Of a DNA stretch of 64,000 bases, positions 1 to 64,000 are shown piece after piece (the stretch's first letter is position 1; the number at the start of each line of letters is the position of its first letter). The stretch covers positions 12,127 to 76,126 of the forward strand of contig JBIPSI010000027.1 in NCBI GenBank assembly GCA_044070495.1, written 5' to 3'. Below the pieces are notes generated by a model. The model did no database searches, was not told where the DNA came from, and saw only the letters and a list, made by a program, of their open reading frames with translations. Source of the stretch: Spirulina sp. (GTDB taxonomy: Bacteria > Cyanobacteriota > Cyanobacteriia > Phormidesmidales > Phormidesmidaceae). A program made the translations under genes and the position numbers.

Positions 1-136
1 GCTTGGGGCAGGGTGCGATCCGCCACCGTCACCTGGGTTAGGGATGTCCCCAACTCAGCGGCGATTTGGTCTTGAGGGACAACGGATTCCGCCCCAAGCA
101 GGGCGGTGAGGGTGCTAACGAGGTCGGCCATGGGCG

Positions 137-940
137 CTAGTCGATGCTGATGGGGGTGGGGCCGCTGGCGCTGGAGGCCGAGGGGGGCGGTACGTCGGTG
201 CGGGGGGTGCGGAACTCGCTGTAGAGCCGATCTCGCCAGTCGAAGAAGGCTTGGTATTCCGGCACATCGGCCAAACCGGGTACGCCCTTGCCGCAAATGC
301 CCTCCGGCAGATCGACGTACTGACGGTCGGGGAATTTGAGGTACATGGTAGCGGAGGCCACGGCGAAATCCGCCAGGGTGGGCTGGTTGCCCAGTAGGTA
401 GGGGCTGTTTTCCAGCATCAGACACAGCGCCTCTAGGTCGTGCTTGAGGGCGGTGGCGGCAACCTTAATATCATCTGGCCCAAAGCCAACCCCGGTGCCG
501 ACGAGGTTCAGAATGTCCCCCGGTAGGGCACCCACCAGGTTCCGCAGCAGGTCAGGGGTGGCGGTGGGTAATAATGCGGTGCGGAAGTTGGGGTGCTGCT
601 TAAAGGCTCCGATCATCACCTTGCGGGCGTTGGGCACAATCGCCTCGTCGGCCCAGCTTTCCATGGCGAGGCACAGCCCCCGCTGCTTCGGATCGGTGGG
701 CAGAATGGGGCGGTCGGGGTAGGTGCGCTCTAGGTGCAGGGCAATGGCGGTGGAATCGGGAATGATCTGGTCGCCATCCTTGAGTACGGGCACCTGGCGC
801 TGGCCCGACATTTGGAAAATTTCAACCTGGCCCACGCCGGGGGTGACTTCTACCTTTTGGTAGGGCAGTTGCTTGTAATCGAGGATGAGACGAACTTTCT
901 CCGCGTAGGTGGAGGCTTCAAACTGGTACAGCGCTAGCAT
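137..940 (-). CDS. glutathione S-transferase family protein
   Basis: GST N-terminal motifs (YAEKVRLIL, QVPVL, DSTAI) and C-terminal PTLADFAV. Confidence 0.9.
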   Translation of the reverse strand: MLALYQFEASTYAEKVRLILDYKQLPYQKVEVTPGVGQVEIFQMSGQRQVPVLKDGDQIIPDSTAIALHLERTYPDRPILPTDPKQRGLCLAMESWADEAIVPNARKVMIGAFKQHPNFRTALLPTATPDLLRNLVGALPGDILNLVGTGVGFGPDDIKVAATALKHDLEALCLMLENSPYLLGNQPTLADFAVASATMYLKFPDRQYVDLPEGICGKGVPGLADVPEYQAFFDWRDRLYSEFRTPRTDVPPPSASSASGPTPISID

Positions 941-973
941 GGTTGTCCTCTTAGCAGCCTTGGATATCGGGGA

Positions 974-1966
974 TCAGTTCTGACCCGGTATCACTGTATC
1001 GCTATTTGCGGGGTCTGCACAGGCAGAGGTGGCTGGCGGTTGGGTGACCACGGTGACCGACCCAAACCCAGCGGTGGATAACAGTTGGCCCACGGTGATC
1101 TCGGCGCGGCGGTTGGCTTCATCTAGCAAGCCCGTGGTACAGGCGGCGGCTTCGATTTTCTGTAGCGCTTCCTGCTGGGCCAGGGTTTGCAGTTGGGGGG
1201 CATTATCTGGCCCTAGGCCCAGCCAGCCCCGGTCATAGTCGTAGACGGTGGATTTGCTCACATCCAGCTTGCTGTCTAACACCTGCGGCGGCGGCAGGGT
1301 CACGCGAATGGCGGATTCGCCCTCAATCTGCACGTTATCCACGGTAATTTGCGACAGATCCACCCCAGCCCGCACCTCCCCATAGGCCAGGTAGAGCAGG
1401 TTGGTAGAGCCGATCACATAGCCCGCCAGGGTTCGATCACTCTGGGCCGGGACGACCGCCTCCATGGCAAAAATCGCCGTGGTCAGTTCGCTGGCCCCTC
1501 GAAGTTGCTGCACCACCACGGTACGCACATCCACCTCCGGCTCCGTCACCGCCGGAATAAACAGCGTGGGAACGGCCTGCAAAAACTGTTGCCCCGTCCG
1601 CAAAACCCCAATTCCCAGCACCAGACCCACCGCTACGGTGCCGCCGATCACCATTTGCCCCAGGGGCCACAGCCAACGCCAGGGTTTCATTTTCGGCCTC
1701 GGTTGATGCGGGGACTCAAGGTTGTAGGCGGGAACAGCGTCAGGGGAATCCAGCCCAACCCCAGAATTGACATCAAAAGATCCATGCCCTGACCAATCGG
1801 ATTCACTCGTCCAACCGGAGCCATAGATGCTTCCTCCTGCCCCGTCGCCTGGTTCATGATTAGAAGATCCTTGAAGTCTGGACGGTTCCCTCTCCGCTGA
1901 TGGCAGGATGGCCATGGCTGACAAACGGCGATCTACGGCATCGGAATCGGCAGGAACATGGCCCAT
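974..1966 (-). CDS. DUF4230-like membrane-anchored protein
   Basis: one TM helix followed by GEVRAGVDLS and LPPPQV motifs; start uncertain. Confidence 0.75.
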   Translation of the reverse strand: MGHVPADSDAVDRRLSAMAILPSAEREPSRLQGSSNHEPGDGAGGSIYGSGWTSESDWSGHGSFDVNSGVGLDSPDAVPAYNLESPHQPRPKMKPWRWLWPLGQMVIGGTVAVGLVLGIGVLRTGQQFLQAVPTLFIPAVTEPEVDVRTVVVQQLRGASELTTAIFAMEAVVPAQSDRTLAGYVIGSTNLLYLAYGEVRAGVDLSQITVDNVQIEGESAIRVTLPPPQVLDSKLDVSKSTVYDYDRGWLGLGPDNAPQLQTLAQQEALQKIEAAACTTGLLDEANRRAEITVGQLLSTAGFGSVTVVTQPPATSACADPANSDTVIPGQN

Positions 1967-2425
1967 AGCTAACCTCAAGGGGCGAACGTGAATGGTAAAC
2001 GTGACGATACGAGGCTAGCAAATTCCCCTCCTCGTCGGGGGAAGGGCTGTGCAACTTTGATTGGGCAACTTTAGATACCAAGGTCATCGCAGCCATACGC
2101 TAGGCGACCGGGGAAATCCTGGGTATAAGTTCCACGATCATGAATATGACTCCGTCAGAAATAGAGAAACAGGTCGGAACAGAGGGAGGTGGAATGGATT
2201 ACGGTCAGGAGATCTCGTCGTCAGGATCCTAGGTCAATATCCTAGGTCAAGCGTCCCAATGCCCCTAGGGGCAACCCAACATCAGGCTAGATCAAAGTTT
2301 GTGAAACAGAGATCAAATTGTAAGCTAGACTACTGAACTGTCCTAGAGGCTTTCTTAACCTAAGGAGCCGATCACCTGCCTGGGGATCGGGGAAAATGAC
2401 ATAAAACCCTACATAAATACCGCAG

Positions 2426-2575
2426 TTTTCCACAGGCACATCTTTTGTTAAGATGATTTAACTTTTTCTGGAAGCCCTTCTGTTCAGCAGGTTACGAGGG
2501 GCTAAGGATCCTAGATACCCATATTCCACACACTTATCCACAGCTTTGCCCAGGGCTGTGGATAACTTGTCCTCA
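2426..2575. promoter_or_regulatory. DnaA-box cluster (candidate oriC or DnaA-binding locus)
   Basis: TTTTCCACA 2426-2434, TATTCCACA 2522-2530, TTATCCACA 2534-2542, TGTGGATAA 2557-2565, degenerate TTGTCCTCA 2567-2575; AT-rich stretch 2441-2470. Confidence 0.6.
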
Positions 2576-2680
2576 GGAATGAATTTGTGCCAAGGAAGTT
2601 AACGAAAGGCTAAGTTTGGCCTCTTCCGATAGGCCGCCTATTCTTTATAGAAGTCCGTTTTAAGGAGATTGCGTTGCCCT

Positions 2681-3460
2681 ATGGCTGTATCCATGCGTCA
2701 AAAAACCGTCCTCATCACCGGAGCCAGTAGCGGCATTGGGGCCGCCTGTGCGCGGTTGTTGGCTAAGGATGGGGCACGGCTGATCTTAGCGGCTCGTCGT
2801 ACCGAAAAAATTCAGACCCTCGCCTCAGAATTGCAGGCCCAGTACGGCATCGAAGTATGGCCCCTGCCCCTGGATGTGTGTGATGCCCAGGCGGTGCAGG
2901 CGGCGATTGACGGCCTACCGACGGAATGGCAGGCCATTGATGTGCTAATCAATAATGCGGGCCTGAGTCGAGGGATGGATAAACAGTACGAAGCCCCCCT
3001 GCAAGACTGGGAGGAAATGATCGACACCAACGTCAAAGGCTTGCTTTATATGAGCCGCGCCGTGGTGCCGGGGATGGTGGCACGGGGCCAGGGCCATGTG
3101 GTGAATGTGGGATCTATTGCTGGACGACAGACCTATCCGGGCGGTAGCGTGTATTGTGCCACCAAGGCGGCGGTGAAGGCGCTTTCGGAAGGGCTAAAAC
3201 TCGACCTGCTGGGTACCGCCGTCCGGGTCACCAACATTGAACCGGGGTTTGTGGAAACGGAATTTAGCGATGTGCGCTTCCATGGCGACACCGAACGGGC
3301 CAAGCAGGTCTACAAGGGCATGGTTCCCCTCACCGGAGAGGACATTGCCGACAGCATCGTCTTTGCCATCACCCGCCCGCCCCACATCAACATCAGCGAA
3401 ATTTTTCTCATGCCCACCGACCAATCCTCGGTGTTCCACGTTCACCGCCGCCTAGAATAG
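2681..3460 (+). CDS. SDR family NAD(P)-dependent oxidoreductase (YdfG-like)
   Basis: [12 protein letters not shown] and YCATK motifs. Confidence 0.92.
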
Positions 3461-3486
3461 CCCTGAATCCCTCAACCTATCGACCC

Positions 3487-4143
3487 ATGGCTAAGGCTCA
3501 ACCCTCTACCCATCCTCCCCGCATTCTGTTTCTGTATGGATCCCTGCGAGAGCGATCCTACAGCCGTCTGCTGGCTGAAGAAGCGGCCCGGATTATCGAA
3601 GACTTTGGGGCCGAGGTGAAATTCTTTGATCCCCGTGGCTTACCCCTCTACGGTGCCGAGCCCGACACTCACCCCAAGGTGCAGGAACTGCGGGAACTCT
3701 CCCAATGGTCGGAGGGGCAGGTGTGGTCTAGCCCAGAACTACACGGCAACATCTCTGGGCTAATGAAAACCCAAATCGACTGGATTCCCCTCTCCATCGG
3801 AGCCGTTCGCCCCACCCAGGGCCGCACCCTGGCGGTGATGCAGGTATCGGGCGGTTCCCAGTCCTTTAATGCGGTCAACACGATGCGAATCCTGGGCCGC
3901 TGGATGCGGATGTTCACCATTCCTAACCAGTCCTCGGTGCCCAAGGCCTATCAGGAATTCCACGAAGACGGCACCATGAAGGACTCCGCCTACCGCGACC
4001 GGGTGGTGGATGTGATGGAAGAACTCTACCGCTTTACCCTACTGCTGCGGGACCAGGTGGACGAACTCACCGACCGCTACAGCGAGCGCAAGGCCGCCGC
4101 TGCCAAGGAAGTCGAACAAACGGCTCAAAAAGCCATTCAGTAA
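3487..4143 (+). CDS. arsH: arsenical resistance protein ArsH (flavoprotein)
   Basis: [36 protein letters not shown] signature. Confidence 0.95.
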
Positions 4144-4150
4144 CTTCTGT

Positions 4151-4203
4151 TCGGGATCAGAAAAGTTTCTGTCAAAGCAGGTTTGCTTTCCCCGCCTGGG
4201 AGG
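4151..4203 (+). repeat. imperfect ~52-bp direct repeat, left copy
   Basis: TCGGGATCAGAAAAGTTTCTGTCAAAGCAGGTTTGCTT... matches 5283-5334. Confidence 0.75.
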
Positions 4204-4231
4204 GGTACTGGAGACACGGCTATTTCCTTCT

Positions 4232-4621
4232 TTAGCAAATGGTTGACAACCATTCGGCTGCTGTCAGGTGGGTATCGACAGTCGCCAGTTGGAAGCCATA
4301 ACGCAGAGCTGTTGCTGCAATAAAACGATCGGCTGGATCTTGATGGGGCAAGTCGATTTGGCGGCTTAAGATAGCGATTTCGCCGGTTAACGGAGCTTCA
4401 AGAATTTGCAATGCATCCAGAGACTTCTCGATCCACGCGGCAGGGTCATCTGACAGTGCAATTTTTCCCTTTTCATCCAGAAGCATGACCTCCCACAGGC
4501 TGATGGGACTAACCCACAATTCTGTATCCGTTTGAGGAATGAGAGATCTGAGAGTATCCGAAAGCTGGTCATCGCCCAGTGTGTACCAGAGCCAGATATG
4601 GGTATCGAGCAGGAGTTTCAC
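4232..4621 (-). CDS. vapC: PIN-domain (VapC-type) toxin
   Basis: LLLDTHIWLW, SPISLWE, HQDPADRFIAATA; GTG start overlaps the upstream stop. Confidence 0.9.
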   Translation of the reverse strand: MKLLLDTHIWLWYTLGDDQLSDTLRSLIPQTDTELWVSPISLWEVMLLDEKGKIALSDDPAAWIEKSLDALQILEAPLTGEIAILSRQIDLPHQDPADRFIAATALRYGFQLATVDTHLTAAEWLSTIC

Positions 4622-4974
4622 TGAAAGGCTTCCCAATCACTTTCAGGTATGACTGGGGACACAACATCACCAAGAATGGTGCCGGTGTCTTTCATAAAAC
4701 CAAAGGCTGGACGTTGGGGCTGCTCTACTGAGGTGTAGGGGCCTGAATAATGGCGCACTGTGCCACGAGAAAGATGTTCATCGGCACTATTGGATGCGTC
4801 TGTTAACGGTTGGGCGGGCATTGGATAGATTGAATAGCGCTGGCCTGCCGGGGTCTGGGCTGCCGTGCTGGTGCTAAGTTCAACTTTTAAGGATTGTAGG
4901 ATCACCTCAATCATGGCAATGCGATCTTCAAGAGAGGCGGCTTGCATTTTTTGAAGAATTTCAGCGTCGATCAT
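4618..4974 (-). CDS. putative antitoxin
   Basis: directly upstream of vapC with 4-bp overlap; C-terminal FGFMKDTGTILGDVVSP..W typical of VapB-like tails. Confidence 0.65.
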   Translation of the reverse strand: MIDAEILQKMQAASLEDRIAMIEVILQSLKVELSTSTAAQTPAGQRYSIYPMPAQPLTDASNSADEHLSRGTVRHYSGPYTSVEQPQRPAFGFMKDTGTILGDVVSPVIPESDWEAFQ

Positions 4975-5040
4975 GACGTTATTTCGAGGGATGAACGACC
5001 TTAACTCAGGCGGTGGCACAGGCTCAATACAAGACCCACT

Positions 5041-5117
5041 GTAGGATGAGTTCGCCAAGCGTCATCCATTCGGGGAAGCCTTTTCATGGGTTACGGCGGA
5101 GCCTAACCACATCCTAC
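5041..5117. repeat. GTAG-type REP-like inverted doublet
   Basis: GTAGGATG...CATCCTAC inverted ends. Confidence 0.55.
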
Positions 5118-5146
5118 ACAAGGTTCCACCGACCGACTTAACCTCA

Positions 5147-5277
5147 GAGGGCGTTTGAAAAGGGTTGCCTCAGGTGCGATTGGTCGCTAGATCGGTGCAA
5201 ATTTACGGGATTTTTGACGCCTGAGGCTGACCTCATCGGTATAACTTGGGACAAGCTTCGGCTTTTCAAATGTCCTC
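5147..5277. mobile_element. 131-bp MITE, copy 1
   Basis: TIRs GAGGGCGTTTGAAAAG / CTTTTCAAATGTCCTC, 3-bp TSD TCA; second copy at 55987-56117. Confidence 0.88.
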
Positions 5278-5282
5278 TCAGG

Positions 5283-5334
5283 TCGAGATCAGAAACGTCT
5301 CTGTCAAATCAGGTTTGCTTGCCCTCCTGGGAGG
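5283..5334 (+). repeat. imperfect ~52-bp direct repeat, right copy
   Basis: TCGAGATCAGAAACGTCTCTGTCAAATCAGGTTTGCTT... matches 4151-4203. Confidence 0.75.
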
Positions 5335-5456
5335 ACGCTATCCCAAACTCAGGTTCCAAGAGGCAGGCATCCTCTCGAATCCGCCTTCTATCCCCCGCGT
5401 CTTAACCCACCAAAACCTAGAGGTGGGCTTGGCCTTGGGATGGGTTTTGTTGAGGC

Positions 5457-6773
5457 TTACCCCCCCACCGCGCCGTAGACAATCCCCGACAGCGTGGCCA
5501 TCACCACCACCAGGGCCACGAAGACCACGGTTTTCTTCGTGCCCATAATGCTGCGGATCACCAGCATGTTTGGCAACGATAGGGCGGGGCCAGCTAACAA
5601 CAGCGCCAGGGCGGGGCCTTGGCCCATACCGTTGCCAATCAACCCTTGCAGAATTGGCACTTCGGTGAGGGTGGCGAAGTACATGAAGGCCCCGGCGAGG
5701 GCGGCGAAGAAGTTGGAAAACAGAGAATTGCCCCCCACCGCCCAGGTAATCCACTGGGAGGGGATCAGCGCCTCTTGGCCGGGGCGACCGAGCAATGCCC
5801 CCGCCACCAGCACGCCAAAGAACAGCAGCGGCAGAATTTGCTTGGCGTAGTCCCAGGAGGACTGGAACCACTCGCCTGCTTCGTCCTTATCCGTACTGGT
5901 GAGCCAGGAGAGGCCGATCACCGCTGCCCCAAAGGCCACCATGGGCTGGGCCACAAACTGGAAGGCCAGCACCGTGGTCACCCCCGCCACCAGGGCTACT
6001 TTGCCGGGGTTCAGGTTCAGCCAGCGAATTAGCATCACCGCCAAGGCTACCCCCAAGGCTCCGGTGATCCACCACTTGGCAGCGTAGATCGCCGCCCAGG
6101 GGCCAACGGTTGACGCTGGGGCCGCCCAGTTGGCAAACACTAGAATGCCCACCATCACCCCAAAGAACAGGGCATTTTGCCACAGGGGGCGAGCGACTTC
6201 CGGCTCCGACAACCCGGCCTGGGCTTCGATTTTTTCCAGTTCTTCCTGCCGGAAAATGAAGGCCATCAGCAGGCCAATCACCACGCTAAAAACAATTGCC
6301 CCCACCGCCCGCGCAAGGCCCAGCTTTAGCCCCAGCACCCGCGCCGTCAGGATAATCGCCAGCACGTTGATGGCGGGGCCAGAGTAGAGAAACGCCGTGG
6401 CAGGGCCGAGGCCAGCCCCCATGCGGTAAATGCCCGCAAACAGGGGCAGCACCGTGCAGGAACACACCGCCAAAATCGTGCCCGACACCGAGGCCACACT
6501 GTAGGCCAAAACCTTGTTGGCGTGGGCCCCCAGGTATTTCATCACCGCATCCTGGGAGATGAACACCGCAATGGCCCCGGCAATGAAGAAGGCCGGAATC
6601 AAACACAGCAGCACATGCTCCTGGGCATACCAGCGCACCAAGTGAAGCGACTCAAACACCGCATTACGCAAGCGTTCTGAGTTCTGAATCGCCTCCACGG
6701 GCAGGTAAAAACAGGCCAGGAACCCCGCCAAAATCCACAGCAGCGGCTTCCATTCCGATTTCCAAAAATGCAT
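5457..6773 (-). CDS. DUF318/ArsP-like permease
   Basis: multi-TM protein with AVCSCTVLP, FLYSGPAIN, MYFATLTEVP, AGPALSLP motifs. Confidence 0.85.
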   Translation of the reverse strand: MHFWKSEWKPLLWILAGFLACFYLPVEAIQNSERLRNAVFESLHLVRWYAQEHVLLCLIPAFFIAGAIAVFISQDAVMKYLGAHANKVLAYSVASVSGTILAVCSCTVLPLFAGIYRMGAGLGPATAFLYSGPAINVLAIILTARVLGLKLGLARAVGAIVFSVVIGLLMAFIFRQEELEKIEAQAGLSEPEVARPLWQNALFFGVMVGILVFANWAAPASTVGPWAAIYAAKWWITGALGVALAVMLIRWLNLNPGKVALVAGVTTVLAFQFVAQPMVAFGAAVIGLSWLTSTDKDEAGEWFQSSWDYAKQILPLLFFGVLVAGALLGRPGQEALIPSQWITWAVGGNSLFSNFFAALAGAFMYFATLTEVPILQGLIGNGMGQGPALALLLAGPALSLPNMLVIRSIMGTKKTVVFVALVVVMATLSGIVYGAVGG

Positions 6774-6837
6774 AGACAACCTTCCTCCCCAAGCTGGCTG
6801 GGGATCCTGTGGTGTAAACAATGGGTGAGTCAGGAAA

Positions 6838-6900
6838 GATCCCAGGGTTCTGTCTGGGGCTGTATTAGCTATCGCTGGTTAGATCAAGAACCCTGGGATC
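6838..6900. repeat. 63-bp hairpin element
   Basis: 14-bp perfect inverted ends GATCCCAGGGTTCT / AGAACCCTGGGATC; relative at 10797-10935. Confidence 0.75.
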
Positions 6901-6908
6901 TGATTGCC

Positions 6909-7163
6909 CTATCTGGGCAGTAGGGCGGCGATGGCGGCGGGTTCTAGGAGTTTGCCCTGGCTGAGGACTTGGCCGTTCACCACTAGGGCCGGGGTTTTCA
7001 TCACGCCGCGCTTGACGATTTCCATGGTGTCGGTAATGTGGGACACCTCGGCCTCTAGCTGCCGATTGTCAATGGCCATCTTGGCGTTGGCCTCTAGTTG
7101 GTGGCACTTCTTGCAGCCTGTGCCTAGAATTTCAACCTTTAGGGTAGTCATGGCCGTTACCAT
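6909..7163 (-). CDS. small thioredoxin-like redox-active disulfide protein (MTH895-like)
   Basis: ILGTGCKKC CxxC motif, GVMKTPALVVNG. Confidence 0.9.
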   Translation of the reverse strand: MVTAMTTLKVEILGTGCKKCHQLEANAKMAIDNRQLEAEVSHITDTMEIVKRGVMKTPALVVNGQVLSQGKLLEPAAIAALLPR

Positions 7164-7233
7164 TCCTTCAATGGAGTGAAATAGAAATAAATGGGGTGAA
7201 ATCTGGGTTCAGTGGAAAAGGATCCGTGGGCAA

Positions 7234-7668
7234 TCAGTCCCTGGACTCTAGGGATGCCGCCGCCGTCAGCGAATGGGCTTGAAACACCACACACTGCTTC
7301 CCCTCGTCAGGTTGGGCCGCGCCTCGCTGACACTGTTCCAACAGGGGACGGAGTTGGGCCTTCAGGGCTTGCAGGTTGCGGATGGTTTCGTCGATCTGCG
7401 CCATTTTCCTCAGCAGCCGATCCTGCACCTCCCGGCAAGACAGGCGTTGGCCATCCTGGAGGGCCAGCAGTTCCTTAATGTCATCCAGGCTTAGCCCTAG
7501 GGTTTTGGCCTGGGTGATGAAGGTGAGCCGATCCAGATCCGTCTGGTCGTAGAGCCGATAGCCTGCCGCCGTGCGCTGGGGGCTGGGCATGAGACCAATG
7601 CGCTCATAGAAATAGAGGGTCTGGGGGTTCAGCCCTAGGCGACGGGAGACTTCACCAACCTGAAACAT
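7234..7668 (-). CDS. MerR-family heavy-metal-responsive regulator
   Basis: MerR HTH (TLYFYERIGL, GYRLY, LGLSLDDIKELL) and three Cys in the metal-binding region. Confidence 0.9.
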   Translation of the reverse strand: MFQVGEVSRRLGLNPQTLYFYERIGLMPSPQRTAAGYRLYDQTDLDRLTFITQAKTLGLSLDDIKELLALQDGQRLSCREVQDRLLRKMAQIDETIRNLQALKAQLRPLLEQCQRGAAQPDEGKQCVVFQAHSLTAAASLESRD

Positions 7669-7710
7669 GGAGCGACCTCGCAGTGGCCTGACACGGGATT
7701 CCACCCCCAA

Positions 7711-7742
7711 AGCCTACCCCTTATACCCACGTATAAGGTCAA
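7711..7742 (-). promoter_or_regulatory. MerR-type promoter/operator
   Basis: minus strand TTGACC - 20 bp - TAGGCT with dyad CCTTATAC-N4-GTATAAGG (7719-7738). Confidence 0.8.
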
Positions 7743-8012
7743 GGGTTTAGGGTAAATATTGCAGAATCCGCCCCATCGTTTGCCCCAGTTCCGCAGGTTA
7801 CGTTAAATTAAGTAAAGATTTCGTCTCATACTTTTTACTTTAGACGGTAGTTTGGCAACTTCCTTGGCAACGATTCCTTGCTTCCCAGGCATGATGGACA
7901 TATCTGTTAACCCCGCGAATCGGGAACTTGGAGCCGGGGCTTGGTAGCTGCCTAACGCTGCTTTAGTCAACGCCGATAAATCTGTGCAAGTCGTGAATAG
8001 AGGCCATTGGTT

Positions 8013-9899
8013 ATGAAATTTTCTTGGCGAGTTGTCCTACTCTGGACCCTGCCGCTTTTGGTTGTAGGGTTCTTTCTGTGGCAAGGGGCCTTTGCTGGCG
8101 CTCCTGCCGATATGGGTCGCAACGCGGCCAGCACCCGCATGACCTATGGCCGCTTTCTAGACTATCTGGATGCTGGACGGGTGACAGCGGTGGATCTCTA
8201 CGACGGGGGCCGCACCGCTATTATCGAAGCGGTGGATCCTGAGCTAGACAATCGCCTACAGCGCTGGCGGGTGGATCTCCCCGGCAACTCCCCTGAATTG
8301 GTCAGTCGTCTGCGGGAGTCCAACATCAGCCTAGATTCCCACCCCCCCCGCAACGATGGGGCGTTGGTGGGTGCCCTGGGCAATCTGCTATTCCCCCTGC
8401 TATTGATTGGTGGATTGTTCTTTTTGTTCCGTCGCTCCGGTGGTGGTGCGGGTGGCCCTGGCCAAGCCATGAGCTTTGGTAAGTCTAAGGCCCGCTTCAT
8501 GATGGAAGCCAAGACCGGGGTGATGTTCGATGACGTGGCCGGGATTGACGAAGCCAAGGAAGAATTGCAAGAAGTCGTCACCTTCCTGAAAAAGCCTGAG
8601 CGCTTCACCGCCATCGGTGCCCGCATTCCCAAGGGCGTGCTGCTGGTTGGCCCTCCCGGAACCGGAAAAACCCTGCTGGCTAAGGCTATCGCTGGGGAAG
8701 CTGGGGTGCCCTTCTTCTCCATCTCCGGTTCTGAGTTTGTGGAAATGTTCGTCGGGGTAGGGGCCTCCCGCGTCCGCGACCTGTTCAAAAAAGCTAAGGA
8801 CAACGCCCCCTGCATCATCTTTATTGATGAAATTGATGCCGTGGGTCGTCAGCGGGGCGCAGGCATCGGCGGCGGCAACGACGAGCGGGAACAAACCCTC
8901 AACCAATTGCTGACCGAAATGGACGGCTTTGAGGGCAACACTGGGATTATTATTATCGCCGCCACCAACCGCGTCGATGTGCTAGATTCCGCCCTGCTGC
9001 GTCCCGGTCGCTTCGACCGTCAGGTGATGGTGGATCCCCCGGATATCAAAGGTCGGGTGGAAATTCTGGAAGTCCACGCCCGCAACAAAAAGCTGGCCGA
9101 GGAAATCTCCCTGGAGGCCATCGCCCGCCGCACCCCTGGCTTTACTGGGGCCGATCTGGCGAACCTGCTCAACGAAGCCGCCATCCTCACCGCCCGCCGC
9201 CGCAAAGAAGCCATGACCATGGCCGAGGTGGATGACGCCGTAGACCGGGTGATTGCCGGAATGGAAGGCACCCCCCTGGTAGATAGCAAGAGCAAGCGCC
9301 TGATTGCTTATCACGAAGTGGGCCATGCCATCGTGGGTACGCTGGTCAAAGATCACGACCCCGTGCAGAAAGTCACCCTAATTCCTCGCGGACAGGCCCA
9401 GGGTCTCACCTGGTTTACCCCCAGCGAAGATCAAATGCTGATCTCCCGCGCCCAAATCCTGGCCCGCATCACCGGAGCCTTGGGGGGGCGTGCCGCTGAG
9501 GATGTGATTTTTGGCGATGCCGAAGTGACCACCGGAGCCGGAAACGACCTCCAGCAGGTGTCTAACATGGCCCGTCAGATGGTCACCCGCTTCGGGATGT
9601 CCGACCTGGGGCCGCTGTCCTTGGAAAGCTCCCAGGGCGAAGTGTTCCTCGGTCGTGATTGGCTTTCCCGCTCGGAATACTCCGAGGAAGTGTCCTCCCG
9701 CATTGACGCCCAGGTGCGTGTCATCGTAGACCAGTGCTATGAAGACGCCAAACGCATCATGCGCGACAACCGAGCGCTGATCGACCGCCTAGTGGATCTG
9801 CTGGTGGAACGGGAAACCATCGATGGCGACGAATTCCGCCAAATCGTCTCGGAATACACCGTCGTTCCTGACAAGCAGCAGTTTGTGCCCCAACTGTAG
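8013..9899 (+). CDS. ftsH2: ATP-dependent zinc metalloprotease FtsH2
   Basis: MKFSWR start, MTYGRFL, Walker [14 protein letters not shown] zinc motif. Confidence 0.95.
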
Positions 9900-9950
9900 G
9901 GTATCTAGGCTGACTCGGTAAGGCATACCCAGTAAGGCCGATTAATCACT

Positions 9951-9983
9951 AGAAAGGCTCGTCTACCCAGGCGGGCCTTTTCT
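9951..9983 (+). terminator. rho-independent terminator after ftsH2
   Basis: AGAAAGGCTCGTCT-ACCC-AGGCGGGCCTTTTCT hairpin. Confidence 0.7.
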
Positions 9984-10057
9984 ATGAAGGCTTTTTAGCA
10001 TTGTGTCAGGCAGATAGCCTTCAGCCTCTTATCGGAAAGGATGGTTATGGGCCATCG

Positions 10058-10084
10058 GTAGGAGCGAGGAGTTCTCGTCCCTAC
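10058..10084. repeat. GTAG-type REP-like palindrome
   Basis: GTAGGAGCGAGGAGTTCTCGTCCCTAC; related to 48472, 54377, 63457. Confidence 0.6.
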
Positions 10085-10318
10085 CGACGGCTGTACGGGT
10101 TAGGAATCGTGTGTATGAAGTTCAGAATTGCCTCAAAGAGCGACTTCCATTGCAGTTCATGGGATCACGATGTGGTGGGCCGCAGCATCTCTAACAAGCC
10201 TTCATATATAAAGAAATGTTAACAGCCACTTAAGCTTTCCTATACTTTTGTTGCGCCACGTTGAGAAATCCCCGGCACCTAGACCAAGCTAAGGATAGTT
10301 ATTTTCCCTGAGAAAGCC

Positions 10319-10762
10319 ATGTTCTCCCAACTCTCCCTAGCGCCTCGGTACCGCCTGGATGATGAGTCTGCCTGGTTGCAAGGCATTGATCCCTTGCGGC
10401 GCTACTGGGTGATGGTGAATGGCGAAGAAACCCTGGTGCGTCGGCTTCCTGGCCTCAGTACCCAGAACTTTGACAACTTCAAGCAGGCCATTCGCGGCTT
10501 TCGGTCGTTGGATATTGGCCAAGAACTGACTTTGCCCGCCGAACTGGGCGAACAGTTGACCATCTTTTGCGTTGCGGAAAACACTTACGCCGTCGCCGAT
10601 CATTCCTCTGCCCCGGTATGGCACCTGTTTGATCGAGAATCCCTCGAATCGCTTCTGATGACGGCCCATCCCGACTGGCAATGTGCGTCCCAACATTTGC
10701 TTCTAGGGCAATCTGTTCTTACCGCCGCCTGGGGGCAACCTGTCGCGGCCAAAGCTGCCTAA
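10319..10762 (+). CDS. hypothetical protein
   Basis: 147-aa ATG ORF with host-like codon usage; no motif recognised. Confidence 0.7.
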   Translation: MFSQLSLAPRYRLDDESAWLQGIDPLRRYWVMVNGEETLVRRLPGLSTQNFDNFKQAIRGFRSLDIGQELTLPAELGEQLTIFCVAENTYAVADHSSAPVWHLFDRESLESLLMTAHPDWQCASQHLLLGQSVLTAAWGQPVAAKAA

Positions 10763-10796
10763 GCCTCTAAATCTTAAGATTCCAGGATTATCCCAC

Positions 10797-10935
10797 GATC
10801 CCAGGGTTCTACTGGGCCTTAGCCTAGGGCTATTGCACTGGCGTAAGCGACTATCGACCGGGAACGCAACCAACTCGCCGCGTTCTACTGGGCCTTAGCC
10901 TAGGGCTATTGCACTGGCCCAAGAACCCTGGGACT
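10797..10935. repeat. 63-bp hairpin element expanded by repeat(37)-spacer(39)-repeat(37), a CRISPR-like single unit
   Basis: identical 37-mers GTTCTACTGGGCCTTAGCCTAGGGCTATTGCACTGGC at 10806-10842 and 10882-10918. Confidence 0.85.
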
Positions 10936-10952
10936 AACTACGTATAAGCAAC

Positions 10953-11348
10953 CTATCCCCGGTTAAATTGCAGTAACTCTTGCAGAGAGGCCAGCAGTTT
11001 AATTTCGGTGCGTTGAATGTGGTCGGCGGTGGAAATGTCAAAAATCCATTGCACATTCACGGTAAAGAGGGGTGTTTTGACGCGACCCTTCACTGTCACT
11101 TGGCGACCACTATCAATGGGTTGCGTGTGGCTTTCTTTCGGGATTGCCCGCATTCCAGCCGCTTCCTGGGCTAGGTAGGTGGCAATGGCGGGTGGCCCCA
11201 CAATGGCTTCCTCGAAGGGTGGGCATAGGCAACCTTCATCGCTGAATAGCGTGGCCACAGCGGCGTAGTTGCCCTGGTTGAAATGCTGGAAATAGCGCTC
11301 CGTAACCGGGTCTAGGGTGGGGGTAGTTTGGGAAAGGGTTTGAACCAT
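10953..11348 (-). CDS. OCP C-terminal domain homolog (CTDH, NTF2-like)
   Basis: YFQHFNQG, PPFEEAIVG, VKGRVKTPLF, KLLASLQELL match the OCP CTD; adjacent to HCP. Confidence 0.85.
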   Translation of the reverse strand: MVQTLSQTTPTLDPVTERYFQHFNQGNYAAVATLFSDEGCLCPPFEEAIVGPPAIATYLAQEAAGMRAIPKESHTQPIDSGRQVTVKGRVKTPLFTVNVQWIFDISTADHIQRTEIKLLASLQELLQFNRG

Positions 11349-11381
11349 GGGGAGTAGGGGGTTGGGGGATGAACTGAGACA

Positions 11382-11513
11382 GGGTGTAGGGTGGGAAGGT
11401 GCAAGGTGGGGGGGGTGAAGGTGGGAGGGGTGAAGGGGGGAGGGGTGAAGGTGGGAGGGGTGAAGGTGGGAAGGTTGAAGGTGGGGGGGGTGAAGGTGGG
11501 AGGGGTGAAGGTG
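11382..11513. repeat. 15-bp purine-rich tandem repeat
   Basis: about 8 imperfect units of TGAAGGTGGGAGGGG. Confidence 0.85.
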
Positions 11514-11621
11514 CTCTGTATTGCCTAGATATGAAAAAGGGATGGCTACCCTGTTGGAGGCCGTGGGGCGCTCTCGGATAACCATCCCAATGTCACAATT
11601 TAGCCATCATAGGCTAGGAAA

Positions 11622-12119
11622 CTAGGCCAGAGGATCGACGCCCATGGTGACGACGGACTGGCGCATGATGGTGATTTGCTGGTTGAAGTCGAGCTTGGAG
11701 ATTTGGCCAAAGACGGTTTGACCGTCGGCCCCTAGCTTGTAGGTGATGGGAACAGGAACGACGGTTCCGGCACGCATTTCTTCCGCCAGTTGGAACCAGA
11801 AGGCCAGCTTGGTGTTGTTGGTCAACACGCCGTAGGCACGGGTGAGGGGGGTGCTGGTGCGGTTCACCAGGTCACGCATGAACTGGAGTTGTTCGTTGTG
11901 GGACAGCGCCTTCACTTGGGCGAGTAGTCCCTCAGCAAACTGAAGACGGGCAGCCCCAGGAGCGGCGGGCGTAATCGAACGGCCCATGTTGTCGTACAGA
12001 ACCCAGAGCAGGCCGAGTTGCTCATCGGTGGTCAAGCCTTTGAAGGCAGAAATCGCGTTCGATACCGGAGCGGCCAAGCCAGCGGAAACGGTAGCAGGAG
12101 CGTTGAGTGTGTAGGTCAT
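11622..12119 (-). CDS. helical carotenoid protein (OCP N-terminal domain homolog, HCP)
   Basis: ITPAAPGAA, NTKLAFWFQLAEEM, QQITIMR, MGVDP; GGAGG RBS. Confidence 0.9.
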   Translation of the reverse strand: MTYTLNAPATVSAGLAAPVSNAISAFKGLTTDEQLGLLWVLYDNMGRSITPAAPGAARLQFAEGLLAQVKALSHNEQLQFMRDLVNRTSTPLTRAYGVLTNNTKLAFWFQLAEEMRAGTVVPVPITYKLGADGQTVFGQISKLDFNQQITIMRQSVVTMGVDPLA

Positions 12120-12430
12120 GGGGACCTCCATGTAATGAGTGGTGAGCCTTCACAAGTACTAAAGTAACAAAATATTACGTTTCGTGTAACGAATAATCAT
12201 TCACAAAGCTTATGTGCATGGTGGGGTTGACTCAATGTATCAATTCTGTCGAATGGCTCTGTTCCTTTGTGGGTAAAGCTTTCGGCTGTTTGCAGAACCC
12301 AGGGCTTGATGAGTATTATTGCTTATTTCGACGAAATTCTCTGGGGTAAAGGAATGGGGTAGCATGGCACAGGGCCGGTTGCTGTCTTTCCCCGGCTGCT
12401 GTTTTTCCCGGCCATACATCGGATAAATCT

Positions 12431-12871
12431 ATGTTGACCTCCTCCGACGGACTCTCTTTGGCAAATCAGTATGGGGATCGCGCCATTGCCCAAACCCGCG
12501 AAGCCCCGCTGGAAAAATGGCCTAGCCCCAGCCAAAACCGCTATACCATCCACCTAGAACACCCGGAATTCACGGCCCTCTGCCCTCGCTCAGGCTATCC
12601 CGACTTTGGCACCATTGTGGTGGACTACTGCCCCGGCGAATGGGTGGTGGAACTGAAGGCTTTTAAGCTGTTCATCAATGCCTTCCGTAACGAGCGCATT
12701 AGCCACGAGGCCGTCACCAACGCCATCCTCGACCGTCTCTGGGAGGAACTAGCGCCCCAGGGCATTCGCGTGATTGGGGATTTCACCCGTCGCGGCGGCG
12801 TCAAAACGGTGATTACCGTCAAAAAAGGGGACTGCGGCGACTTCGATCCCTACCAGGCCAATCCCCTTTAA
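12431..12871 (+). CDS. queF: NADPH-dependent 7-cyano-7-deazaguanine reductase
   Basis: PEFTALCPRSGYPDF, VELKA, ISHE, RGG motifs. Confidence 0.92.
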   Translation: MLTSSDGLSLANQYGDRAIAQTREAPLEKWPSPSQNRYTIHLEHPEFTALCPRSGYPDFGTIVVDYCPGEWVVELKAFKLFINAFRNERISHEAVTNAILDRLWEELAPQGIRVIGDFTRRGGVKTVITVKKGDCGDFDPYQANPL

Positions 12872-12899
12872 TTTCCAAATCACAGCACCAGACAGGATC

Positions 12900-13370
12900 C
12901 TACGGATGTTTGGGGCAGAGGCCGAATTCTTGCAGGGCGGGCAGAAAATTGTGGTTTTCGTGGCTGGGGCGGCTGAGCTTAATCAGCGCAAACCGCTGTA
13001 GGGGGCTAAGTTGCTGCCACTGTGGCAAGGTCAAAGGACAATCTACCTCCTCAGACCGCTGCTGAACGGTTGGGGGGATGGTGCCTGCCTGCATCCAGGG
13101 AGGATTGGGATCCACATCCAGGGTTTTGAGGGGGCCGTTGTGGTGCTGGACGATCAGGGTCGCTAGCCTGTCTCGGTAAGTGGTGATGGTGTCTGGCGAA
13201 TCGCAGGGCTGCTCTATAAGCTGCTGCCGTTCCGCCCGGTCAAACTGATTCCACTGGGCTAAGGAAAGCTTGATGCCGCAGGTATCTAACTTCATCCGCA
13301 CCCCCATGGGCACGCAGTGCAAGGTATCGGCGAAGTCTAATTCAAACTGAAAGAGCGTGTGGTCAGTCAT
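12900..13370 (-). CDS. nitrate reductase associated protein (NarM-like)
   Basis: FQFELDF, CVPMGVRMKLD, QRFALIKLSRPSHENHNF. Confidence 0.85.
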   Translation of the reverse strand: MTDHTLFQFELDFADTLHCVPMGVRMKLDTCGIKLSLAQWNQFDRAERQQLIEQPCDSPDTITTYRDRLATLIVQHHNGPLKTLDVDPNPPWMQAGTIPPTVQQRSEEVDCPLTLPQWQQLSPLQRFALIKLSRPSHENHNFLPALQEFGLCPKHP

Positions 13371-13479
13371 GGGTCGCCCACCTTGGGGAACGATTGCGGC
13401 TATGGGGATCTCATCACTGGATCGGTAACGCAGGGGATTGAGGTACCTGAGATCTGCGGTTGTCTCCCTTCCCCATGGC

Positions 13480-14796
13480 CTAGCGGGCCTGCACCTGGAG
13501 TTGATAATACTGGCCATTGTGGGTGACCAGCAGAGGATCGGTGGAATGATTGGGTTGGACGGGGGTGGGGCGAGGATTAGCGGCGGGGGGCGGCACTGGG
13601 GTCAAAATAATGCGATCCACCTGGGCACCCCTGGGCAGGGTGAAGACTTGGGCGAGACGGCTGTCTTGCTCTAGTTGGTCGGTGAGGGAAACCAGGGTGC
13701 CGAGGCCGTTGATCAGGTTGCGGATGTTGTTACGCAGGGCTGGGTCTCCCGTGAGTTCGTCCACATCGGCAATGACCTTTTGGGCACTTTGGAAAACGAT
13801 ACGCGCCGAGTCTAGGGTCTGTTGCAGCATGACCAGGTTTTCGGGGGTGTTGGCGGCGGCGGTGAGGGCGCGAATATCGGCCACGGCGTCACTGGCATCG
13901 GTGGAGAGGCGGTTGAGGTTGGCGATGAACTGGCTATCTTGCACCTCTGGGGCCAGGGTGGCCATGATGGTTTCGAGGTGGGCGCTACTGCGGCTGAGGC
14001 TGTCGAGGGTGGTCACCAGGCTGCTGCGGTTGCGGTTGATCAGGCCGTTGACCTCGCTGCCGGTGATTTCAAACTGGTTGGCCGCCGAGCTAACCGCCGT
14101 GGCGGTATTGCCAATTTCGGTGAGGGTGCCGTCTAGATTATCGGTGGCGCGGTTGGCCGAGGCCATCAATGGCCCTAGGTCGGATTGCACCTGCTGAGTC
14201 AGGCGGGTTAACTCCTCGGAGAGCGCCGTGGCGTTGGCAGTAAATGCTGAGGTATTTTGCAGGGTGAGGTTGAGATTGGCGGTCAGTTGTGGGTCGGCAA
14301 AGGTTTTCGCGAGATCCTCAGCGGATCGGATCAACGATTCGTAGCTGGCCCCCACCTCACCTAGGCGCTGGTCGCCATCGCAGAGGATCTGTTCGCTGTT
14401 GCAATTGGGTTGAAAGGGCGTGAGGCTGGCCGTAGCCACTTCCAGATTTTGTCGGGGCGTAATGTCCACGGTGGTTTCGCCAATCAGGCCCGACTGGTTC
14501 ACGGCAATCAGCGAATCGCTGGGAATCAGCAGGGTGGGTTGGCTAATTTCCACCTCCACTTCCACCTGATTCGATCCTGGTCGAATGGCCAGTACGCGCC
14601 CCACCCGCACCCCGCGAAAACGCACGGCGGTACCCTCCTGCATCCCCAGGGTGTTGGTGAAGACGAAGGTGGCTCGGTAGCTTTGCTGTCGGGGGTTATA
14701 TCCACGCAGCCACAGTACTAGGCCGCCAAATAGGCCAACGGCCAGTAAAATGAGCAACCCGACTGAACCTTCTCGAATGGCCCGTTCCCGCATCAT
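13480..14796 (-). CDS. mlaD: MlaD/MCE family protein
   Basis: REGSVGL plus TM anchor, VRFRGVRVGRV, QSGLIGE, then helical region. Confidence 0.88.
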   Translation of the reverse strand: MMRERAIREGSVGLLILLAVGLFGGLVLWLRGYNPRQQSYRATFVFTNTLGMQEGTAVRFRGVRVGRVLAIRPGSNQVEVEVEISQPTLLIPSDSLIAVNQSGLIGETTVDITPRQNLEVATASLTPFQPNCNSEQILCDGDQRLGEVGASYESLIRSAEDLAKTFADPQLTANLNLTLQNTSAFTANATALSEELTRLTQQVQSDLGPLMASANRATDNLDGTLTEIGNTATAVSSAANQFEITGSEVNGLINRNRSSLVTTLDSLSRSSAHLETIMATLAPEVQDSQFIANLNRLSTDASDAVADIRALTAAANTPENLVMLQQTLDSARIVFQSAQKVIADVDELTGDPALRNNIRNLINGLGTLVSLTDQLEQDSRLAQVFTLPRGAQVDRIILTPVPPPAANPRPTPVQPNHSTDPLLVTHNGQYYQLQVQAR

Positions 14797-14864
14797 CGTT
14801 CCTCAGTTCGTCCAACGGTGCGCCCTTGCCCATGGTTTCGATTTACCATGACCGCGCTCTCCAA

Positions 14865-15734
14865 CTATTGCACCATCTGAATCGGCCCTTGCACCTGGCC
14901 GCTAAAAAACTGACGCACATAGGGATTATCGGTTTCATCAATGGCGGCAATGGGGCCGCTCCACTGAATTTTGCCACGGTGTAGAAAAATAACCCGGTCG
15001 GCGGTGCGGCGGATAGTGCTGTCTTGGTGAGTGACGATGAGATAGGATCCGCAGCCATGGCCCCGCTGGATGTCGCGAATCAGATCCTCAATGACGGTGG
15101 ACGCGATGGGATCGAGTCCAGCGGTAGGTTCATCGTACAGCAGTAGGGCAGGCCGATCCTGAGGATTTTCGGGGTTACTGATGATCGCCCTAGCAAAGCT
15201 CACTCGCTTGCGCATCCCCCCCGATAGTTCCGCCGGATAGCGCTTGCCAATGCCCGGAAGCCCCACCATTTCTAGCACCTCCTCCACCAGTTGCCCAATT
15301 TGACGCGGGGGCAGGGTGGAATGTTGGTAGAGCAAAAAACCCACATTTTCTGCCACCGTTAGCGAGTCGAACAGGGCCGCCTGCTGAAAGACCATGCCGA
15401 TACCGACCGGATCGTGGGCGTCTTCAATCAAACCTTCCCGCCGTTGACCCGCCACGTAAATCTCCCCCGCATCGGCGGCTAGCAGCCCTGCAATGATGCG
15501 AAGAATGGTTGATTTTCCGGTGCCCGATGGGCCAATGATGGCTACGGCCTCTCCAGGGTATACCGTTAGGTCCACCTGATCGAGCACCTGATTGGATCCA
15601 AATCGTTTAGAAATGCCGTGCAAATACAGTAGCTCCTGATGCCCACACCCCGCCATGGGTGTCGCGCCTCCTAGCCTAGGTTGAGCCCCTAGGGGATCCG
15701 TGGCATCCGTTGATAGCTCGCGAGGATCATCCAT
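14865..15734 (-). CDS. mlaF: ABC transporter ATP-binding protein (MlaF-like)
   Basis: GPSGTGKST, LSGGMRKRV, YDEPTAGLDP; next to mlaD; start uncertain. Confidence 0.88.
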   Translation of the reverse strand: MDDPRELSTDATDPLGAQPRLGGATPMAGCGHQELLYLHGISKRFGSNQVLDQVDLTVYPGEAVAIIGPSGTGKSTILRIIAGLLAADAGEIYVAGQRREGLIEDAHDPVGIGMVFQQAALFDSLTVAENVGFLLYQHSTLPPRQIGQLVEEVLEMVGLPGIGKRYPAELSGGMRKRVSFARAIISNPENPQDRPALLLYDEPTAGLDPIASTVIEDLIRDIQRGHGCGSYLIVTHQDSTIRRTADRVIFLHRGKIQWSGPIAAIDETDNPYVRQFFSGQVQGPIQMVQ

Positions 15735-16025
15735 CGTTTGAACAGCAATAGTTCGGTGCTGGAACCCTGGGATAGGGTCTCAGGGGAGGGACTGCGGCGG
15801 TGTAGAGGCCCCGACCCGCCACGCTGATCGTAGCATCAAACCCCTCAAAGCCACGGCAACCCCCTGCCTCTGGCTGTTTTCCGGCCCGCGTATGGGGGCA
15901 TGTCGTCGGGGGACGAGCGATGCGGCCAGGGTGGCTAGGCGGTGGCTTTCGTATCCTACCGTTAAGCGATGCCCACCGTGCTGGGGCCACCGAGGGATAC
16001 TAGAGGAGATAACCTGCCCCTGGCG

Positions 16026-16730
16026 ATGGAAATCAGCCCTGACAGCTTAATTTATTTCGAGCGAGCCCCCCTAGTGGTCAATGCCACCCTGGTGTTTACC
16101 TGGGTCACCATGGCGCTGGTGGTGGTGGGGGCGGCGGTGGTGACCCGACGGTTGACGGTGGTGCCGCCGCTACCGACCTGGCAAAACCTGCTGGAAATGG
16201 TGGTGGAGGGCATCTACGACCAAATTCGTGACATTACCCAACAGGATCCAGAGCCCTACTTTGATTTTGTGGGCACCTTGTTTTTGTTCATCGTTACCTC
16301 CAATGTGCTGGCGGCGGTGCCTGGTTACCAAGCCCCCACGGGGTCACTGTCTACCACTACGGCCTTGGCAATCTGCGTGTTTGTGGCGGTGCCCATCTTC
16401 GGCATTCGCAGCCAGGGGCTAGGCCGCTACCTCAAAAGCTATTTGGAACCGACACCCATTATGCTGCCGTTCCAAATTATTGGAGAATTTTCCCGAACTT
16501 TGGCCCTGGCGGTGCGGCTCTTTGGCAACATTATGAGCGGCAATTTGCTGGTGGCCATTTTGTTATCCCTAGTGCCCCTGTTTGTGCCCGTGGTGATGCA
16601 GATTTTGGGGCTTGTATTTGGCCTCATCCAAGCCTACGTGTTTGCGGTATTGGCCTTGGTCTATTTGGCATCGGCCACCGCTGTTCAGCAAGGCCATCCC
16701 CGTTCTACCCAGGAGATATCCCATGACTGA
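16026..16730 (+). CDS. atpB: N-type ATPase F0 subunit a
   Basis: SRTLALAVRLFGN, IQAYVF, PTGSLSTT. Confidence 0.92.
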   Translation: MEISPDSLIYFERAPLVVNATLVFTWVTMALVVVGAAVVTRRLTVVPPLPTWQNLLEMVVEGIYDQIRDITQQDPEPYFDFVGTLFLFIVTSNVLAAVPGYQAPTGSLSTTTALAICVFVAVPIFGIRSQGLGRYLKSYLEPTPIMLPFQIIGEFSRTLALAVRLFGNIMSGNLLVAILLSLVPLFVPVVMQILGLVFGLIQAYVFAVLALVYLASATAVQQGHPRSTQEISHD

Positions 16731-16992
16731 TCTCGCGTTAATTGGAGCAGTATCCATCGCCACGGCAGGAATCACCATCGCCATTGGAGCCATTGGCCCT
16801 GCCATTGGGGAGGGCATGGCCGTGGCCCGCGCATTAGGAGCTATTGCCCAGCAGCCCGATAAAACCAATACCATCACCCGTACCCTATTTGTAGGGTTGG
16901 CCATGGTAGAATCCACCGCTATTTACTGTCTGGTAGTATCGATGATTTTGCTGTTTGTGAATCCATTCTGGAACTACTTTTTGGGGAACTAA
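16723..16992 (+). CDS. atpE: N-type ATPase F0 subunit c with Na+-binding motif
   Basis: GPAIGEG, AQQP, ESTAIY; AGGAG RBS before ATG 16723. Confidence 0.92.
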   Translation: MTDLALIGAVSIATAGITIAIGAIGPAIGEGMAVARALGAIAQQPDKTNTITRTLFVGLAMVESTAIYCLVVSMILLFVNPFWNYFLGN

Positions 16993-16994
16993 CG

Positions 16995-17819
16995 GTGTTA
17001 ATTAATGGGTTCACGGTGTTTGCCCAAATTGTCAATTTTCTCATCCTAGTAGCGCTGCTGCGCTGGGTGCTCTACAAGCCCATTTTTAAGGTCTTAAATC
17101 AGCGACAAAAGGGGCTAGAGGAACGCTGGCAAGGGGCAGAACAGCTTCAAATGGAGGCCCAACAGGCGCTCTTGACCTATCAACAGCAGCAGCAGGATTT
17201 GGTAGACCAGCGGCAGACCCTACTGGCGGCGGCGCGGGCCGAGGCGGAACAGGAACGGCAGCGGCAGATCACCCAAATTCGCCAGGAGGCCGCTGACCAA
17301 CGGGCCAATTGGCGGGCGGATCTACACCAGGCCCAGCAGGCTTTTTTGCTCAACCTGCGCCAACAGGTGATGCAGCAAACCACAGCCATTGCCCGTCGAG
17401 CCTTGGCAGACCTGGCCAATGCGGATTTGGAGCGGCAAATGGTGACGGTGTTTTGCGACCATCTGCGCCACCTGCCCGCTAATCAACACCAAACCCTGAC
17501 TCAAACCCTGGCCCAAACCCTCGCCGAACCCATCGCAGTACGCAGCAGCTTTGGCCTCGCCACCGACCTCCAACAGCAGATAATCGACACCCTCCAGGCC
17601 ACCTTTGGACAGGTTCCCCCGGTAGAGTTCGCCATCGTTTCCGACCTGATCTGCGGCATTGAACTACGACTAGCGGGGCAGGAAGTCATCTGGAGCCTCG
17701 ACACCTACCTCACCACCCTAGAACAACACCTGGCCGCCGCCCTCACCCAAACAGACCTAGCCGAGAAGCCCCTCACCAATCCAGGACTCACGACAGAAGA
17801 TCTGTCCCCACCTTCCTAA
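16995..17819 (+). CDS. atpF: N-type ATPase subunit b with delta-like C-terminus
   Basis: FTVFAQIVNFLILV, coiled coil, C-terminal LICGIEL..WSLDTYL. Confidence 0.9.
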   Translation: MLINGFTVFAQIVNFLILVALLRWVLYKPIFKVLNQRQKGLEERWQGAEQLQMEAQQALLTYQQQQQDLVDQRQTLLAAARAEAEQERQRQITQIRQEAADQRANWRADLHQAQQAFLLNLRQQVMQQTTAIARRALADLANADLERQMVTVFCDHLRHLPANQHQTLTQTLAQTLAEPIAVRSSFGLATDLQQQIIDTLQATFGQVPPVEFAIVSDLICGIELRLAGQEVIWSLDTYLTTLEQHLAAALTQTDLAEKPLTNPGLTTEDLSPPS

Positions 17820-17880
17820 CCCTCCCAACCTCCCAACCTCCCAACCTCCCAACCTTCTGACCTCCTAACCTTCCAACCCC
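17812..17880. repeat. 8-bp tandem repeat (CTCCCAAC)n between atpF and atpA
   Basis: four perfect plus several degenerate units. Confidence 0.8.
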
Positions 17881-17916
17881 TTAAAACCATCCCCCACCCC
17901 AGAGGGAACCCCCGCC

Positions 17917-19485
17917 ATGACCACCGCCCAGTCCATCCAATCCACCTGCACCAACGCCCAGGCCATCGTTGATCAAGTCTTGGCCGACTATCACCCTGGC
18001 CTCACCCTGCGGGAAACGGGACAGGTGCAGTCCGTCCGTCCCGGCATTGCCCGTGTGACGGGGTTGCCGGGGGTGCGGGCCGATGAACTAGTAAGTTTTC
18101 CCGGTGCGGGGCCAGGGCAACCACCGCTGTTGGGCATTGCCTTTAACTTAGATCCCGACGAGGTGGGGGTAATTTTGCTGGGCGACAGTCCCGACCTTCA
18201 GGCGGGGGATACGGTCTACCGCACCGAGCGGGTGATGGATGTGCCCGTGGGAGATGGGTTGCTGGGGCGGGTGGTGACGGTGATGGGCGAACCCCTGGAT
18301 GGTCGAGGGCCGTTGAATTTGGCCGAACGGCGTCCGGTGGAACGGGAGGCTCCGGCGATTCTTGACCGTGCTCCGGTGACGGTGCCCCTGCAAACTGGGC
18401 TGAAGGTGGTGGATGCGCTGATTCCCATTGGTCGGGGCCAGCGGGAGTTGATCATTGGCGACCGTCAAACCGGAAAAACCGCCATTGCTGTAGATACCAT
18501 CCTCAACCAAAAGGACACGGGGGTGATCTGCATCTACTGCGCCATTGGCCAGCGATCCGCCGCCATCGCTAAGGTGATTGCCACTCTGCGAGATCAGGGG
18601 GCCATGGACTACACCATCGTCGTCGTTGCCGCCGGACAGGATCCCCTCGGTCTGCAATACATCACCCCCTACGGAGCCACCACCATGGGGGAATATTTCA
18701 TGGCCCAGGGCCGCGATGTGCTGGTAATCTACGACGACCTCACCCACCACGCCCGCACCTATCGGGAACTCTCCCTGCTGCTGCGTCGCCCTCCCGGTCG
18801 GGAAGCCTATCCCGGCGACATTTTCTACCTCCACTCCCGCCTGCTGGAACGGGCCACCCACCTCAGCCCAGACCTGGGCGGCGGATCCCTCACCGCCCTA
18901 CCGATCATCGAAACCCAGGCCCAAAACCTTTCGGCCTACATTCCCACCAACCTGATCTCCATCACCGATGGCCAGATTTACCTGTCCCCCGATCTGTTCC
19001 AAAAAAGCATTTTCCCCGCCGTGGATGTGGGTAAATCCGTCTCCCGCGTGGGCGGAAAAACCCAACTGCCCGCCTACCAATCCGTGGCCGGAGACCTGCG
19101 CCTCGCCTACGCCCAATTCCAAGAGGTGGAAGTCTTCGCCCGCTTTGGCACCCAGCTCGATGACCAAACCCGCCGCACCCTAGAACGAGGCCGCCGCATC
19201 CGGGCCGTCCTCAAACAGCGCCAGTCCCAACCCCTGGCCGCCGCCGAACAGATTGCCATCCTCTTTGCCGTCACCAGCGGCCTCCTCGATGCCGTCCCCC
19301 TCGACCAGATCGACGAGGCCCAACAATGCCTTGCCGCCGCCATCGCCCAAGACCTCCCTGAACTTTGGGCCACCATCCACCGGGGCCAACCCCTCACCCC
19401 CGCCGACCTCAATGCCCTCACCGAGATACTCTCCCAAGCCATTGATCCCCTGATTCCAGCCACCAGTACCGAGTCTGTTCCCTAG
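17917..19485 (+). CDS. atpA: N-type (alternate) F1 ATPase subunit alpha
   Basis: [37 protein letters not shown]. Confidence 0.95.
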
Positions 19486-19526
19486 GGCGGCAGGATCTTC
19501 CTAAGGCGGCAAGATCCGACACATCA

Positions 19527-19557
19527 AAGCCCCTGTCCCAAAAAGAACAGGGGCTTA
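19527..19557. terminator. hairpin between convergent atpA and cobW
   Basis: AAGCCCCTGT...ACAGGGGCTT. Confidence 0.6.
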
Positions 19558-19603
19558 GGCGTTCTACCCGTCGGGGAGTACAGAAACCGTAGGGATGCTT
19601 GAC

Positions 19604-20773
19604 CTAACGGCCAAACCCTTTGCCTCGGCTGACGGTGGGTACGCAGAGGCAGTGATTGAGCTGCTCTCGCAGGGTGTCGTGGTCGAGGTTTTGGCCGATC
19701 AGCACCAGTTGATTTTTGGGTGCGCCTTTCCAATCGTCGTCATCCAAGGAAAAGCGCTTGCCGCTGAGGTGGAAGATGTGGCGCTTGGGGCTTTCGTCGA
19801 ACCAGAGGAGGCCCTTGGCCCGGAAGACCGCTTCGGGCAGTTGGTTATCTAAAAAGTACTGAAACTTGCGAATGGCAAAGGGGCGGTCGCTGGCAAAGGA
19901 GAGGGACGTAAACCCATCAATGGCCAGGTGGTCGGAATGGTGGTGCCCGTGGTGATCATGCCCGTGGTGGTCGTGATCGTCCCCGTGATCATGCTCGCAG
20001 TGGCCATGATCGTGGTCGCAATGGCTGTGGTCGTGGTGGTCGTGCCCGTGATCGTGGTCGTGCCCCTGGTGGTCATGCCCGTGATCGTGGCCATCGCTGG
20101 GGGCAAAGTATTGGTCGGTTTCAAACAGACCCACGCTGAGAATGAGGGGCAGCGGCACCTGGGACTTCACGGTTCTCAGAATTCGCGCCCCTTCCTTTAC
20201 ATCGCGAATTTTGACTTCTAGCAAATCTAAGTCGGCCTCATCCACGAGGTCGGTCTTGTTCAGCAGAATGATGTCGCCGTAGGCAATTTGGTTGTGGGCC
20301 GCTTGGCTGTTGAACAAATCGAGGCTGTAGTTCTCGGCATCCACTACTGTCACAATGGAATCTAGCCGAGTCAAGTCCCGCAGTTCCGTCCCCAAAAAGG
20401 TGAGGGCAATGGGTAGCGGATCGGCTAGTCCCGTGGTCTCCACCACTAGGTAATCAATCTTGTCCTGGCGTTCTAGCACCTTATACACCGCCTCCATCAG
20501 GTCGTTGTTGATGGTGCAGCAGATGCAGCCGTTGCTGAGTTCCACCATGGTGTCGTCGCCCGTGTCGGCGGTGATCAGCAGGTCGTTATCAATGCCGATT
20601 TCCCCAAATTCGTTGACCAAAACGGCGGTCTTTAGTCCCTCTTGGTTAGACAGAATGTGGTTGAGCAGGGTGGTTTTGCCGCTGCCGAGAAAACCAGTGA
20701 TGATGGTGACGGGTAACCCATGTTTGGTGTCATCCATCGTCGAAGACGACAGGGGAGGAGCAACGGTAGACAT
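19604..20773 (-). CDS. COG0523/CobW-family metal chaperone GTPase
   Basis: GFLGSGKTT, NGCICC, ETTGLADP, long His-rich insert. Confidence 0.92.
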   Translation of the reverse strand: MSTVAPPLSSSTMDDTKHGLPVTIITGFLGSGKTTLLNHILSNQEGLKTAVLVNEFGEIGIDNDLLITADTGDDTMVELSNGCICCTINNDLMEAVYKVLERQDKIDYLVVETTGLADPLPIALTFLGTELRDLTRLDSIVTVVDAENYSLDLFNSQAAHNQIAYGDIILLNKTDLVDEADLDLLEVKIRDVKEGARILRTVKSQVPLPLILSVGLFETDQYFAPSDGHDHGHDHQGHDHDHGHDHHDHSHCDHDHGHCEHDHGDDHDHHGHDHHGHHHSDHLAIDGFTSLSFASDRPFAIRKFQYFLDNQLPEAVFRAKGLLWFDESPKRHIFHLSGKRFSLDDDDWKGAPKNQLVLIGQNLDHDTLREQLNHCLCVPTVSRGKGFGR

Positions 20774-20895
20774 GACAGATCGCGCAACGGAGAACATTCT
20801 CCATACTAGCGATCAATCTCAAGGAATGCGTCCCCTATCGGGATGCACCCTAGGGCAATGCTAGACTGCATGGGTAAGCCTTGGGCCATGGCACG

Positions 20896-21972
20896 ATGGC
20901 ACAAACCACCGCCTTGAAAGATTTTCCCCATTCCGTCCCGATCCCTAGTGAGGGCGCAACCCCCACCATTGAGGTGCACCTCAGCCTTGCGCCGATGATG
21001 GATCGCACGGATCGGCACTACCGCTACTTCATGCGGCAGATTAGCCGTCGTACCCTGCTATATACCGAAATGGTGACGGCCCAGGCGATTCACTACGGAG
21101 ATCGGGATCATCTGCTGGGCTTTACGCCGGACGAGCGGCCCCTGGTGTTGCAGGTGGGCGGCGACGATCCGGCCCTTTTGGTAGAAGCCACTAGGGCAGC
21201 GGCGGACTTTGGCTACGATGCCATTAACCTGAATGTGGGTTGCCCCAGCGACCGGGTGCAGAGCGGCAACTTTGGGGCCTGTTTGATGACCCAACCCCAG
21301 CGGGTGGCCGAGGCGGTGGCAGCGATGAGGGCCGCGAGTTCCCTACCCGTGAGCGTGAAGCACCGCATTGGAGTAGACGACCTGGATCGCTACGAGGACA
21401 TGGTGAATTTTGTGAACACCGTGGCCCAAACGGGCTGTCGGCATTTTACGGTTCATGCCCGCAAGGCGTGGCTCCAGGGCCTTAGCCCAAAAGATAACCG
21501 CACCGTGCCGCCCCTGCGCTACGGGGATGTGTACCGCCTCAAACAAGACTTTCCCCACCTGTGGATTGAAATTAACGGCGGCATTGTCACGCTCGATCAG
21601 GCTGCTGACCATCTCAAACACGTAGACGCTGTGATGATTGGCCGCGCCGCCTACGACAATCCCTACCTGTTTGCCGAGGTGGATCGGCGCTTCTTTGGGG
21701 CCACGGAAGATCCCCTGACTCGATTTCAGGTGGTCGAAACCCTACTGCCCTACATCGACCACTGGACGAGCCGGGGGCTGAAACTGAACAAAATCACCCG
21801 CCATCTGCTGATGCTCTTTGCCGGACAACCGGGCAGCCGCCACTGGAAGCGCATTCTGACGGAGGAATCCTGCAAACCCAATGCCGGGGTGGAGGTGGTA
21901 CAACGCGCCCTCCAGGTGGTTCAGCAGTCAGCCGCCCAGCAGGCCGAAATCGAAGCCCTAAACAAGCCTTAA
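20896..21972 (+). CDS. dusA: tRNA dihydrouridine(20/20a) synthase
   Basis: APMMDRTDRH, NLNVGCPS, VHARKAWLQGLSPK. Confidence 0.93.
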   Translation: MAQTTALKDFPHSVPIPSEGATPTIEVHLSLAPMMDRTDRHYRYFMRQISRRTLLYTEMVTAQAIHYGDRDHLLGFTPDERPLVLQVGGDDPALLVEATRAAADFGYDAINLNVGCPSDRVQSGNFGACLMTQPQRVAEAVAAMRAASSLPVSVKHRIGVDDLDRYEDMVNFVNTVAQTGCRHFTVHARKAWLQGLSPKDNRTVPPLRYGDVYRLKQDFPHLWIEINGGIVTLDQAADHLKHVDAVMIGRAAYDNPYLFAEVDRRFFGATEDPLTRFQVVETLLPYIDHWTSRGLKLNKITRHLLMLFAGQPGSRHWKRILTEESCKPNAGVEVVQRALQVVQQSAAQQAEIEALNKP

Positions 21973-22031
21973 AATAGGACTTTTAAGACCTAGCTGCCCA
22001 ATCTTAGCTTCTCATCCTAGACGCTCCACCT

Positions 22032-22748
22032 ATGACAAAACAAGCAACGGCACCCTACCAGCCCTTTTTGCTGCGGGTTTTGCACGGCGTTACTGCCCTG
22101 TGCCTGATTGCCGCCATCTTCACCGCCTATTGGACCTACGACACCTACGATGGCCGCTGGGGTGGCCCTTCTTTGCCTAAGTTTCCAGACATTGAGGGCA
22201 TTCACGGCACCTTTGGGCTGTGGACGCTGCTGATTTTTCCTGCCTTTGTGGTCTATGCCTTCCACCGAGGACAGCGGCGGCTGATGCAGCCCGACACCCT
22301 CGATAAACTCGCCCAGGTCGGCAAACCCGTTTGGTGGTACACCCTCAACCGCATCACCAATACCCTGGCCCTGCTGGCCCTCACCTTTGCCCTGTTCAGC
22401 GGCAAAATGATGGGATCCACTTGGCTGCCCGATGGCGAACTCTACCACGCCTGGTACTACGCCCACCTAATTTCCTGGGTGGTGATGGTGCTGGCCACGG
22501 CCCTTCACCTGTTGATGAGCGCCAGGGTCGGAGGTTCTCCGCTGCTGCTCTCCATGCTGAACTGGCAGTTTCGAGAAAAAGACAGCCCCGCCCACTGGCC
22601 GAATCATCTGTCGCAATGGTGGGCTGCAACGCAGCAGGGAGCCTGGAAAGGCTGGTTTCAGCCGATGACGGCCATGATTGCCCTAGAAATCGCCATTTTG
22701 GTCAGCATCGTCGCCGCCTGGATTATCCCGCTATTTAAGGTGAAGTAA
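22032..22748 (+). CDS. cytochrome b/b6-domain membrane protein
   Basis: TM helices with spaced His residues (RVLHG, IHGTFG, AHL, LHL). Confidence 0.75.
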   Translation: MTKQATAPYQPFLLRVLHGVTALCLIAAIFTAYWTYDTYDGRWGGPSLPKFPDIEGIHGTFGLWTLLIFPAFVVYAFHRGQRRLMQPDTLDKLAQVGKPVWWYTLNRITNTLALLALTFALFSGKMMGSTWLPDGELYHAWYYAHLISWVVMVLATALHLLMSARVGGSPLLLSMLNWQFREKDSPAHWPNHLSQWWAATQQGAWKGWFQPMTAMIALEIAILVSIVAAWIIPLFKVK

Positions 22749-22843
22749 TCCTGAGTTTGGGTTAAGCCAGCTCTGACATCAGTCTCTATCGGAGAGGTTT
22801 TTAGCGGACTAACTAACATAACGCCGAAAAGCATTGAGATCTC

Positions 22844-22927
22844 GTAGGTTGGGTGGCGCGATAGCAGAACCCAACACTCGCCGAGGATTTCGGGCTTGTT
22901 GGGTTCCGCTCCTCTGCACCCAACCTA
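22844..22927. repeat. GTAG-type REP-like doublet
   Basis: GTAGGTTGGGT..AACCCAAC..GTTGGGTT..CCCAACCTA; related to 33893-33958. Confidence 0.7.
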
Positions 22928-23038
22928 GTTTGGAGATGTGTCAGGCAATCAGGGTTTTTAGTCGGCTTCAGCAGACGTTTGCACTGAGCTAGGGAATGCA
23001 TTCCCCGACGATGGTTGACCTTAGGTGTGGTCAGTCCA

Positions 23039-23731
23039 TTAGACCGATGGGGGAAGGCTTTCGGGGGAAGCGGTGCCATTACCCAATCGGGCTTTCATAG
23101 CCGCTAATTCTTGATCTACGGGGGTTTTCTGGCTCTCTAGAGCGGCAAACTGGCGTTCTAGGGGATCGCCGCTGAGTTCTTCCATCGCCTCGGAACGGGC
23201 TTCTAGATCAAGCACCTGCTGTTCTACTCGGTCGAAGGCCGCCGTGGTGCTGCCGTTGCCGCCGATCATCTCCTGCAAACGTCGGGATGCCTCGGCGGAA
23301 CGGGCGCGGGCAATGTAGAGATCCTTTTGGGTTTTGGCCTCGGCAATTTTGGTCTCCAGGCGGTGCATGTTTTCCTTCATAGAAGTCACCACCTGCCGCT
23401 GTTGGCTCAGTTGATTGTCCATCACTAAGGCCGATTCTAGGGCCGTTTGGCGGCGGGTGAGAGCTTGTCGGGCCGACTCCTCATCGCCCTTTTTCAGGGC
23501 TAGTTCGGCCCGGTTGTACCACTCTTGGGCGGTGGTCTTGGCCTGGGCACTCTGCCGTTCCGTGCGCTTTTGGGTGGCAATGGCCTGGGCTACGGCCTGC
23601 CGCAGTTGCAGCAGATTGCTCTCCATTTCCATTAGCGCCTGTTCCAGGATTTTCTCCGGATCCTCGGCTTGATTCACCAGGCCGTTAAGGTTGGCACGCA
23701 GGGCACGAAAGGTACGATCAAACAGCCCCAT
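23039..23731 (-). CDS. pspA: PspA/IM30 family protein
   Basis: MGLFDR, AEDPEKILEQ, coiled coil, ELAAMKARL. Confidence 0.88.
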   Translation of the reverse strand: MGLFDRTFRALRANLNGLVNQAEDPEKILEQALMEMESNLLQLRQAVAQAIATQKRTERQSAQAKTTAQEWYNRAELALKKGDEESARQALTRRQTALESALVMDNQLSQQRQVVTSMKENMHRLETKIAEAKTQKDLYIARARSAEASRRLQEMIGGNGSTTAAFDRVEQQVLDLEARSEAMEELSGDPLERQFAALESQKTPVDQELAAMKARLGNGTASPESLPPSV

Positions 23732-23927
23732 AGATCTCTCCAGGTCTCCCAAACAAAACGGGTTGCATTGGTGTCTTGGTTCAGCATAACAGCCTGACCC
23801 AGGGTCGGGGGCAGATCCTAGAACCGCTCGATCCTATCGCTATCCAGCGGTAACGCTAACCGGTATTCAGGGAGATTCAGTAGATCGCAAAGCCCCCGCA
23901 GCCCTCACCCTAAATCCCTCTCCCCAA

Positions 23928-24098
23928 GGGCTACTAAGTACACACAAGTCCCAGATATAGCCCATGCTCTGGAAAGATCCCCCCTAGCCCCCCTTAAAAA
24001 GGGGGGAACCGGAGTCAAAGTCCCCCTTTTTAAGGGGGATTTAGGGGGATCTCCAAGGACTTGCGGGATGAAAGCAAGATGTGTGTACTTAGTAGCCC
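23928..24098. mobile_element. ~170-bp MITE nested in a CCCTCTCCC/GGGAGAGGG palindrome
   Basis: 19-bp perfect TIR GGGCTACTAAGTACACACA; duplicated target around CCAAG; internal CCCCCTT..AAGGGGG double hairpin. Confidence 0.85.
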
Positions 24099-24149
24099 CA
24101 AGGGAGAGGGACTTTGAGGATCGTTTGTGATCTACTGAGATTGGATGGC

Positions 24150-25667
24150 CTAGGGCGTGCTGAGAACCTGGGCTGGAATGCCCTGCTGCTGGAGTTGTTG
24201 CACCAGATCGCGGGCCGAGGATTCCTGGGAAAAGGCCCCCATCTGAATTTTGGATCCACCCTGAAAATCGCGCACGTAAGCATCGCCCACCACACTACGG
24301 GCCGACTCTAGGGACGGGTTGCCCGTGTACTCGGTGACCACGTAGTAATTGGGCCGAGCGGCGGGGGCTAGGGGGGCCGGGGGCGATACCGAAGGGGTCG
24401 GCGTGGGTGCGGTGGTTACGGTGCCGAGGGGCTGGGGTGGTTGAACACTGGCCGGGGGCGGCGCAACCGGAGCCTGGAGGGCCGGGGGCGGTGCTTGGGG
24501 GGGCGCTGGGGGAGCGCTGCGCGGGGCGGAGGGCTGGGGCGCAGCGGGACGGGCCGCACCAGGGGATACCGCACTCGGAGCCACCGTGGTGGGGGCCGAC
24601 CGACTGGGGGTGAGGGGCACCACAGGCTCGGTACGCAGGGTTCCCGCCGGACGCAGAGCCTCCGTTGACCGAGGCCGATCCTGGGTAGCTGCCTCCCCTG
24701 GCTCTGGATCGGCATCGGCACCCCTGGCATCGGTTTCTGCGGGAACCACGGGGGAAACCTGGCCCGTTCTAGAAGACTCCGCCGGGAGCCGACTGACGCG
24801 ATCTAGATCGAGGGGGCCAAATTCTTGGCCAGAGAGATCGGGGCCAATGCCCTGAAGCCCCGTGGGCAGAGGGATTGGTTCTGATGCGGTGGTTGGATCA
24901 TCCGTTCCGCCAGCAGAATCACCCATCTCCGACTCTGCATCTCCCTGAAAACGCTGTACCCAGGCATGGTTGCGGAGGTGATCAATCGCCGTGGGAGAGG
25001 TGACTAGGTAGCCAAAGCCCGCACTGCCCACCAGCAGCAGCAACAGCACCCCCATCCCCAGGGGCGTAGAGAGGCGTTGCGCCAGGGATGGCTCGTAGTG
25101 CTCCTCGTCTGAGTAGTACGTGTCTGGGTAGAAGGTGTCTAGATAGTCGTTAGAGTCGGGGTAAGCGGAATTGGAGGGCGCACTGTTGAGCAGGGCCTCT
25201 GTGCTTTCCAGGTAGGCGTCTGGGGTGGCGGCATAGGGCACCAGGGTGTTGCCCAGGAAGAGGTTGGGTTGGCCTGCTTCAGCGGCGGCGGGCACCTGAC
25301 CAGGAGGCATGGATCCAGATCCGGCAGGATGGGATTGTCCGTGGCTCACCGCCCCTGGGGTCGCGGTTTGGCCTGGAGTTTGGCCTGGAGTTTGACGTGA
25401 GCCTTGGCCCGAACGACGGGGTGACGCTGGCTGCTGTAGCGTAATCAGATTCAGAGAAGATCGGTTGGCCTTGGGCCGAAAGGTGAGGGGCCGCTGGGAA
25501 CGGGGGCGTGGCCCTTGGCCCGTGCGGCTGTGGCGATAGCGCAACAGCTCATCGTCTAGGTCAACCATCAGGCCAGTCAGGGCGCGATGCAGGATTGGAG
25601 CGGGAGCCGCCCCCCCTGGCTGGGAACGGGTAGGATTGGGGTTAGAACCGACCGACGGATGAACCAT
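24150..25667 (-). CDS. membrane-anchored Pro-rich protein with C-terminal SPOR-like domain
   Basis: LDDELLRYR, one TM helix, Pro/Ala linker, IQMGAFSQ..A..L..QL...GIPA. Confidence 0.75.
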   Translation of the reverse strand: MVHPSVGSNPNPTRSQPGGAAPAPILHRALTGLMVDLDDELLRYRHSRTGQGPRPRSQRPLTFRPKANRSSLNLITLQQPASPRRSGQGSRQTPGQTPGQTATPGAVSHGQSHPAGSGSMPPGQVPAAAEAGQPNLFLGNTLVPYAATPDAYLESTEALLNSAPSNSAYPDSNDYLDTFYPDTYYSDEEHYEPSLAQRLSTPLGMGVLLLLLVGSAGFGYLVTSPTAIDHLRNHAWVQRFQGDAESEMGDSAGGTDDPTTASEPIPLPTGLQGIGPDLSGQEFGPLDLDRVSRLPAESSRTGQVSPVVPAETDARGADADPEPGEAATQDRPRSTEALRPAGTLRTEPVVPLTPSRSAPTTVAPSAVSPGAARPAAPQPSAPRSAPPAPPQAPPPALQAPVAPPPASVQPPQPLGTVTTAPTPTPSVSPPAPLAPAARPNYYVVTEYTGNPSLESARSVVGDAYVRDFQGGSKIQMGAFSQESSARDLVQQLQQQGIPAQVLSTP

Positions 25668-25824
25668 GGTGTGACGTGTCCTAGACGACCGAGCAAAGGA
25701 ACACCCTAATAGTACTGATTTCTTCCCAGTTGACAACGTTAGTTACGGTCTGGTGCCATCCAATGACGGTCTGGTGACCCCAGGTTATGGTCTAGTTCTC
25801 CCTCGGCAACCCCCGGTGTTTTCC

Positions 25825-26451
25825 ATGCCCTTAGATGCCATTGGCCAAGTCTTTCAGCAGCTTGAGCGCCAGCCCGCCTGGCGTAGTCGGGGGCAGTTTC
25901 GACGCATTTTAGAGCACTGGTCAACGGTGGTTGGCCCAGCGGTGGCCCGACAGTCGAGACCCGTGCGGCTAGATCAAAAAATTCTGTATGTGGCGGTGAT
26001 TAACCCCATGTGGGCGCAAACCCTCACCCTAGAACGGCTCACGATTCTTAATAAACTCAATCAGCAGCTAGGGCTAGATCTCGCTGACCTACGGTTTTCT
26101 AGCGGCGATTGGTTCCGTCGCCCTAACCCCAAAGCGCCCCTCACCGAACCCGTGGTTGACAACCTGCCCGACTGGCTGCGGCAACACCCCAGCTTCGAGC
26201 CAGGGGCCATCTCCACCCCACCGCCCGCCGACCATCCCCTCAGCCCCCAAGAAAGCTTTCAACGGTGGGCCGCCCTAGCCCAGGGCATGGCCGCGAGTCG
26301 AATGCTGTGCCCAGACTGCCACTGCCCCACTCCACCGGGCGAGATTCAGCGCTGGTCACGCTGTAGCATCTGTGCCGCCAAACGCTTCAGCCAAAATGGG
26401 CAGGCCCAGGGCCACCGGGAAGCCCTGCCGCCATGGAAGCCCCAATCCTAA
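25825..26451 (+). CDS. DUF721 / DciA-like protein with zinc ribbon
   Basis: WSTVVG..VA..SRP, LYVAV..PMWAQTL, CxxC...CxxC. Confidence 0.8.
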   Translation: MPLDAIGQVFQQLERQPAWRSRGQFRRILEHWSTVVGPAVARQSRPVRLDQKILYVAVINPMWAQTLTLERLTILNKLNQQLGLDLADLRFSSGDWFRRPNPKAPLTEPVVDNLPDWLRQHPSFEPGAISTPPPADHPLSPQESFQRWAALAQGMAASRMLCPDCHCPTPPGEIQRWSRCSICAAKRFSQNGQAQGHREALPPWKPQS

Positions 26452-26638
26452 TCTGAATTGCCTGAAATTGCCGAAACACTGTATCTAGGGTGATCGGATT
26501 CTATAGTTATTGGGTACTCGCTAGATGTAGCCCTTCAAATCCGCTACCCTTAGGGTCAGCAAGACTGCTTTAGGTGCCCTCTGATCTGGAAAACAGGGCG
26601 GCAAAGCAGTAAAATAGTACTACTTAAAATTTTCCGCC

Positions 26639-29239
26639 ATGACCTTCGTCGGCCTTCACATCCACAGCGCCTACAGCCTGCTCGACGGGGCCAGTCAACT
26701 GCCTCAACTGGTAGAACGGGCCAAGGAATTGGGGATGCCCGCCATCGCCCTCACCGACCACGGGGTGATGTATGGCGCGATTGAACTCATCAAGGTGTGC
26801 AAAGGCTCGGATGTGAAGCCGATCATCGGCAACGAGATGTACATCATCAACGGCGACATCACCCAGCAGCAGCGTCGCCCCCGCTACCACCAGGTGGTTT
26901 TGGCGAAGAACACCCAGGGCTATAAGAATCTCGTCAAACTCACGACGATTTCCCACCTCCAGGGCGTCCAGGGTAAGGGGATTTTTTCGCGCCCCTGCAT
27001 TAATAAGGAGTTGCTGGAGCAGTACCGGGAGGGGCTGATCGTCACCAGCGCTTGTTTGGGTGGGGAAGTCCCCCAGGCCATTTTGCAGAAGCGGCCCGAT
27101 GTGGCGCGGCGGGTGGCCCAGTGGTACAAGGATCTGTTCGGCGAAGATTACTACCTAGAACTCCAGGATCACGGCTCCCCGGAAGACCGGGTGGTGAATG
27201 TGGAAATCCTCAAAATCGCCCGCGAACTCGACATCAAAATCATCTGCACCAACGATTCTCACTACATTTCCTGCAACGATGTGGAGGCCCACGACGCGCT
27301 GCTCTGCATCCAAACGGGCAAGCTGCTGACCGAAGACAAACGCCTGCGCTACAGCGGCACCGAGTACCTGAAATCCGCCGACGAAATGCGGCTGCTGTTC
27401 CGCGACCACCTGGAACCGGAGGTGATTGAAGAGGCCATCGCCACCACCCTAGAAGTGGCCGACAAGGTGGAGGAATACACCGGCATCCTCGGCCAACCCC
27501 GCATTCCCGACTTTCCCATTCCGCCCGAATTTAACGACGATGCCGGAGCCTACATGGCCCATGTGGCGCGGGAGGGGCTGGTCAAACGCATGAAGGCGAC
27601 CGGCTACGACGAGATTTCCCAAGACTACCGAGATCGCCTCGAATACGAAATCGAGATGATGATTCAGATGGGGTTCCCCACCTATTTTCTGGTGGTGTGG
27701 GACTACATCCGCTTCGCCCGTGATAACAATATTCCCGTCGGCCCAGGGCGCGGTTCGGCGGCGGGTTCCCTGGTGGCCTACGCCATGGGCATCACCAACA
27801 TCGACCCCATCCACCACGGACTGCTGTTCGAGCGATTTCTCAACCCCGAACGCAAGTCGATGCCGGATATTGACACCGACTTCTGCATCGACCGCCGCGA
27901 GGAAGTGATCCAATACGTCACCCGTCGCTACGGCGAAGAGCGGGTGGCCCAAATCATCACCTTCAACCGCATGACCTCGAAGGCGGTGCTGAAGGATGTG
28001 GCCCGCGTGCTGGATATTCCCTACGCCGAATCCGACCGGATGGCGAAGCTGATCCCCGTCGCCCGTGGCAAGCCCACCAAACTGAAGGTGATGATCTCCG
28101 ACGACACCCCCGCCCCGGAGTTCAAGGACAAGTACGACAACGATCCCCAAACCCGCCGCTGGATCGACATGGCCCTGCGCATCGAAGGCACCAACAAAAC
28201 CTTCGGAATGCACGCCGCCGGGGTGGTGATTTCTAAGGATCCCCTAGACGAAATTGTGCCCCTCCAGCGCAACAACGATGGCCAGGTGATCACCCAATAC
28301 TACATGGAAGATGTGGAAGCCCTGGGCCTCCTAAAAATGGACTTTTTGGGTTTGCGAAACCTCACCATGATCCAAAAAACCTTGGATCTAATTGAGTCTA
28401 CCCACGGCATCAAAATCGACCCCGATGATTTGCCCATGGACGATCCCGCCACCTTTAAGCTATTAGAAAAAGGCGACCTCGGTGGTGTCTTCCAGCTCGA
28501 ATCTTCTGGGATGCGTCAAATCGTCCGCGACCTCAAACCTTCCGGTCTAGAGGATATTTCTTCAGTCCTCGCCCTCTACCGTCCCGGCCCACTAGATGCC
28601 GGACTGATCCCCAAATTCATCAACCGCAAACACGGGCGCGAAAAAATCGACTTCGCCGACGAAATCCTTAAGCCCATCCTCAGCGAAACCTACGGCATCA
28701 TGGTCTACCAAGAGCAGATCATGAAAATTGCCCAGGATATGGGCGGCTACTCCCTCGGCCAAGCCGACCTGCTGCGGCGGGCCATGGGTAAAAAGAAAAT
28801 GTCCGAAATGCTCAAGCACCAGGAAAACTTCGTCGGCGGTGCGATGCAGAAGGGCGTCGCCAAAAAGGTGGCCGAAGAACTCTGGGATCAAATGGTGAAG
28901 TTCGCCGAATACTGCCTCAGCGCCGACACCGAACTGCTGACCCTGGAATACGGCCCCCTCACCATCGGTGAAATCGTCGCCAAACGTATCCCCTGTCAGG
29001 TCTTCAGCGTCGATGAGCAGGGTTTTGTCTACACCCAACCCATCGCCCAATGGCACAATCGTGGCCAGCAAGAGGTTTTTGAATACCACCTCGACGACGG
29101 CACCACCATCCGCGCCACCGCCGACCACCAATTTATGACCACCACCGGGGAAATGCTGCCCATCGACGAAATCTTTGAGCGTGGGCTAGAGTTGAAGCAG
29201 GTTGAAGCGCCCTGGCCCAAGGTGCTGCGATGTGCGTGA
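26639..29239 (+). CDS. dnaE-n: DNA polymerase III alpha N-terminal part with split intein N-fragment
   Basis: PHP motifs ([16 protein letters not shown]), [15 protein letters not shown], junction [12 protein letters not shown]. Confidence 0.97.
28913..29236 (+). other. DnaE split intein N-fragment (108 aa)
   Basis: CLSADTE block A, ATADHQF block B. Confidence 0.92.
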
Positions 29240-29248
29240 GGCCATGTT

Positions 29249-29665
29249 ATGCCTAGGCTAGATATCATTCATGATGCCGTCAAAAACGCCCTCATTCGGG
29301 ATGGTTGGACAATTACCGATGATCCCTACGTCATTCAGTATCGAAGAACTACTCTCTATGCCGACCTTGGTGCTGAACGCCCAATTGCGGCTGAACGAAG
29401 TGGCCGACGACTGGTTGTAGAGGTCAGAAGTTTTGTCGGTGCCTCTAAAATCCAGGATTTGAAGGAAGCTCTGGGACAATATGATATTTATCGCTATCTT
29501 TTAGAGGAAATAGCCCCAGACCGTAAGCTATACATTGCCATTAGTACAGCAACACACAAAACCTTATTTACTCAAGATTTTGCCCAGCTTATTCTTCAAA
29601 AGCACCAACTACCTATCATCGTTGTAAACCTGGATGCGGAGGAAATCGAGCAATGGATAAACTAA
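29249..29665 (+). CDS. xisH: XisH family protein
   Basis: HDAVKNALIRDGWTITDDP, DLGAE, ALGQY. Confidence 0.92.
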   Translation: MPRLDIIHDAVKNALIRDGWTITDDPYVIQYRRTTLYADLGAERPIAAERSGRRLVVEVRSFVGASKIQDLKEALGQYDIYRYLLEEIAPDRKLYIAISTATHKTLFTQDFAQLILQKHQLPIIVVNLDAEEIEQWIN

Positions 29666-29997
29666 TCGAGTACCCTCAGATTCTTAAGGCGATTTTGACG
29701 AAACACGCGGAAATTTGCGATCATCATCCTGATCCTAACGTTGAGAAGTTTTTGATTTTTGATGAAGAAAGAGGTCACTATATTTGGATGACTTTGGGTT
29801 GGCAAAAGGCAGAACGAATTGCGGGTATGACCATCTATGTTCGTATCCACGATGGTAAATTCTGGATTGAAGAAGACTTAACTGAAGAAGGCATCGCAAC
29901 GGACTTGATTCAAATGGGAGTTTCTAAAGAGGACATTATTTTGGCCTTTCATGAACCCAGAATGCGACAGTACACAGACTTCGCAATAGCTTCCTAA
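29653..29997 (+). CDS. xisI: XisI family protein
   Basis: MDKL, GKFWIEEDLTEEGIATDL...GVSKEDIILAFH. Confidence 0.92.
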   Translation: MDKLIEYPQILKAILTKHAEICDHHPDPNVEKFLIFDEERGHYIWMTLGWQKAERIAGMTIYVRIHDGKFWIEEDLTEEGIATDLIQMGVSKEDIILAFHEPRMRQYTDFAIAS

Positions 29998-30106
29998 CTC
30001 AAGATTATAAGCATCTAAGTTGATTAATTGGTTAACCCTAAAAACGACTTGATGAGGTCGATCCTCATAGCCTAAAGCAGTAATCATTAACTTTCTTTAC
30101 GAAGCC

Positions 30107-30352
30107 ATGAGTGTCACTATTCCCGATGACATCGTTCAGTCAACTCACATGACTGAAGACGAGCTAAAAATAGAGATTGCTGTCATGCTGTATAACCAGC
30201 AAAAAATCAGTAGTGGAAAAGCTCGTTCCTGGACTGGGTTAACGGTCATCGAGTTTCAACACGAATTGGCAAAGCGCGGGCTGTTTATCAACTACGATGT
30301 AGAAGATTTAGAGGCCGACATTAAAACCCTGCAATCTTTAGAACTATTGTGA
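30107..30352 (+). CDS. UPF0175 family putative antitoxin
   Basis: EIAVMLY..KISSGKA, FQHELAKRG, YDVEDL. Confidence 0.85.
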   Translation: MSVTIPDDIVQSTHMTEDELKIEIAVMLYNQQKISSGKARSWTGLTVIEFQHELAKRGLFINYDVEDLEADIKTLQSLELL

Positions 30353-31096
30353 TTGTAGTTAGTGACACCTCGCCAATCACTAATCTTGCTGCTATTGGTC
30401 AGCTAGATTTGTTACGCCAGCTTTACGACTATATTGTCATACCTGAAGCGGTTTACAGTGAAATGATAGCTGTAGGAAAGCCTGTTCCAGGTGCGATTGA
30501 AGTGCAGCAAACTCTAGCTTGGATTCAAGTTCAGAAAATCGAGGATTCTAAAACCGACATTCCGCAGGTTGACGTTTATTTTTTCTTGTGCATTACCTGA
30601 GTCAAGAGCTGAAAACCTTGCTATCAAAGGGTTTCAGAAATAGAGCAATTATCGCCCCAAAGCAGCGACTTAACAATTCGCAATCATTCAGGCAACAGGT
30701 TCCGAAAACTGTGATCGCCATTTCCCAATGCTTTCGGGCAGCGTGAAAATCATGCACATCCAAAATTATTTGTCAACCTGCGGAATGTCGGCTAAAAGAG
30801 TTTTCGCCTTGCAAGCTAGCCAAAATAATATTGATCTGGGCGAAGCAGAAGCGATTACTCTAGCGCTGGAACTTAATGCGGATTTGCTTTTGATGGATGA
30901 GCGTCGAGGTAGAGCATTAGCTCAAAATTGTGGCCTTAATGTAACTGGACTGCTCGGTGTTTTATTACAGGCTAAACGTAAAGGACTTATTCCTTTGGTC
31001 AAACCTATCGTAGATTAGTTAATTGAGAAAGCTGATTTCCGTCTCAACAATCAGCTATACCTAACGATTATGAAATCTGCCAATGAATCAGAATAG
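30349..31096 (+). pseudogene. DUF3368 PIN-like putative toxin, disrupted by a MITE and a premature TAG
   Basis: VVSDTSPI...IEDSK | RVFALQ..DLGEAEAI..MDERRGR..GLLGVL; frame restored on removing the MITE; TAG at 31016-31018 followed by in-frame LIEKADFRL. Confidence 0.88.
30554..30791. mobile_element. 238-bp MITE (IS1634-like ends)
   Basis: 20-bp perfect TIR CCGACATTCCGCAGGTTGAC, 6-bp TSD CTAAAA (30548-30553, 30792-30797). Confidence 0.92.
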
Positions 31097-31118
31097 AAAT
31101 TCGGTGGAAGGACACTGC

Positions 31119-31184
31119 CTATCCTCTAAGGAAATCTGTACTGTTGGTGCGCTCAACAAAGGGAAACCGCTGGCTGTTAAGCAT
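31119..31184 (-). pseudogene. possible truncated partner gene (21 codons)
   Basis: ATG overlaps the upstream stop; MLNSQRFPFVERTNS then early stop. Confidence 0.35.
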
Positions 31185-31455
31185 GGCTATCTTGCTTAGC
31201 AGCCACAATCAGATCCGCCAAGGTCTGAGCTGCCCCATAGGCATCGTAGGGCGACCACACCGTTGCTTCAGTAGAGGCTAGCTGGTTGAGCAACAGATTT
31301 TCTTGAGCCTGGATTTCGGTGGGTTGAAGTTCACAACCTTCTTCTCTGGCAACGGCCAGCAAGAGGAAATGAATCAGGCGCAGCTTATCTTGGTGGGTGA
31401 GTTGACTAACGGCGGGGAGTAATTCGGCGAGGGGCATGGGTTGTGTGGGGTTCAA
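31177..31455 (-). CDS. small hypothetical protein (antitoxin-like)
   Basis: LAELLPAVSQL..DKLRLIHFL, VWSPYDAYGAA. Confidence 0.7.
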   Translation of the reverse strand: MNPTQPMPLAELLPAVSQLTHQDKLRLIHFLLLAVAREEGCELQPTEIQAQENLLLNQLASTEATVWSPYDAYGAAQTLADLIVAAKQDSHA

Positions 31456-31495
31456 TAGCCACTAGGGTAGCTCACGTAGGCTATGGATCGGCTAC

Positions 31496-31603
31496 TTTAT
31501 GACCACCACCGGGGAAATGCTCCCCATCGACGAAATCTTTCAGCGTGGGCTAGACTTGAAGCAGGTTGAAGCATCCTGGCCCAAGGTGCTGCGGTGCGCT
31601 TAA
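31496..31603 (+). repeat. 108-bp diverged duplicate of the dnaE-n 3' end (29132-29239)
   Basis: 99 of 108 positions identical; encodes [39 protein letters not shown]. Confidence 0.95.
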
Positions 31604-31837
31604 TAAGAAGCCTTAGTAGATCAGAGAAACACTACAGGGTAGTTATCCTATCTACCACGGAGACAAGCAAGATGACTGTTTTACATTGGTTTTGTGACCT
31701 ACTAAGCCTTGGAGTTAAAGATCTAAAGCCATCTTAATGATGTAGTGATGGATCAACACAGTACAAAATAAAGAGAATACTTTTGAGGCTAATGCTTCGC
31801 ACTACATTTAGATAAACTGGAGGACTTTAAAAAAATC

Positions 31838-32854
31838 ATGCCTAAAAAAAGTGAATTAGAGTTCGCCAACTTTATTTTGAGATTTGGACAGGATCGAGTT
31901 CTTATGGATTATCTAGAAGAAATTGTTATCCCTGCCTTTAGTTCAGGGCTAGAAAGAAGCTATGGCGAAACAACGTATTTTTTTCATGATGTAGAAATAT
32001 TGAATCTTGGAAGCTCAGAAATCCCTGTACTTTGTATAGCTGGACGATATATTAAGAACACGGTCGTCAAGAGAGAACAGATTTTCAATGAAGAAAATAA
32101 TGAGTTAATAAAAGATAGTGGCTCACTTCACACGTCTCCTTCCGCTGTATTTATTCTCATTCTGAATAACCATAGACTTATTTATTTAAGTGAAACTTCA
32201 CATGCTCCGAATTTATTGTCTTTTCAAGCAACTGCCGCAAAATTTATCAAAGATAAGTATCATGAATTTATTAGTGATCTGTACCAGCAAAATCGCCATA
32301 GGGGGGTGACAAAAGCTAGTCTGTACAGAGAGCATGAACCTCCCAGTCTCGAAGTCGTTTCCTTGACTAGCGAAGAAACAATTGGCGAATTTATAAGTCA
32401 ATATAGTTTGCTTAAAACTGTAGAAATTAAGTTGCTGACCACAAATAATGAGCTCGATAATAATGACTTTTTTAGGCAGGCAAGACAAATCAAAGAAGAG
32501 GCTCATGCAAATACAACAACTATCACGCACAACAATGGTAAAGAAGGTCTTTCCAAAGGTGCGGTAACTCGACAACTTGAGTCAGCATTGAGTCAAGGCA
32601 ATTCAAGAGTCAAACTTAAAGGAAAGGATAGACAAGGTAATAAACTAGAGGGAAGCAATGAAAAATTCAAAATCAAATCTCAGATGCCAGAGATACCTCA
32701 AGCTATTGTAGGAATTGCTGGCAGAGGATATGCAATCTTTCAGAGCTTAGTAGATCAAGGAACTATTTGCTTGGGAGAAAATAGAGAGAATGTTACAGAC
32801 AAGATAAAACAACTTTGGGACAAGCTGCATCAAGACTCCCAGGAAAATGAATAA
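31838..32854 (+). CDS. AT-rich soluble hypothetical protein (tentatively DUF4747-like)
   Basis: 338-aa ORF with GGAGG RBS; HRL, GL and G..V..KG.D..G pattern reminiscent of DUF4747. Confidence 0.75.
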   Translation: MPKKSELEFANFILRFGQDRVLMDYLEEIVIPAFSSGLERSYGETTYFFHDVEILNLGSSEIPVLCIAGRYIKNTVVKREQIFNEENNELIKDSGSLHTSPSAVFILILNNHRLIYLSETSHAPNLLSFQATAAKFIKDKYHEFISDLYQQNRHRGVTKASLYREHEPPSLEVVSLTSEETIGEFISQYSLLKTVEIKLLTTNNELDNNDFFRQARQIKEEAHANTTTITHNNGKEGLSKGAVTRQLESALSQGNSRVKLKGKDRQGNKLEGSNEKFKIKSQMPEIPQAIVGIAGRGYAIFQSLVDQGTICLGENRENVTDKIKQLWDKLHQDSQENE

Positions 32855-33470
32855 CTTCAATCCTGACGATATTACTAAGGAAATTGGCCTGCTTGATATC
32901 TACAAAGCAAGTCGCTCTAAGTTGCCAAGAAATAAAATCAACATATTCTCAACATTGGCGGTCTTTTCAATGTTGACAGTTCATGCGATTTTCTCAAGTG
33001 AAGGCTCTATTTCATTACTAGAAAAAACCAGGGGCTGGGCAGAAATTGGGTTCAGCTTCTCTGCGGGAATATTAGGATTTCTTATTGCAGGATTTACAAT
33101 TTTTGCTACTGTTAGTGATAAAAGCCTATTCATAACAATGGCAAAGGCAAGACATAAAAAAAGCGGATTAAGTTATCTAAAATATAACTTCTTTGCGCTA
33201 ATGTATGTTTTTATTGTTTATTTAGGGTTTGCCATATTATGTCTATTGATTCAGCTATTAGGAGACACTTCGGGCTTTGCATCAATAATGACAAGGTTAA
33301 TTGTTGGGGACGACGACTTCCTGATAGCAAAGCGCTTTTTGGCAGGATTTAGCTTGGTTGTTGTAGGAACGTGGTTTTTTTACGTCCTAATGCTTCTTCA
33401 ATCATTTATCTTCAATGTCTATCACATTGTAATGACTGCAATTCGATGGGAAGTTGAAAAAGAAAATTAA
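32847..33470 (+). CDS. AT-rich membrane protein (about 4 TM helices)
   Basis: 8-bp overlap with upstream ORF; hydrophobic helices including ILGFLIAGFTIF. Confidence 0.8.
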   Translation: MNNFNPDDITKEIGLLDIYKASRSKLPRNKINIFSTLAVFSMLTVHAIFSSEGSISLLEKTRGWAEIGFSFSAGILGFLIAGFTIFATVSDKSLFITMAKARHKKSGLSYLKYNFFALMYVFIVYLGFAILCLLIQLLGDTSGFASIMTRLIVGDDDFLIAKRFLAGFSLVVVGTWFFYVLMLLQSFIFNVYHIVMTAIRWEVEKEN

Positions 33471-33630
33471 GATTAGATGAATTCACTTCTGGATCGATAA
33501 GGTGAGAGAAATGATCTTTCTATATCGGAATAATAAGAGACTGAAAGTCTAATTGAATTGGCAGAATTCTTGTCCTTGCTGCGTTTGCGGACAACACGAG
33601 CTATGAAAGAACTGCAAGGAGATAAAAGTG

Positions 33631-33885
33631 ATGCTTCAAGCCATTGAAGGGATTTATCGTAACGGCAAAATAGAACTACTTGAAGAACCGACCGCCTCTG
33701 AAGGGATGCGCGTAATTGTGACCTTCTTGAATAGTCCAGCAGAGCCAGTTGTGGCATCTGATTTATCAGTTAATTTAGAAGACCGAGGAATTGATGTCGA
33801 ACAGGCCGCAGATTTGCGAGCACGCCTGAGAACCTTCGCTGAAGACTGGGATAGCTCCGAAATGGATAGTTACGATGAGCTATAG
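33631..33885 (+). CDS. small antitoxin-like protein (DUF104-like N-terminus)
   Basis: IEGIYRNGKIELLE..V.VTF, C-terminal EDWDSSEMDSYD. Confidence 0.7.
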   Translation: MLQAIEGIYRNGKIELLEEPTASEGMRVIVTFLNSPAEPVVASDLSVNLEDRGIDVEQAADLRARLRTFAEDWDSSEMDSYDEL

Positions 33886-33892
33886 TCCAATT

Positions 33893-33958
33893 TAGGTTGG
33901 GTAGCGCGACGGGAGAACCCAACAAGCTCTAGACTAGCAGCTAGTGTTGACAACCTAC
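33893..33958. repeat. GTAG-type REP-like doublet remnant
   Basis: TAGGTTGGGTAGCGCG..AACCCAAC...CAACCTAC. Confidence 0.6.
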
Positions 33959-34005
33959 AGTAGCTGACTGATTGTGCCAAAATAGCCGTATAGCCTTGGT
34001 AAGGT

Positions 34006-34155
34006 ATGCAGATGACTACCTTCGAGACTATTGGGTGTGAGCTGGCGTCTGTACCAGAACCATTGCTTTTGCGGGTGCTGAGTTTTATTCGATTGGTAAA
34101 AGATAGTGCTACTTCAGCGAACTGGAACTCAGGACGACTGGCTCTAAAATGGTAG
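34006..34155 (+). pseudogene. possible DUF2281-like antitoxin remnant
   Basis: 49-aa ORF containing ELASVPEPLLLRVLSFIRLVK. Confidence 0.35.
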
Positions 34156-34178
34156 TTACTGTTCAACCACAGTTAGAA

Positions 34179-34430
34179 ATGATGACTGATAATGAGCTTC
34201 TAAACCGAATCACTGCCGATCCAAGAATCATGGTTGGTAAACCTGTGATTAGAGGGACTCGCCTTACCGTGGAATATATTCTCAATCTGCTGGCCCACGG
34301 GGCAACGATAGCTGAAATTCTCGAAGAGTATGAAGGGTTGGCTAAAGATGATATCTTGGCCTGTCTTTTATTTGCCTCACGGTCTTTAGAAAGTGCGAGT
34401 TTTATGCCTCTAGAGAAGGAGATTGCTTAG
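34179..34430 (+). CDS. DUF433 antitoxin
   Basis: RITADP..MVGKPVIRGTRLTV, EILEEY..L..DDILACL. Confidence 0.9.
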   Translation: MMTDNELLNRITADPRIMVGKPVIRGTRLTVEYILNLLAHGATIAEILEEYEGLAKDDILACLLFASRSLESASFMPLEKEIA

Positions 34431-34778
34431 TTGCGCTTTTTGGTTGATGAGAATACGGGAGTTGTCGTTTCCCGATGGTTAAGGAGTTTGGGGTACGAGG
34501 TCTTTTCGGTATATGAAGAAGCACGGGGTGCCGACGACGACATAATTCTACAAAAAGCATTTGATGAAAACTGGATTTTGATTACCAGCGATAAAGACTT
34601 TGGGGAAAAGGTCTACCGGGAAAGACAGCCTCACCGAGGGATTATCTTCCTGAGGCTTGAGGATGAACGATCTGCTAATAAGGTTGCAGTCCTAAAAAGC
34701 TTATTGGAAAATTATTCTGACCAGGTTTCTGACAATTTTGTGGTGGCCACTGAGAAACGAATTCGGTTTGCAAAATAA
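34431..34778 (+). CDS. DUF5615 PIN-like toxin
   Basis: RFLVDEN, DDDIILQKA, ILITSDKDFGE. Confidence 0.9.
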   Translation: MRFLVDENTGVVVSRWLRSLGYEVFSVYEEARGADDDIILQKAFDENWILITSDKDFGEKVYRERQPHRGIIFLRLEDERSANKVAVLKSLLENYSDQVSDNFVVATEKRIRFAK

Positions 34779-34833
34779 ATCATTGATACGGCATCTGGTG
34801 CAGCAGTACCTCGTATTGACGATGAGCTACGGA

Positions 34834-35322
34834 TCACTCCGTCTGCTCACAGGCCCCAATGCTGACCCAGGTGCTAGAAAGGGTGCCGTCTGGGCCTTGG
34901 TACCACTCTTTTTTCCAGATGGGGGCATTGTGCTTGAGGGTATCGATGGCGAACTGGCAGGCGGCGAAGGCTTCGGAACGGTGGGGGCAACCGACCGCCA
35001 CAAGGACGCTGATTTCGCCCACGGACAATTTCCCGGTGCGGTGGTGGATCACGACACGGGTGGCATCGGGCCAGGTTTGGTGAATTTGATCGGCAATTTG
35101 GCGAAACACCTCCAGGGCCATGGGTTCGTAGGCTTGGTATTCCAGGGCAAGGACGGGAAAGCCATCGGTGTTGTTGCGCACCATGCCGCTCATCACCACG
35201 ACAGCCCCATTGGCGGGATCGTCGGCGAGGGCGTAGACCTCCTCTAGGCTGAGGGGGGCAAAGGTGATGCGAAAGGCGTTGGTATCTGAGCTTACCGGGG
35301 CCGAACTGGAGGCAACAACCAT
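34834..35322 (-). CDS. moaE: molybdopterin synthase catalytic subunit
   Basis: GMVRN, LEYQAY, HRTGKL, HRSEAF, PIWKKE. Confidence 0.93.
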   Translation of the reverse strand: MVVASSSAPVSSDTNAFRITFAPLSLEEVYALADDPANGAVVVMSGMVRNNTDGFPVLALEYQAYEPMALEVFRQIADQIHQTWPDATRVVIHHRTGKLSVGEISVLVAVGCPHRSEAFAACQFAIDTLKHNAPIWKKEWYQGPDGTLSSTWVSIGACEQTE

Positions 35323-35455
35323 AGAAAACCGTACTCTACTGAGACCAAGATACCGTGCTCTTTTCCTTTGGGGGTGGCGGTCTGCGAGGCTGAGCCTATC
35401 GCGGTAGACTGAATACCTAACCGAGATGTATTAAAGGACGGCACCACACCACACC

Positions 35456-37006
35456 ATGGCTACTACTGGGTTGATTTTGCTGGCGGCGATTGCGATTTTG
35501 GTTTGGGGCTACCGTCGCGCCCTGCCCTACGGCACCATCGGGATTTTGGCCTGGTTGCAGTCGGTGGTTTTGATGGCTCCGTGGCTGTTGTTTTTTGGCC
35601 TATTTGCCCTGGGCATCTACATCAACCTAGCGGGGGTGCTGCTGCTGTTGTTGGTGTCCACGGGAGTTTATATCTACCTGGGCCGTCGCCTACGCACTTT
35701 GGGCCAAGAGGCGCTGATGGCGGAGCGAGCCGCCCAGTCCCTCAAGGCAGAGGCTTCCGAAAGTTTAGATCAACCCAAACTAGATCAACCCACAGGCAAT
35801 GTAGACCAGGGTGATGCCACCGAGCCTTTCCCCAACCAGTCAGACGTTACCGCACCAGCCAAGGCAGCCGCCAAGGCGGAGGCGGAGGCCAAAATCGTAA
35901 TTCCTGCGGAGGATTTGACGCAAATTGAGGGAATTTTCGGCATCGATACCTACTTTCGTACCGAAACCATCCCCTACGATCAGGGCGCTATTTTTCGCGG
36001 CAATTTGCGCGGCAACCCCGCCGAAACCCAGGCCCGACTGAGTGCCATGCTGTCCGAGCGTTTGGGGGATCGCTACCGCCTTTTCCTGGTGGAAAGCCTG
36101 GAGAAAAAGCCGACGGTGGTGGTGTTGCCCGCCTCGATGGATCCCGCCAAAACCACCCGCGCCCAGTGGGCCATTGCCTTGGTGCTGGGCATCGCCACGG
36201 TGTTCACCAGCCTAGAAGCTGGGGCCATCCTTCAGGGGTTTGACCTCGTTCAAGAGTTCTCTCGCTGGACGGCGGCCCTACCCTTTTTGCTGGGGTTGGT
36301 GGTGGTGCTGGTCAGCCACGAAATCGGCCATTGGGTGCTGGCCAACCGCTACGGAGTGCGCCTCAGCCCGCCCTTTGTGTTGCCCACCTGGCAGATCGGA
36401 TCCTTCGGCAGCCTCACCCGCTTCGAGTCGCTGTTGGCCAACCGCAGCGTGCTGTTTGACATTGCCCTGGCGGGGCCAGCGGCGGGGGGTTTGGTATCTT
36501 TAGGGATGCTGATTACCGGACTGGTGCTGTCTCACCCCGGCAGTCTGTTTCAGTTGCCCTCCACCTTTTTCCAGGGTTCCGTCCTGGTGGGCACCCTGGC
36601 CAAGGCGGTGCTGGGTTCTGCCCTCCAGGAACCCCTGGTGGATGTGCATCCCCTCACCATCTTTGGCTGGCTGGGCTTGGTGATTACCGCCCTGAACCTG
36701 ATGCCCGCTGGTCAGTTAGACGGAGGCCGCATTGTGCAGGCGGTCTATGGTCGCAAAACCGCTGGCCGCACCACGGTGATCACCCTGATTCTGCTGGCCC
36801 TGGTCACCCTAGCGAACCCCCTGGCGCTGTACTGGGCGGCGATTATCCTCATCCTCCAGCGCAACCTAGAGCGCCCCTGCCTAGACGACATCACCGAACC
36901 CGACGACGCCCGTGCCGCCCTGGGGCTACTAGCGCTGTTTTTGGCCCTAGCGGTGCTCATGCCCCTCACCCCCAGTTTGGCTGGACGCTTGGGCATTGGT
37001 GGCTAG
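35456..37006 (+). CDS. site-2 protease (M50 family, EGY-like)
   Basis: HEIGH, AGP, LNLMPAGQLDGG. Confidence 0.92.
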   Translation: MATTGLILLAAIAILVWGYRRALPYGTIGILAWLQSVVLMAPWLLFFGLFALGIYINLAGVLLLLLVSTGVYIYLGRRLRTLGQEALMAERAAQSLKAEASESLDQPKLDQPTGNVDQGDATEPFPNQSDVTAPAKAAAKAEAEAKIVIPAEDLTQIEGIFGIDTYFRTETIPYDQGAIFRGNLRGNPAETQARLSAMLSERLGDRYRLFLVESLEKKPTVVVLPASMDPAKTTRAQWAIALVLGIATVFTSLEAGAILQGFDLVQEFSRWTAALPFLLGLVVVLVSHEIGHWVLANRYGVRLSPPFVLPTWQIGSFGSLTRFESLLANRSVLFDIALAGPAAGGLVSLGMLITGLVLSHPGSLFQLPSTFFQGSVLVGTLAKAVLGSALQEPLVDVHPLTIFGWLGLVITALNLMPAGQLDGGRIVQAVYGRKTAGRTTVITLILLALVTLANPLALYWAAIILILQRNLERPCLDDITEPDDARAALGLLALFLALAVLMPLTPSLAGRLGIGG

Positions 37007-37198
37007 TTCGGCAGGAGAGCCAATCTTTAAGAATATGCCGAGCTAGGCGCGACAGAGAAACCTGTCGGCTAGGTTGGGGAATATTACAGACAAAGACCTG
37101 ATGGAAGCACCAACTGGGCTATGGATTTGGCTGTGGGGCCAGGATCATCGTCTAGGTCGCTTTATGGGCCATTGTCCAGGTTGGCTAAGGAGGGAATC

Positions 37199-37711
37199 AT
37201 GGTATCCACAACGCTACGGGAATTGATCCAGCGATACTACCAAGCCGGGGCACGGGATTTGCACGGGCTGGATTTGCAGGGGTTAGATCTCAAGGGATGC
37301 CGCTTGGCGGACACCGATTTTCGTCGGGCAAACCTGACCAAGGCCAACCTGTTTCAGGCCGACCTCACCCATATCAACGGCTACCAAGCCATCCTCAGCC
37401 AAGGCGATCTGCGAGAGGCTGCCCTAGCCGATGCGGTGTTGATTGAGGCGGATCTACACCGCACCCACTGCCATCGGGCTACTTTGGTCAATGCCGATCT
37501 CCGCAAGGCCATCCTCACCCACAGCGATCTGAGCCACGCCAATCTAGAAGGGGCCAACTTAGAAGGGGCTGACCTCAGCCATGCCAATCTGTATTGGGCC
37601 AATCTGCGCCACGCCAACCTGAAGGGAGCTAATCTCAACGGTGCCGATCTGACGGGTGCAAAGTGGCAGGATACCACCATGCCCGACGGTACTCTGCGGA
37701 GTAGTTCTTAG
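37199..37711 (+). CDS. pentapeptide repeat protein
   Basis: A(D/N)Lxx repeats, C-terminal MPDG. Confidence 0.9.
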   Translation: MVSTTLRELIQRYYQAGARDLHGLDLQGLDLKGCRLADTDFRRANLTKANLFQADLTHINGYQAILSQGDLREAALADAVLIEADLHRTHCHRATLVNADLRKAILTHSDLSHANLEGANLEGADLSHANLYWANLRHANLKGANLNGADLTGAKWQDTTMPDGTLRSSS

Positions 37712-37752
37712 AAGATGGTTATTAGTTATTAGAAGGTAGTTATTAGCAAGAC

Positions 37753-38655
37753 TCAGGGTTGTAGACCCACCTGAGGCAAAGCCAACTGGCCAGAGGGGGT
37801 CAGCCCGGTGACGGTGAGGGTGTATTCAATGAAGCTGCCACCATCGCCGCTCCAGCCCAGCAGTTGGCCATTGGGGCTGAGTTGGGGGCTGTTGTTAAAG
37901 GTGGTGACGGCAATGTAGTACAGTCCGCTGCTGGGTAAAAGAATGTTATCCAGGCGAGACTGCAAACCGTTGAAATCGTCGTTGCTGGCGACGAGGTAGC
38001 CCTGGCTGTCAAATAAATAGAGTTGCGAATCGTCGTCGGTGAAGCGCAGCCCCGGCAAAATACGGGTGACGTTGAGATCCACCGTGACCCGATCCCCCTG
38101 TCCACCCACCACGGTAAACACCTCCACCCCAGCACTCACTTCTCCAGCAATCACACCCGATCCACGGGGCGTGCCCACCAGCAGGGCGGGGGACAGGGCG
38201 GGAATATCCGTGGGCTGCGGGTCTAACAATCCGGCTCGCCGGGTGGCATTGATCTGCTGAGCCAGTTGGTCGGGGGTGAGGTCGGGTTCGCCGAAGAACC
38301 GCAGCAAAGCACGATCTAGGAGGAGGGGTTGGCTAGGGGTAGGCACGGTCTCAAGGTACTGGGCTAGATGAGCCTCACAACCTGGGATGCCCGAAATTTC
38401 TAGGCGTTCCTCCTGATAGCGTTGCAGCGTATGGCGAAAGGTGACCAAATCTTGGCGATCCTGAGCCGACAGATCGGGGGAGGCGATCATCGCACTGGTG
38501 CGATCCACAGCGGTATCCCAATCGTTGAGACACACCGCCGTTTTCATCTGCCGTTGCAGGGTGTCCAGGGGTACGCTGGCCACAGTGGCAGATCCCCAAA
38601 CGCCCCCCCAGCTCAGCGCCAGGGCAGACAGACTAAGCCAAACGCGCCGGGTCAT
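37753..38655 (-). CDS. secreted protein with PPC-like C-terminal domain
   Basis: signal peptide; DSQLYLFD..G..VASNDD, G.YYIAV, YTLTV. Confidence 0.75.
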   Translation of the reverse strand: MTRRVWLSLSALALSWGGVWGSATVASVPLDTLQRQMKTAVCLNDWDTAVDRTSAMIASPDLSAQDRQDLVTFRHTLQRYQEERLEISGIPGCEAHLAQYLETVPTPSQPLLLDRALLRFFGEPDLTPDQLAQQINATRRAGLLDPQPTDIPALSPALLVGTPRGSGVIAGEVSAGVEVFTVVGGQGDRVTVDLNVTRILPGLRFTDDDSQLYLFDSQGYLVASNDDFNGLQSRLDNILLPSSGLYYIAVTTFNNSPQLSPNGQLLGWSGDGGSFIEYTLTVTGLTPSGQLALPQVGLQP

Positions 38656-38879
38656 AGACTCCTCCGTTTCCACCAAGGCCGTGAATTAGCAGCCAATCAC
38701 CGGGGCCAGGAAACGCCACCTAGCCTCAGCAGTGGGCTACCTCTAGGGTACCCGCTTTCCCAAAATCCCATCACAGATGAACCTTCGCTCTAGATATCTG
38801 GCACTTGTCCTATCAGGATCCTGTTCTACGAGGATCTCTCGCCAAATGACAGGGCTAAATGGATCCCCACTCATAGGCA

Positions 38880-39213
38880 TCAACAAAGCGAGATAAATGG
38901 CCAACATTGGTTGTGGCAATCAGTTTCGGCTTGCTCTTGTTCGTCCTCGTCGGCCATCCAGGTATCCAGGAGTTGACTCAGTGCCGCTTGTCGCTCTGGA
39001 TTAGGGGCAGAAGCGGACTGTAATGCCTCGTTCCAGGCTTGTTCAGAGGCGCTTGGCTGAACCTCTAGCCCCTGCCGAAAGCGTCGAATTGCCTGGAGTA
39101 GGTCATCCCAATGCTGCGCTGGCGTCTGCTCAATTTCCTGCACTAGTTGCACCAACAGCGCGGCTGATACCGTCGCCGAGGAATCAGGGGGGGGGGGAAC
39201 TCGGTTCTGCCAT
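38880..39213 (-). pseudogene. small hypothetical gene frameshifted at a G11 tract
   Basis: ATG 39213 runs into TGA after the tract (39187-39197); one base fewer joins it to ORF 38880-39155. Confidence 0.55.
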
Positions 39214-39297
39214 GGCTGTGACCAGTCCTATGCTTTAGACCCATTTTAGACGCTGCGACAACACAACCCTCAGGCTAACCAAGCCCAGCAACCCCGC

Positions 39298-40398
39298 TTA
39301 CCCAGCGACCAATTCCCGCATCACCTCGGCCACGGGTACTAGCCGATCTCCTTGGCCGACGTGGCTGCCAGAAAACACTAGGCCGTTCTCCACATCGCCC
39401 CGACAGGCCCGATCTAGGGCGCGGAGGATGCAGTAAGTTTCCCGTTTATCGCGGAATTTGCACACATGTAGGCAGTTGGCGAAGCACTGGTTTTTGGCCC
39501 CCGGCAGTTCCCCAGCAATCACCCGATCCACAAAGGGGGTGCGGAGGGCGCGTCCGGGTAAACCTACGGGACTGGGCACCAATACGACGTCCTCTGGATC
39601 GGCCTTGAGGTGAAATTCTTTGTAGCGGGGGTCGGCATCGCATTCCTCGGTGGTGATGAATCGGGTGCCAATTTGGACACCGCTGGCTCCTAGGGCAAGG
39701 GCCTTGACTAGGGTGTCATGGCTGTAGATGCCCCCGGCAGCAATCACGGGAATGGGGCGGTCGTAGGTGTCGGCGAGGTACTTGACCAGGGCGGGAATCA
39801 CCGCTTCGGGGCTGATGGCGGGATCGCCCAATTCCTCGGCCTTGGCCCCCAAGTGCCCCCCGGCAGTCTGGGGATTTTCCACCACAAAGGCATCGGGCAG
39901 GCGGTTAAAGTTGCGCTGCCACTTTTTGCAAACGACCTGGGCGGCCCGCACGCTGGAAATAATTGGTACTAGGGCCACATCGGGCCGATGGGCGGTGAAA
40001 CCGGGTAGTCCTAGGGGTAGCCCTGCTCCAGAAATAATCAGGTTGGCTCCATGGTCGGCGGCGGTGGTGGCGAGGGTTTCGTAGTCTCGTGCCGCCACCA
40101 TAATGTTGACGCCGATGATCCCCTGGGGACTGAGGGCGCGGGCCTTTTGCAGTTCGTCGATCAGGGCGAGGCGATTGGCCTCGAAAAACTGTTCTTGGCG
40201 CTTTTTGGGGCTTTTCTCGTCAATATCAAAGTAGGGTGAGTTCATCCCTAGCCCCACCGCCGAAATAATGCCAATTCCGCCAGCATTGGCCACTGCCGCT
40301 GCCAGGTTAGCACCAGAAATGCGGATACCCATACCGCCTTGGATAATCGGGAAAGGAACCGTGTGGACACCCAGGGTGAGCGAGGGAAGAGCAGTCAT
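39298..40398 (-). CDS. nitronate monooxygenase / FabK-like flavoprotein
   Basis: PIIQGGMG, SGAGLP, AGGH, IAAGGI, GVQIGTRF; Cys-rich C-terminus. Confidence 0.88.
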   Translation of the reverse strand: MTALPSLTLGVHTVPFPIIQGGMGIRISGANLAAAVANAGGIGIISAVGLGMNSPYFDIDEKSPKKRQEQFFEANRLALIDELQKARALSPQGIIGVNIMVAARDYETLATTAADHGANLIISGAGLPLGLPGFTAHRPDVALVPIISSVRAAQVVCKKWQRNFNRLPDAFVVENPQTAGGHLGAKAEELGDPAISPEAVIPALVKYLADTYDRPIPVIAAGGIYSHDTLVKALALGASGVQIGTRFITTEECDADPRYKEFHLKADPEDVVLVPSPVGLPGRALRTPFVDRVIAGELPGAKNQCFANCLHVCKFRDKRETYCILRALDRACRGDVENGLVFSGSHVGQGDRLVPVAEVMRELVAG

Positions 40399-40519
40399 AC
40401 GCAGTGGCAACCTCAAAAGACCGATAGGAACGTTGTAAAACGAAGTATTTATGGAGTTGGATGGGGTAAAGATCCCCTGCGGGAGCGACGCTGCCCACCC
40501 CAGTACAGCCGATGGTTAG

Positions 40520-40548
40520 AAAAAAGGGCACAAATCAATGTGCCCTAC
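40520..40548 (-). terminator. hairpin plus U-tract upstream of the nitronate monooxygenase gene
   Basis: minus strand AGGGCACA-TTGATT-TGTGCCC-TTTTTT. Confidence 0.6.
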
Positions 40549-40747
40549 GTAACCACGGAATGGGACTGACTGGAGGAGGGGGGTATGCGTATCCCCAAAG
40601 CCAATCAACTTTGTATAACTATTAAGCGATAAACCGATAAAAAGCAAGCCCCCTACTCAAAATGGGGAGTTACGTTTTTGGTAACCGTCCCGAATGGGGC
40701 AGAAATTTTGCGTAGGTTAGGGTCATAGAGCAGGGAGACCCCGAACG

Positions 40748-42139
40748 ATGAAATACCCACTCAGCCTTTGGTTAACGCTTGGTACCGTCACCGCAACGTT
40801 GGCTCTGTCGGCGGCCAGTTTGCAAGCCATTGAACCGGGGGTGCCCCTGCCCGAAACGCCCCCCGCCGAGGCGGCACCTCCCTCCACCAGTCCCTCTAAT
40901 CCGACGATTCCCCCGATGCCCCGACCACCGATAGATCCCTACGGCCAAGTGATTGAACGCACCAAGGCAATGGTGTCGGATCCCGTGGCCCAACGGCTGG
41001 CGGCGGCGCTGGATCTCAATATCCTCAACATCACCTGGGAGGACACGGGCCGTTTCTACGGGTCGGCGGTTGGCCCCAACATCAGCGACATGACCATTCA
41101 GGTGCAGCACCGAGATCCCCGTACTGGCGAATATCAGCTTCACCTCATGCCCGTGATTCGCCATCCCAACTTTGCCGATGTCACCGCCGATATCCCCCTG
41201 GAAAATTTCTTTGTGCGGGTGGGCAACGAAGATGGCCAAGCCCTGCGGCGGGTGGCCCTTTCCGAAGTATTGGGCAACCTGCGCGACTATCTGCACGAGC
41301 CGGACTCCTGGGAAGGGCGGCTGAATTCCCTCTTGTCACAGCGGGATAGCCATGTGTTGGTCAGTGCCCAGGCGGCGTTTCTGCCCATTCCCCAGGAAGG
41401 CAGCGCTACCTTCAACCCGGTGCTGTTCAACTACCAGTCCTACCCTGGCGACCCAGCTGTTCTCACCATTTTGGCCACACGGGAGGGCACCAGCATCACC
41501 GTCATCGACAACCAGCGCGACACCGTGGACGCAGGGCCAATGTGGGGGCAGCGCTTGTTTTTCAACCGCAACGGCGAACGAGCCAGCTTTACGGGCCAGC
41601 GATTGACCGACTTTGCAGCCCAGGCCGAAGCCTCTGGCCAGCGCGACCCCGACCTAGAAGCGGGCGGCGAAGGGATGAACCTGGTGCTGCTGATTCAGGT
41701 GCCCCTCAAGCAACGGGAACCGATGAACCAATTTGGCGGCATCGGTCTGATGGACAACCTTTCCATGGCTGCACCCCTACCCGCCCCCAGCATGGAGGCC
41801 TCCCGTGGCAGTAGCGATGTAGAGGCCGCCGTGATCGGCCATGGCCCTGTGGAAGGCCCTTTCACCGAAATTGATGGCCTACCCATCGAGCGCGACCCCG
41901 ATTATCCGATTCGGGTGACGGTACAGTTCTACAAAGCCACCAGCAACGGCGTCGTATCTGAGGCCGACATGGCCGAAATTCGCGACCAGATTGATCGCGT
42001 CTATGCCGAAGCTGATTACGTCGGTAGCCTAGTTGTCGATGGCCCCAGCGACCGCCCCACCGAACACGACGGCCCCCACCAAGAACCTGCCGACTGGTGG
42101 CAACGCTTCTGGGAACGCCAACGTCGCTGGTTGCGTTAG
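40748..42139 (+). CDS. secreted hypothetical protein
   Basis: signal peptide, Pro-rich linker, 463-aa ORF with host-like codon usage. Confidence 0.8.
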   Translation: MKYPLSLWLTLGTVTATLALSAASLQAIEPGVPLPETPPAEAAPPSTSPSNPTIPPMPRPPIDPYGQVIERTKAMVSDPVAQRLAAALDLNILNITWEDTGRFYGSAVGPNISDMTIQVQHRDPRTGEYQLHLMPVIRHPNFADVTADIPLENFFVRVGNEDGQALRRVALSEVLGNLRDYLHEPDSWEGRLNSLLSQRDSHVLVSAQAAFLPIPQEGSATFNPVLFNYQSYPGDPAVLTILATREGTSITVIDNQRDTVDAGPMWGQRLFFNRNGERASFTGQRLTDFAAQAEASGQRDPDLEAGGEGMNLVLLIQVPLKQREPMNQFGGIGLMDNLSMAAPLPAPSMEASRGSSDVEAAVIGHGPVEGPFTEIDGLPIERDPDYPIRVTVQFYKATSNGVVSEADMAEIRDQIDRVYAEADYVGSLVVDGPSDRPTEHDGPHQEPADWWQRFWERQRRWLR

Positions 42140-42270
42140 AAGCAGGTTCCGCTCAAGCCGGGACGCTACACTAGACGCTAGAGCCATTGTCTCCCCTTTG
42201 CCCTAGCGTCTGGTTGCCTGGGGCGACTATCCTTGGACAAACTTTGGGCCAGTTATTCCTCGGTGAAATT

Positions 42271-42912
42271 GTGGTCAGCGTTATTCCCGCCAATCAAGTT
42301 TCAATCGGCCATCTGGAAGCGCGGTATGGCCTTCAAGAAGCCGCCCAGCCAGATTTTTTTACGGAATGGACGACCGATCTGGCTTCCCTGACGGCATTAG
42401 AAACGCAGTATTTAGACCGGGTCAAAGCCCATTTCAAGCGTCTGCTCAAAAGCCCGCCCTTACTCGAAAACAGCGTCAAAATGGTGGTGCTCTCACCACT
42501 GTTAGATTTGGCCGGATTCTACGATGACCCGTTTCATCTGCAATCTGAGGTAGGGGTTGAGATCTTCACCGAGGAGAGCGGTGAGACGATTCGCGGCAGA
42601 ATTGATGTGCTCGTCCTCAAAAATCGACTTTGGATTTTGGCCCTAGAAGCCAAACGCAGCGATTTTGATGTGATGGTTGGAGTAGGGCAAGCACTGGCCT
42701 ACCTGCTAGCGAATCCTGCGGCAGATCTTCCCGCCTTTGCTATGGTCAGCGATGGCCAGAATTTCCTATTTTTGAAACTCACCCAAACGCCCCAGCCCCA
42801 ATACGCCCACTCTCGCCTATTTTCACTCATTAACCCCGGCAACGATCTCTATGCCGTGCTTCAGGTGATGAGGCGTCTTGGTCAGGTAATCATCGATGAC
42901 GGGTGCGCCTAA
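42271..42912 (+). CDS. stand-alone PD-(D/E)XK nuclease (HsdR N-terminal-like)
   Basis: VLSPLLDLAGF, GRIDVL, LEAKR, GQALAY. Confidence 0.8.
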   Translation: MVSVIPANQVSIGHLEARYGLQEAAQPDFFTEWTTDLASLTALETQYLDRVKAHFKRLLKSPPLLENSVKMVVLSPLLDLAGFYDDPFHLQSEVGVEIFTEESGETIRGRIDVLVLKNRLWILALEAKRSDFDVMVGVGQALAYLLANPAADLPAFAMVSDGQNFLFLKLTQTPQPQYAHSRLFSLINPGNDLYAVLQVMRRLGQVIIDDGCA

Positions 42913-42931
42913 TCGATGTGATATTGCGCCG

Positions 42932-43159
42932 CTATTGAACTTGACTCAACTGCCCTAGCTCAACACTAACCGCATCAAAGCGGTTGTCTCCGGGATGGTA
43001 GGAGAGAATTTCTATACCAATCGGCTCCCCGGTTGTTGAGTCTTTAATGAGAATAATGCCATCCCCAAGTTCGGCACTAATTTGCTCTTTGCGGGGTGGT
43101 TGCCAGAATACGGTAAGCAATTCTGTTTCTGGCTCGTAGAAAACTTTTACCTGTGCCAT
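42932..43159 (-). CDS. DUF2283 family antitoxin-like protein
   Basis: YEPETELL..GDGIIL..GEPIGIEIL. Confidence 0.75.
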   Translation of the reverse strand: MAQVKVFYEPETELLTVFWQPPRKEQISAELGDGIILIKDSTTGEPIGIEILSYHPGDNRFDAVSVELGQLSQVQ

Positions 43160-43449
43160 ATCGACTCTCCTTCTTTGATTGCATCAGTTTGATAGGCCGT
43201 AATCAAAAATCCATCCCCATTTAATCGTCGTGCTACAGCTACAACCCAGCGTTTCTCGCTACGTGCTAGGTAGAACAGCAGCACGCTATCATCTCGACTA
43301 CTGCGGCGGATTTCATCGGGGTCTGCGAGGGCTTGCTGAACGAGTTCTTCCAGATCGGCGATGTCAGGATGCTTGATAAGTAGCCGCTGCCAGTAGTTTT
43401 CAGAGGTTCTAACGGTAAAGCCAAAAGGTGTAGCGATCTCGAACTTCAT
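43147..43449 (-). CDS. putative BECR-fold / DUF4258-like RNase toxin
   Basis: W...KHP, L.DPDEIRRS, FLITAY; overlaps the DUF2283 gene. Confidence 0.7.
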   Translation of the reverse strand: MKFEIATPFGFTVRTSENYWQRLLIKHPDIADLEELVQQALADPDEIRRSSRDDSVLLFYLARSEKRWVVAVARRLNGDGFLITAYQTDAIKEGESIWHR

Positions 43450-43503
43450 GATCTCCTCCACCGCTTTACTCACAGGCTCTATACCTATTTTGTCTACTTT
43501 CAC

Positions 43504-44088
43504 TTAACTGTTTTCAAAATCGATATTCTCGTAAAGATCGGCGATTTGAATTTGTACGTCAATGGTGCTTAAGGTCAGAGTTACGGTTGGATCATCGTAT
43601 TCCGAGAATAGCCACTGGTGGGCGTTGGTCTGCACGTAATGTTCTACATAAACTCGGTACTGATCGATTAATAGATATTCACGAAAAGTAGGAATCGCAC
43701 GATAGGCAACGAATTTTTCACTGCGATCATAATTCTGGGTTGATTTTGATAAAACTTCGGCAATAAAACAGGGATTTATCACGGTATCTGTGCGGCCAGT
43801 TTGCAATTCTAGCGGTTTGGGTAGAACCATCACATCGGGATAGGTATAGATGTTTGCATCGGGAACCCAAAGTCTCTGATCTACATAGAACGTGCGATAC
43901 TCTTTGCCTCTCAGGGCAGACTTTAAGAGGATATATAGATTGCCAGCAATATCATTATGATTAGGAGTACCGCCAGTCATCGGATTAATATCTCCATCTC
44001 GATATTCATTACGGATTTCTGAATTGACCTCAAGTTCAAGGTATTCTTCGGGTGCATAGATTTTCTTGGCTTCAGCTTGCATGATCAT
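43504..44088 (-). CDS. Uma2 family endonuclease
   Basis: MTGGTPNH, TYPDVMV, IAEVLSKST..YDR..KF, EYLLIDQ. Confidence 0.92.
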   Translation of the reverse strand: MIMQAEAKKIYAPEEYLELEVNSEIRNEYRDGDINPMTGGTPNHNDIAGNLYILLKSALRGKEYRTFYVDQRLWVPDANIYTYPDVMVLPKPLELQTGRTDTVINPCFIAEVLSKSTQNYDRSEKFVAYRAIPTFREYLLIDQYRVYVEHYVQTNAHQWLFSEYDDPTVTLTLSTIDVQIQIADLYENIDFENS

Positions 44089-44328
44089 GTTGGTCTTACC
44101 TCCAATGCCTCTAGCTGACTTTTAATCTAATCCGTTGCTGTCGCCTTGTCGGCCTCTACTGACTGTGCTACTTCTGCTTTCGCGATTTCTAGCTGTGGCT
44201 GTCACTGCTCTCTACAAGTATAGCCCTTAGCTTCTCGTTACCTAGAATGTTTGTGCGGCAAGCATTTTAATTAGTGTCCCACGTTAGAAGATCCATGCTA
44301 TGGATTCAGTAGAACTTTCGTCTTAACG

Positions 44329-44417
44329 AGTTAACGTTCCCAATCACCCGCCGTAGATAACCTTGAATTCCCAACAGATAACCTCTCGGCGGTCGGTATG
44401 CATTGGGGTTGTTATGC
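44329..44417 (-). other. attC-like recombination site (solitary)
   Basis: minus strand GCATAAC...GTTAACT, imperfect palindrome CCCAAT(G)CA / TGATTGGG with an unpaired base. Confidence 0.65.
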
Positions 44418-44463
44418 CACGTTTCTCAACGGTGTAATCAAACAACCGCGTTATGATGCATCA

Positions 44464-44859
44464 TCACGGAATAAAAATCCGTCTTGCGCCCATATAGTTG
44501 GTAGTATAAATCGCAATTTCAACAATCCGATCAACACAACTATCTCGATAACTTGAATCGTTCAACACCCGATCAGCGTTGCCAATAGTCACCACTGGCA
44601 AAGAACCTGGAACATTTTCTTCGCGCATCACCTGCTCTAGCGAATCTTTATCTTTCATGCTGCGATTCGCGGTGAGCAGGATCATCTGGTTTTTCTGCGC
44701 TATCCTCCAAACAACTCTGTCGCTGCTGTCGATTGATAATCCCACCTCCTCAAACATAACGAAGCGAATGGGAACAACATCAAGCCAACCTTGTCCAACA
44801 ATGCTCCCAAGCAGAATCCGCGCATGTCCCTTCAAATTATGATCAATCAAAAAAATCAC
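44464..44859 (-). CDS. DUF5615-like PIN toxin
   Basis: IFLIDHNL, DRVVWR.AQ...ILLTANR; GTG overlaps the DUF433 stop. Confidence 0.75.
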   Translation of the reverse strand: MIFLIDHNLKGHARILLGSIVGQGWLDVVPIRFVMFEEVGLSIDSSDRVVWRIAQKNQMILLTANRSMKDKDSLEQVMREENVPGSLPVVTIGNADRVLNDSSYRDSCVDRIVEIAIYTTNYMGARRIFIP

Positions 44860-45230
44860 GACTGTAGCTGGTGACGTGCCTTGGATGCCTGAAGCTTTTC
44901 CCATGCAGCTTCCAGCCCAGGCGGGGGAGGTAAGGTGGAAATTCGAGCAATACGCTCGCGATTCTGCTCTTCGTAGTATCGTCGAAGCTCTTCAGTTTCC
45001 TGGATCACTTGCTGATACTCAGCTTCGACTTCTGATCGGTGAGCCTCGATATAAGATAAGGCAGCGTTGAGCTGTTCTTCCGTAAGCTCGAACAGTCCCT
45101 GGATAAATTTAGGAGGGTATTGATCTATCACGTAGTCCATCACGTCATAAAGCGTGATCCGCGTGCCTACGATGGTCAGTCCCCGCTCTGTACGGATGAT
45201 ATCTGCTTGGCCGTTAGCCTCGGCAGTCAT
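44856..45230 (-). CDS. DUF433 antitoxin
   Basis: TIVGTRITLYDV, LTEEQLNAALSY. Confidence 0.85.
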   Translation of the reverse strand: MTAEANGQADIIRTERGLTIVGTRITLYDVMDYVIDQYPPKFIQGLFELTEEQLNAALSYIEAHRSEVEAEYQQVIQETEELRRYYEEQNRERIARISTLPPPPGLEAAWEKLQASKARHQLQS

Positions 45231-45449
45231 GGAACAGCCTCCTATAGCCTGCATTTATGATATCCCAAGCCGAAGTGAGGCGGCTCTTCTGGGTATATGG
45301 TGATAAGCCAAGCTGATATCTAGGCATGGCAAGGTTTTCCGCGCTTCTCAGGGTCGAAATCGTGTACTGTTATACGGCTTCATTCATATATACGGCTTCA
45401 TTCATAAACCCAGAGGAGCCCTACGGGGTAAGGCCCAAATCTTAAGGAA

Positions 45450-45515
45450 TTAACCCTCAAATCTGCTGGATAGTACCCCAAAATTACGGTGTTATCCAGC
45501 AGATTTGAGGATTAA
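45450..45515. repeat. long inverted repeat
   Basis: CCTCAAATCTGCTGGATA ... TATCCAGCAGATTTGAGG. Confidence 0.75.
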
Positions 45516-45669
45516 GCGTGGTAATTGAGGGTATTATCCAGCACTTTTGACGGAAAACACCCCTCCCATCGGGATTATCTAGCACGAAGCTCAACCACTT
45601 GCTTAGTTAACGGTGGCCTAATTTCTTTCTTCAATCTCTGCACCTTAGATGTAGCGGTAGTAGGGTTTT

Positions 45670-46038
45670 CTAGGTGGTCGGTGCTGAGGCTAGGTCAATG
45701 CCTAACTCATCCAGCAGCCAGTTGGTCACCTGTTGCCGTTCGCCGGGGGTGAGGTAAAAGCGGCCTGTGTAGCGCAGGCGGTCGTTGATATCTTCTACGT
45801 CGGCCAGGGTAAACAGTCCGGCGGTGGTGGCGATGGTGCAAAGCACGTCATCCTGGCTTTGCTGGTCTAGCCCCCCGTGGCGATAGCGGGCGATGTGCTG
45901 GCCGAGTTTGTCGAAGTCGTAGCTTTCTTGGGCGAGGCGCTGTTTTTTGTGGTCGGGAATGGGTTCTCCGGCCACAATTTTGGCGTAGTCCGTATCCAGC
46001 AGGTTGAGGTGGACGATCTTAGGGGGTTGCAAACTCAA
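45670..46038 (-). CDS. hypothetical protein
   Basis: 122-aa ORF, TTG start with GGAGG RBS. Confidence 0.7.
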   Translation of the reverse strand: MSLQPPKIVHLNLLDTDYAKIVAGEPIPDHKKQRLAQESYDFDKLGQHIARYRHGGLDQQSQDDVLCTIATTAGLFTLADVEDINDRLRYTGRFYLTPGERQQVTNWLLDELGIDLASAPTT

Positions 46039-46378
46039 ACGGCCTCCTTCTGCGTTAGGTATGTGGGCCGAACCCGCTTGGATGGGCGGCGGCGAGAGGT
46101 GCCCTAGGGAACGCGACGGGGTTTGATCTGGCTTGGGTATAGCATAGGCCAGGTTTTTCTGGAGGCTTTGATTCCGTTGGATATTTTTCAGAAAGGGATC
46201 GCTGCACGGGGATGGCTACGGTGCCGACTGTCCCAAGGCTCGGTGATCCCAGCCTTTAGCCGCCTCAAACCATAGATTCAGGGTGGGCCTAGGGATTCAA
46301 TTTTCTCAACTAAAGATCCGTTGACAATCGGGCGAACAGCCTAGGGACTACTGCTAGAATTGGAAGACTGTCAAAATA

Positions 46379-46400
46379 AAATGTTACGTAAATCACATTT
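46379..46400. promoter_or_regulatory. CRP-family-like binding site upstream of ilvB
   Basis: AAATGTTA-CGTAAA-TCACATTT, one mismatch to TGTGA-N6-TCACA. Confidence 0.45.
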
Positions 46401-46456
46401 TGATTCGATAATTTCTGCCTCTATCCCCTATCCTACATCCCCGATTCATCGCCGCC

Positions 46457-48304
46457 ATGACTACCCCTGTTGCGTCCCAAAGTGAAGTCCTTGTTCGCCG
46501 TGCTTCCGGGGCCTTTGCCCTGATTGATAGCCTAAAACGCCACGGGGTCAAGCATATTTTTGGCTATCCCGGTGGGGCTATCCTGCCCATTTACGACGAA
46601 CTCTACCGGGCCGAAGCCGCTGGGGATATTGCCCACATTCTGGTGCGCCACGAGCAAGGGGCTGCCCACGCCGCCGATGGCTATGCCCGCGCTACGGGGC
46701 AGGTGGGGGTGTGCTTTGGCACCTCTGGGCCTGGGGCCACCAACTTGGTGACGGGCATTGCCACCGCCCAGATGGACTCGATTCCCCTGGTGGTGATCAC
46801 GGGGCAGGTGCCGCGCCACGCCATCGGCAGCGATGCCTTCCAGGAAACCGATATCTACGGCATCACCCTGCCCATTGTGAAGCATTCCTACGTGGCGCGG
46901 TCGCCCCAGCAGATTGCCCAAATGGTGGCCGAAGCCTTCTACATCGCCCGCACCGGACGCCCTGGCCCTGTGCTGGTGGATATTCCTAAGGATGTGGGCC
47001 TAGAGGAATTTGACTATATTCCCGTAGAGCCGGGTCGGGTGAACCTCACGGGCTATAAGCCCACCGTTAAGGGCAACCCTCGCCAAATTAATCCCGCCAT
47101 TCGCCTACTGCGCCAGAGTGAGCGGCCTCTGCTCTATGTGGGCGGTGGGGCGATTACGGCGGGTGCCCACGCGGAAATTGCCAAGCTGGCGGAATATTTC
47201 CAAATTCCCGTCACCACGACCCTGATGGGCAAGGGAGCCTTCGACGAGCACCATCCCCTGTCGGTGGGCATGTTGGGGATGCACGGCACTGCCTACGCCA
47301 ACTTTGCCGTCAGCGAGTGCGATCTGCTGATTGCGGTGGGTGCCCGCTTTGACGACCGAGTGACGGGCAAGCTGGATGAGTTTGCCTCCCGTGCCCAGGT
47401 GATTCACATTGATATTGACCCCGCCGAGGTGGGCAAAAACCGCACCCCCCAGGTGCCCATCGTGGGCGATGTGAAGCAGGTGTTGACGGATCTGCTGGAG
47501 CGTCTGGAAGCCGAGAACCAACTGCCTCCCCCCAACCAAACCGTGGCTTGGCGGGAGCGCATCAACCGCTGGCGGCAAGATTATCCCCTGGTGGTGCCCA
47601 CCTACCCTGACATGCTGGCTCCCCAGGAAGTGATTACGGAACTCTGCCGTCAAGCGCCCCACGCCTATTACACCACCGACGTGGGTCAGCACCAGATGTG
47701 GGCAGCGCAGTTCCTCAAAAATGGCCCCCGTCAGTGGGTGTCTAGTGCGGGCTTGGGCACCATGGGCTTTGGCATGCCAGCGGCCATGGGCGTGCAGGTG
47801 GCGCTACCCAACGACACGGTAATCTGCATCAGTGGCGATGCCAGCTTCCAGATGAACCTGCAAGAACTCGGCACCCTGGCCCAGTATCACATCCCCGTCA
47901 AAACCGTGATTGTGAACAATGGCTGGCAGGGGATGGTGCGCCAGTGGCAGCAAGCCTTCCACGGCGAGCGCTACTCCTCTTCTAATATGGAAGTGGGGAT
48001 GCCCGACTTTGAACTGCTGGCTCGCGCCTACGGCATTAAGGGCATCGTCGTCCACGACCGCAACCAACTCAGCGAAGCCGTGGCCACCATGCTGGCCCAC
48101 GATGGCCCCGTGCTGATGGATGTGCATGTGCGCCGCGACGAAAACTGCTACCCCATGGTGGCCCCCGGCAAGGGCAACCACCAAATGCTCGGTTTGCCGG
48201 AGGTGGCTTCGGATGCTGCCGCTGCCGACCTGAAGTGTGGTCAGTGTGGCCATGAGAACGCCCAGGATAGCCACTTCTGCTCCCAGTGCGGCACCAAGCT
48301 CTAG
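46457..48304 (+). CDS. ilvB: acetolactate synthase large subunit
   Basis: [30 protein letters not shown]-terminal CxxC..CxxC ribbon. Confidence 0.96.
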
Positions 48305-48471
48305 TTTGTTTAGGCAATCCCTCGAAGCCAACTGCTTCACACTAAGGACGTAATTTCCTAAGTCTCTGCCCCAGCCCGATCCCACTTGGATTGGGCTGGG
48401 GTTTAGCTATGGGCTGAGAGCGACGAATACCAAATCCGAATGCACCATCCTGATTGCCCATCCGACCAACC

Positions 48472-48494
48472 GTAGGGACGAGGTCTCCTCGCCC
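48472..48494 (+). repeat. GTAG-type REP-like palindrome
   Basis: GTAGGGACGAGGTCTCCTCGCCC. Confidence 0.6.
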
Positions 48495-48616
48495 GCTGAT
48501 ACTGGGGCTAAGCAAGTCGCATTCAGGATAAGACGGGGGTTTTTGGCGAACCATAGCCCAGTTTTCAAAGAATGCAGTATCCTAGCCTCAGTTCTTTTCT
48601 GTGGTGTGGGTTGTCT

Positions 48617-49120
48617 ATGTCTGCCGCGCTGAAATCCTACGTTCCCCGGCCCTTACCCTCCTCGGCAGCTCACCCGTCCCAGCGACGTCCGACCGCCTCT
48701 GCCACCGTGGGGGTGTTGCGCCCCCTCAAAGCTGGATCGGTCAAAGCCCTACCCGTAGCCACAGCCCACAGCCCCCTGCGGCGCACCTTGGCGCAGATTC
48801 ATTTGGTGTCCTCGGTGCTGGCGGCCTCCTTGGTGAGCCTCACTCTGGTGGGTTATGGCACGTCGGTATATGTGGATCGCCAGTTGGCTCAGGCCACGAA
48901 TCGCCTCAGTCAACTTCAGCGCAGCGAGCAACAACTCACCACCGCCAACGCCATTTTGACCCGCCACATGGCCCAACAGGCCGAAGACCCCGCTGCTGGC
49001 CTCCAGCCCCCCAAGCCCGATCAGGTGATTTTCCTGCAACCCGCCCCCCAGCGTCCGGCCCAGGTAGTTGAAGAACCCGCCGCTCCTCCAACCCAGGCCA
49101 CCCGTCCCCTAGGCTATTGA
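48617..49120 (+). CDS. hypothetical bitopic membrane protein (FtsL-like position and architecture)
   Basis: TM helix plus short coiled coil directly upstream of ftsI. Confidence 0.65.
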   Translation: MSAALKSYVPRPLPSSAAHPSQRRPTASATVGVLRPLKAGSVKALPVATAHSPLRRTLAQIHLVSSVLAASLVSLTLVGYGTSVYVDRQLAQATNRLSQLQRSEQQLTTANAILTRHMAQQAEDPAAGLQPPKPDQVIFLQPAPQRPAQVVEEPAAPPTQATRPLGY

Positions 49121-49151
49121 TTCGGTTGCCCCTTCGCTGATCCGTTTTGCC

Positions 49152-50981
49152 ATGGCTAGTTCCTTTTCCTCCCCCACCCGTCCCCGTCGGCCTCGGCGGA
49201 ATCGGTCGCGTGTCCTCGATCAGGGCCGCCCCCAGGGGCAGCGAACGGAACGCACCGCTCGGCAACCCGTGGCCCAAACGGTAAGCGATACCCGCCGTCG
49301 ATTGGTGATCGTGTGGGCGCTGCTAATGGCGATGATGGCCCTGCTAACCGGACGGCTGGTGTGGCTCCAGCTCATGCAGGGGGAAAGCCTCGGCCAGATG
49401 GCGGCTCAACAGCGGGTGCGGCCCCATCAGCCCCAGCCCCTGCGCTACCCCATCGTGGATCGCCAGGGCAACCTGCTGGCGGTGGATCGCATGGTGTATA
49501 CCCTCTACAGCCACCCCAAGCTGTTTGATCGCCCCTTAGAGGAAGTGGCCAGCGCCCTCAGTCCTCTGTTAGAAAAACCTGCTGCCGAATTGCAGGAACA
49601 GTGGGGCACTCAGCCTACAGGCATTCGGGTGATGGATGGCCTCACTGCCGAAACCGCCGACCGCATTCGACAACTGCGGCTAAACGGGGTGGAGTTGGTG
49701 CCTCAACAGCAGCGGTTTTACCCTCAGGAAGATTTGTTTGCCCCCGTAGTGGGCTTTGTGAACCTGGACGGTGCCGCCCAGGCGGGGCTAGAAATCGCCC
49801 AGGAAGACCACCTGCTATTGCCGGAGCGGGATCAGAGTGATCTGGCCTTGGCCCTGGTGAGGGGGCAGGCAGAGAAGGCCACCCTACAACTTACCCTAGA
49901 CAGCCGCCTTCAGCGGGTGGCCCAAAACGCCCTAGAGCGCGTCGTGGCTGAGCGATCCGCTAAGGGAGGATCCATCATGGTGATGAATGTGGAGACGGGG
50001 GAAATGCTGGCCATGGCGGTGGCTCCCACCTATAATCCCAACGAGTATTACCGGGCCGATATGGAGGCGTTCCGCAACTGGGCCATCAGCGACCTCTACG
50101 AGCCGGGGTCTACCTTCAAGCCCATTAACGTGGCCATTGCCCTGGAAGCAGGCGTGCTTCAGCCCGATGAAATGGTGAACGATAGTGGCCAAATTCAGTT
50201 TGGTAAATGGACGATTCGCAACAGCGACTACGCTACCTCCGGAGGTCGAGGCACTATTTCTATCACCGATGTGCTGAAGTACTCTAGCAACGTGGGCATG
50301 ATTCGCATTATGCAAAAGCTGCCCCCCCAAGACTACTTCCAGTGGTTGCAAGAACTCGGCCTGGATCAGCCCTCCGGCATTGATCTGCCCAATGAGGCTA
50401 CGGGGCAGATGAAGGATCGGGAGCAATTTATTCGCAGCCGCGTTGAGCCTGCGACCACGTCCTTTGGTCAGGGCTTTTCCATGACGCCGATCAAAATGAT
50501 GCAGCTTCAGGCGGCGATTATGAACGGCGGACGTCTGGTGACGCCCCACGTCATCCGTGGCATGGTGGCCGAGGACGGTACTTCGCTGTGGCAACCGTCG
50601 CGCCCCATGCCCAAACAGGTTTTTTCAGAACGCACCACCCAAGCCCTAATGCCCATGCTGGAGGCCGTCGTGGCTACGGGCACCGGGAAAGCGTCCCAAG
50701 TTCCGGGCTATCGCATCGGCGGCAAAACCGGAACCGCCCAAAAAGCCCTGCCCGGTGGTGGCTATGGCCCAGGCCGCATCACCAGCTTTGTGGGGGTGTT
50801 GCCCGTGGATAGCCCCCGCTACGTGATCATGGCCATCCTCGACGAACCCAAGGGCGACGACGCCTACGGAGGCACCACCGCCGCACCCCTGGTTAAAGCG
50901 GTAGCCGAATCCCTGGTGGTGTTGGAGGGTATTCCCCCCAGCGACAGGGCAGCGGTATCCGAGGCGGCGAACCAGGAGTAG
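49152..50981 (+). CDS. ftsI: class B penicillin-binding protein (FtsI-like)
   Basis: IVDRQG, EPGSTFK, SSN, KTGT. Confidence 0.88.
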   Translation: MASSFSSPTRPRRPRRNRSRVLDQGRPQGQRTERTARQPVAQTVSDTRRRLVIVWALLMAMMALLTGRLVWLQLMQGESLGQMAAQQRVRPHQPQPLRYPIVDRQGNLLAVDRMVYTLYSHPKLFDRPLEEVASALSPLLEKPAAELQEQWGTQPTGIRVMDGLTAETADRIRQLRLNGVELVPQQQRFYPQEDLFAPVVGFVNLDGAAQAGLEIAQEDHLLLPERDQSDLALALVRGQAEKATLQLTLDSRLQRVAQNALERVVAERSAKGGSIMVMNVETGEMLAMAVAPTYNPNEYYRADMEAFRNWAISDLYEPGSTFKPINVAIALEAGVLQPDEMVNDSGQIQFGKWTIRNSDYATSGGRGTISITDVLKYSSNVGMIRIMQKLPPQDYFQWLQELGLDQPSGIDLPNEATGQMKDREQFIRSRVEPATTSFGQGFSMTPIKMMQLQAAIMNGGRLVTPHVIRGMVAEDGTSLWQPSRPMPKQVFSERTTQALMPMLEAVVATGTGKASQVPGYRIGGKTGTAQKALPGGGYGPGRITSFVGVLPVDSPRYVIMAILDEPKGDDAYGGTTAAPLVKAVAESLVVLEGIPPSDRAAVSEAANQE

Positions 50982-51054
50982 CCTGAGTCGATTACAACGT
51001 TCTACCCTTACCAACAGTTCTCGATAGCGTGAGATGCACCGCTGCTGAGGTCTA

Positions 51055-51122
51055 GATCCCCCCAGTACTTTGCTGTCCCCGCTTTACTCTGTACCCCCCT
51101 TGATAAGGGGGGCAGGGGGATC
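51055..51122. repeat. CCCCCTT..AAGGGGG palindromic dispersed repeat
   Basis: GATCCCCC...CCCCCTTGATAAGGGGGGCAGGGGGATC; same motif as inside 23928-24098. Confidence 0.6.
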
Positions 51123-51161
51123 ATCGCAATGGACTGCACCCACGGAAAAGCCGCTGTCGTA

Positions 51162-51806
51162 TTAGGCATCGACGCAGTCAAAAATAGCGGTTTCCAACTG
51201 CTGTAACGCGGTTTCTAGGTCGTCGTTGACGATCTGCACATCAAATTCGGGGGCGGCGTCTATTTCCACCTGGGCGCGGGCCATGCGGCGCACAATGGCT
51301 TCTTCAGAATCCTTGCCGCGCTGGCGGATGCGTTGTTCTAGTTCATCTAGCGATGGGGGCAGCACAAACAACTGAAGCGCCTGGGGAAAGGTTTCTCGCA
51401 CCTGACGAGCACCCTCTAGCTCAATTTCTAAAATGATCCATTCGCCCTGATCGAGGTGCTGCTGTACGGCGGTTTTGGGGGTGCCGTAGCAGTTGCCCGC
51501 AAACTCGGCCCATTCCAGCAGGTCGCCGTTTTCTACCATGGTTTGAAACTGATCGCGGCTGACGAAGTAGTAGTCTTTGCCGTCCACTTCGCCGGGACGG
51601 GGTTGGCGGGTGGTGGCGGAAATTGAGAGCCGCAGATTGGGATAGCGATCCCTCAGCGCCTTGAGCAACGTCCCCTTGCCGACGCCGCTTGGCCCGGTAA
51701 ACACAATCAGCCGTCCGATGCGGGGGGGAGTCAGACCGGGGAGTCGATCCAGGTTATTGAGGATCTGTTGGTCGAGGTCTGGGGAGGAAGGGGTGCTAAC
51801 AGCCAT
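51162..51806 (-). CDS. gmk: guanylate kinase
   Basis: [29 protein letters not shown]. Confidence 0.95.
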
Positions 51807-51926
51807 GGCTACGGGGTTTGGATTAGAGAATGGCAGGGTTGGACGAATGGTAAGGGGGCTTTACTCTGTTGATTCGATCTTGAGGGGACAGAACCGGAAA
51901 ACCTTCATTTTAGATAACGACGGCTT

Positions 51927-52661
51927 TTAGGCAAGGGTGGGTACATCAAATAAAACCGTCGTCATGTAGCGTTCGGCCCAGGCGTCGCCAAAGGCTTTTT
52001 CGAGGACGCGGCGGGTTTTGTCGTTTTGTTGTTGTTGGGTGCAGTAGCGGTGCTGTCCGGCCAAAATGGCGGGGGCGGCCTCCGGGGTCGGTTCAGTTGC
52101 TACGGCCTGCTGACAGTGCAGGGTGAGGTAGTCCACAATCAACTGCACAAAGGCGGCTTCCTCTTCGGGGCTGGTGGGGCGAATGAAGCGGCAGTGGGGG
52201 GAAAAAATCGTGCCCCATTCCGGCAGACCACGCTCCTGGGCAAAGGGCGGTGGGGCCAGGGCGGTGAGGGCTTCGTCGTAGGCGGGGGGGAGCGTTTCCG
52301 CTACGGGCGATAAATCCACAATGGCGGCGCTAATTTGGCCTCGCCCCCCCACCAGGTCGCAGCCAAACATGGGCAGGCCGTACTGGGGATTGGGGAACAT
52401 GACACAGTGGAGAATGTCCAGGTTATTCCCGACCTTGGCCAATTCCAGGTGCAGCTTGCGGAACTGGGGCGCTTGGTAGCCGTGATTTTCGATGGTCAGT
52501 CGTTCGCCTTCCAGCTTGCCCTCCACATAGCCCAAATCCTCCGGCAGCGCGTAGGGCGATAGACTCAGATACTCCTGCCACACCGCCTCCATGCGGTTGG
52601 CCAAGTCCCGAATCATGGGGTGCTGCTGTTCCCGCAGGGAAGTCGTAGGGGAGGACGCCAT
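51927..52661 (-). CDS. pcyA: phycocyanobilin:ferredoxin oxidoreductase
   Basis: [39 protein letters not shown]. Confidence 0.95.
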
Positions 52662-52786
52662 GGAATCAGAATACCTATAGTAGACTTTCAGCATATCAGC
52701 CTATGATGGCAGGCTGTTAGCGGCGATACGGTTTCCTGAAGCCGTGGTTTCAAGGTTTGTTGCTGTGTGCTGGATGGGGAAGGCGG

Positions 52787-53845
52787 GTGAAGCTAACCGA
52801 CTGGATTAATTTGGCCCTGTTGGGCATGGCGCTGTTTATTCTGTGGCGCTTTCGACAAATTGTGTTGCTGATGTTTGCCGCTGTGGTGATGGTTACGGCC
52901 CTCAATAGCCTGACGCGGCGGTTTGTGCGGATCTATGGCTGGCCCCGGGATCGGGCGTTGCTGGTCACCTGGGCTTTTGTGGTACTGGGGGGCTTTATCG
53001 TGTTTGGGCTGGTGTTTCCCCTGTTCGCCAGCCAGTTTCAAGAATTGCTGGAACTCACGCCCAAGGGGTTTGCCATCCTCAATGGCTGGTTCGACGACTT
53101 CAAATCTAATCCGCCCGATTGGTTTCCCGGCCAAGATATTCGCCTTCTGCCCGACTTCAGTGAACTGATTCGCCAGGTCACTACCATCAGCACTACGGTG
53201 TTTGGTAATTTCCTGTCCTTTTTCTCCAGTTCTGTGGCCATTGTGCTGCAACTCTTGCTGCTGGTTGTCCTCACCCTGATGATTTTGGCGAACCCCCCGG
53301 CCTACCGCACGCTCCTACTGCGGATGTTTCCCTCTGGCTATCGGCGTCGTGCCGATGAAATCCTGACCAAATGCGAAACCGCCCTTATGTCCTGGCTGGG
53401 GGGTGTGGCCCTGAGTTCGATGTTTGTGGGCACTCTCAGCTTTGTGGGGCTGGTGATTTTGGGCGTCCCCTATGCCTTTGCCCACGCCGTCTTGGCTGGA
53501 ATGTTCAACTTCATCCCCAACCTCGGCCCCACCCTCAGCGCCATTTTTCCCGTCTTTGTAGCCCTGCTGCAATCCCCTAGCAAAGCTCTGATGGTGATTG
53601 TGCTCTACGTCGTGATCCAAAACCTAGAAAGCTACTGGTTCACCCCTATGACGATGCAAAAGCAAGTGTCGCTGTTGCCCGCTGCCACCCTAGTAGCCCA
53701 AATTTTCTTTGCTACGTTCCTTGGCCCCCTGGGGCTAATCCTAGCCCTGCCCCTGGCGGTGGTGAGCAAAACCTGGATCGAAGAAGCCTGGATCAAAGAC
53801 GTTCTCGACCGCGACCCCAAGGTCGATCCCGCCCTGATTCCCTAA
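52787..53845 (+). CDS. AI-2E family transporter
   Basis: multi-TM; NFIPNLGP, QNLES..P, GPLGLILALPL. Confidence 0.88.
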   Translation: MKLTDWINLALLGMALFILWRFRQIVLLMFAAVVMVTALNSLTRRFVRIYGWPRDRALLVTWAFVVLGGFIVFGLVFPLFASQFQELLELTPKGFAILNGWFDDFKSNPPDWFPGQDIRLLPDFSELIRQVTTISTTVFGNFLSFFSSSVAIVLQLLLLVVLTLMILANPPAYRTLLLRMFPSGYRRRADEILTKCETALMSWLGGVALSSMFVGTLSFVGLVILGVPYAFAHAVLAGMFNFIPNLGPTLSAIFPVFVALLQSPSKALMVIVLYVVIQNLESYWFTPMTMQKQVSLLPAATLVAQIFFATFLGPLGLILALPLAVVSKTWIEEAWIKDVLDRDPKVDPALIP

Positions 53846-53929
53846 CCCTTTCCCTATCATCCCTTCCCCATAAACCGGACAACATCCAATTCACGATAAG
53901 ATCGGCGGGTTGCAATCAAGAGAGAACCC

Positions 53930-54292
53930 ATGGCAGATACTCCTAACCCTTCCCCCGACAAGCCCAAGAAAAAAATCATCACCACGGGCAGCAGCGAAGG
54001 TGGCGAACGCGGCGAAGGTGGCGAACGCGGCGAACGTCGTGACCGTGGCGAACGCCGGGGTGGCAAAGGTCGTCGCGGCGGGCGGGGTCGGGAAGAAGAA
54101 CGTAAGCCCGCTGTGCCTCCCGCCCTGATGCGTGGCCCCCGTCCCAAACCCAAGGCCGAAGTTGTGGAAGAAGTGGTCGAGGAAGTGGTCGAAGACGTGA
54201 CGGCTGAGGCCGAACAGGAGGCCGCTGTCGAAGAGAACGCTCCTGAGCAAGCCACGACCGCAGCCCCCGAAGAAACCCCGGCGAATAGCTAA
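53930..54292 (+). CDS. low-complexity hypothetical protein (Arg/Gly-rich then Glu-rich)
   Basis: ATG ORF with biased codons; VPPALMRGPRP core. Confidence 0.65.
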   Translation: MADTPNPSPDKPKKKIITTGSSEGGERGEGGERGERRDRGERRGGKGRRGGRGREEERKPAVPPALMRGPRPKPKAEVVEEVVEEVVEDVTAEAEQEAAVEENAPEQATTAAPEETPANS

Positions 54293-54339
54293 GGTTGCGC
54301 GTCTAAATCCCCTAGTTGACTGACACAGGATTTTGCTCC

Positions 54340-54400
54340 GGGCGCGGCAACCGCGCCCCTCCAGCCCTTGGATAATGTAGGGGGCAGGTCTCCTGACCCC
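54340..54400. repeat. REP-like palindrome pair
   Basis: GGGCGCGG-CAA-CCGCGCCC and GTAGGGGGCAGGTCTCCTGACCCC. Confidence 0.55.
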
Positions 54401-54426
54401 TTTGCATATCTGGGTTCTGGCAGGTT

Positions 54427-55011
54427 TTATGAGTCAACCAGGACGCTTGCCGCCTTCGGATCAACCTTTTGCTCAACGCCAAAGCCCACCAGAACCAGTG
54501 TATCCAGGGGTTGTCCTGGGGCTGGCCGTTGATAGTTGAGAATGCGGCGGATCCGCATATTTGGGTTCACAAGCAGAATGGAATCCACCGAAACCACGCG
54601 GGTGTAGGGGGTGGTCATCAACAGTTCGCGGTTGCTGGCGTCGTAGCGAAAACTGGACACAATGGGGCGGGCTTCTTCGTAGGCTCGGTCGCGCAGATAG
54701 TCTCCGGTAATCACGCCATCGGCCTGCTGCTTGGGCACAAACAAGGCCCGCAATGCCTGGGAGACCTCCTCGCCCTGATCAGAAGTGGTGTGAAAAACGA
54801 GGTTGAACCCCGGCAGGCTGTCAATCTGATCAAGCATTGGGTAGGCGTTGTCCATCAAAACCTGGCGTTTGAGGTCGGGGGTAATGGCCTCCACCTGAAA
54901 ATCTGTGTGGGATCGCTCAATCTTCTGGTGGCTAAGGTAATGGTAGGTGCGCTCAATCGACCAGTGACCGATGCAGCAGTCAAAAAAATAGGTAATATCC
55001 GTCAGATCCAT
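54427..55011 (-). CDS. CpcS/CpeS-family phycobiliprotein lyase
   Basis: FF...G.W..ERTYH, RDRAYEE, RIR.I, G.G.E. Confidence 0.8.
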   Translation of the reverse strand: MDLTDITYFFDCCIGHWSIERTYHYLSHQKIERSHTDFQVEAITPDLKRQVLMDNAYPMLDQIDSLPGFNLVFHTTSDQGEEVSQALRALFVPKQQADGVITGDYLRDRAYEEARPIVSSFRYDASNRELLMTTPYTRVVSVDSILLVNPNMRIRRILNYQRPAPGQPLDTLVLVGFGVEQKVDPKAASVLVDS

Positions 55012-55426
55012 GCCTTGTTCGTCGTAGGACGTCCTCTTTTATCGTACCCTTGCCCTGCGTTGATAGCCTCCGCTGATGGCTGACCAGGTTAAGGGGGTTT
55101 TCGGTAGGAACTGGGGCAAAAAAAGATGGTTGACCTAGACCCAAGGTGAGGCGTATCTGCCGCCGCGTGACCGCCAACGGAGTTCCCAAGGGCTGGCTGA
55201 GGGTGGCAAATCTACTAATTGAGTAAAAATGCTTACCGAATTCCCAGACAGAACCCGTACAATCAACCCCAACCTTGCCCCTGCCTCGCTAAAGCCACCT
55301 TGCATCCCCTGGCCTCGTTGACTATAGTGAAGGGCAGTTGTTAAGAAAAGTAAAATAAAGTTACAATCTATTTAAGTGGATTGACTTTTGGCTTTTCTGC
55401 TTTGTCGTTCTCCTGGATGGTATCCC

Positions 55427-55963
55427 ATGCCCTTCTCCGTTGAAACCGCTCGGATCCTTGCTGAGCCACTGGTAACGGCCTTTTTTCAGGAAACGGCTGG
55501 GGAATGGCGGTCGGAGCGTCGCTACTACACCCTCAGCAGCGGCGAAACCCAGGAGGTGGTGAGCCAAATTGCCATCGAATTTCTAGAGCTAGGGCATCCG
55601 CAACTGCTGCATCTGGCGGAACTACACCACCTTGCCGTCAACGCACCCCTCATTTGCGGGACTTCCGTGGCTTGGGAGAGCGACTATGTGGGCACTGGCA
55701 AAAGGCCCGTCAAAGGGAGCACGCTGTTTGGGGTGCGCGGAACCACCCTATACCGAGACCGTGGCTTTGCCACGAGCAAGCCCGTTACCGCTCAATACCT
55801 CTTCCGCGACAACCGCACCCTCCAACTCAAAACCGAGTACAACGGATCCTCCTTTGAGGAAGAAATTCGTCTGATTGGCCAGCGCTATCGCACCCGACAA
55901 ACGGTCATCTCCCGTGCTGGCGAGGAAATTATGATCGGACAATACTTGGAAACCCGCTATTAG
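55427..55963 (+). CDS. CpcS/CpeS-family phycobiliprotein lyase
   Basis: FF..TAG.WRSERRYY, RDRGF, FEEEIRL, RTR, GQYLE.R. Confidence 0.82.
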   Translation: MPFSVETARILAEPLVTAFFQETAGEWRSERRYYTLSSGETQEVVSQIAIEFLELGHPQLLHLAELHHLAVNAPLICGTSVAWESDYVGTGKRPVKGSTLFGVRGTTLYRDRGFATSKPVTAQYLFRDNRTLQLKTEYNGSSFEEEIRLIGQRYRTRQTVISRAGEEIMIGQYLETRY

Positions 55964-55986
55964 GAGGTCGTTCTCCACGGCTGTTA

Positions 55987-56117
55987 GAGGGCGTCTGAAA
56001 AGGGTTGCTTTAGGTGCGGTTGGTCGCTAGATCGGTGCAAATCTACGGGATTTTTGACGACTGAGGCTGACCTCATCGGTATAACTTGGGACACGCTTCA
56101 GCTTTTCAAACGTCCTC
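55987..56117. mobile_element. 131-bp MITE, copy 2
   Basis: near-identical to 5147-5277; flanks TTA / TTC. Confidence 0.88.
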
Positions 56118-56183
56118 TTCGCCGAATTTTATGAGTGACGCCATAAACTTGAGGGCAGCCCATGGATCAGATGGGTCTCAGGG

Positions 56184-56966
56184 CTAGCTGGAGGCACTGG
56201 TGTAAAACCGGAGGGCGAAGCGCCAGAAGCGGTTGGCCACGAACAGCAGCCCTGCCGCTAAGGCACCGGAGGCCCAAAGCCAGCCTTGCCCCCCCTCCCC
56301 TAGCATGGCTTGGGTGGGGACGGTGGTGAGAAAGGCCACGGGAATCACGAAGGTAAAAAAAATACGGTAGGCGGCGGGATAGCCCACGATGGGAAATCGG
56401 CCCGCCTCTAGCAAACCCCGCAGTACCTCGGTGACGTTATACACCTTGACAAACCAAATGCTGGTGGCCCCCAGCATAAACCATAGGCCATAGAGGCTGA
56501 GGGCACCGAAAATCAACGGCGGAACAGCCCGCAGATAAGCCTCCCACTCTAGTCCGAGGTGCTGCCCCGCATAGGCAATCATCATCAGCCCAAAGGCTAG
56601 GTCGGGCAAGCCCCAGGGGGAAAGGACGCGGGTGGAGAGCCAAAACTGGGAGCTAATGGGCTTGAGCAAGACAAAATCGAGGGTGCCCTCCTGCACCTGG
56701 GTCACAATTTTGTTGAGGTTAGGAATCAGCATGGTGGCCGCAAAGCCCTGAAGCAGCGTGAACATCCCTAACACAAGCAAGGATTCCTCCCACGTCCAGT
56801 CCTGAAACTGATAGCCCGTTCGATAAAACAAAAAGAGCCCGAAGACGCTTCCCGCTAGGTTGCCCAGGCTAGTGAGGGCTGCAATCATAAAATTGATGCG
56901 GTATTCCAGTTCAGCAGCAATGGCCGTTCCCCAAAACAGGACTAATACGTTCCAATAGCGTCCCAT
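56184..56966 (-). CDS. ABC-2 type permease (DUF990 family)
   Basis: EYRINF, GTLDFVLLKP, GRFP, YTSASS end. Confidence 0.88.
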   Translation of the reverse strand: MGRYWNVLVLFWGTAIAAELEYRINFMIAALTSLGNLAGSVFGLFLFYRTGYQFQDWTWEESLLVLGMFTLLQGFAATMLIPNLNKIVTQVQEGTLDFVLLKPISSQFWLSTRVLSPWGLPDLAFGLMMIAYAGQHLGLEWEAYLRAVPPLIFGALSLYGLWFMLGATSIWFVKVYNVTEVLRGLLEAGRFPIVGYPAAYRIFFTFVIPVAFLTTVPTQAMLGEGGQGWLWASGALAAGLLFVANRFWRFALRFYTSASS

Positions 56967-56970
56967 CGCC

Positions 56971-57771
56971 CTAGGCTCCCATGCCGGAATACTGCCGCAG
57001 CCCCCGCCTCCACAGCCAACGGTTGAGGCCCAAGAAGGCGAGCCCCCACAGCACCATGGCCATAAAGCCCTGGGCGATATGGTCGGCCTGGTTGGTAAGT
57101 AAGCTGGCGGGAAAGTAGATTAAGTAAGGAAAGGGCGTCCACAGCACCACGGCCCGCACGCTGTCGGGGAATAGGGCTAGGGGGGCTGTCATGCCAGAGA
57201 GAAAAATGTAAAGCAGAAACCAAAACTGCTCTAGGGCCACGACTCGCTCCGTCCAAAAGGCGAGCAGGGCGAAGGTGTACTGCATCAAAAATCGCAGGCA
57301 GAAGGCGATGGTGACGGCCAGGGCGGCTAGGATGCCGTTGCCAAGACTGGGTAGCCATGCGGCCTGGGGATACAGCACCAAAAATAAGCCAAGCAGCACT
57401 ATCGCAAAGGGGAGGCGGGCAAAGCGTTCCGCGATATGGCTAAAAAAATGTCGCCACACTGGATCCACAGGCTGCAAAAGATAGGGGGATAATTTGCCTT
57501 CGACCACCTCCCGTTCAAATTCCCAAATCACCCACACGACGGTGAATTGGCGCACCAGAAACACCGCTAGAAAGTACTGGATAAATTCCGTGGGGCCGAG
57601 GGCAAACTGCCCACCTTGGGCGGCCTTGGCCCACAACCCCATCAGAATTAGCGGCAGGGTGCCGGAAAGGACCCAAAACAAAAGTTCTGCCCGATATTCC
57701 ACCATGTAGGCATAGTAGACCGACAGCATAACCCGTGACAGTTTCAGGGTTCTGGAAATGGCGTGCTTCAC
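56971..57771 (-). CDS. ABC-2 type permease (DUF990 family)
   Basis: EYRAE, GKLSPYLLQP, LSG..PL..FP, YSGMG end. Confidence 0.88.
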   Translation of the reverse strand: MKHAISRTLKLSRVMLSVYYAYMVEYRAELLFWVLSGTLPLILMGLWAKAAQGGQFALGPTEFIQYFLAVFLVRQFTVVWVIWEFEREVVEGKLSPYLLQPVDPVWRHFFSHIAERFARLPFAIVLLGLFLVLYPQAAWLPSLGNGILAALAVTIAFCLRFLMQYTFALLAFWTERVVALEQFWFLLYIFLSGMTAPLALFPDSVRAVVLWTPFPYLIYFPASLLTNQADHIAQGFMAMVLWGLAFLGLNRWLWRRGLRQYSGMGA

Positions 57772-57881
57772 AGATGCGACCAATACCGAAGACGAGGGAT
57801 GTCCTGCCCTCACTCTAAGCCTCAATCCGATTAAATGCTAGCGGTGCGTAAATCTCTCCGGTGGTTTGGAATCAGGGCCAT

Positions 57882-58403
57882 CTAGGCTCCCTCCTCCTGT
57901 TTGGCATAGGTGCTGAGACGGTGGCGCACCTGGGCGAGGGTGGTGGCGTCTTGAAGCCACTGTTCCTGATAGCTGGGCTGCCAAACGGGCTGGCCGGGAC
58001 GGTTTCGCCGTAGGTTAATGCGTTTAGCGGCGGTGGCTTTGAAGCTAGCAATAAAAGACGAGAGTAGCCAGGGTTTTGGGGTCGTCTGGGCTGTAGAAAT
58101 CCCGGTCTGAATGGCGCTGAAGGCGGGAGACTGGATATGCACGATGCCACAGAGTTCGTCGGGTGTGATGATCCATTGGTCGATTTCAACGCCCTTACGA
58201 TGGGTGGCGGAATGTACCCACGCATCGGCCACAATGGTTCCGTACTCGCTGGGGTAAAACTGCCCCGCCTGATAGTGCCCCAGGAGGATCTGCTGCGGAT
58301 GAATCGCGAGGCGGATGAAATAGGCTTGAGTTTCAGGAAGAAGCGTCAACGGCGTTACCCTTGTACCAATGGAAGGATCAGGGGGGGATGGACCTCGCAT
58401 CAT
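57882..58403 (-). CDS. RAYT / IS200-like tyrosine transposase homolog lacking catalytic residues
   Basis: YFI, IDQWIITPDELCGIV, LSSFIASFKA.AAKRIN, VWQPSY. Confidence 0.7.
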   Translation of the reverse strand: MMRGPSPPDPSIGTRVTPLTLLPETQAYFIRLAIHPQQILLGHYQAGQFYPSEYGTIVADAWVHSATHRKGVEIDQWIITPDELCGIVHIQSPAFSAIQTGISTAQTTPKPWLLSSFIASFKATAAKRINLRRNRPGQPVWQPSYQEQWLQDATTLAQVRHRLSTYAKQEEGA

Positions 58404-58642
58404 CGGGATGGCTCCTCAATGCACCACGGTCTCTAGCGTGCCCAGACGCAAGCCATCGCCATCATCGGGGGTGAGGCAATGTGACGATCCGGTTGAGGGT
58501 TGTCCTAGGGCTAAGCCTTGGTCGGCGGATGGGGATCCTTCGTATGGTCAGTCGTGGCTGAATCTCGGCGTGGGGTTGTCTATCCTGTTGTGGGCTGCTA
58601 GTGCGTTGAGCCATGGGTGGATACCCTGCACTGGTAACGCCG

Positions 58643-60736
58643 TTATCCTCGCAACCACTGCCAAAGTTTGATGGTTTTATCGGCACTGGTGCTGGCGATG
58701 AGTTTACCGTTGCCGTGGGCCGCAACGCTGTGAATGGGACTGGTGTGGGCGTGGATGGTGTCTTGTAGGGTACCGTCAATGCCCCAAATCCGCAGGGTGC
58801 CATCGCTACTGCCGCTCACGAGGCGCTGACCGTCTGGGAGAAACGCCACCGCATTCACTTCCTGGGTGTGTCCCTGGAGGATCGATCCCCGCTCTCCGCT
58901 GGGAATCTGCCAGAGTCGTAGGGTGCGATCTTTACTGGCGCTAGCGATCCACTGATGATTGGGGCTAACGGCCACATGGTTAACCGTATTGGTATGGCCC
59001 GTGAGAACGAGGCTATTCGCCGCTGTCTGGGGATTCCACAGCCGCACCGTATTATCCGATCCGCCGCTAATTAAAAGGCTATCGCCCAAGGCCCAAGCCA
59101 CGGATTTAATCATGCCTGCGGAACCGACCAGGGTTTTGACTAAGTTGCCCCGATCCAAGGTCCATAGTCGGATCGTTCGATCTTCGCTGCCGCTAGCCAG
59201 GAAAAAGCCCTGAGCCCCTACCGCCACCGAGGTCACATCGCGCAGATGGCCCTTAAGGATATGCAGCAGTGCCCGATCACTGAGGTTCCAAACCTTGACC
59301 GTAGCGTCGTCGCCACAGCTGGCCAGAACCTGTCCACCGCTGCCCAGGTCAATGCAGTTCACCCCCCGATCATGGGCGGGCAGGGTATACAGCATTTGCC
59401 CCGTTTGCCAATTCCAAACCCGCACCGTGTCATCCAGACTACCGCTGACCAACAGCGGCAACTTGGGATTAAACCCCACGGTGACCACCCAAGACTGATG
59501 ATCCTTGAATCGCCTGACTTCGTACCAGCCAGGGCCGGTAGGGCTTGGTGGGACAGAGGTGGGAGGCTGAGATTGGGGGCGAAGCGGCGGGGGTGGAGGC
59601 GGGATAGCGCGTCCCTGATCCGGGTGAGGGCCAACCCGACCAGAGGAATCAGAAGGCTGGGGTAGTCCAGCCTTAGATGACTCTGCCTGAGGTGGCTCGA
59701 CCTGAGAAGGTAGTGTCGTTGTGGGTAACGACAATCCGACCCGGTCTCCCGGTCCGCTAATGGGTTGCTGTTGCAGCCCCGCAAAAAGGCTGCCCGATTC
59801 AGAGGACCCATTCCATCCGGGTACCGCGCCGGATAATTTAGGCAGGCGCTGTAAAGCATGGATCACATCCTGGGCGCTCTGGTAGCGATCACTCACCAGA
59901 TCCTTAATCATGCCATTGAGAATTTCCGCCAGCCCAGGATTGATGGTGCGGCCCATCTGCTGGAGTCGATCCTGCCACACCCAGCGCCCCTCTAGGGGGT
60001 TGTAGAGATCCTCCGGTCTACACCCCGTTAGGAGGTGAAGGCAAGTGGTGCCCAAGCTATACAGATCGCTAGAGGGATAGGCTTGGCCGCTGCGGAGTTG
60101 TTCAATGGGGGCATAGCCTTCAGTGCCAATCCGGGTGCCCGGTTCGTAGAGGACAGCTTCGCTAAACTGCTTAGCCACGCCAAAATCAATTAAAATCGGC
60201 ACTCCATCGGCCTTGCGACGAATGATGTTGGTGGGCGTAATGTCACGATGGATGACGCCCCGGCTGTGGATAAATTGCAGCACAGGCAGCAAATCCTCCA
60301 GCAGGTTGCGAATCTCCGCCTCGCCGTATGGCCCCTTGGTTGCCACCTCCTGAAACAGCGTGCGGCCTGCAATCATTTGCTGTACCAAGTAGAGGTACTT
60401 GGCTTGCTCAAAATAGGCCAACAGGTTGGGAATTTGGGGATGTTCCCCCAATTCGTTAAGCCGCACCGCCTCCTGTTCAAAGAGCTGAACGGCCTTCAGA
60501 AAGGCCTTCGTTCCCTGACTTTGGGGAGCAAATTGTTTAATGACGCAGCGATGGTTCAGCCGATCCGTGTCCAGGGCGAAATAGGTTCGGCCAAACCCAC
60601 CCCGACCAATCAACTTCAGGGGCCGATATCGGCCTCTAAGTTTAGGAATTAAAGGACTGCCACAGCTCGGACAAGTCCTGGCTAACGTCGCATGGTTGGG
60701 CTGAGGGCAATTTGGGTTAAGGCAGCATATCATCAC
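58643..60736 (-). CDS. Ser/Thr protein kinase with C-terminal WD40 repeats
   Basis: CLNPNC N-terminal 4-Cys domain, GRGGFG, HRDITP, DFG, about 7 WD40 repeats. Confidence 0.93.
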   Translation of the reverse strand: MMICCLNPNCPQPNHATLARTCPSCGSPLIPKLRGRYRPLKLIGRGGFGRTYFALDTDRLNHRCVIKQFAPQSQGTKAFLKAVQLFEQEAVRLNELGEHPQIPNLLAYFEQAKYLYLVQQMIAGRTLFQEVATKGPYGEAEIRNLLEDLLPVLQFIHSRGVIHRDITPTNIIRRKADGVPILIDFGVAKQFSEAVLYEPGTRIGTEGYAPIEQLRSGQAYPSSDLYSLGTTCLHLLTGCRPEDLYNPLEGRWVWQDRLQQMGRTINPGLAEILNGMIKDLVSDRYQSAQDVIHALQRLPKLSGAVPGWNGSSESGSLFAGLQQQPISGPGDRVGLSLPTTTLPSQVEPPQAESSKAGLPQPSDSSGRVGPHPDQGRAIPPPPPPLRPQSQPPTSVPPSPTGPGWYEVRRFKDHQSWVVTVGFNPKLPLLVSGSLDDTVRVWNWQTGQMLYTLPAHDRGVNCIDLGSGGQVLASCGDDATVKVWNLSDRALLHILKGHLRDVTSVAVGAQGFFLASGSEDRTIRLWTLDRGNLVKTLVGSAGMIKSVAWALGDSLLISGGSDNTVRLWNPQTAANSLVLTGHTNTVNHVAVSPNHQWIASASKDRTLRLWQIPSGERGSILQGHTQEVNAVAFLPDGQRLVSGSSDGTLRIWGIDGTLQDTIHAHTSPIHSVAAHGNGKLIASTSADKTIKLWQWLRG

Positions 60737-60956
60737 AGCGACAAACCGGTTCGAGGAGAAGCCAAACGCTATGCCTTCAGTGTAGGGGACACTCCGTAGA
60801 AACGACGCATCTCGTTATTGAACCGATCTGCTTGTCTTTATCCTTAATCCATAGGGGCGGTCTGGTTACTCCATGGCCCTGCGACGGTCAAGAGTTTCTT
60901 ATACTTTAGAAACAAGTGCGCTAACACCTAATTTCCCTAATCTCCCTCTGCCTGCC

Positions 60957-63431
60957 TTGATTCAGCAAGAAACCCTTCAGCTTTTAGGCTGGCCCCGGCT
61001 TTGCCAGCACCTCTCCACCTTTGCCGCCACCAAGCTAGGTACCCTCGCGGCCCAGAACCTCGCGATTCCGGCCCGCCAAGCCGAAAGCGACACCCTGCTC
61101 ACCCAAACCCGTGAGGTCTACTGGCTAGATCAACACACCACGGGCCTCGGTTTTGGCGGCATTCGCGACATCACTGCCGCGTTGGAACGGGCCAATCGCC
61201 AGGGAATGCTCAGTGGGGAGGAACTCCTCGACATTGCCACCACCCTCAACGGTGCCCGCCAACTGCGTCGCACCATCGAAGCCCAATCCTCGGAAGATTT
61301 GCCGATTCTTCAGGAGATGGTCGCTGAACTTCGCACCTATCCCGAACTGGAGCAACACATCCATCACTGCATCGATGATCGGGGTGATGTCACTGATCGC
61401 GCCAGCAGTAAGCTGAGTTCTATTCGTGACCGCCTCAAATCCACCCGCAGCGACATTCAGCAACGGCTCCAGCGGATCATGCAGCGCCAATCCGGTGCCC
61501 TCCAAGAAGCCCTGATTACCCAGCGGGGAGATCGCTTCGTGCTGCCCGTCAAAGCCCCCCAAAAAGACGCCATTCCCGGCCTAGTCCACGACGCCTCCGC
61601 CAGCGGCGCAACCTTATATATAGAACCCCACGCCATTGTTGACCTGGGCAACCAACTGCGCCAGCTTTTGCGCCAGGAGCGCACCGAAATCGAAGTCGTT
61701 CTCCGTCAGCTTTCGGAACAGGTGGCCGAAGTCTACGACGACCTCGAACACCTCCTCGCCACCGTCACCCTCTTGGATTTGGCCTACGCCCGCGCCCGCT
61801 ACTCCCTCTGGCTAGAGGCCAATCCCCCCCGATTCACCGCACCCGACGAACCCACCACCCTGCGCCAACTGCGTCACCCCCTTCTGGTTTGGCAGCACCG
61901 CCACGAACAGGGGGCCGAGGTAGTCCCCGTTGACCTGCTGATGCAGCCTAACCTACGGGTCATCGCCATCACTGGCCCCAACACGGGCGGCAAAACCGTC
62001 ACCCTCAAAACCCTGGGCCTAGCGATACTGATGGCCAAAGTCGGCCTCTTCGTCCCCGCCCGAGAACCCGTCGAGCTGCCCTGGTTCGAGCAAGTCCTCG
62101 CCGACATCGGCGACGAACAATCCATCGAACAAAGCCTCTCCACCTTCTCCGGCCACATCAAACGCATTGGCCGCATCCTGGACGCTCTCGATCATTCAAA
62201 GTTCAAAGTTCAAAGTTCAAAACCTCCAGCCCCTTCAGACTCCCCAGATTTCCGAACCCCCCCTGAAAACACCTCCCACCCATTCACCAACGCCCTCATC
62301 CTCCTCGACGAAGTCGGCGCAGGCACCGATCCCACCGAAGGTACAGCTCTGGCCATTGCCCTGCTCAATCACCTAGCCGATCATGCCCGACTCACCGTAG
62401 CCACCACCCACTACGGCGAACTCAAAGCCCTGAAATATCAAGATCCCCGTTTTGAAAACGCCTCGGTGGAATTCGATGATGTCACCCTCTCTCCCACCTA
62501 TCGTCTGCTGTGGGGCATTCCTGGCCGATCCAATGCCCTCTCCATCGCCCGTCGTCTGGGACTAAATTCCACCGTGGTGGAAGAAGCCGCCAGCCACATG
62601 GCCGTAGGCGTTCAAGAAGACGTCAACCAAGTCATTGCCGGACTCGAAGCCCAGCGCAGACGGCAGGAAGAAAAATCCCAGGCCGCCGCCACTCTCCTAG
62701 CCCAAACCGAAGCCCTGCACAACGAAGTCCGCCGCAAGGCCGAAATGTTGCGAGAACGAGAGCGAGACTTGCGCGCCCAGCAAGAGACCGCCATCCAGCA
62801 GGCCATCGTTGCTGCTAAAGCCGACATCGCCAAGGTGATCCGCAAACTGCAACAGGGCACCCCCACCGCCCAAGATGCCCAGCAGGCCACGGAAGCCATC
62901 GACGCTATCGCCCAAGCCCAGTTGCCAACCCGACAGCCCAAACCAACTCAGCCTAAACCTGGCTTTAAGCCCCAGGTCGGCGACCGCATCCGCATCCCCA
63001 GCCTCGGCCAAACCGCCGAAGTCCTCACCGCCCCCGACGATGACCACAAACTCACTGTCCGCTTCGGCCTGATGAAAACCACCGTCAGCCTCGCCGATAT
63101 CGAATCCCTCCAGGGTGAAAAAGCCGAAGTCCCTGTCAAACCTAAACCCCAAGACACCGTGCCCGCCGCCCAGGCTGCGCCCCCCGCCCCTGCCGTCCGC
63201 ACCAGCCGCAACACCATCGACCTGCGGGGTATGCGCGTCGCCGAAGCTGAATCCGTCCTCGAAGAAGCCATTGCCCACGCCAGTGGTGCCCTCTGGGTCA
63301 TCCACGGCCACGGCACCGGAAAACTCAAACGCGGCGTCCACGACTACCTCCACCGTCACCCCCAAGTCCAACGCCTCGAACCCGCCGACCAAGCCGACGG
63401 CGGCACAGGCGTCACCGTGGTCTACCTCTAA
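60957..63431 (+). CDS. mutS2: endonuclease MutS2
   Basis: TGPNTGGKT, QSLSTFSGH, DEVGAGTDP, Smr domain IHGHGTG; start uncertain (60873 or 60957). Confidence 0.95.
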   Translation: MIQQETLQLLGWPRLCQHLSTFAATKLGTLAAQNLAIPARQAESDTLLTQTREVYWLDQHTTGLGFGGIRDITAALERANRQGMLSGEELLDIATTLNGARQLRRTIEAQSSEDLPILQEMVAELRTYPELEQHIHHCIDDRGDVTDRASSKLSSIRDRLKSTRSDIQQRLQRIMQRQSGALQEALITQRGDRFVLPVKAPQKDAIPGLVHDASASGATLYIEPHAIVDLGNQLRQLLRQERTEIEVVLRQLSEQVAEVYDDLEHLLATVTLLDLAYARARYSLWLEANPPRFTAPDEPTTLRQLRHPLLVWQHRHEQGAEVVPVDLLMQPNLRVIAITGPNTGGKTVTLKTLGLAILMAKVGLFVPAREPVELPWFEQVLADIGDEQSIEQSLSTFSGHIKRIGRILDALDHSKFKVQSSKPPAPSDSPDFRTPPENTSHPFTNALILLDEVGAGTDPTEGTALAIALLNHLADHARLTVATTHYGELKALKYQDPRFENASVEFDDVTLSPTYRLLWGIPGRSNALSIARRLGLNSTVVEEAASHMAVGVQEDVNQVIAGLEAQRRRQEEKSQAAATLLAQTEALHNEVRRKAEMLRERERDLRAQQETAIQQAIVAAKADIAKVIRKLQQGTPTAQDAQQATEAIDAIAQAQLPTRQPKPTQPKPGFKPQVGDRIRIPSLGQTAEVLTAPDDDHKLTVRFGLMKTTVSLADIESLQGEKAEVPVKPKPQDTVPAAQAAPPAPAVRTSRNTIDLRGMRVAEAESVLEEAIAHASGALWVIHGHGTGKLKRGVHDYLHRHPQVQRLEPADQADGGTGVTVVYL
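62195..62222 (+). repeat. heptamer tandem repeat inside mutS2
   Basis: TTCAAAG x3 + TTCAAAA. Confidence 0.7.
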
Positions 63432-63456
63432 CCCTCTATTCCCCAGCCCACTACCC

Positions 63457-63480
63457 GTAGGGTCGAGGTCTCCTCGACCT
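63457..63480 (+). repeat. GTAG-type REP-like palindrome
   Basis: GTAGGGTCGAGGTCTCCTCGACCT. Confidence 0.6.
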
Positions 63481-63861
63481 TCTAGAATCCCTGTACGTCT
63501 GGCTATTGTGCTCAGAACATAGTTCGCGTACCCCAGATTCCTCAGCACCCAACCCCATCGACAACGACCATCCCCGCCTAGATCACTAGGGAACTTCGTC
63601 AGCATTAGCCCTGAAAAATCAGTAGCACAGGTTACAGGACGACCTTAACCCATCCTAAAAACCCCTTAACCCTTGTCAGGATTGCCTTTCGGGACGCTAT
63701 CCCTGCCGTTTGCGTCCTTTGCCCAACCCCTAGATGTGGGGTCATTTCAAAACTTTTCCAAAAAAAAATTGGTCATTGTCGGTCATCACTGGCCCTTAAA
63801 ACGGCGAAACCCCTTGATGTGTAAGGGGTTTCAGTCTTCGGAAAAACTTTTAGTTAAGGTG

Positions 63862-64000
63862 TTGACAGCCCCTGTCCCTTTCGCTATATTGATAAAGCGC
63901 CTGAGGGAAACGCGCCAAACGCGCTGCTCCTGAGGGAACTGCAAGTGAACCTCGACAATTACATAGCTTAGAAACAAAGCCAAGGTTCCTGTCAATGAAA
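63862..64000 (+). promoter_or_regulatory. probable rRNA operon promoter and 16S leader
   Basis: TTGACA-17bp-TATATT with AT-rich upstream tract; BoxA-like GAACCTCGACAA 63947-63958; the rRNA itself lies beyond the window. Confidence 0.65.

Follow-up and report, generated by a model that had tools for sequence, protein, structure and literature searches.

The locus described here raises the question of how a structure of the repeat-spacer-repeat type can arise inside a dispersed hairpin element. The origin of new CRISPR arrays is still open, and the leading idea is that off-target integration by Cas1-Cas2 makes the first repeat-spacer-repeat unit; its support consists of overexpression experiments in E. 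coli and, according to 10.1101/148544, of circumstantial evidence in two other species. The locus belongs to a 64,000-nt stretch of DNA of the filamentous cyanobacterium Spirulina sp., called the window below, which corresponds to positions 12127-76126 of contig C27 of a draft genome (G000, 5.31 Mb, 74 contigs, 56.7% G+C). We propose that the locus is the product of a natural off-target integration by Cas1-Cas2, a "neo-CRISPR" scar, with a probability of about 0.6. The features on which the argument is built are collected in Table 1.

Table 1. Features of the expanded hairpin element and of its surroundings (coordinates in the window).
Feature	Coordinates	Strand	Remarks
Unexpanded long member of the hairpin family, for comparison	6838..6900		length equals that of the expanded locus minus 76 nt
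Upstream flanking ORF, 147 aa	10319..10762	+	anchor for retrieving orthologous loci
GCCAAA, type I-D leader motif I (Kieper et al. 2019, PMC6607411)	10748..10753	+	58 nt upstream of the edge of the duplication, within the 3' end of the upstream gene
Intergenic block with the expanded element, 194 nt	10763..10956		absent from several relatives, in which the convergent genes nearly abut
Left hairpin arm GATCCCAGGGTTCT	10797..10810	+	cut by the left edge of the duplication (10805/10806), immediately 3' of CCAGG
Copy 1 of the 37-nt duplicated target	10806..10842	+	last 5 nt of the left arm and 32 of the 35 interior nt
Unique 39-nt insert, read as a putative ectopic spacer	10843..10881		G+C 61.5%
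Copy 2 of the 37-nt duplicated target	10882..10918	+	same sequence as copy 1
Three final interior nt and right arm AGAACCCTGGGA	10919..10935	+	outer end degenerate
Downstream convergent ORF, 210 aa	10953..11585	-	

The expanded element sits between two convergent ORFs (10319-10762 on the plus strand and 10953-11585 on the minus strand). The initial annotation had described two identical 37-nt repeats around a unique 39-nt segment, and this is confirmed: the 37-mers (10806-10842 and 10882-10918) are identical at 37/37 positions, and the distance from start to start is 76 nt. The 12-nt arms on either side (10799-10810 and 10922-10933) show 100% complementarity. The 11-nt arm cores are 111 nt apart, which equals 35 + 76 nt, so that the removal of one copy and of the insert restores a standard member of the family; the remainder has the length of the element at 6838-6900, as had been claimed. 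The outer ends of the expanded locus read CGATCCC on the left and GGGACT on the right, and those of most family copies AGATCCC...GGGATCT. The first two bases of the target 37-mer are GT and its last base is C, which also holds for the repeat of the type III-D array on contig C20. A search of the region 6500-11500 of the window against Rfam, with E values up to 1, returned zero family matches. A G-rich dispersed repeat made of GGTGAAGG-like units, which matches many sites in the same genome and in related genomes, lies inside or next to the downstream ORF (11382-11513).

The arms define a family of repeated elements. In the window, the arm motif has six matches with at most one mismatch, compared to 0.38 expected, and at least six matches were obtained in 0/100 shuffles. 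The whole genome contains 71 arm pairs (arms within 500 nt of one another): 31 tight hairpins with a loop of 3-4 nt, 36 long members with 33-38 nt between the 11-nt arm cores, and four odd pairs, one of which is the expanded locus. The arms are 15 nt long and near-invariant, with GATC and CCAGG inside, and the 36 long members have interiors with hardly any relationship to one another (19/630 pairs exceed the 99th percentile of shuffles, where 6.3 would be expected). The same arms are present in other genomes of the genus, several of which have tandem arrays of hairpin elements with periods of 79-96 nt. No transposase tied to the family was found in the genome, where the two weak matches to Y1_Tnp are both distant from every listed hairpin. 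Searches of the literature for strings of the arm motif gave, among the matches listed, unrelated primers only.

Compared with REP/BIME- and MITE-like families, the hairpin elements are likewise short, dispersed, mostly intergenic, bounded by conserved inverted arms and sometimes clustered in tandem. They differ in the near-invariant arms around almost unrelated interiors of 33-38 nt, in the existence of a second class with a loop of 3-4 nt, and in that no transposase could be tied to them. The length of the interiors and their near lack of relationship had suggested that the long members themselves might enclose spacers. This was rejected: the orthologous copies in two relatives (L038 and L083, see below) diverge only as their flanks do, so the interiors evolve as ordinary sequence. 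Local duplications were observed in other members of the family. At C9:157485-157690 a stretch of 100 nt is duplicated in tandem with 2 mismatches, its left edge being the GGGTTCT also found at that of the expanded locus, and in C15:102677-102795 a 51-nt stretch composed of interior and right arm is repeated, with 4 nt between the copies.

The same two relatives display the ancestral state of the locus. At the identical site, and with the same flanking genes, a metagenome contig (L038, neighbour protein 88% identical in amino acids) and an uncultured genome (L083, neighbour protein 96% identical) each carry one unexpanded orthologous element. Its interior is identical to that of the window at 30/35 positions in L038 and, with one gap, at 22/35 positions in L083 (counted manually on the alignment). 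None of the 12-mers of the 39-nt insert occurs in either sequence (0/28 each), and each has its own interior in a single copy. The single unexpanded copy in both L038 and L083 indicates that the extra 76 nt are derived in the lineage of the window, and they consist of 39 new nt plus a 37-nt target duplication. The initial annotation had regarded the 37-mer as a duplicated target and not as a CRISPR repeat, and we come to the same view: the 37-mer is single in L038 and L083, and it is identical to the host repeats at only 8-13 of 36-37 positions, which means that it is unrelated to them. It had also noted that relatives carrying the 39-mer without the duplication would speak against its reading; these two have the element once, with neither the 39-mer nor the duplication. 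As for the empty allele that it proposed to look for in close strains, the related organisms L038 and L083 do provide one, but no empty allele comes from a strain whose flanks are otherwise identical.

The closest species of the panel (G005 and G019, 87% identical) lack the entire 194-nt block 10763-10956, and contigs from the metagenome runs X3 and X10, in which the same block is missing, contain the joint 10762>10957. The element is also missing in L037 and L084-L086 (Phormidium sp., Nodosilinea sp. and Leptolyngbya sp.). In the element-free L037, TAGCCTCGGTT is present twice in tandem at the empty site (1640-1665); this doubling may have arisen as a duplicated target or have been left behind by an excision. 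The two edges of the 194-nt block in the window (10752-10765 and 10940-10952) carry similar strings of 9-11 nt (CCTAAGCC... and CCTATCCCC..., respectively), which resemble the single copy present in relatives without the block.

The host has the enzymes that a spacer acquisition would require. The genome encodes two Cas1 (312 and 288 bits) and two Cas2 (79 bits each), all four reading frames are open, and each cas1-cas2 pair adjoins a CRISPR array. The type I-D locus on contig C1 associates cas1-cas2 with cas3', cas10d, csc2, csc1, cas6 and cas4, and its array consists of 55 repeats of 37 nt with spacers of 34-42 nt (39 nt in 1/54). In the type III-D locus on contig C20, cas1-cas2 accompany csx10, csx19 and RAMP genes, and the array consists of 25 repeats of 37 nt with spacers of 35-43 nt (39 nt in 3/24). 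A III-B-like locus on contig C16 has repeats of 36 nt and no cas1. Thus, the 37-nt length of the duplication is the repeat length of three of the four repeat types of the host (I-D on C1, III-D on C20 and V-K on C5), and the 39-nt length of the insert falls within the spacer ranges of both the I-D and the III-D arrays, being most typical of the latter. The absence of cas1/cas2 or the use of other repeat lengths had been named beforehand as an argument against off-target acquisition; with two cas1-cas2 pairs, repeats of 37 nt and a 39-mer within both spacer ranges, the genome offers no such argument.

These CRISPR loci have other features of their own. On contig C5, a gene for Cas12k (871 bits with the type V-K model; L018:6623-8506) adjoins an array of four 37-nt repeats (C5:49046-49296, the whole region being C5:46623-49296), which suggests a CRISPR-associated transposon. 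Heptanucleotide tandem units are found directly upstream of both adaptation modules, AACCAAC upstream of the III-D cas1 (C20:29600-29641) and GTTATTC/GTTATTT upstream of the I-D cas4-cas1 (C1:145990-146090). In the I-D array (C1:148290-152275), base 5 of the spacer is C in 30/54 spacers.

The following scenario would account for the structure. Cas1-Cas2 of the host, from either the III-D module (C20) or the I-D module (C1), would have inserted one spacer-sized fragment of 39 nt at a non-CRISPR site, the target being a pre-existing member, 63-65 nt long, of the dispersed family of palindromic hairpins. The two strands would have been attacked one repeat length (37 nt) apart, as in a normal acquisition, and the repair of the gaps would have duplicated the 37 nt, giving repeat-spacer-repeat. 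Since neither a donor of the insert nor an empty allele of the same strain was found, the involvement of Cas1-Cas2 is argued from the anatomy of the locus and from the two lengths. It also has to be considered that the locus is a single event at one site, which counts against this reading. Off-target acquisition was the interpretation put forward in the initial annotation, and none of the tests that it had named as able to refute it did so.

Several cues could tell which module acted and in which orientation, and they do not agree. The 8 nt across the left edge of the duplication match the leader-repeat junction of the C20 array at 7/8 positions (P 0.0006), this being a post hoc comparison and the best of 12 combinations of window and orientation; the match depends on the window, with P of 0.02-0.07 when wider ones are used, and the opposite orientation scores equally well or better (8/15 and 10/20). 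Any resemblance of the target to leader-repeat junctions is weak. The hexanucleotide GCCAAA upstream of the duplication is a weak lead as a possible leader cue: it lies at -58, its chance being about 1.5-2% per orientation, and the I-D leader of the host itself has GCCAAA at -51 and -39. The preference for C at base 5 of the I-D spacers (30/54) fits the minus orientation of the insert, whereas plus is favoured by both GCCAAA and the junction. Hence junction, GCCAAA, spacer length and base-5 C together disagree on both the module, which could be I-D or III-D, and the orientation.

The insert is unique in all the collections that were searched. The 39-mer is absent from the rest of its own genome (in BLAST the next best matches are of 14 nt, with an E value of 0.42), blastn against phages and plasmids gives no protospacer (best E values of 0.6 and 2, respectively), and exact scans of viral, metagenome and genome contigs give 0 matches each. 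It does not occur in 400 other genomes of the class with up to three mismatches (0 matches), nor in 168 other fetched loci (0 matches). The search for a protospacer and a PAM that had been recommended thus found nothing in the genome, phages, plasmids and contig collections. As there is no protospacer, no PAM can be read and a foreign origin of the 39-mer, which the proposed integration would imply, is unproven. In type I-D systems the PAM is GTN. Most natural spacers have no known match. A local origin from the flanks, suspected by eye, was rejected, because 209/500 shuffles and 271/500 random genomic 39-mers score equally.

The genome was scanned for direct repeats that are near-exact, at least 34 nt long and spaced by 60-94 nt. 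The 191 raw hits were reduced to 50 rows by excluding the four known arrays and requiring at least 25 unrepeated nt, and the rows were sorted by eye into five groups: low-complexity or coding tandems, simple tandem duplications, pairs belonging to other palindromes, a small CRISPR array and the expanded locus. Apart from the small array at C20:12818, which had not been among the four known ones, this manual reading leaves the expanded locus as the sole isolated intergenic case in which two copies of about 37 nt enclose a unique insert of spacer size. The genome-wide scan for further duplications of this kind, which had been suggested at the outset, therefore brought up one other such signature, and it is a CRISPR array. 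In 52 other genomes of the genus the search for expanded elements was negative: the arm-to-arm matches with a gap of 98-128 nt are tandem pairs of complete elements in 19/19 cases, in which a complete right arm is found about 35 nt past the left arm.

Other explanations have to be weighed against integration by Cas1-Cas2. The main rival is that breakage, repair or replication slippage intrinsic to the hairpin family generated the structure, the match with CRISPR lengths being coincidental; we consider it unlikely. The palindrome would stall or break replication near an arm, possibly at CCAGG, 37 nt would be copied again, and the 39 nt would be filler, either untemplated or from a template since lost. 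The left edge of the duplication does lie directly after CCAGG and could be a breakage point, and the family is prone to local changes: partial duplications occur at C9:157485, with the same GGGTTCT at the left edge, and at C15:102677, solo arms at C14:123538 and C6:153784, and tandem arrays are common in the genus. Moreover, the 16 positions that flank the exact repeat match at 8/16, compared to about 4 for random positions. However, these other cases are A-B-A-B tandems or retain recognisable arms, and none has acquired new unique sequence or has CRISPR-like lengths. The middle of the expanded locus consists of 39 unique nt in which no remnant of an arm is seen and for which neither the genome nor the flanks contain a source, and new sequence is not generated by slippage. 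The two lengths coincide with the CRISPR values of the host, and copies that are identical at 37/37 positions between flanks that are not identical are a poor fit to a decayed tandem. A related idea, which we regard as very unlikely, is that the locus is what is left of two complete elements in tandem, the 39-mer having arisen by later deletion or mutation of their inner arms and linker. Such pairs with similar interiors exist in this genome (C4:32564/32660, C6:118913/119002 and C6:153635/153775) and in 11 other genomes of the genus, but the known pairs keep their inner arms while their interiors have diverged; the expanded locus has identical interiors around an armless 39-mer, and both relatives with an orthologous element have a single copy.

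Integration after staggered cuts generally leaves direct repeats around an insert, and another integrase or transposase with an unusually long target duplication could in principle have left the 39 nt as a footprint or as a miniature element. We consider this highly improbable, given that the 39-mer has neither terminal inverted repeats nor a second copy; to our knowledge, the target duplications of transposons are all far shorter than 37 nt. The occurrence of cas1 genes in CRISPR loci only also means that there is no casposon. The chance that the structure is an artefact of assembly, namely a false loop through the repeat, appears slighter than that of any of the preceding alternatives. The genome is a draft of 74 contigs, and the repeat exceeds the 31-nt words used by some assemblers. 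Against this, run X1 has a Logan contig of 184 nt which spans positions 10821-11004 of the window with 0 differences and contains 22 nt from the end of copy 1, the entire 39-mer, copy 2 and the right arm with its flank; real reads must have the repeat on both sides of the 39-mer. This contig has just 22 letters to the left of the junction between copy 1 and the insert, less than the 31 letters of the bridging rule, and X1 may be the source sample of the window, in which case it represents a second assembly and not an independent organism. As a second assembly it nevertheless carries the same structure, which speaks against the artefact that the initial annotation had named as a possible refutation. 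Run X7 covers positions 10505-10683 only, outside the element, and the largest share of sampled words in any run is 0.39.

The work of Nivala, Shipman & Church (2018) on the type I-E system of E. coli, cited in 10.1101/148544, PMC6607411, PMC6698737, PMC9456107 and PMC11788318, is reported to describe non-canonical spacer integration that leads to neo-CRISPR loci in cells overexpressing Cas1-Cas2. Judged by these accounts, the expanded locus is similar to the E. coli loci in that a spacer-sized insert is found at a non-CRISPR site with a duplication as long as a repeat, in a host with Cas1-Cas2, the "repeat" being ordinary genomic sequence. It differs from the loci thus described in several respects: it is natural and arose without overexpression of Cas1-Cas2; it occurs in a cyanobacterium, whose modules are I-D and III-D and whose repeats measure 37 nt, instead of in E. 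coli with a type I-E system and IHF; the target belongs to a palindromic family; the empty state is seen in related organisms and not in a parental strain; and no donor was found.

Kieper et al. (2019) showed that the type I-D Cas1-2 integrates spacers at a low rate even into a leaderless substrate, and they cite Nivala et al. 2018 for integration at non-CRISPR genomic sites (PMC6607411). The expanded locus resembles the I-D acquisition described in PMC6607411 by the repeat-length duplication, the size of the spacer and the presence of GCCAAA less than 60 nt upstream, but it has no CRISPR repeat, no A-T-rich leader and neither motif II nor motif III. No TTGGC occurs within 230 nt upstream of the duplication. 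Spacers of 39 nt, the length of the insert, are rare in the I-D array of the host (1/54). A study of Cas1-Cas2 from P. furiosus in vitro (PMC6698737) reports that off-target sites share features with repeats at the junction and in the middle of the repeat, and that cruciform formation is unnecessary for integration. As in the off-target integration reported there, the target here is non-CRISPR DNA; unlike the sites described there, the expanded locus has only the post hoc match of 7/8 with the III-D junction. No description of off-target integration in I-D or III-D systems was found in the literature searched.

The expanded locus is not a CRISPR array proper: it has two copies of a 37-mer which is the interior of a hairpin member and is single in relatives. 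The product of the proposed integration is most likely an inert scar; indeed, since the duplicated 37-mer is unrelated to the repeats of the host, processing by Cas6 would not be expected. It is nevertheless a clean natural candidate for the first step towards an array, because both lengths agree with the host systems, the genes for adaptation are intact and relatives still show the ancestral target. With the palindromic hairpin it moreover provides a defined target that can be used in an integration assay. For annotation, a "mini array" of two repeats need not be a CRISPR locus, as hairpin repeats can bear such scars.

Members of the hairpin family are also found inside or close to the CRISPR loci of the host, and in two unrelated arrays they take up spacer slots of normal length, whereas at the expanded locus a putative spacer lies within a hairpin. 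A complete tight hairpin of 33 nt fills the 41-nt spacer slot C20:12778-12818 of the small array C20:12740-12935, flush with a variant III-D repeat. Another complete 33-nt hairpin occupies a 48-nt slot at C16:70132-70179 (the region extends to 70181), separated by 2 nt from the terminal repeat of the C16 array. The 33-nt cores of these hairpin-bearing slots match elsewhere in the genome, while the extra 8-13 nt do not, so that no genomic source was found for the slots as wholes. It is tempting to speculate that the hairpin family and the adaptation machinery are mechanistically linked in both directions, palindromes being captured as prespacers as well as docked on as targets, a proposal that we regard as doubtful. 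If true, the hairpin family would offer natural sites at which new arrays are seeded.

A further hairpin is present 21 nt past the other end of the C16 array (C16:70754-70807), and one is located about 190 nt upstream of the III-D cas1 (C20:29425-29457). The order hairpin-GA-repeat seen on C16 is conserved in two other species, G005 and G067 (loci L164 and L166, around 1483-1515), with neighbouring spacers that differ.
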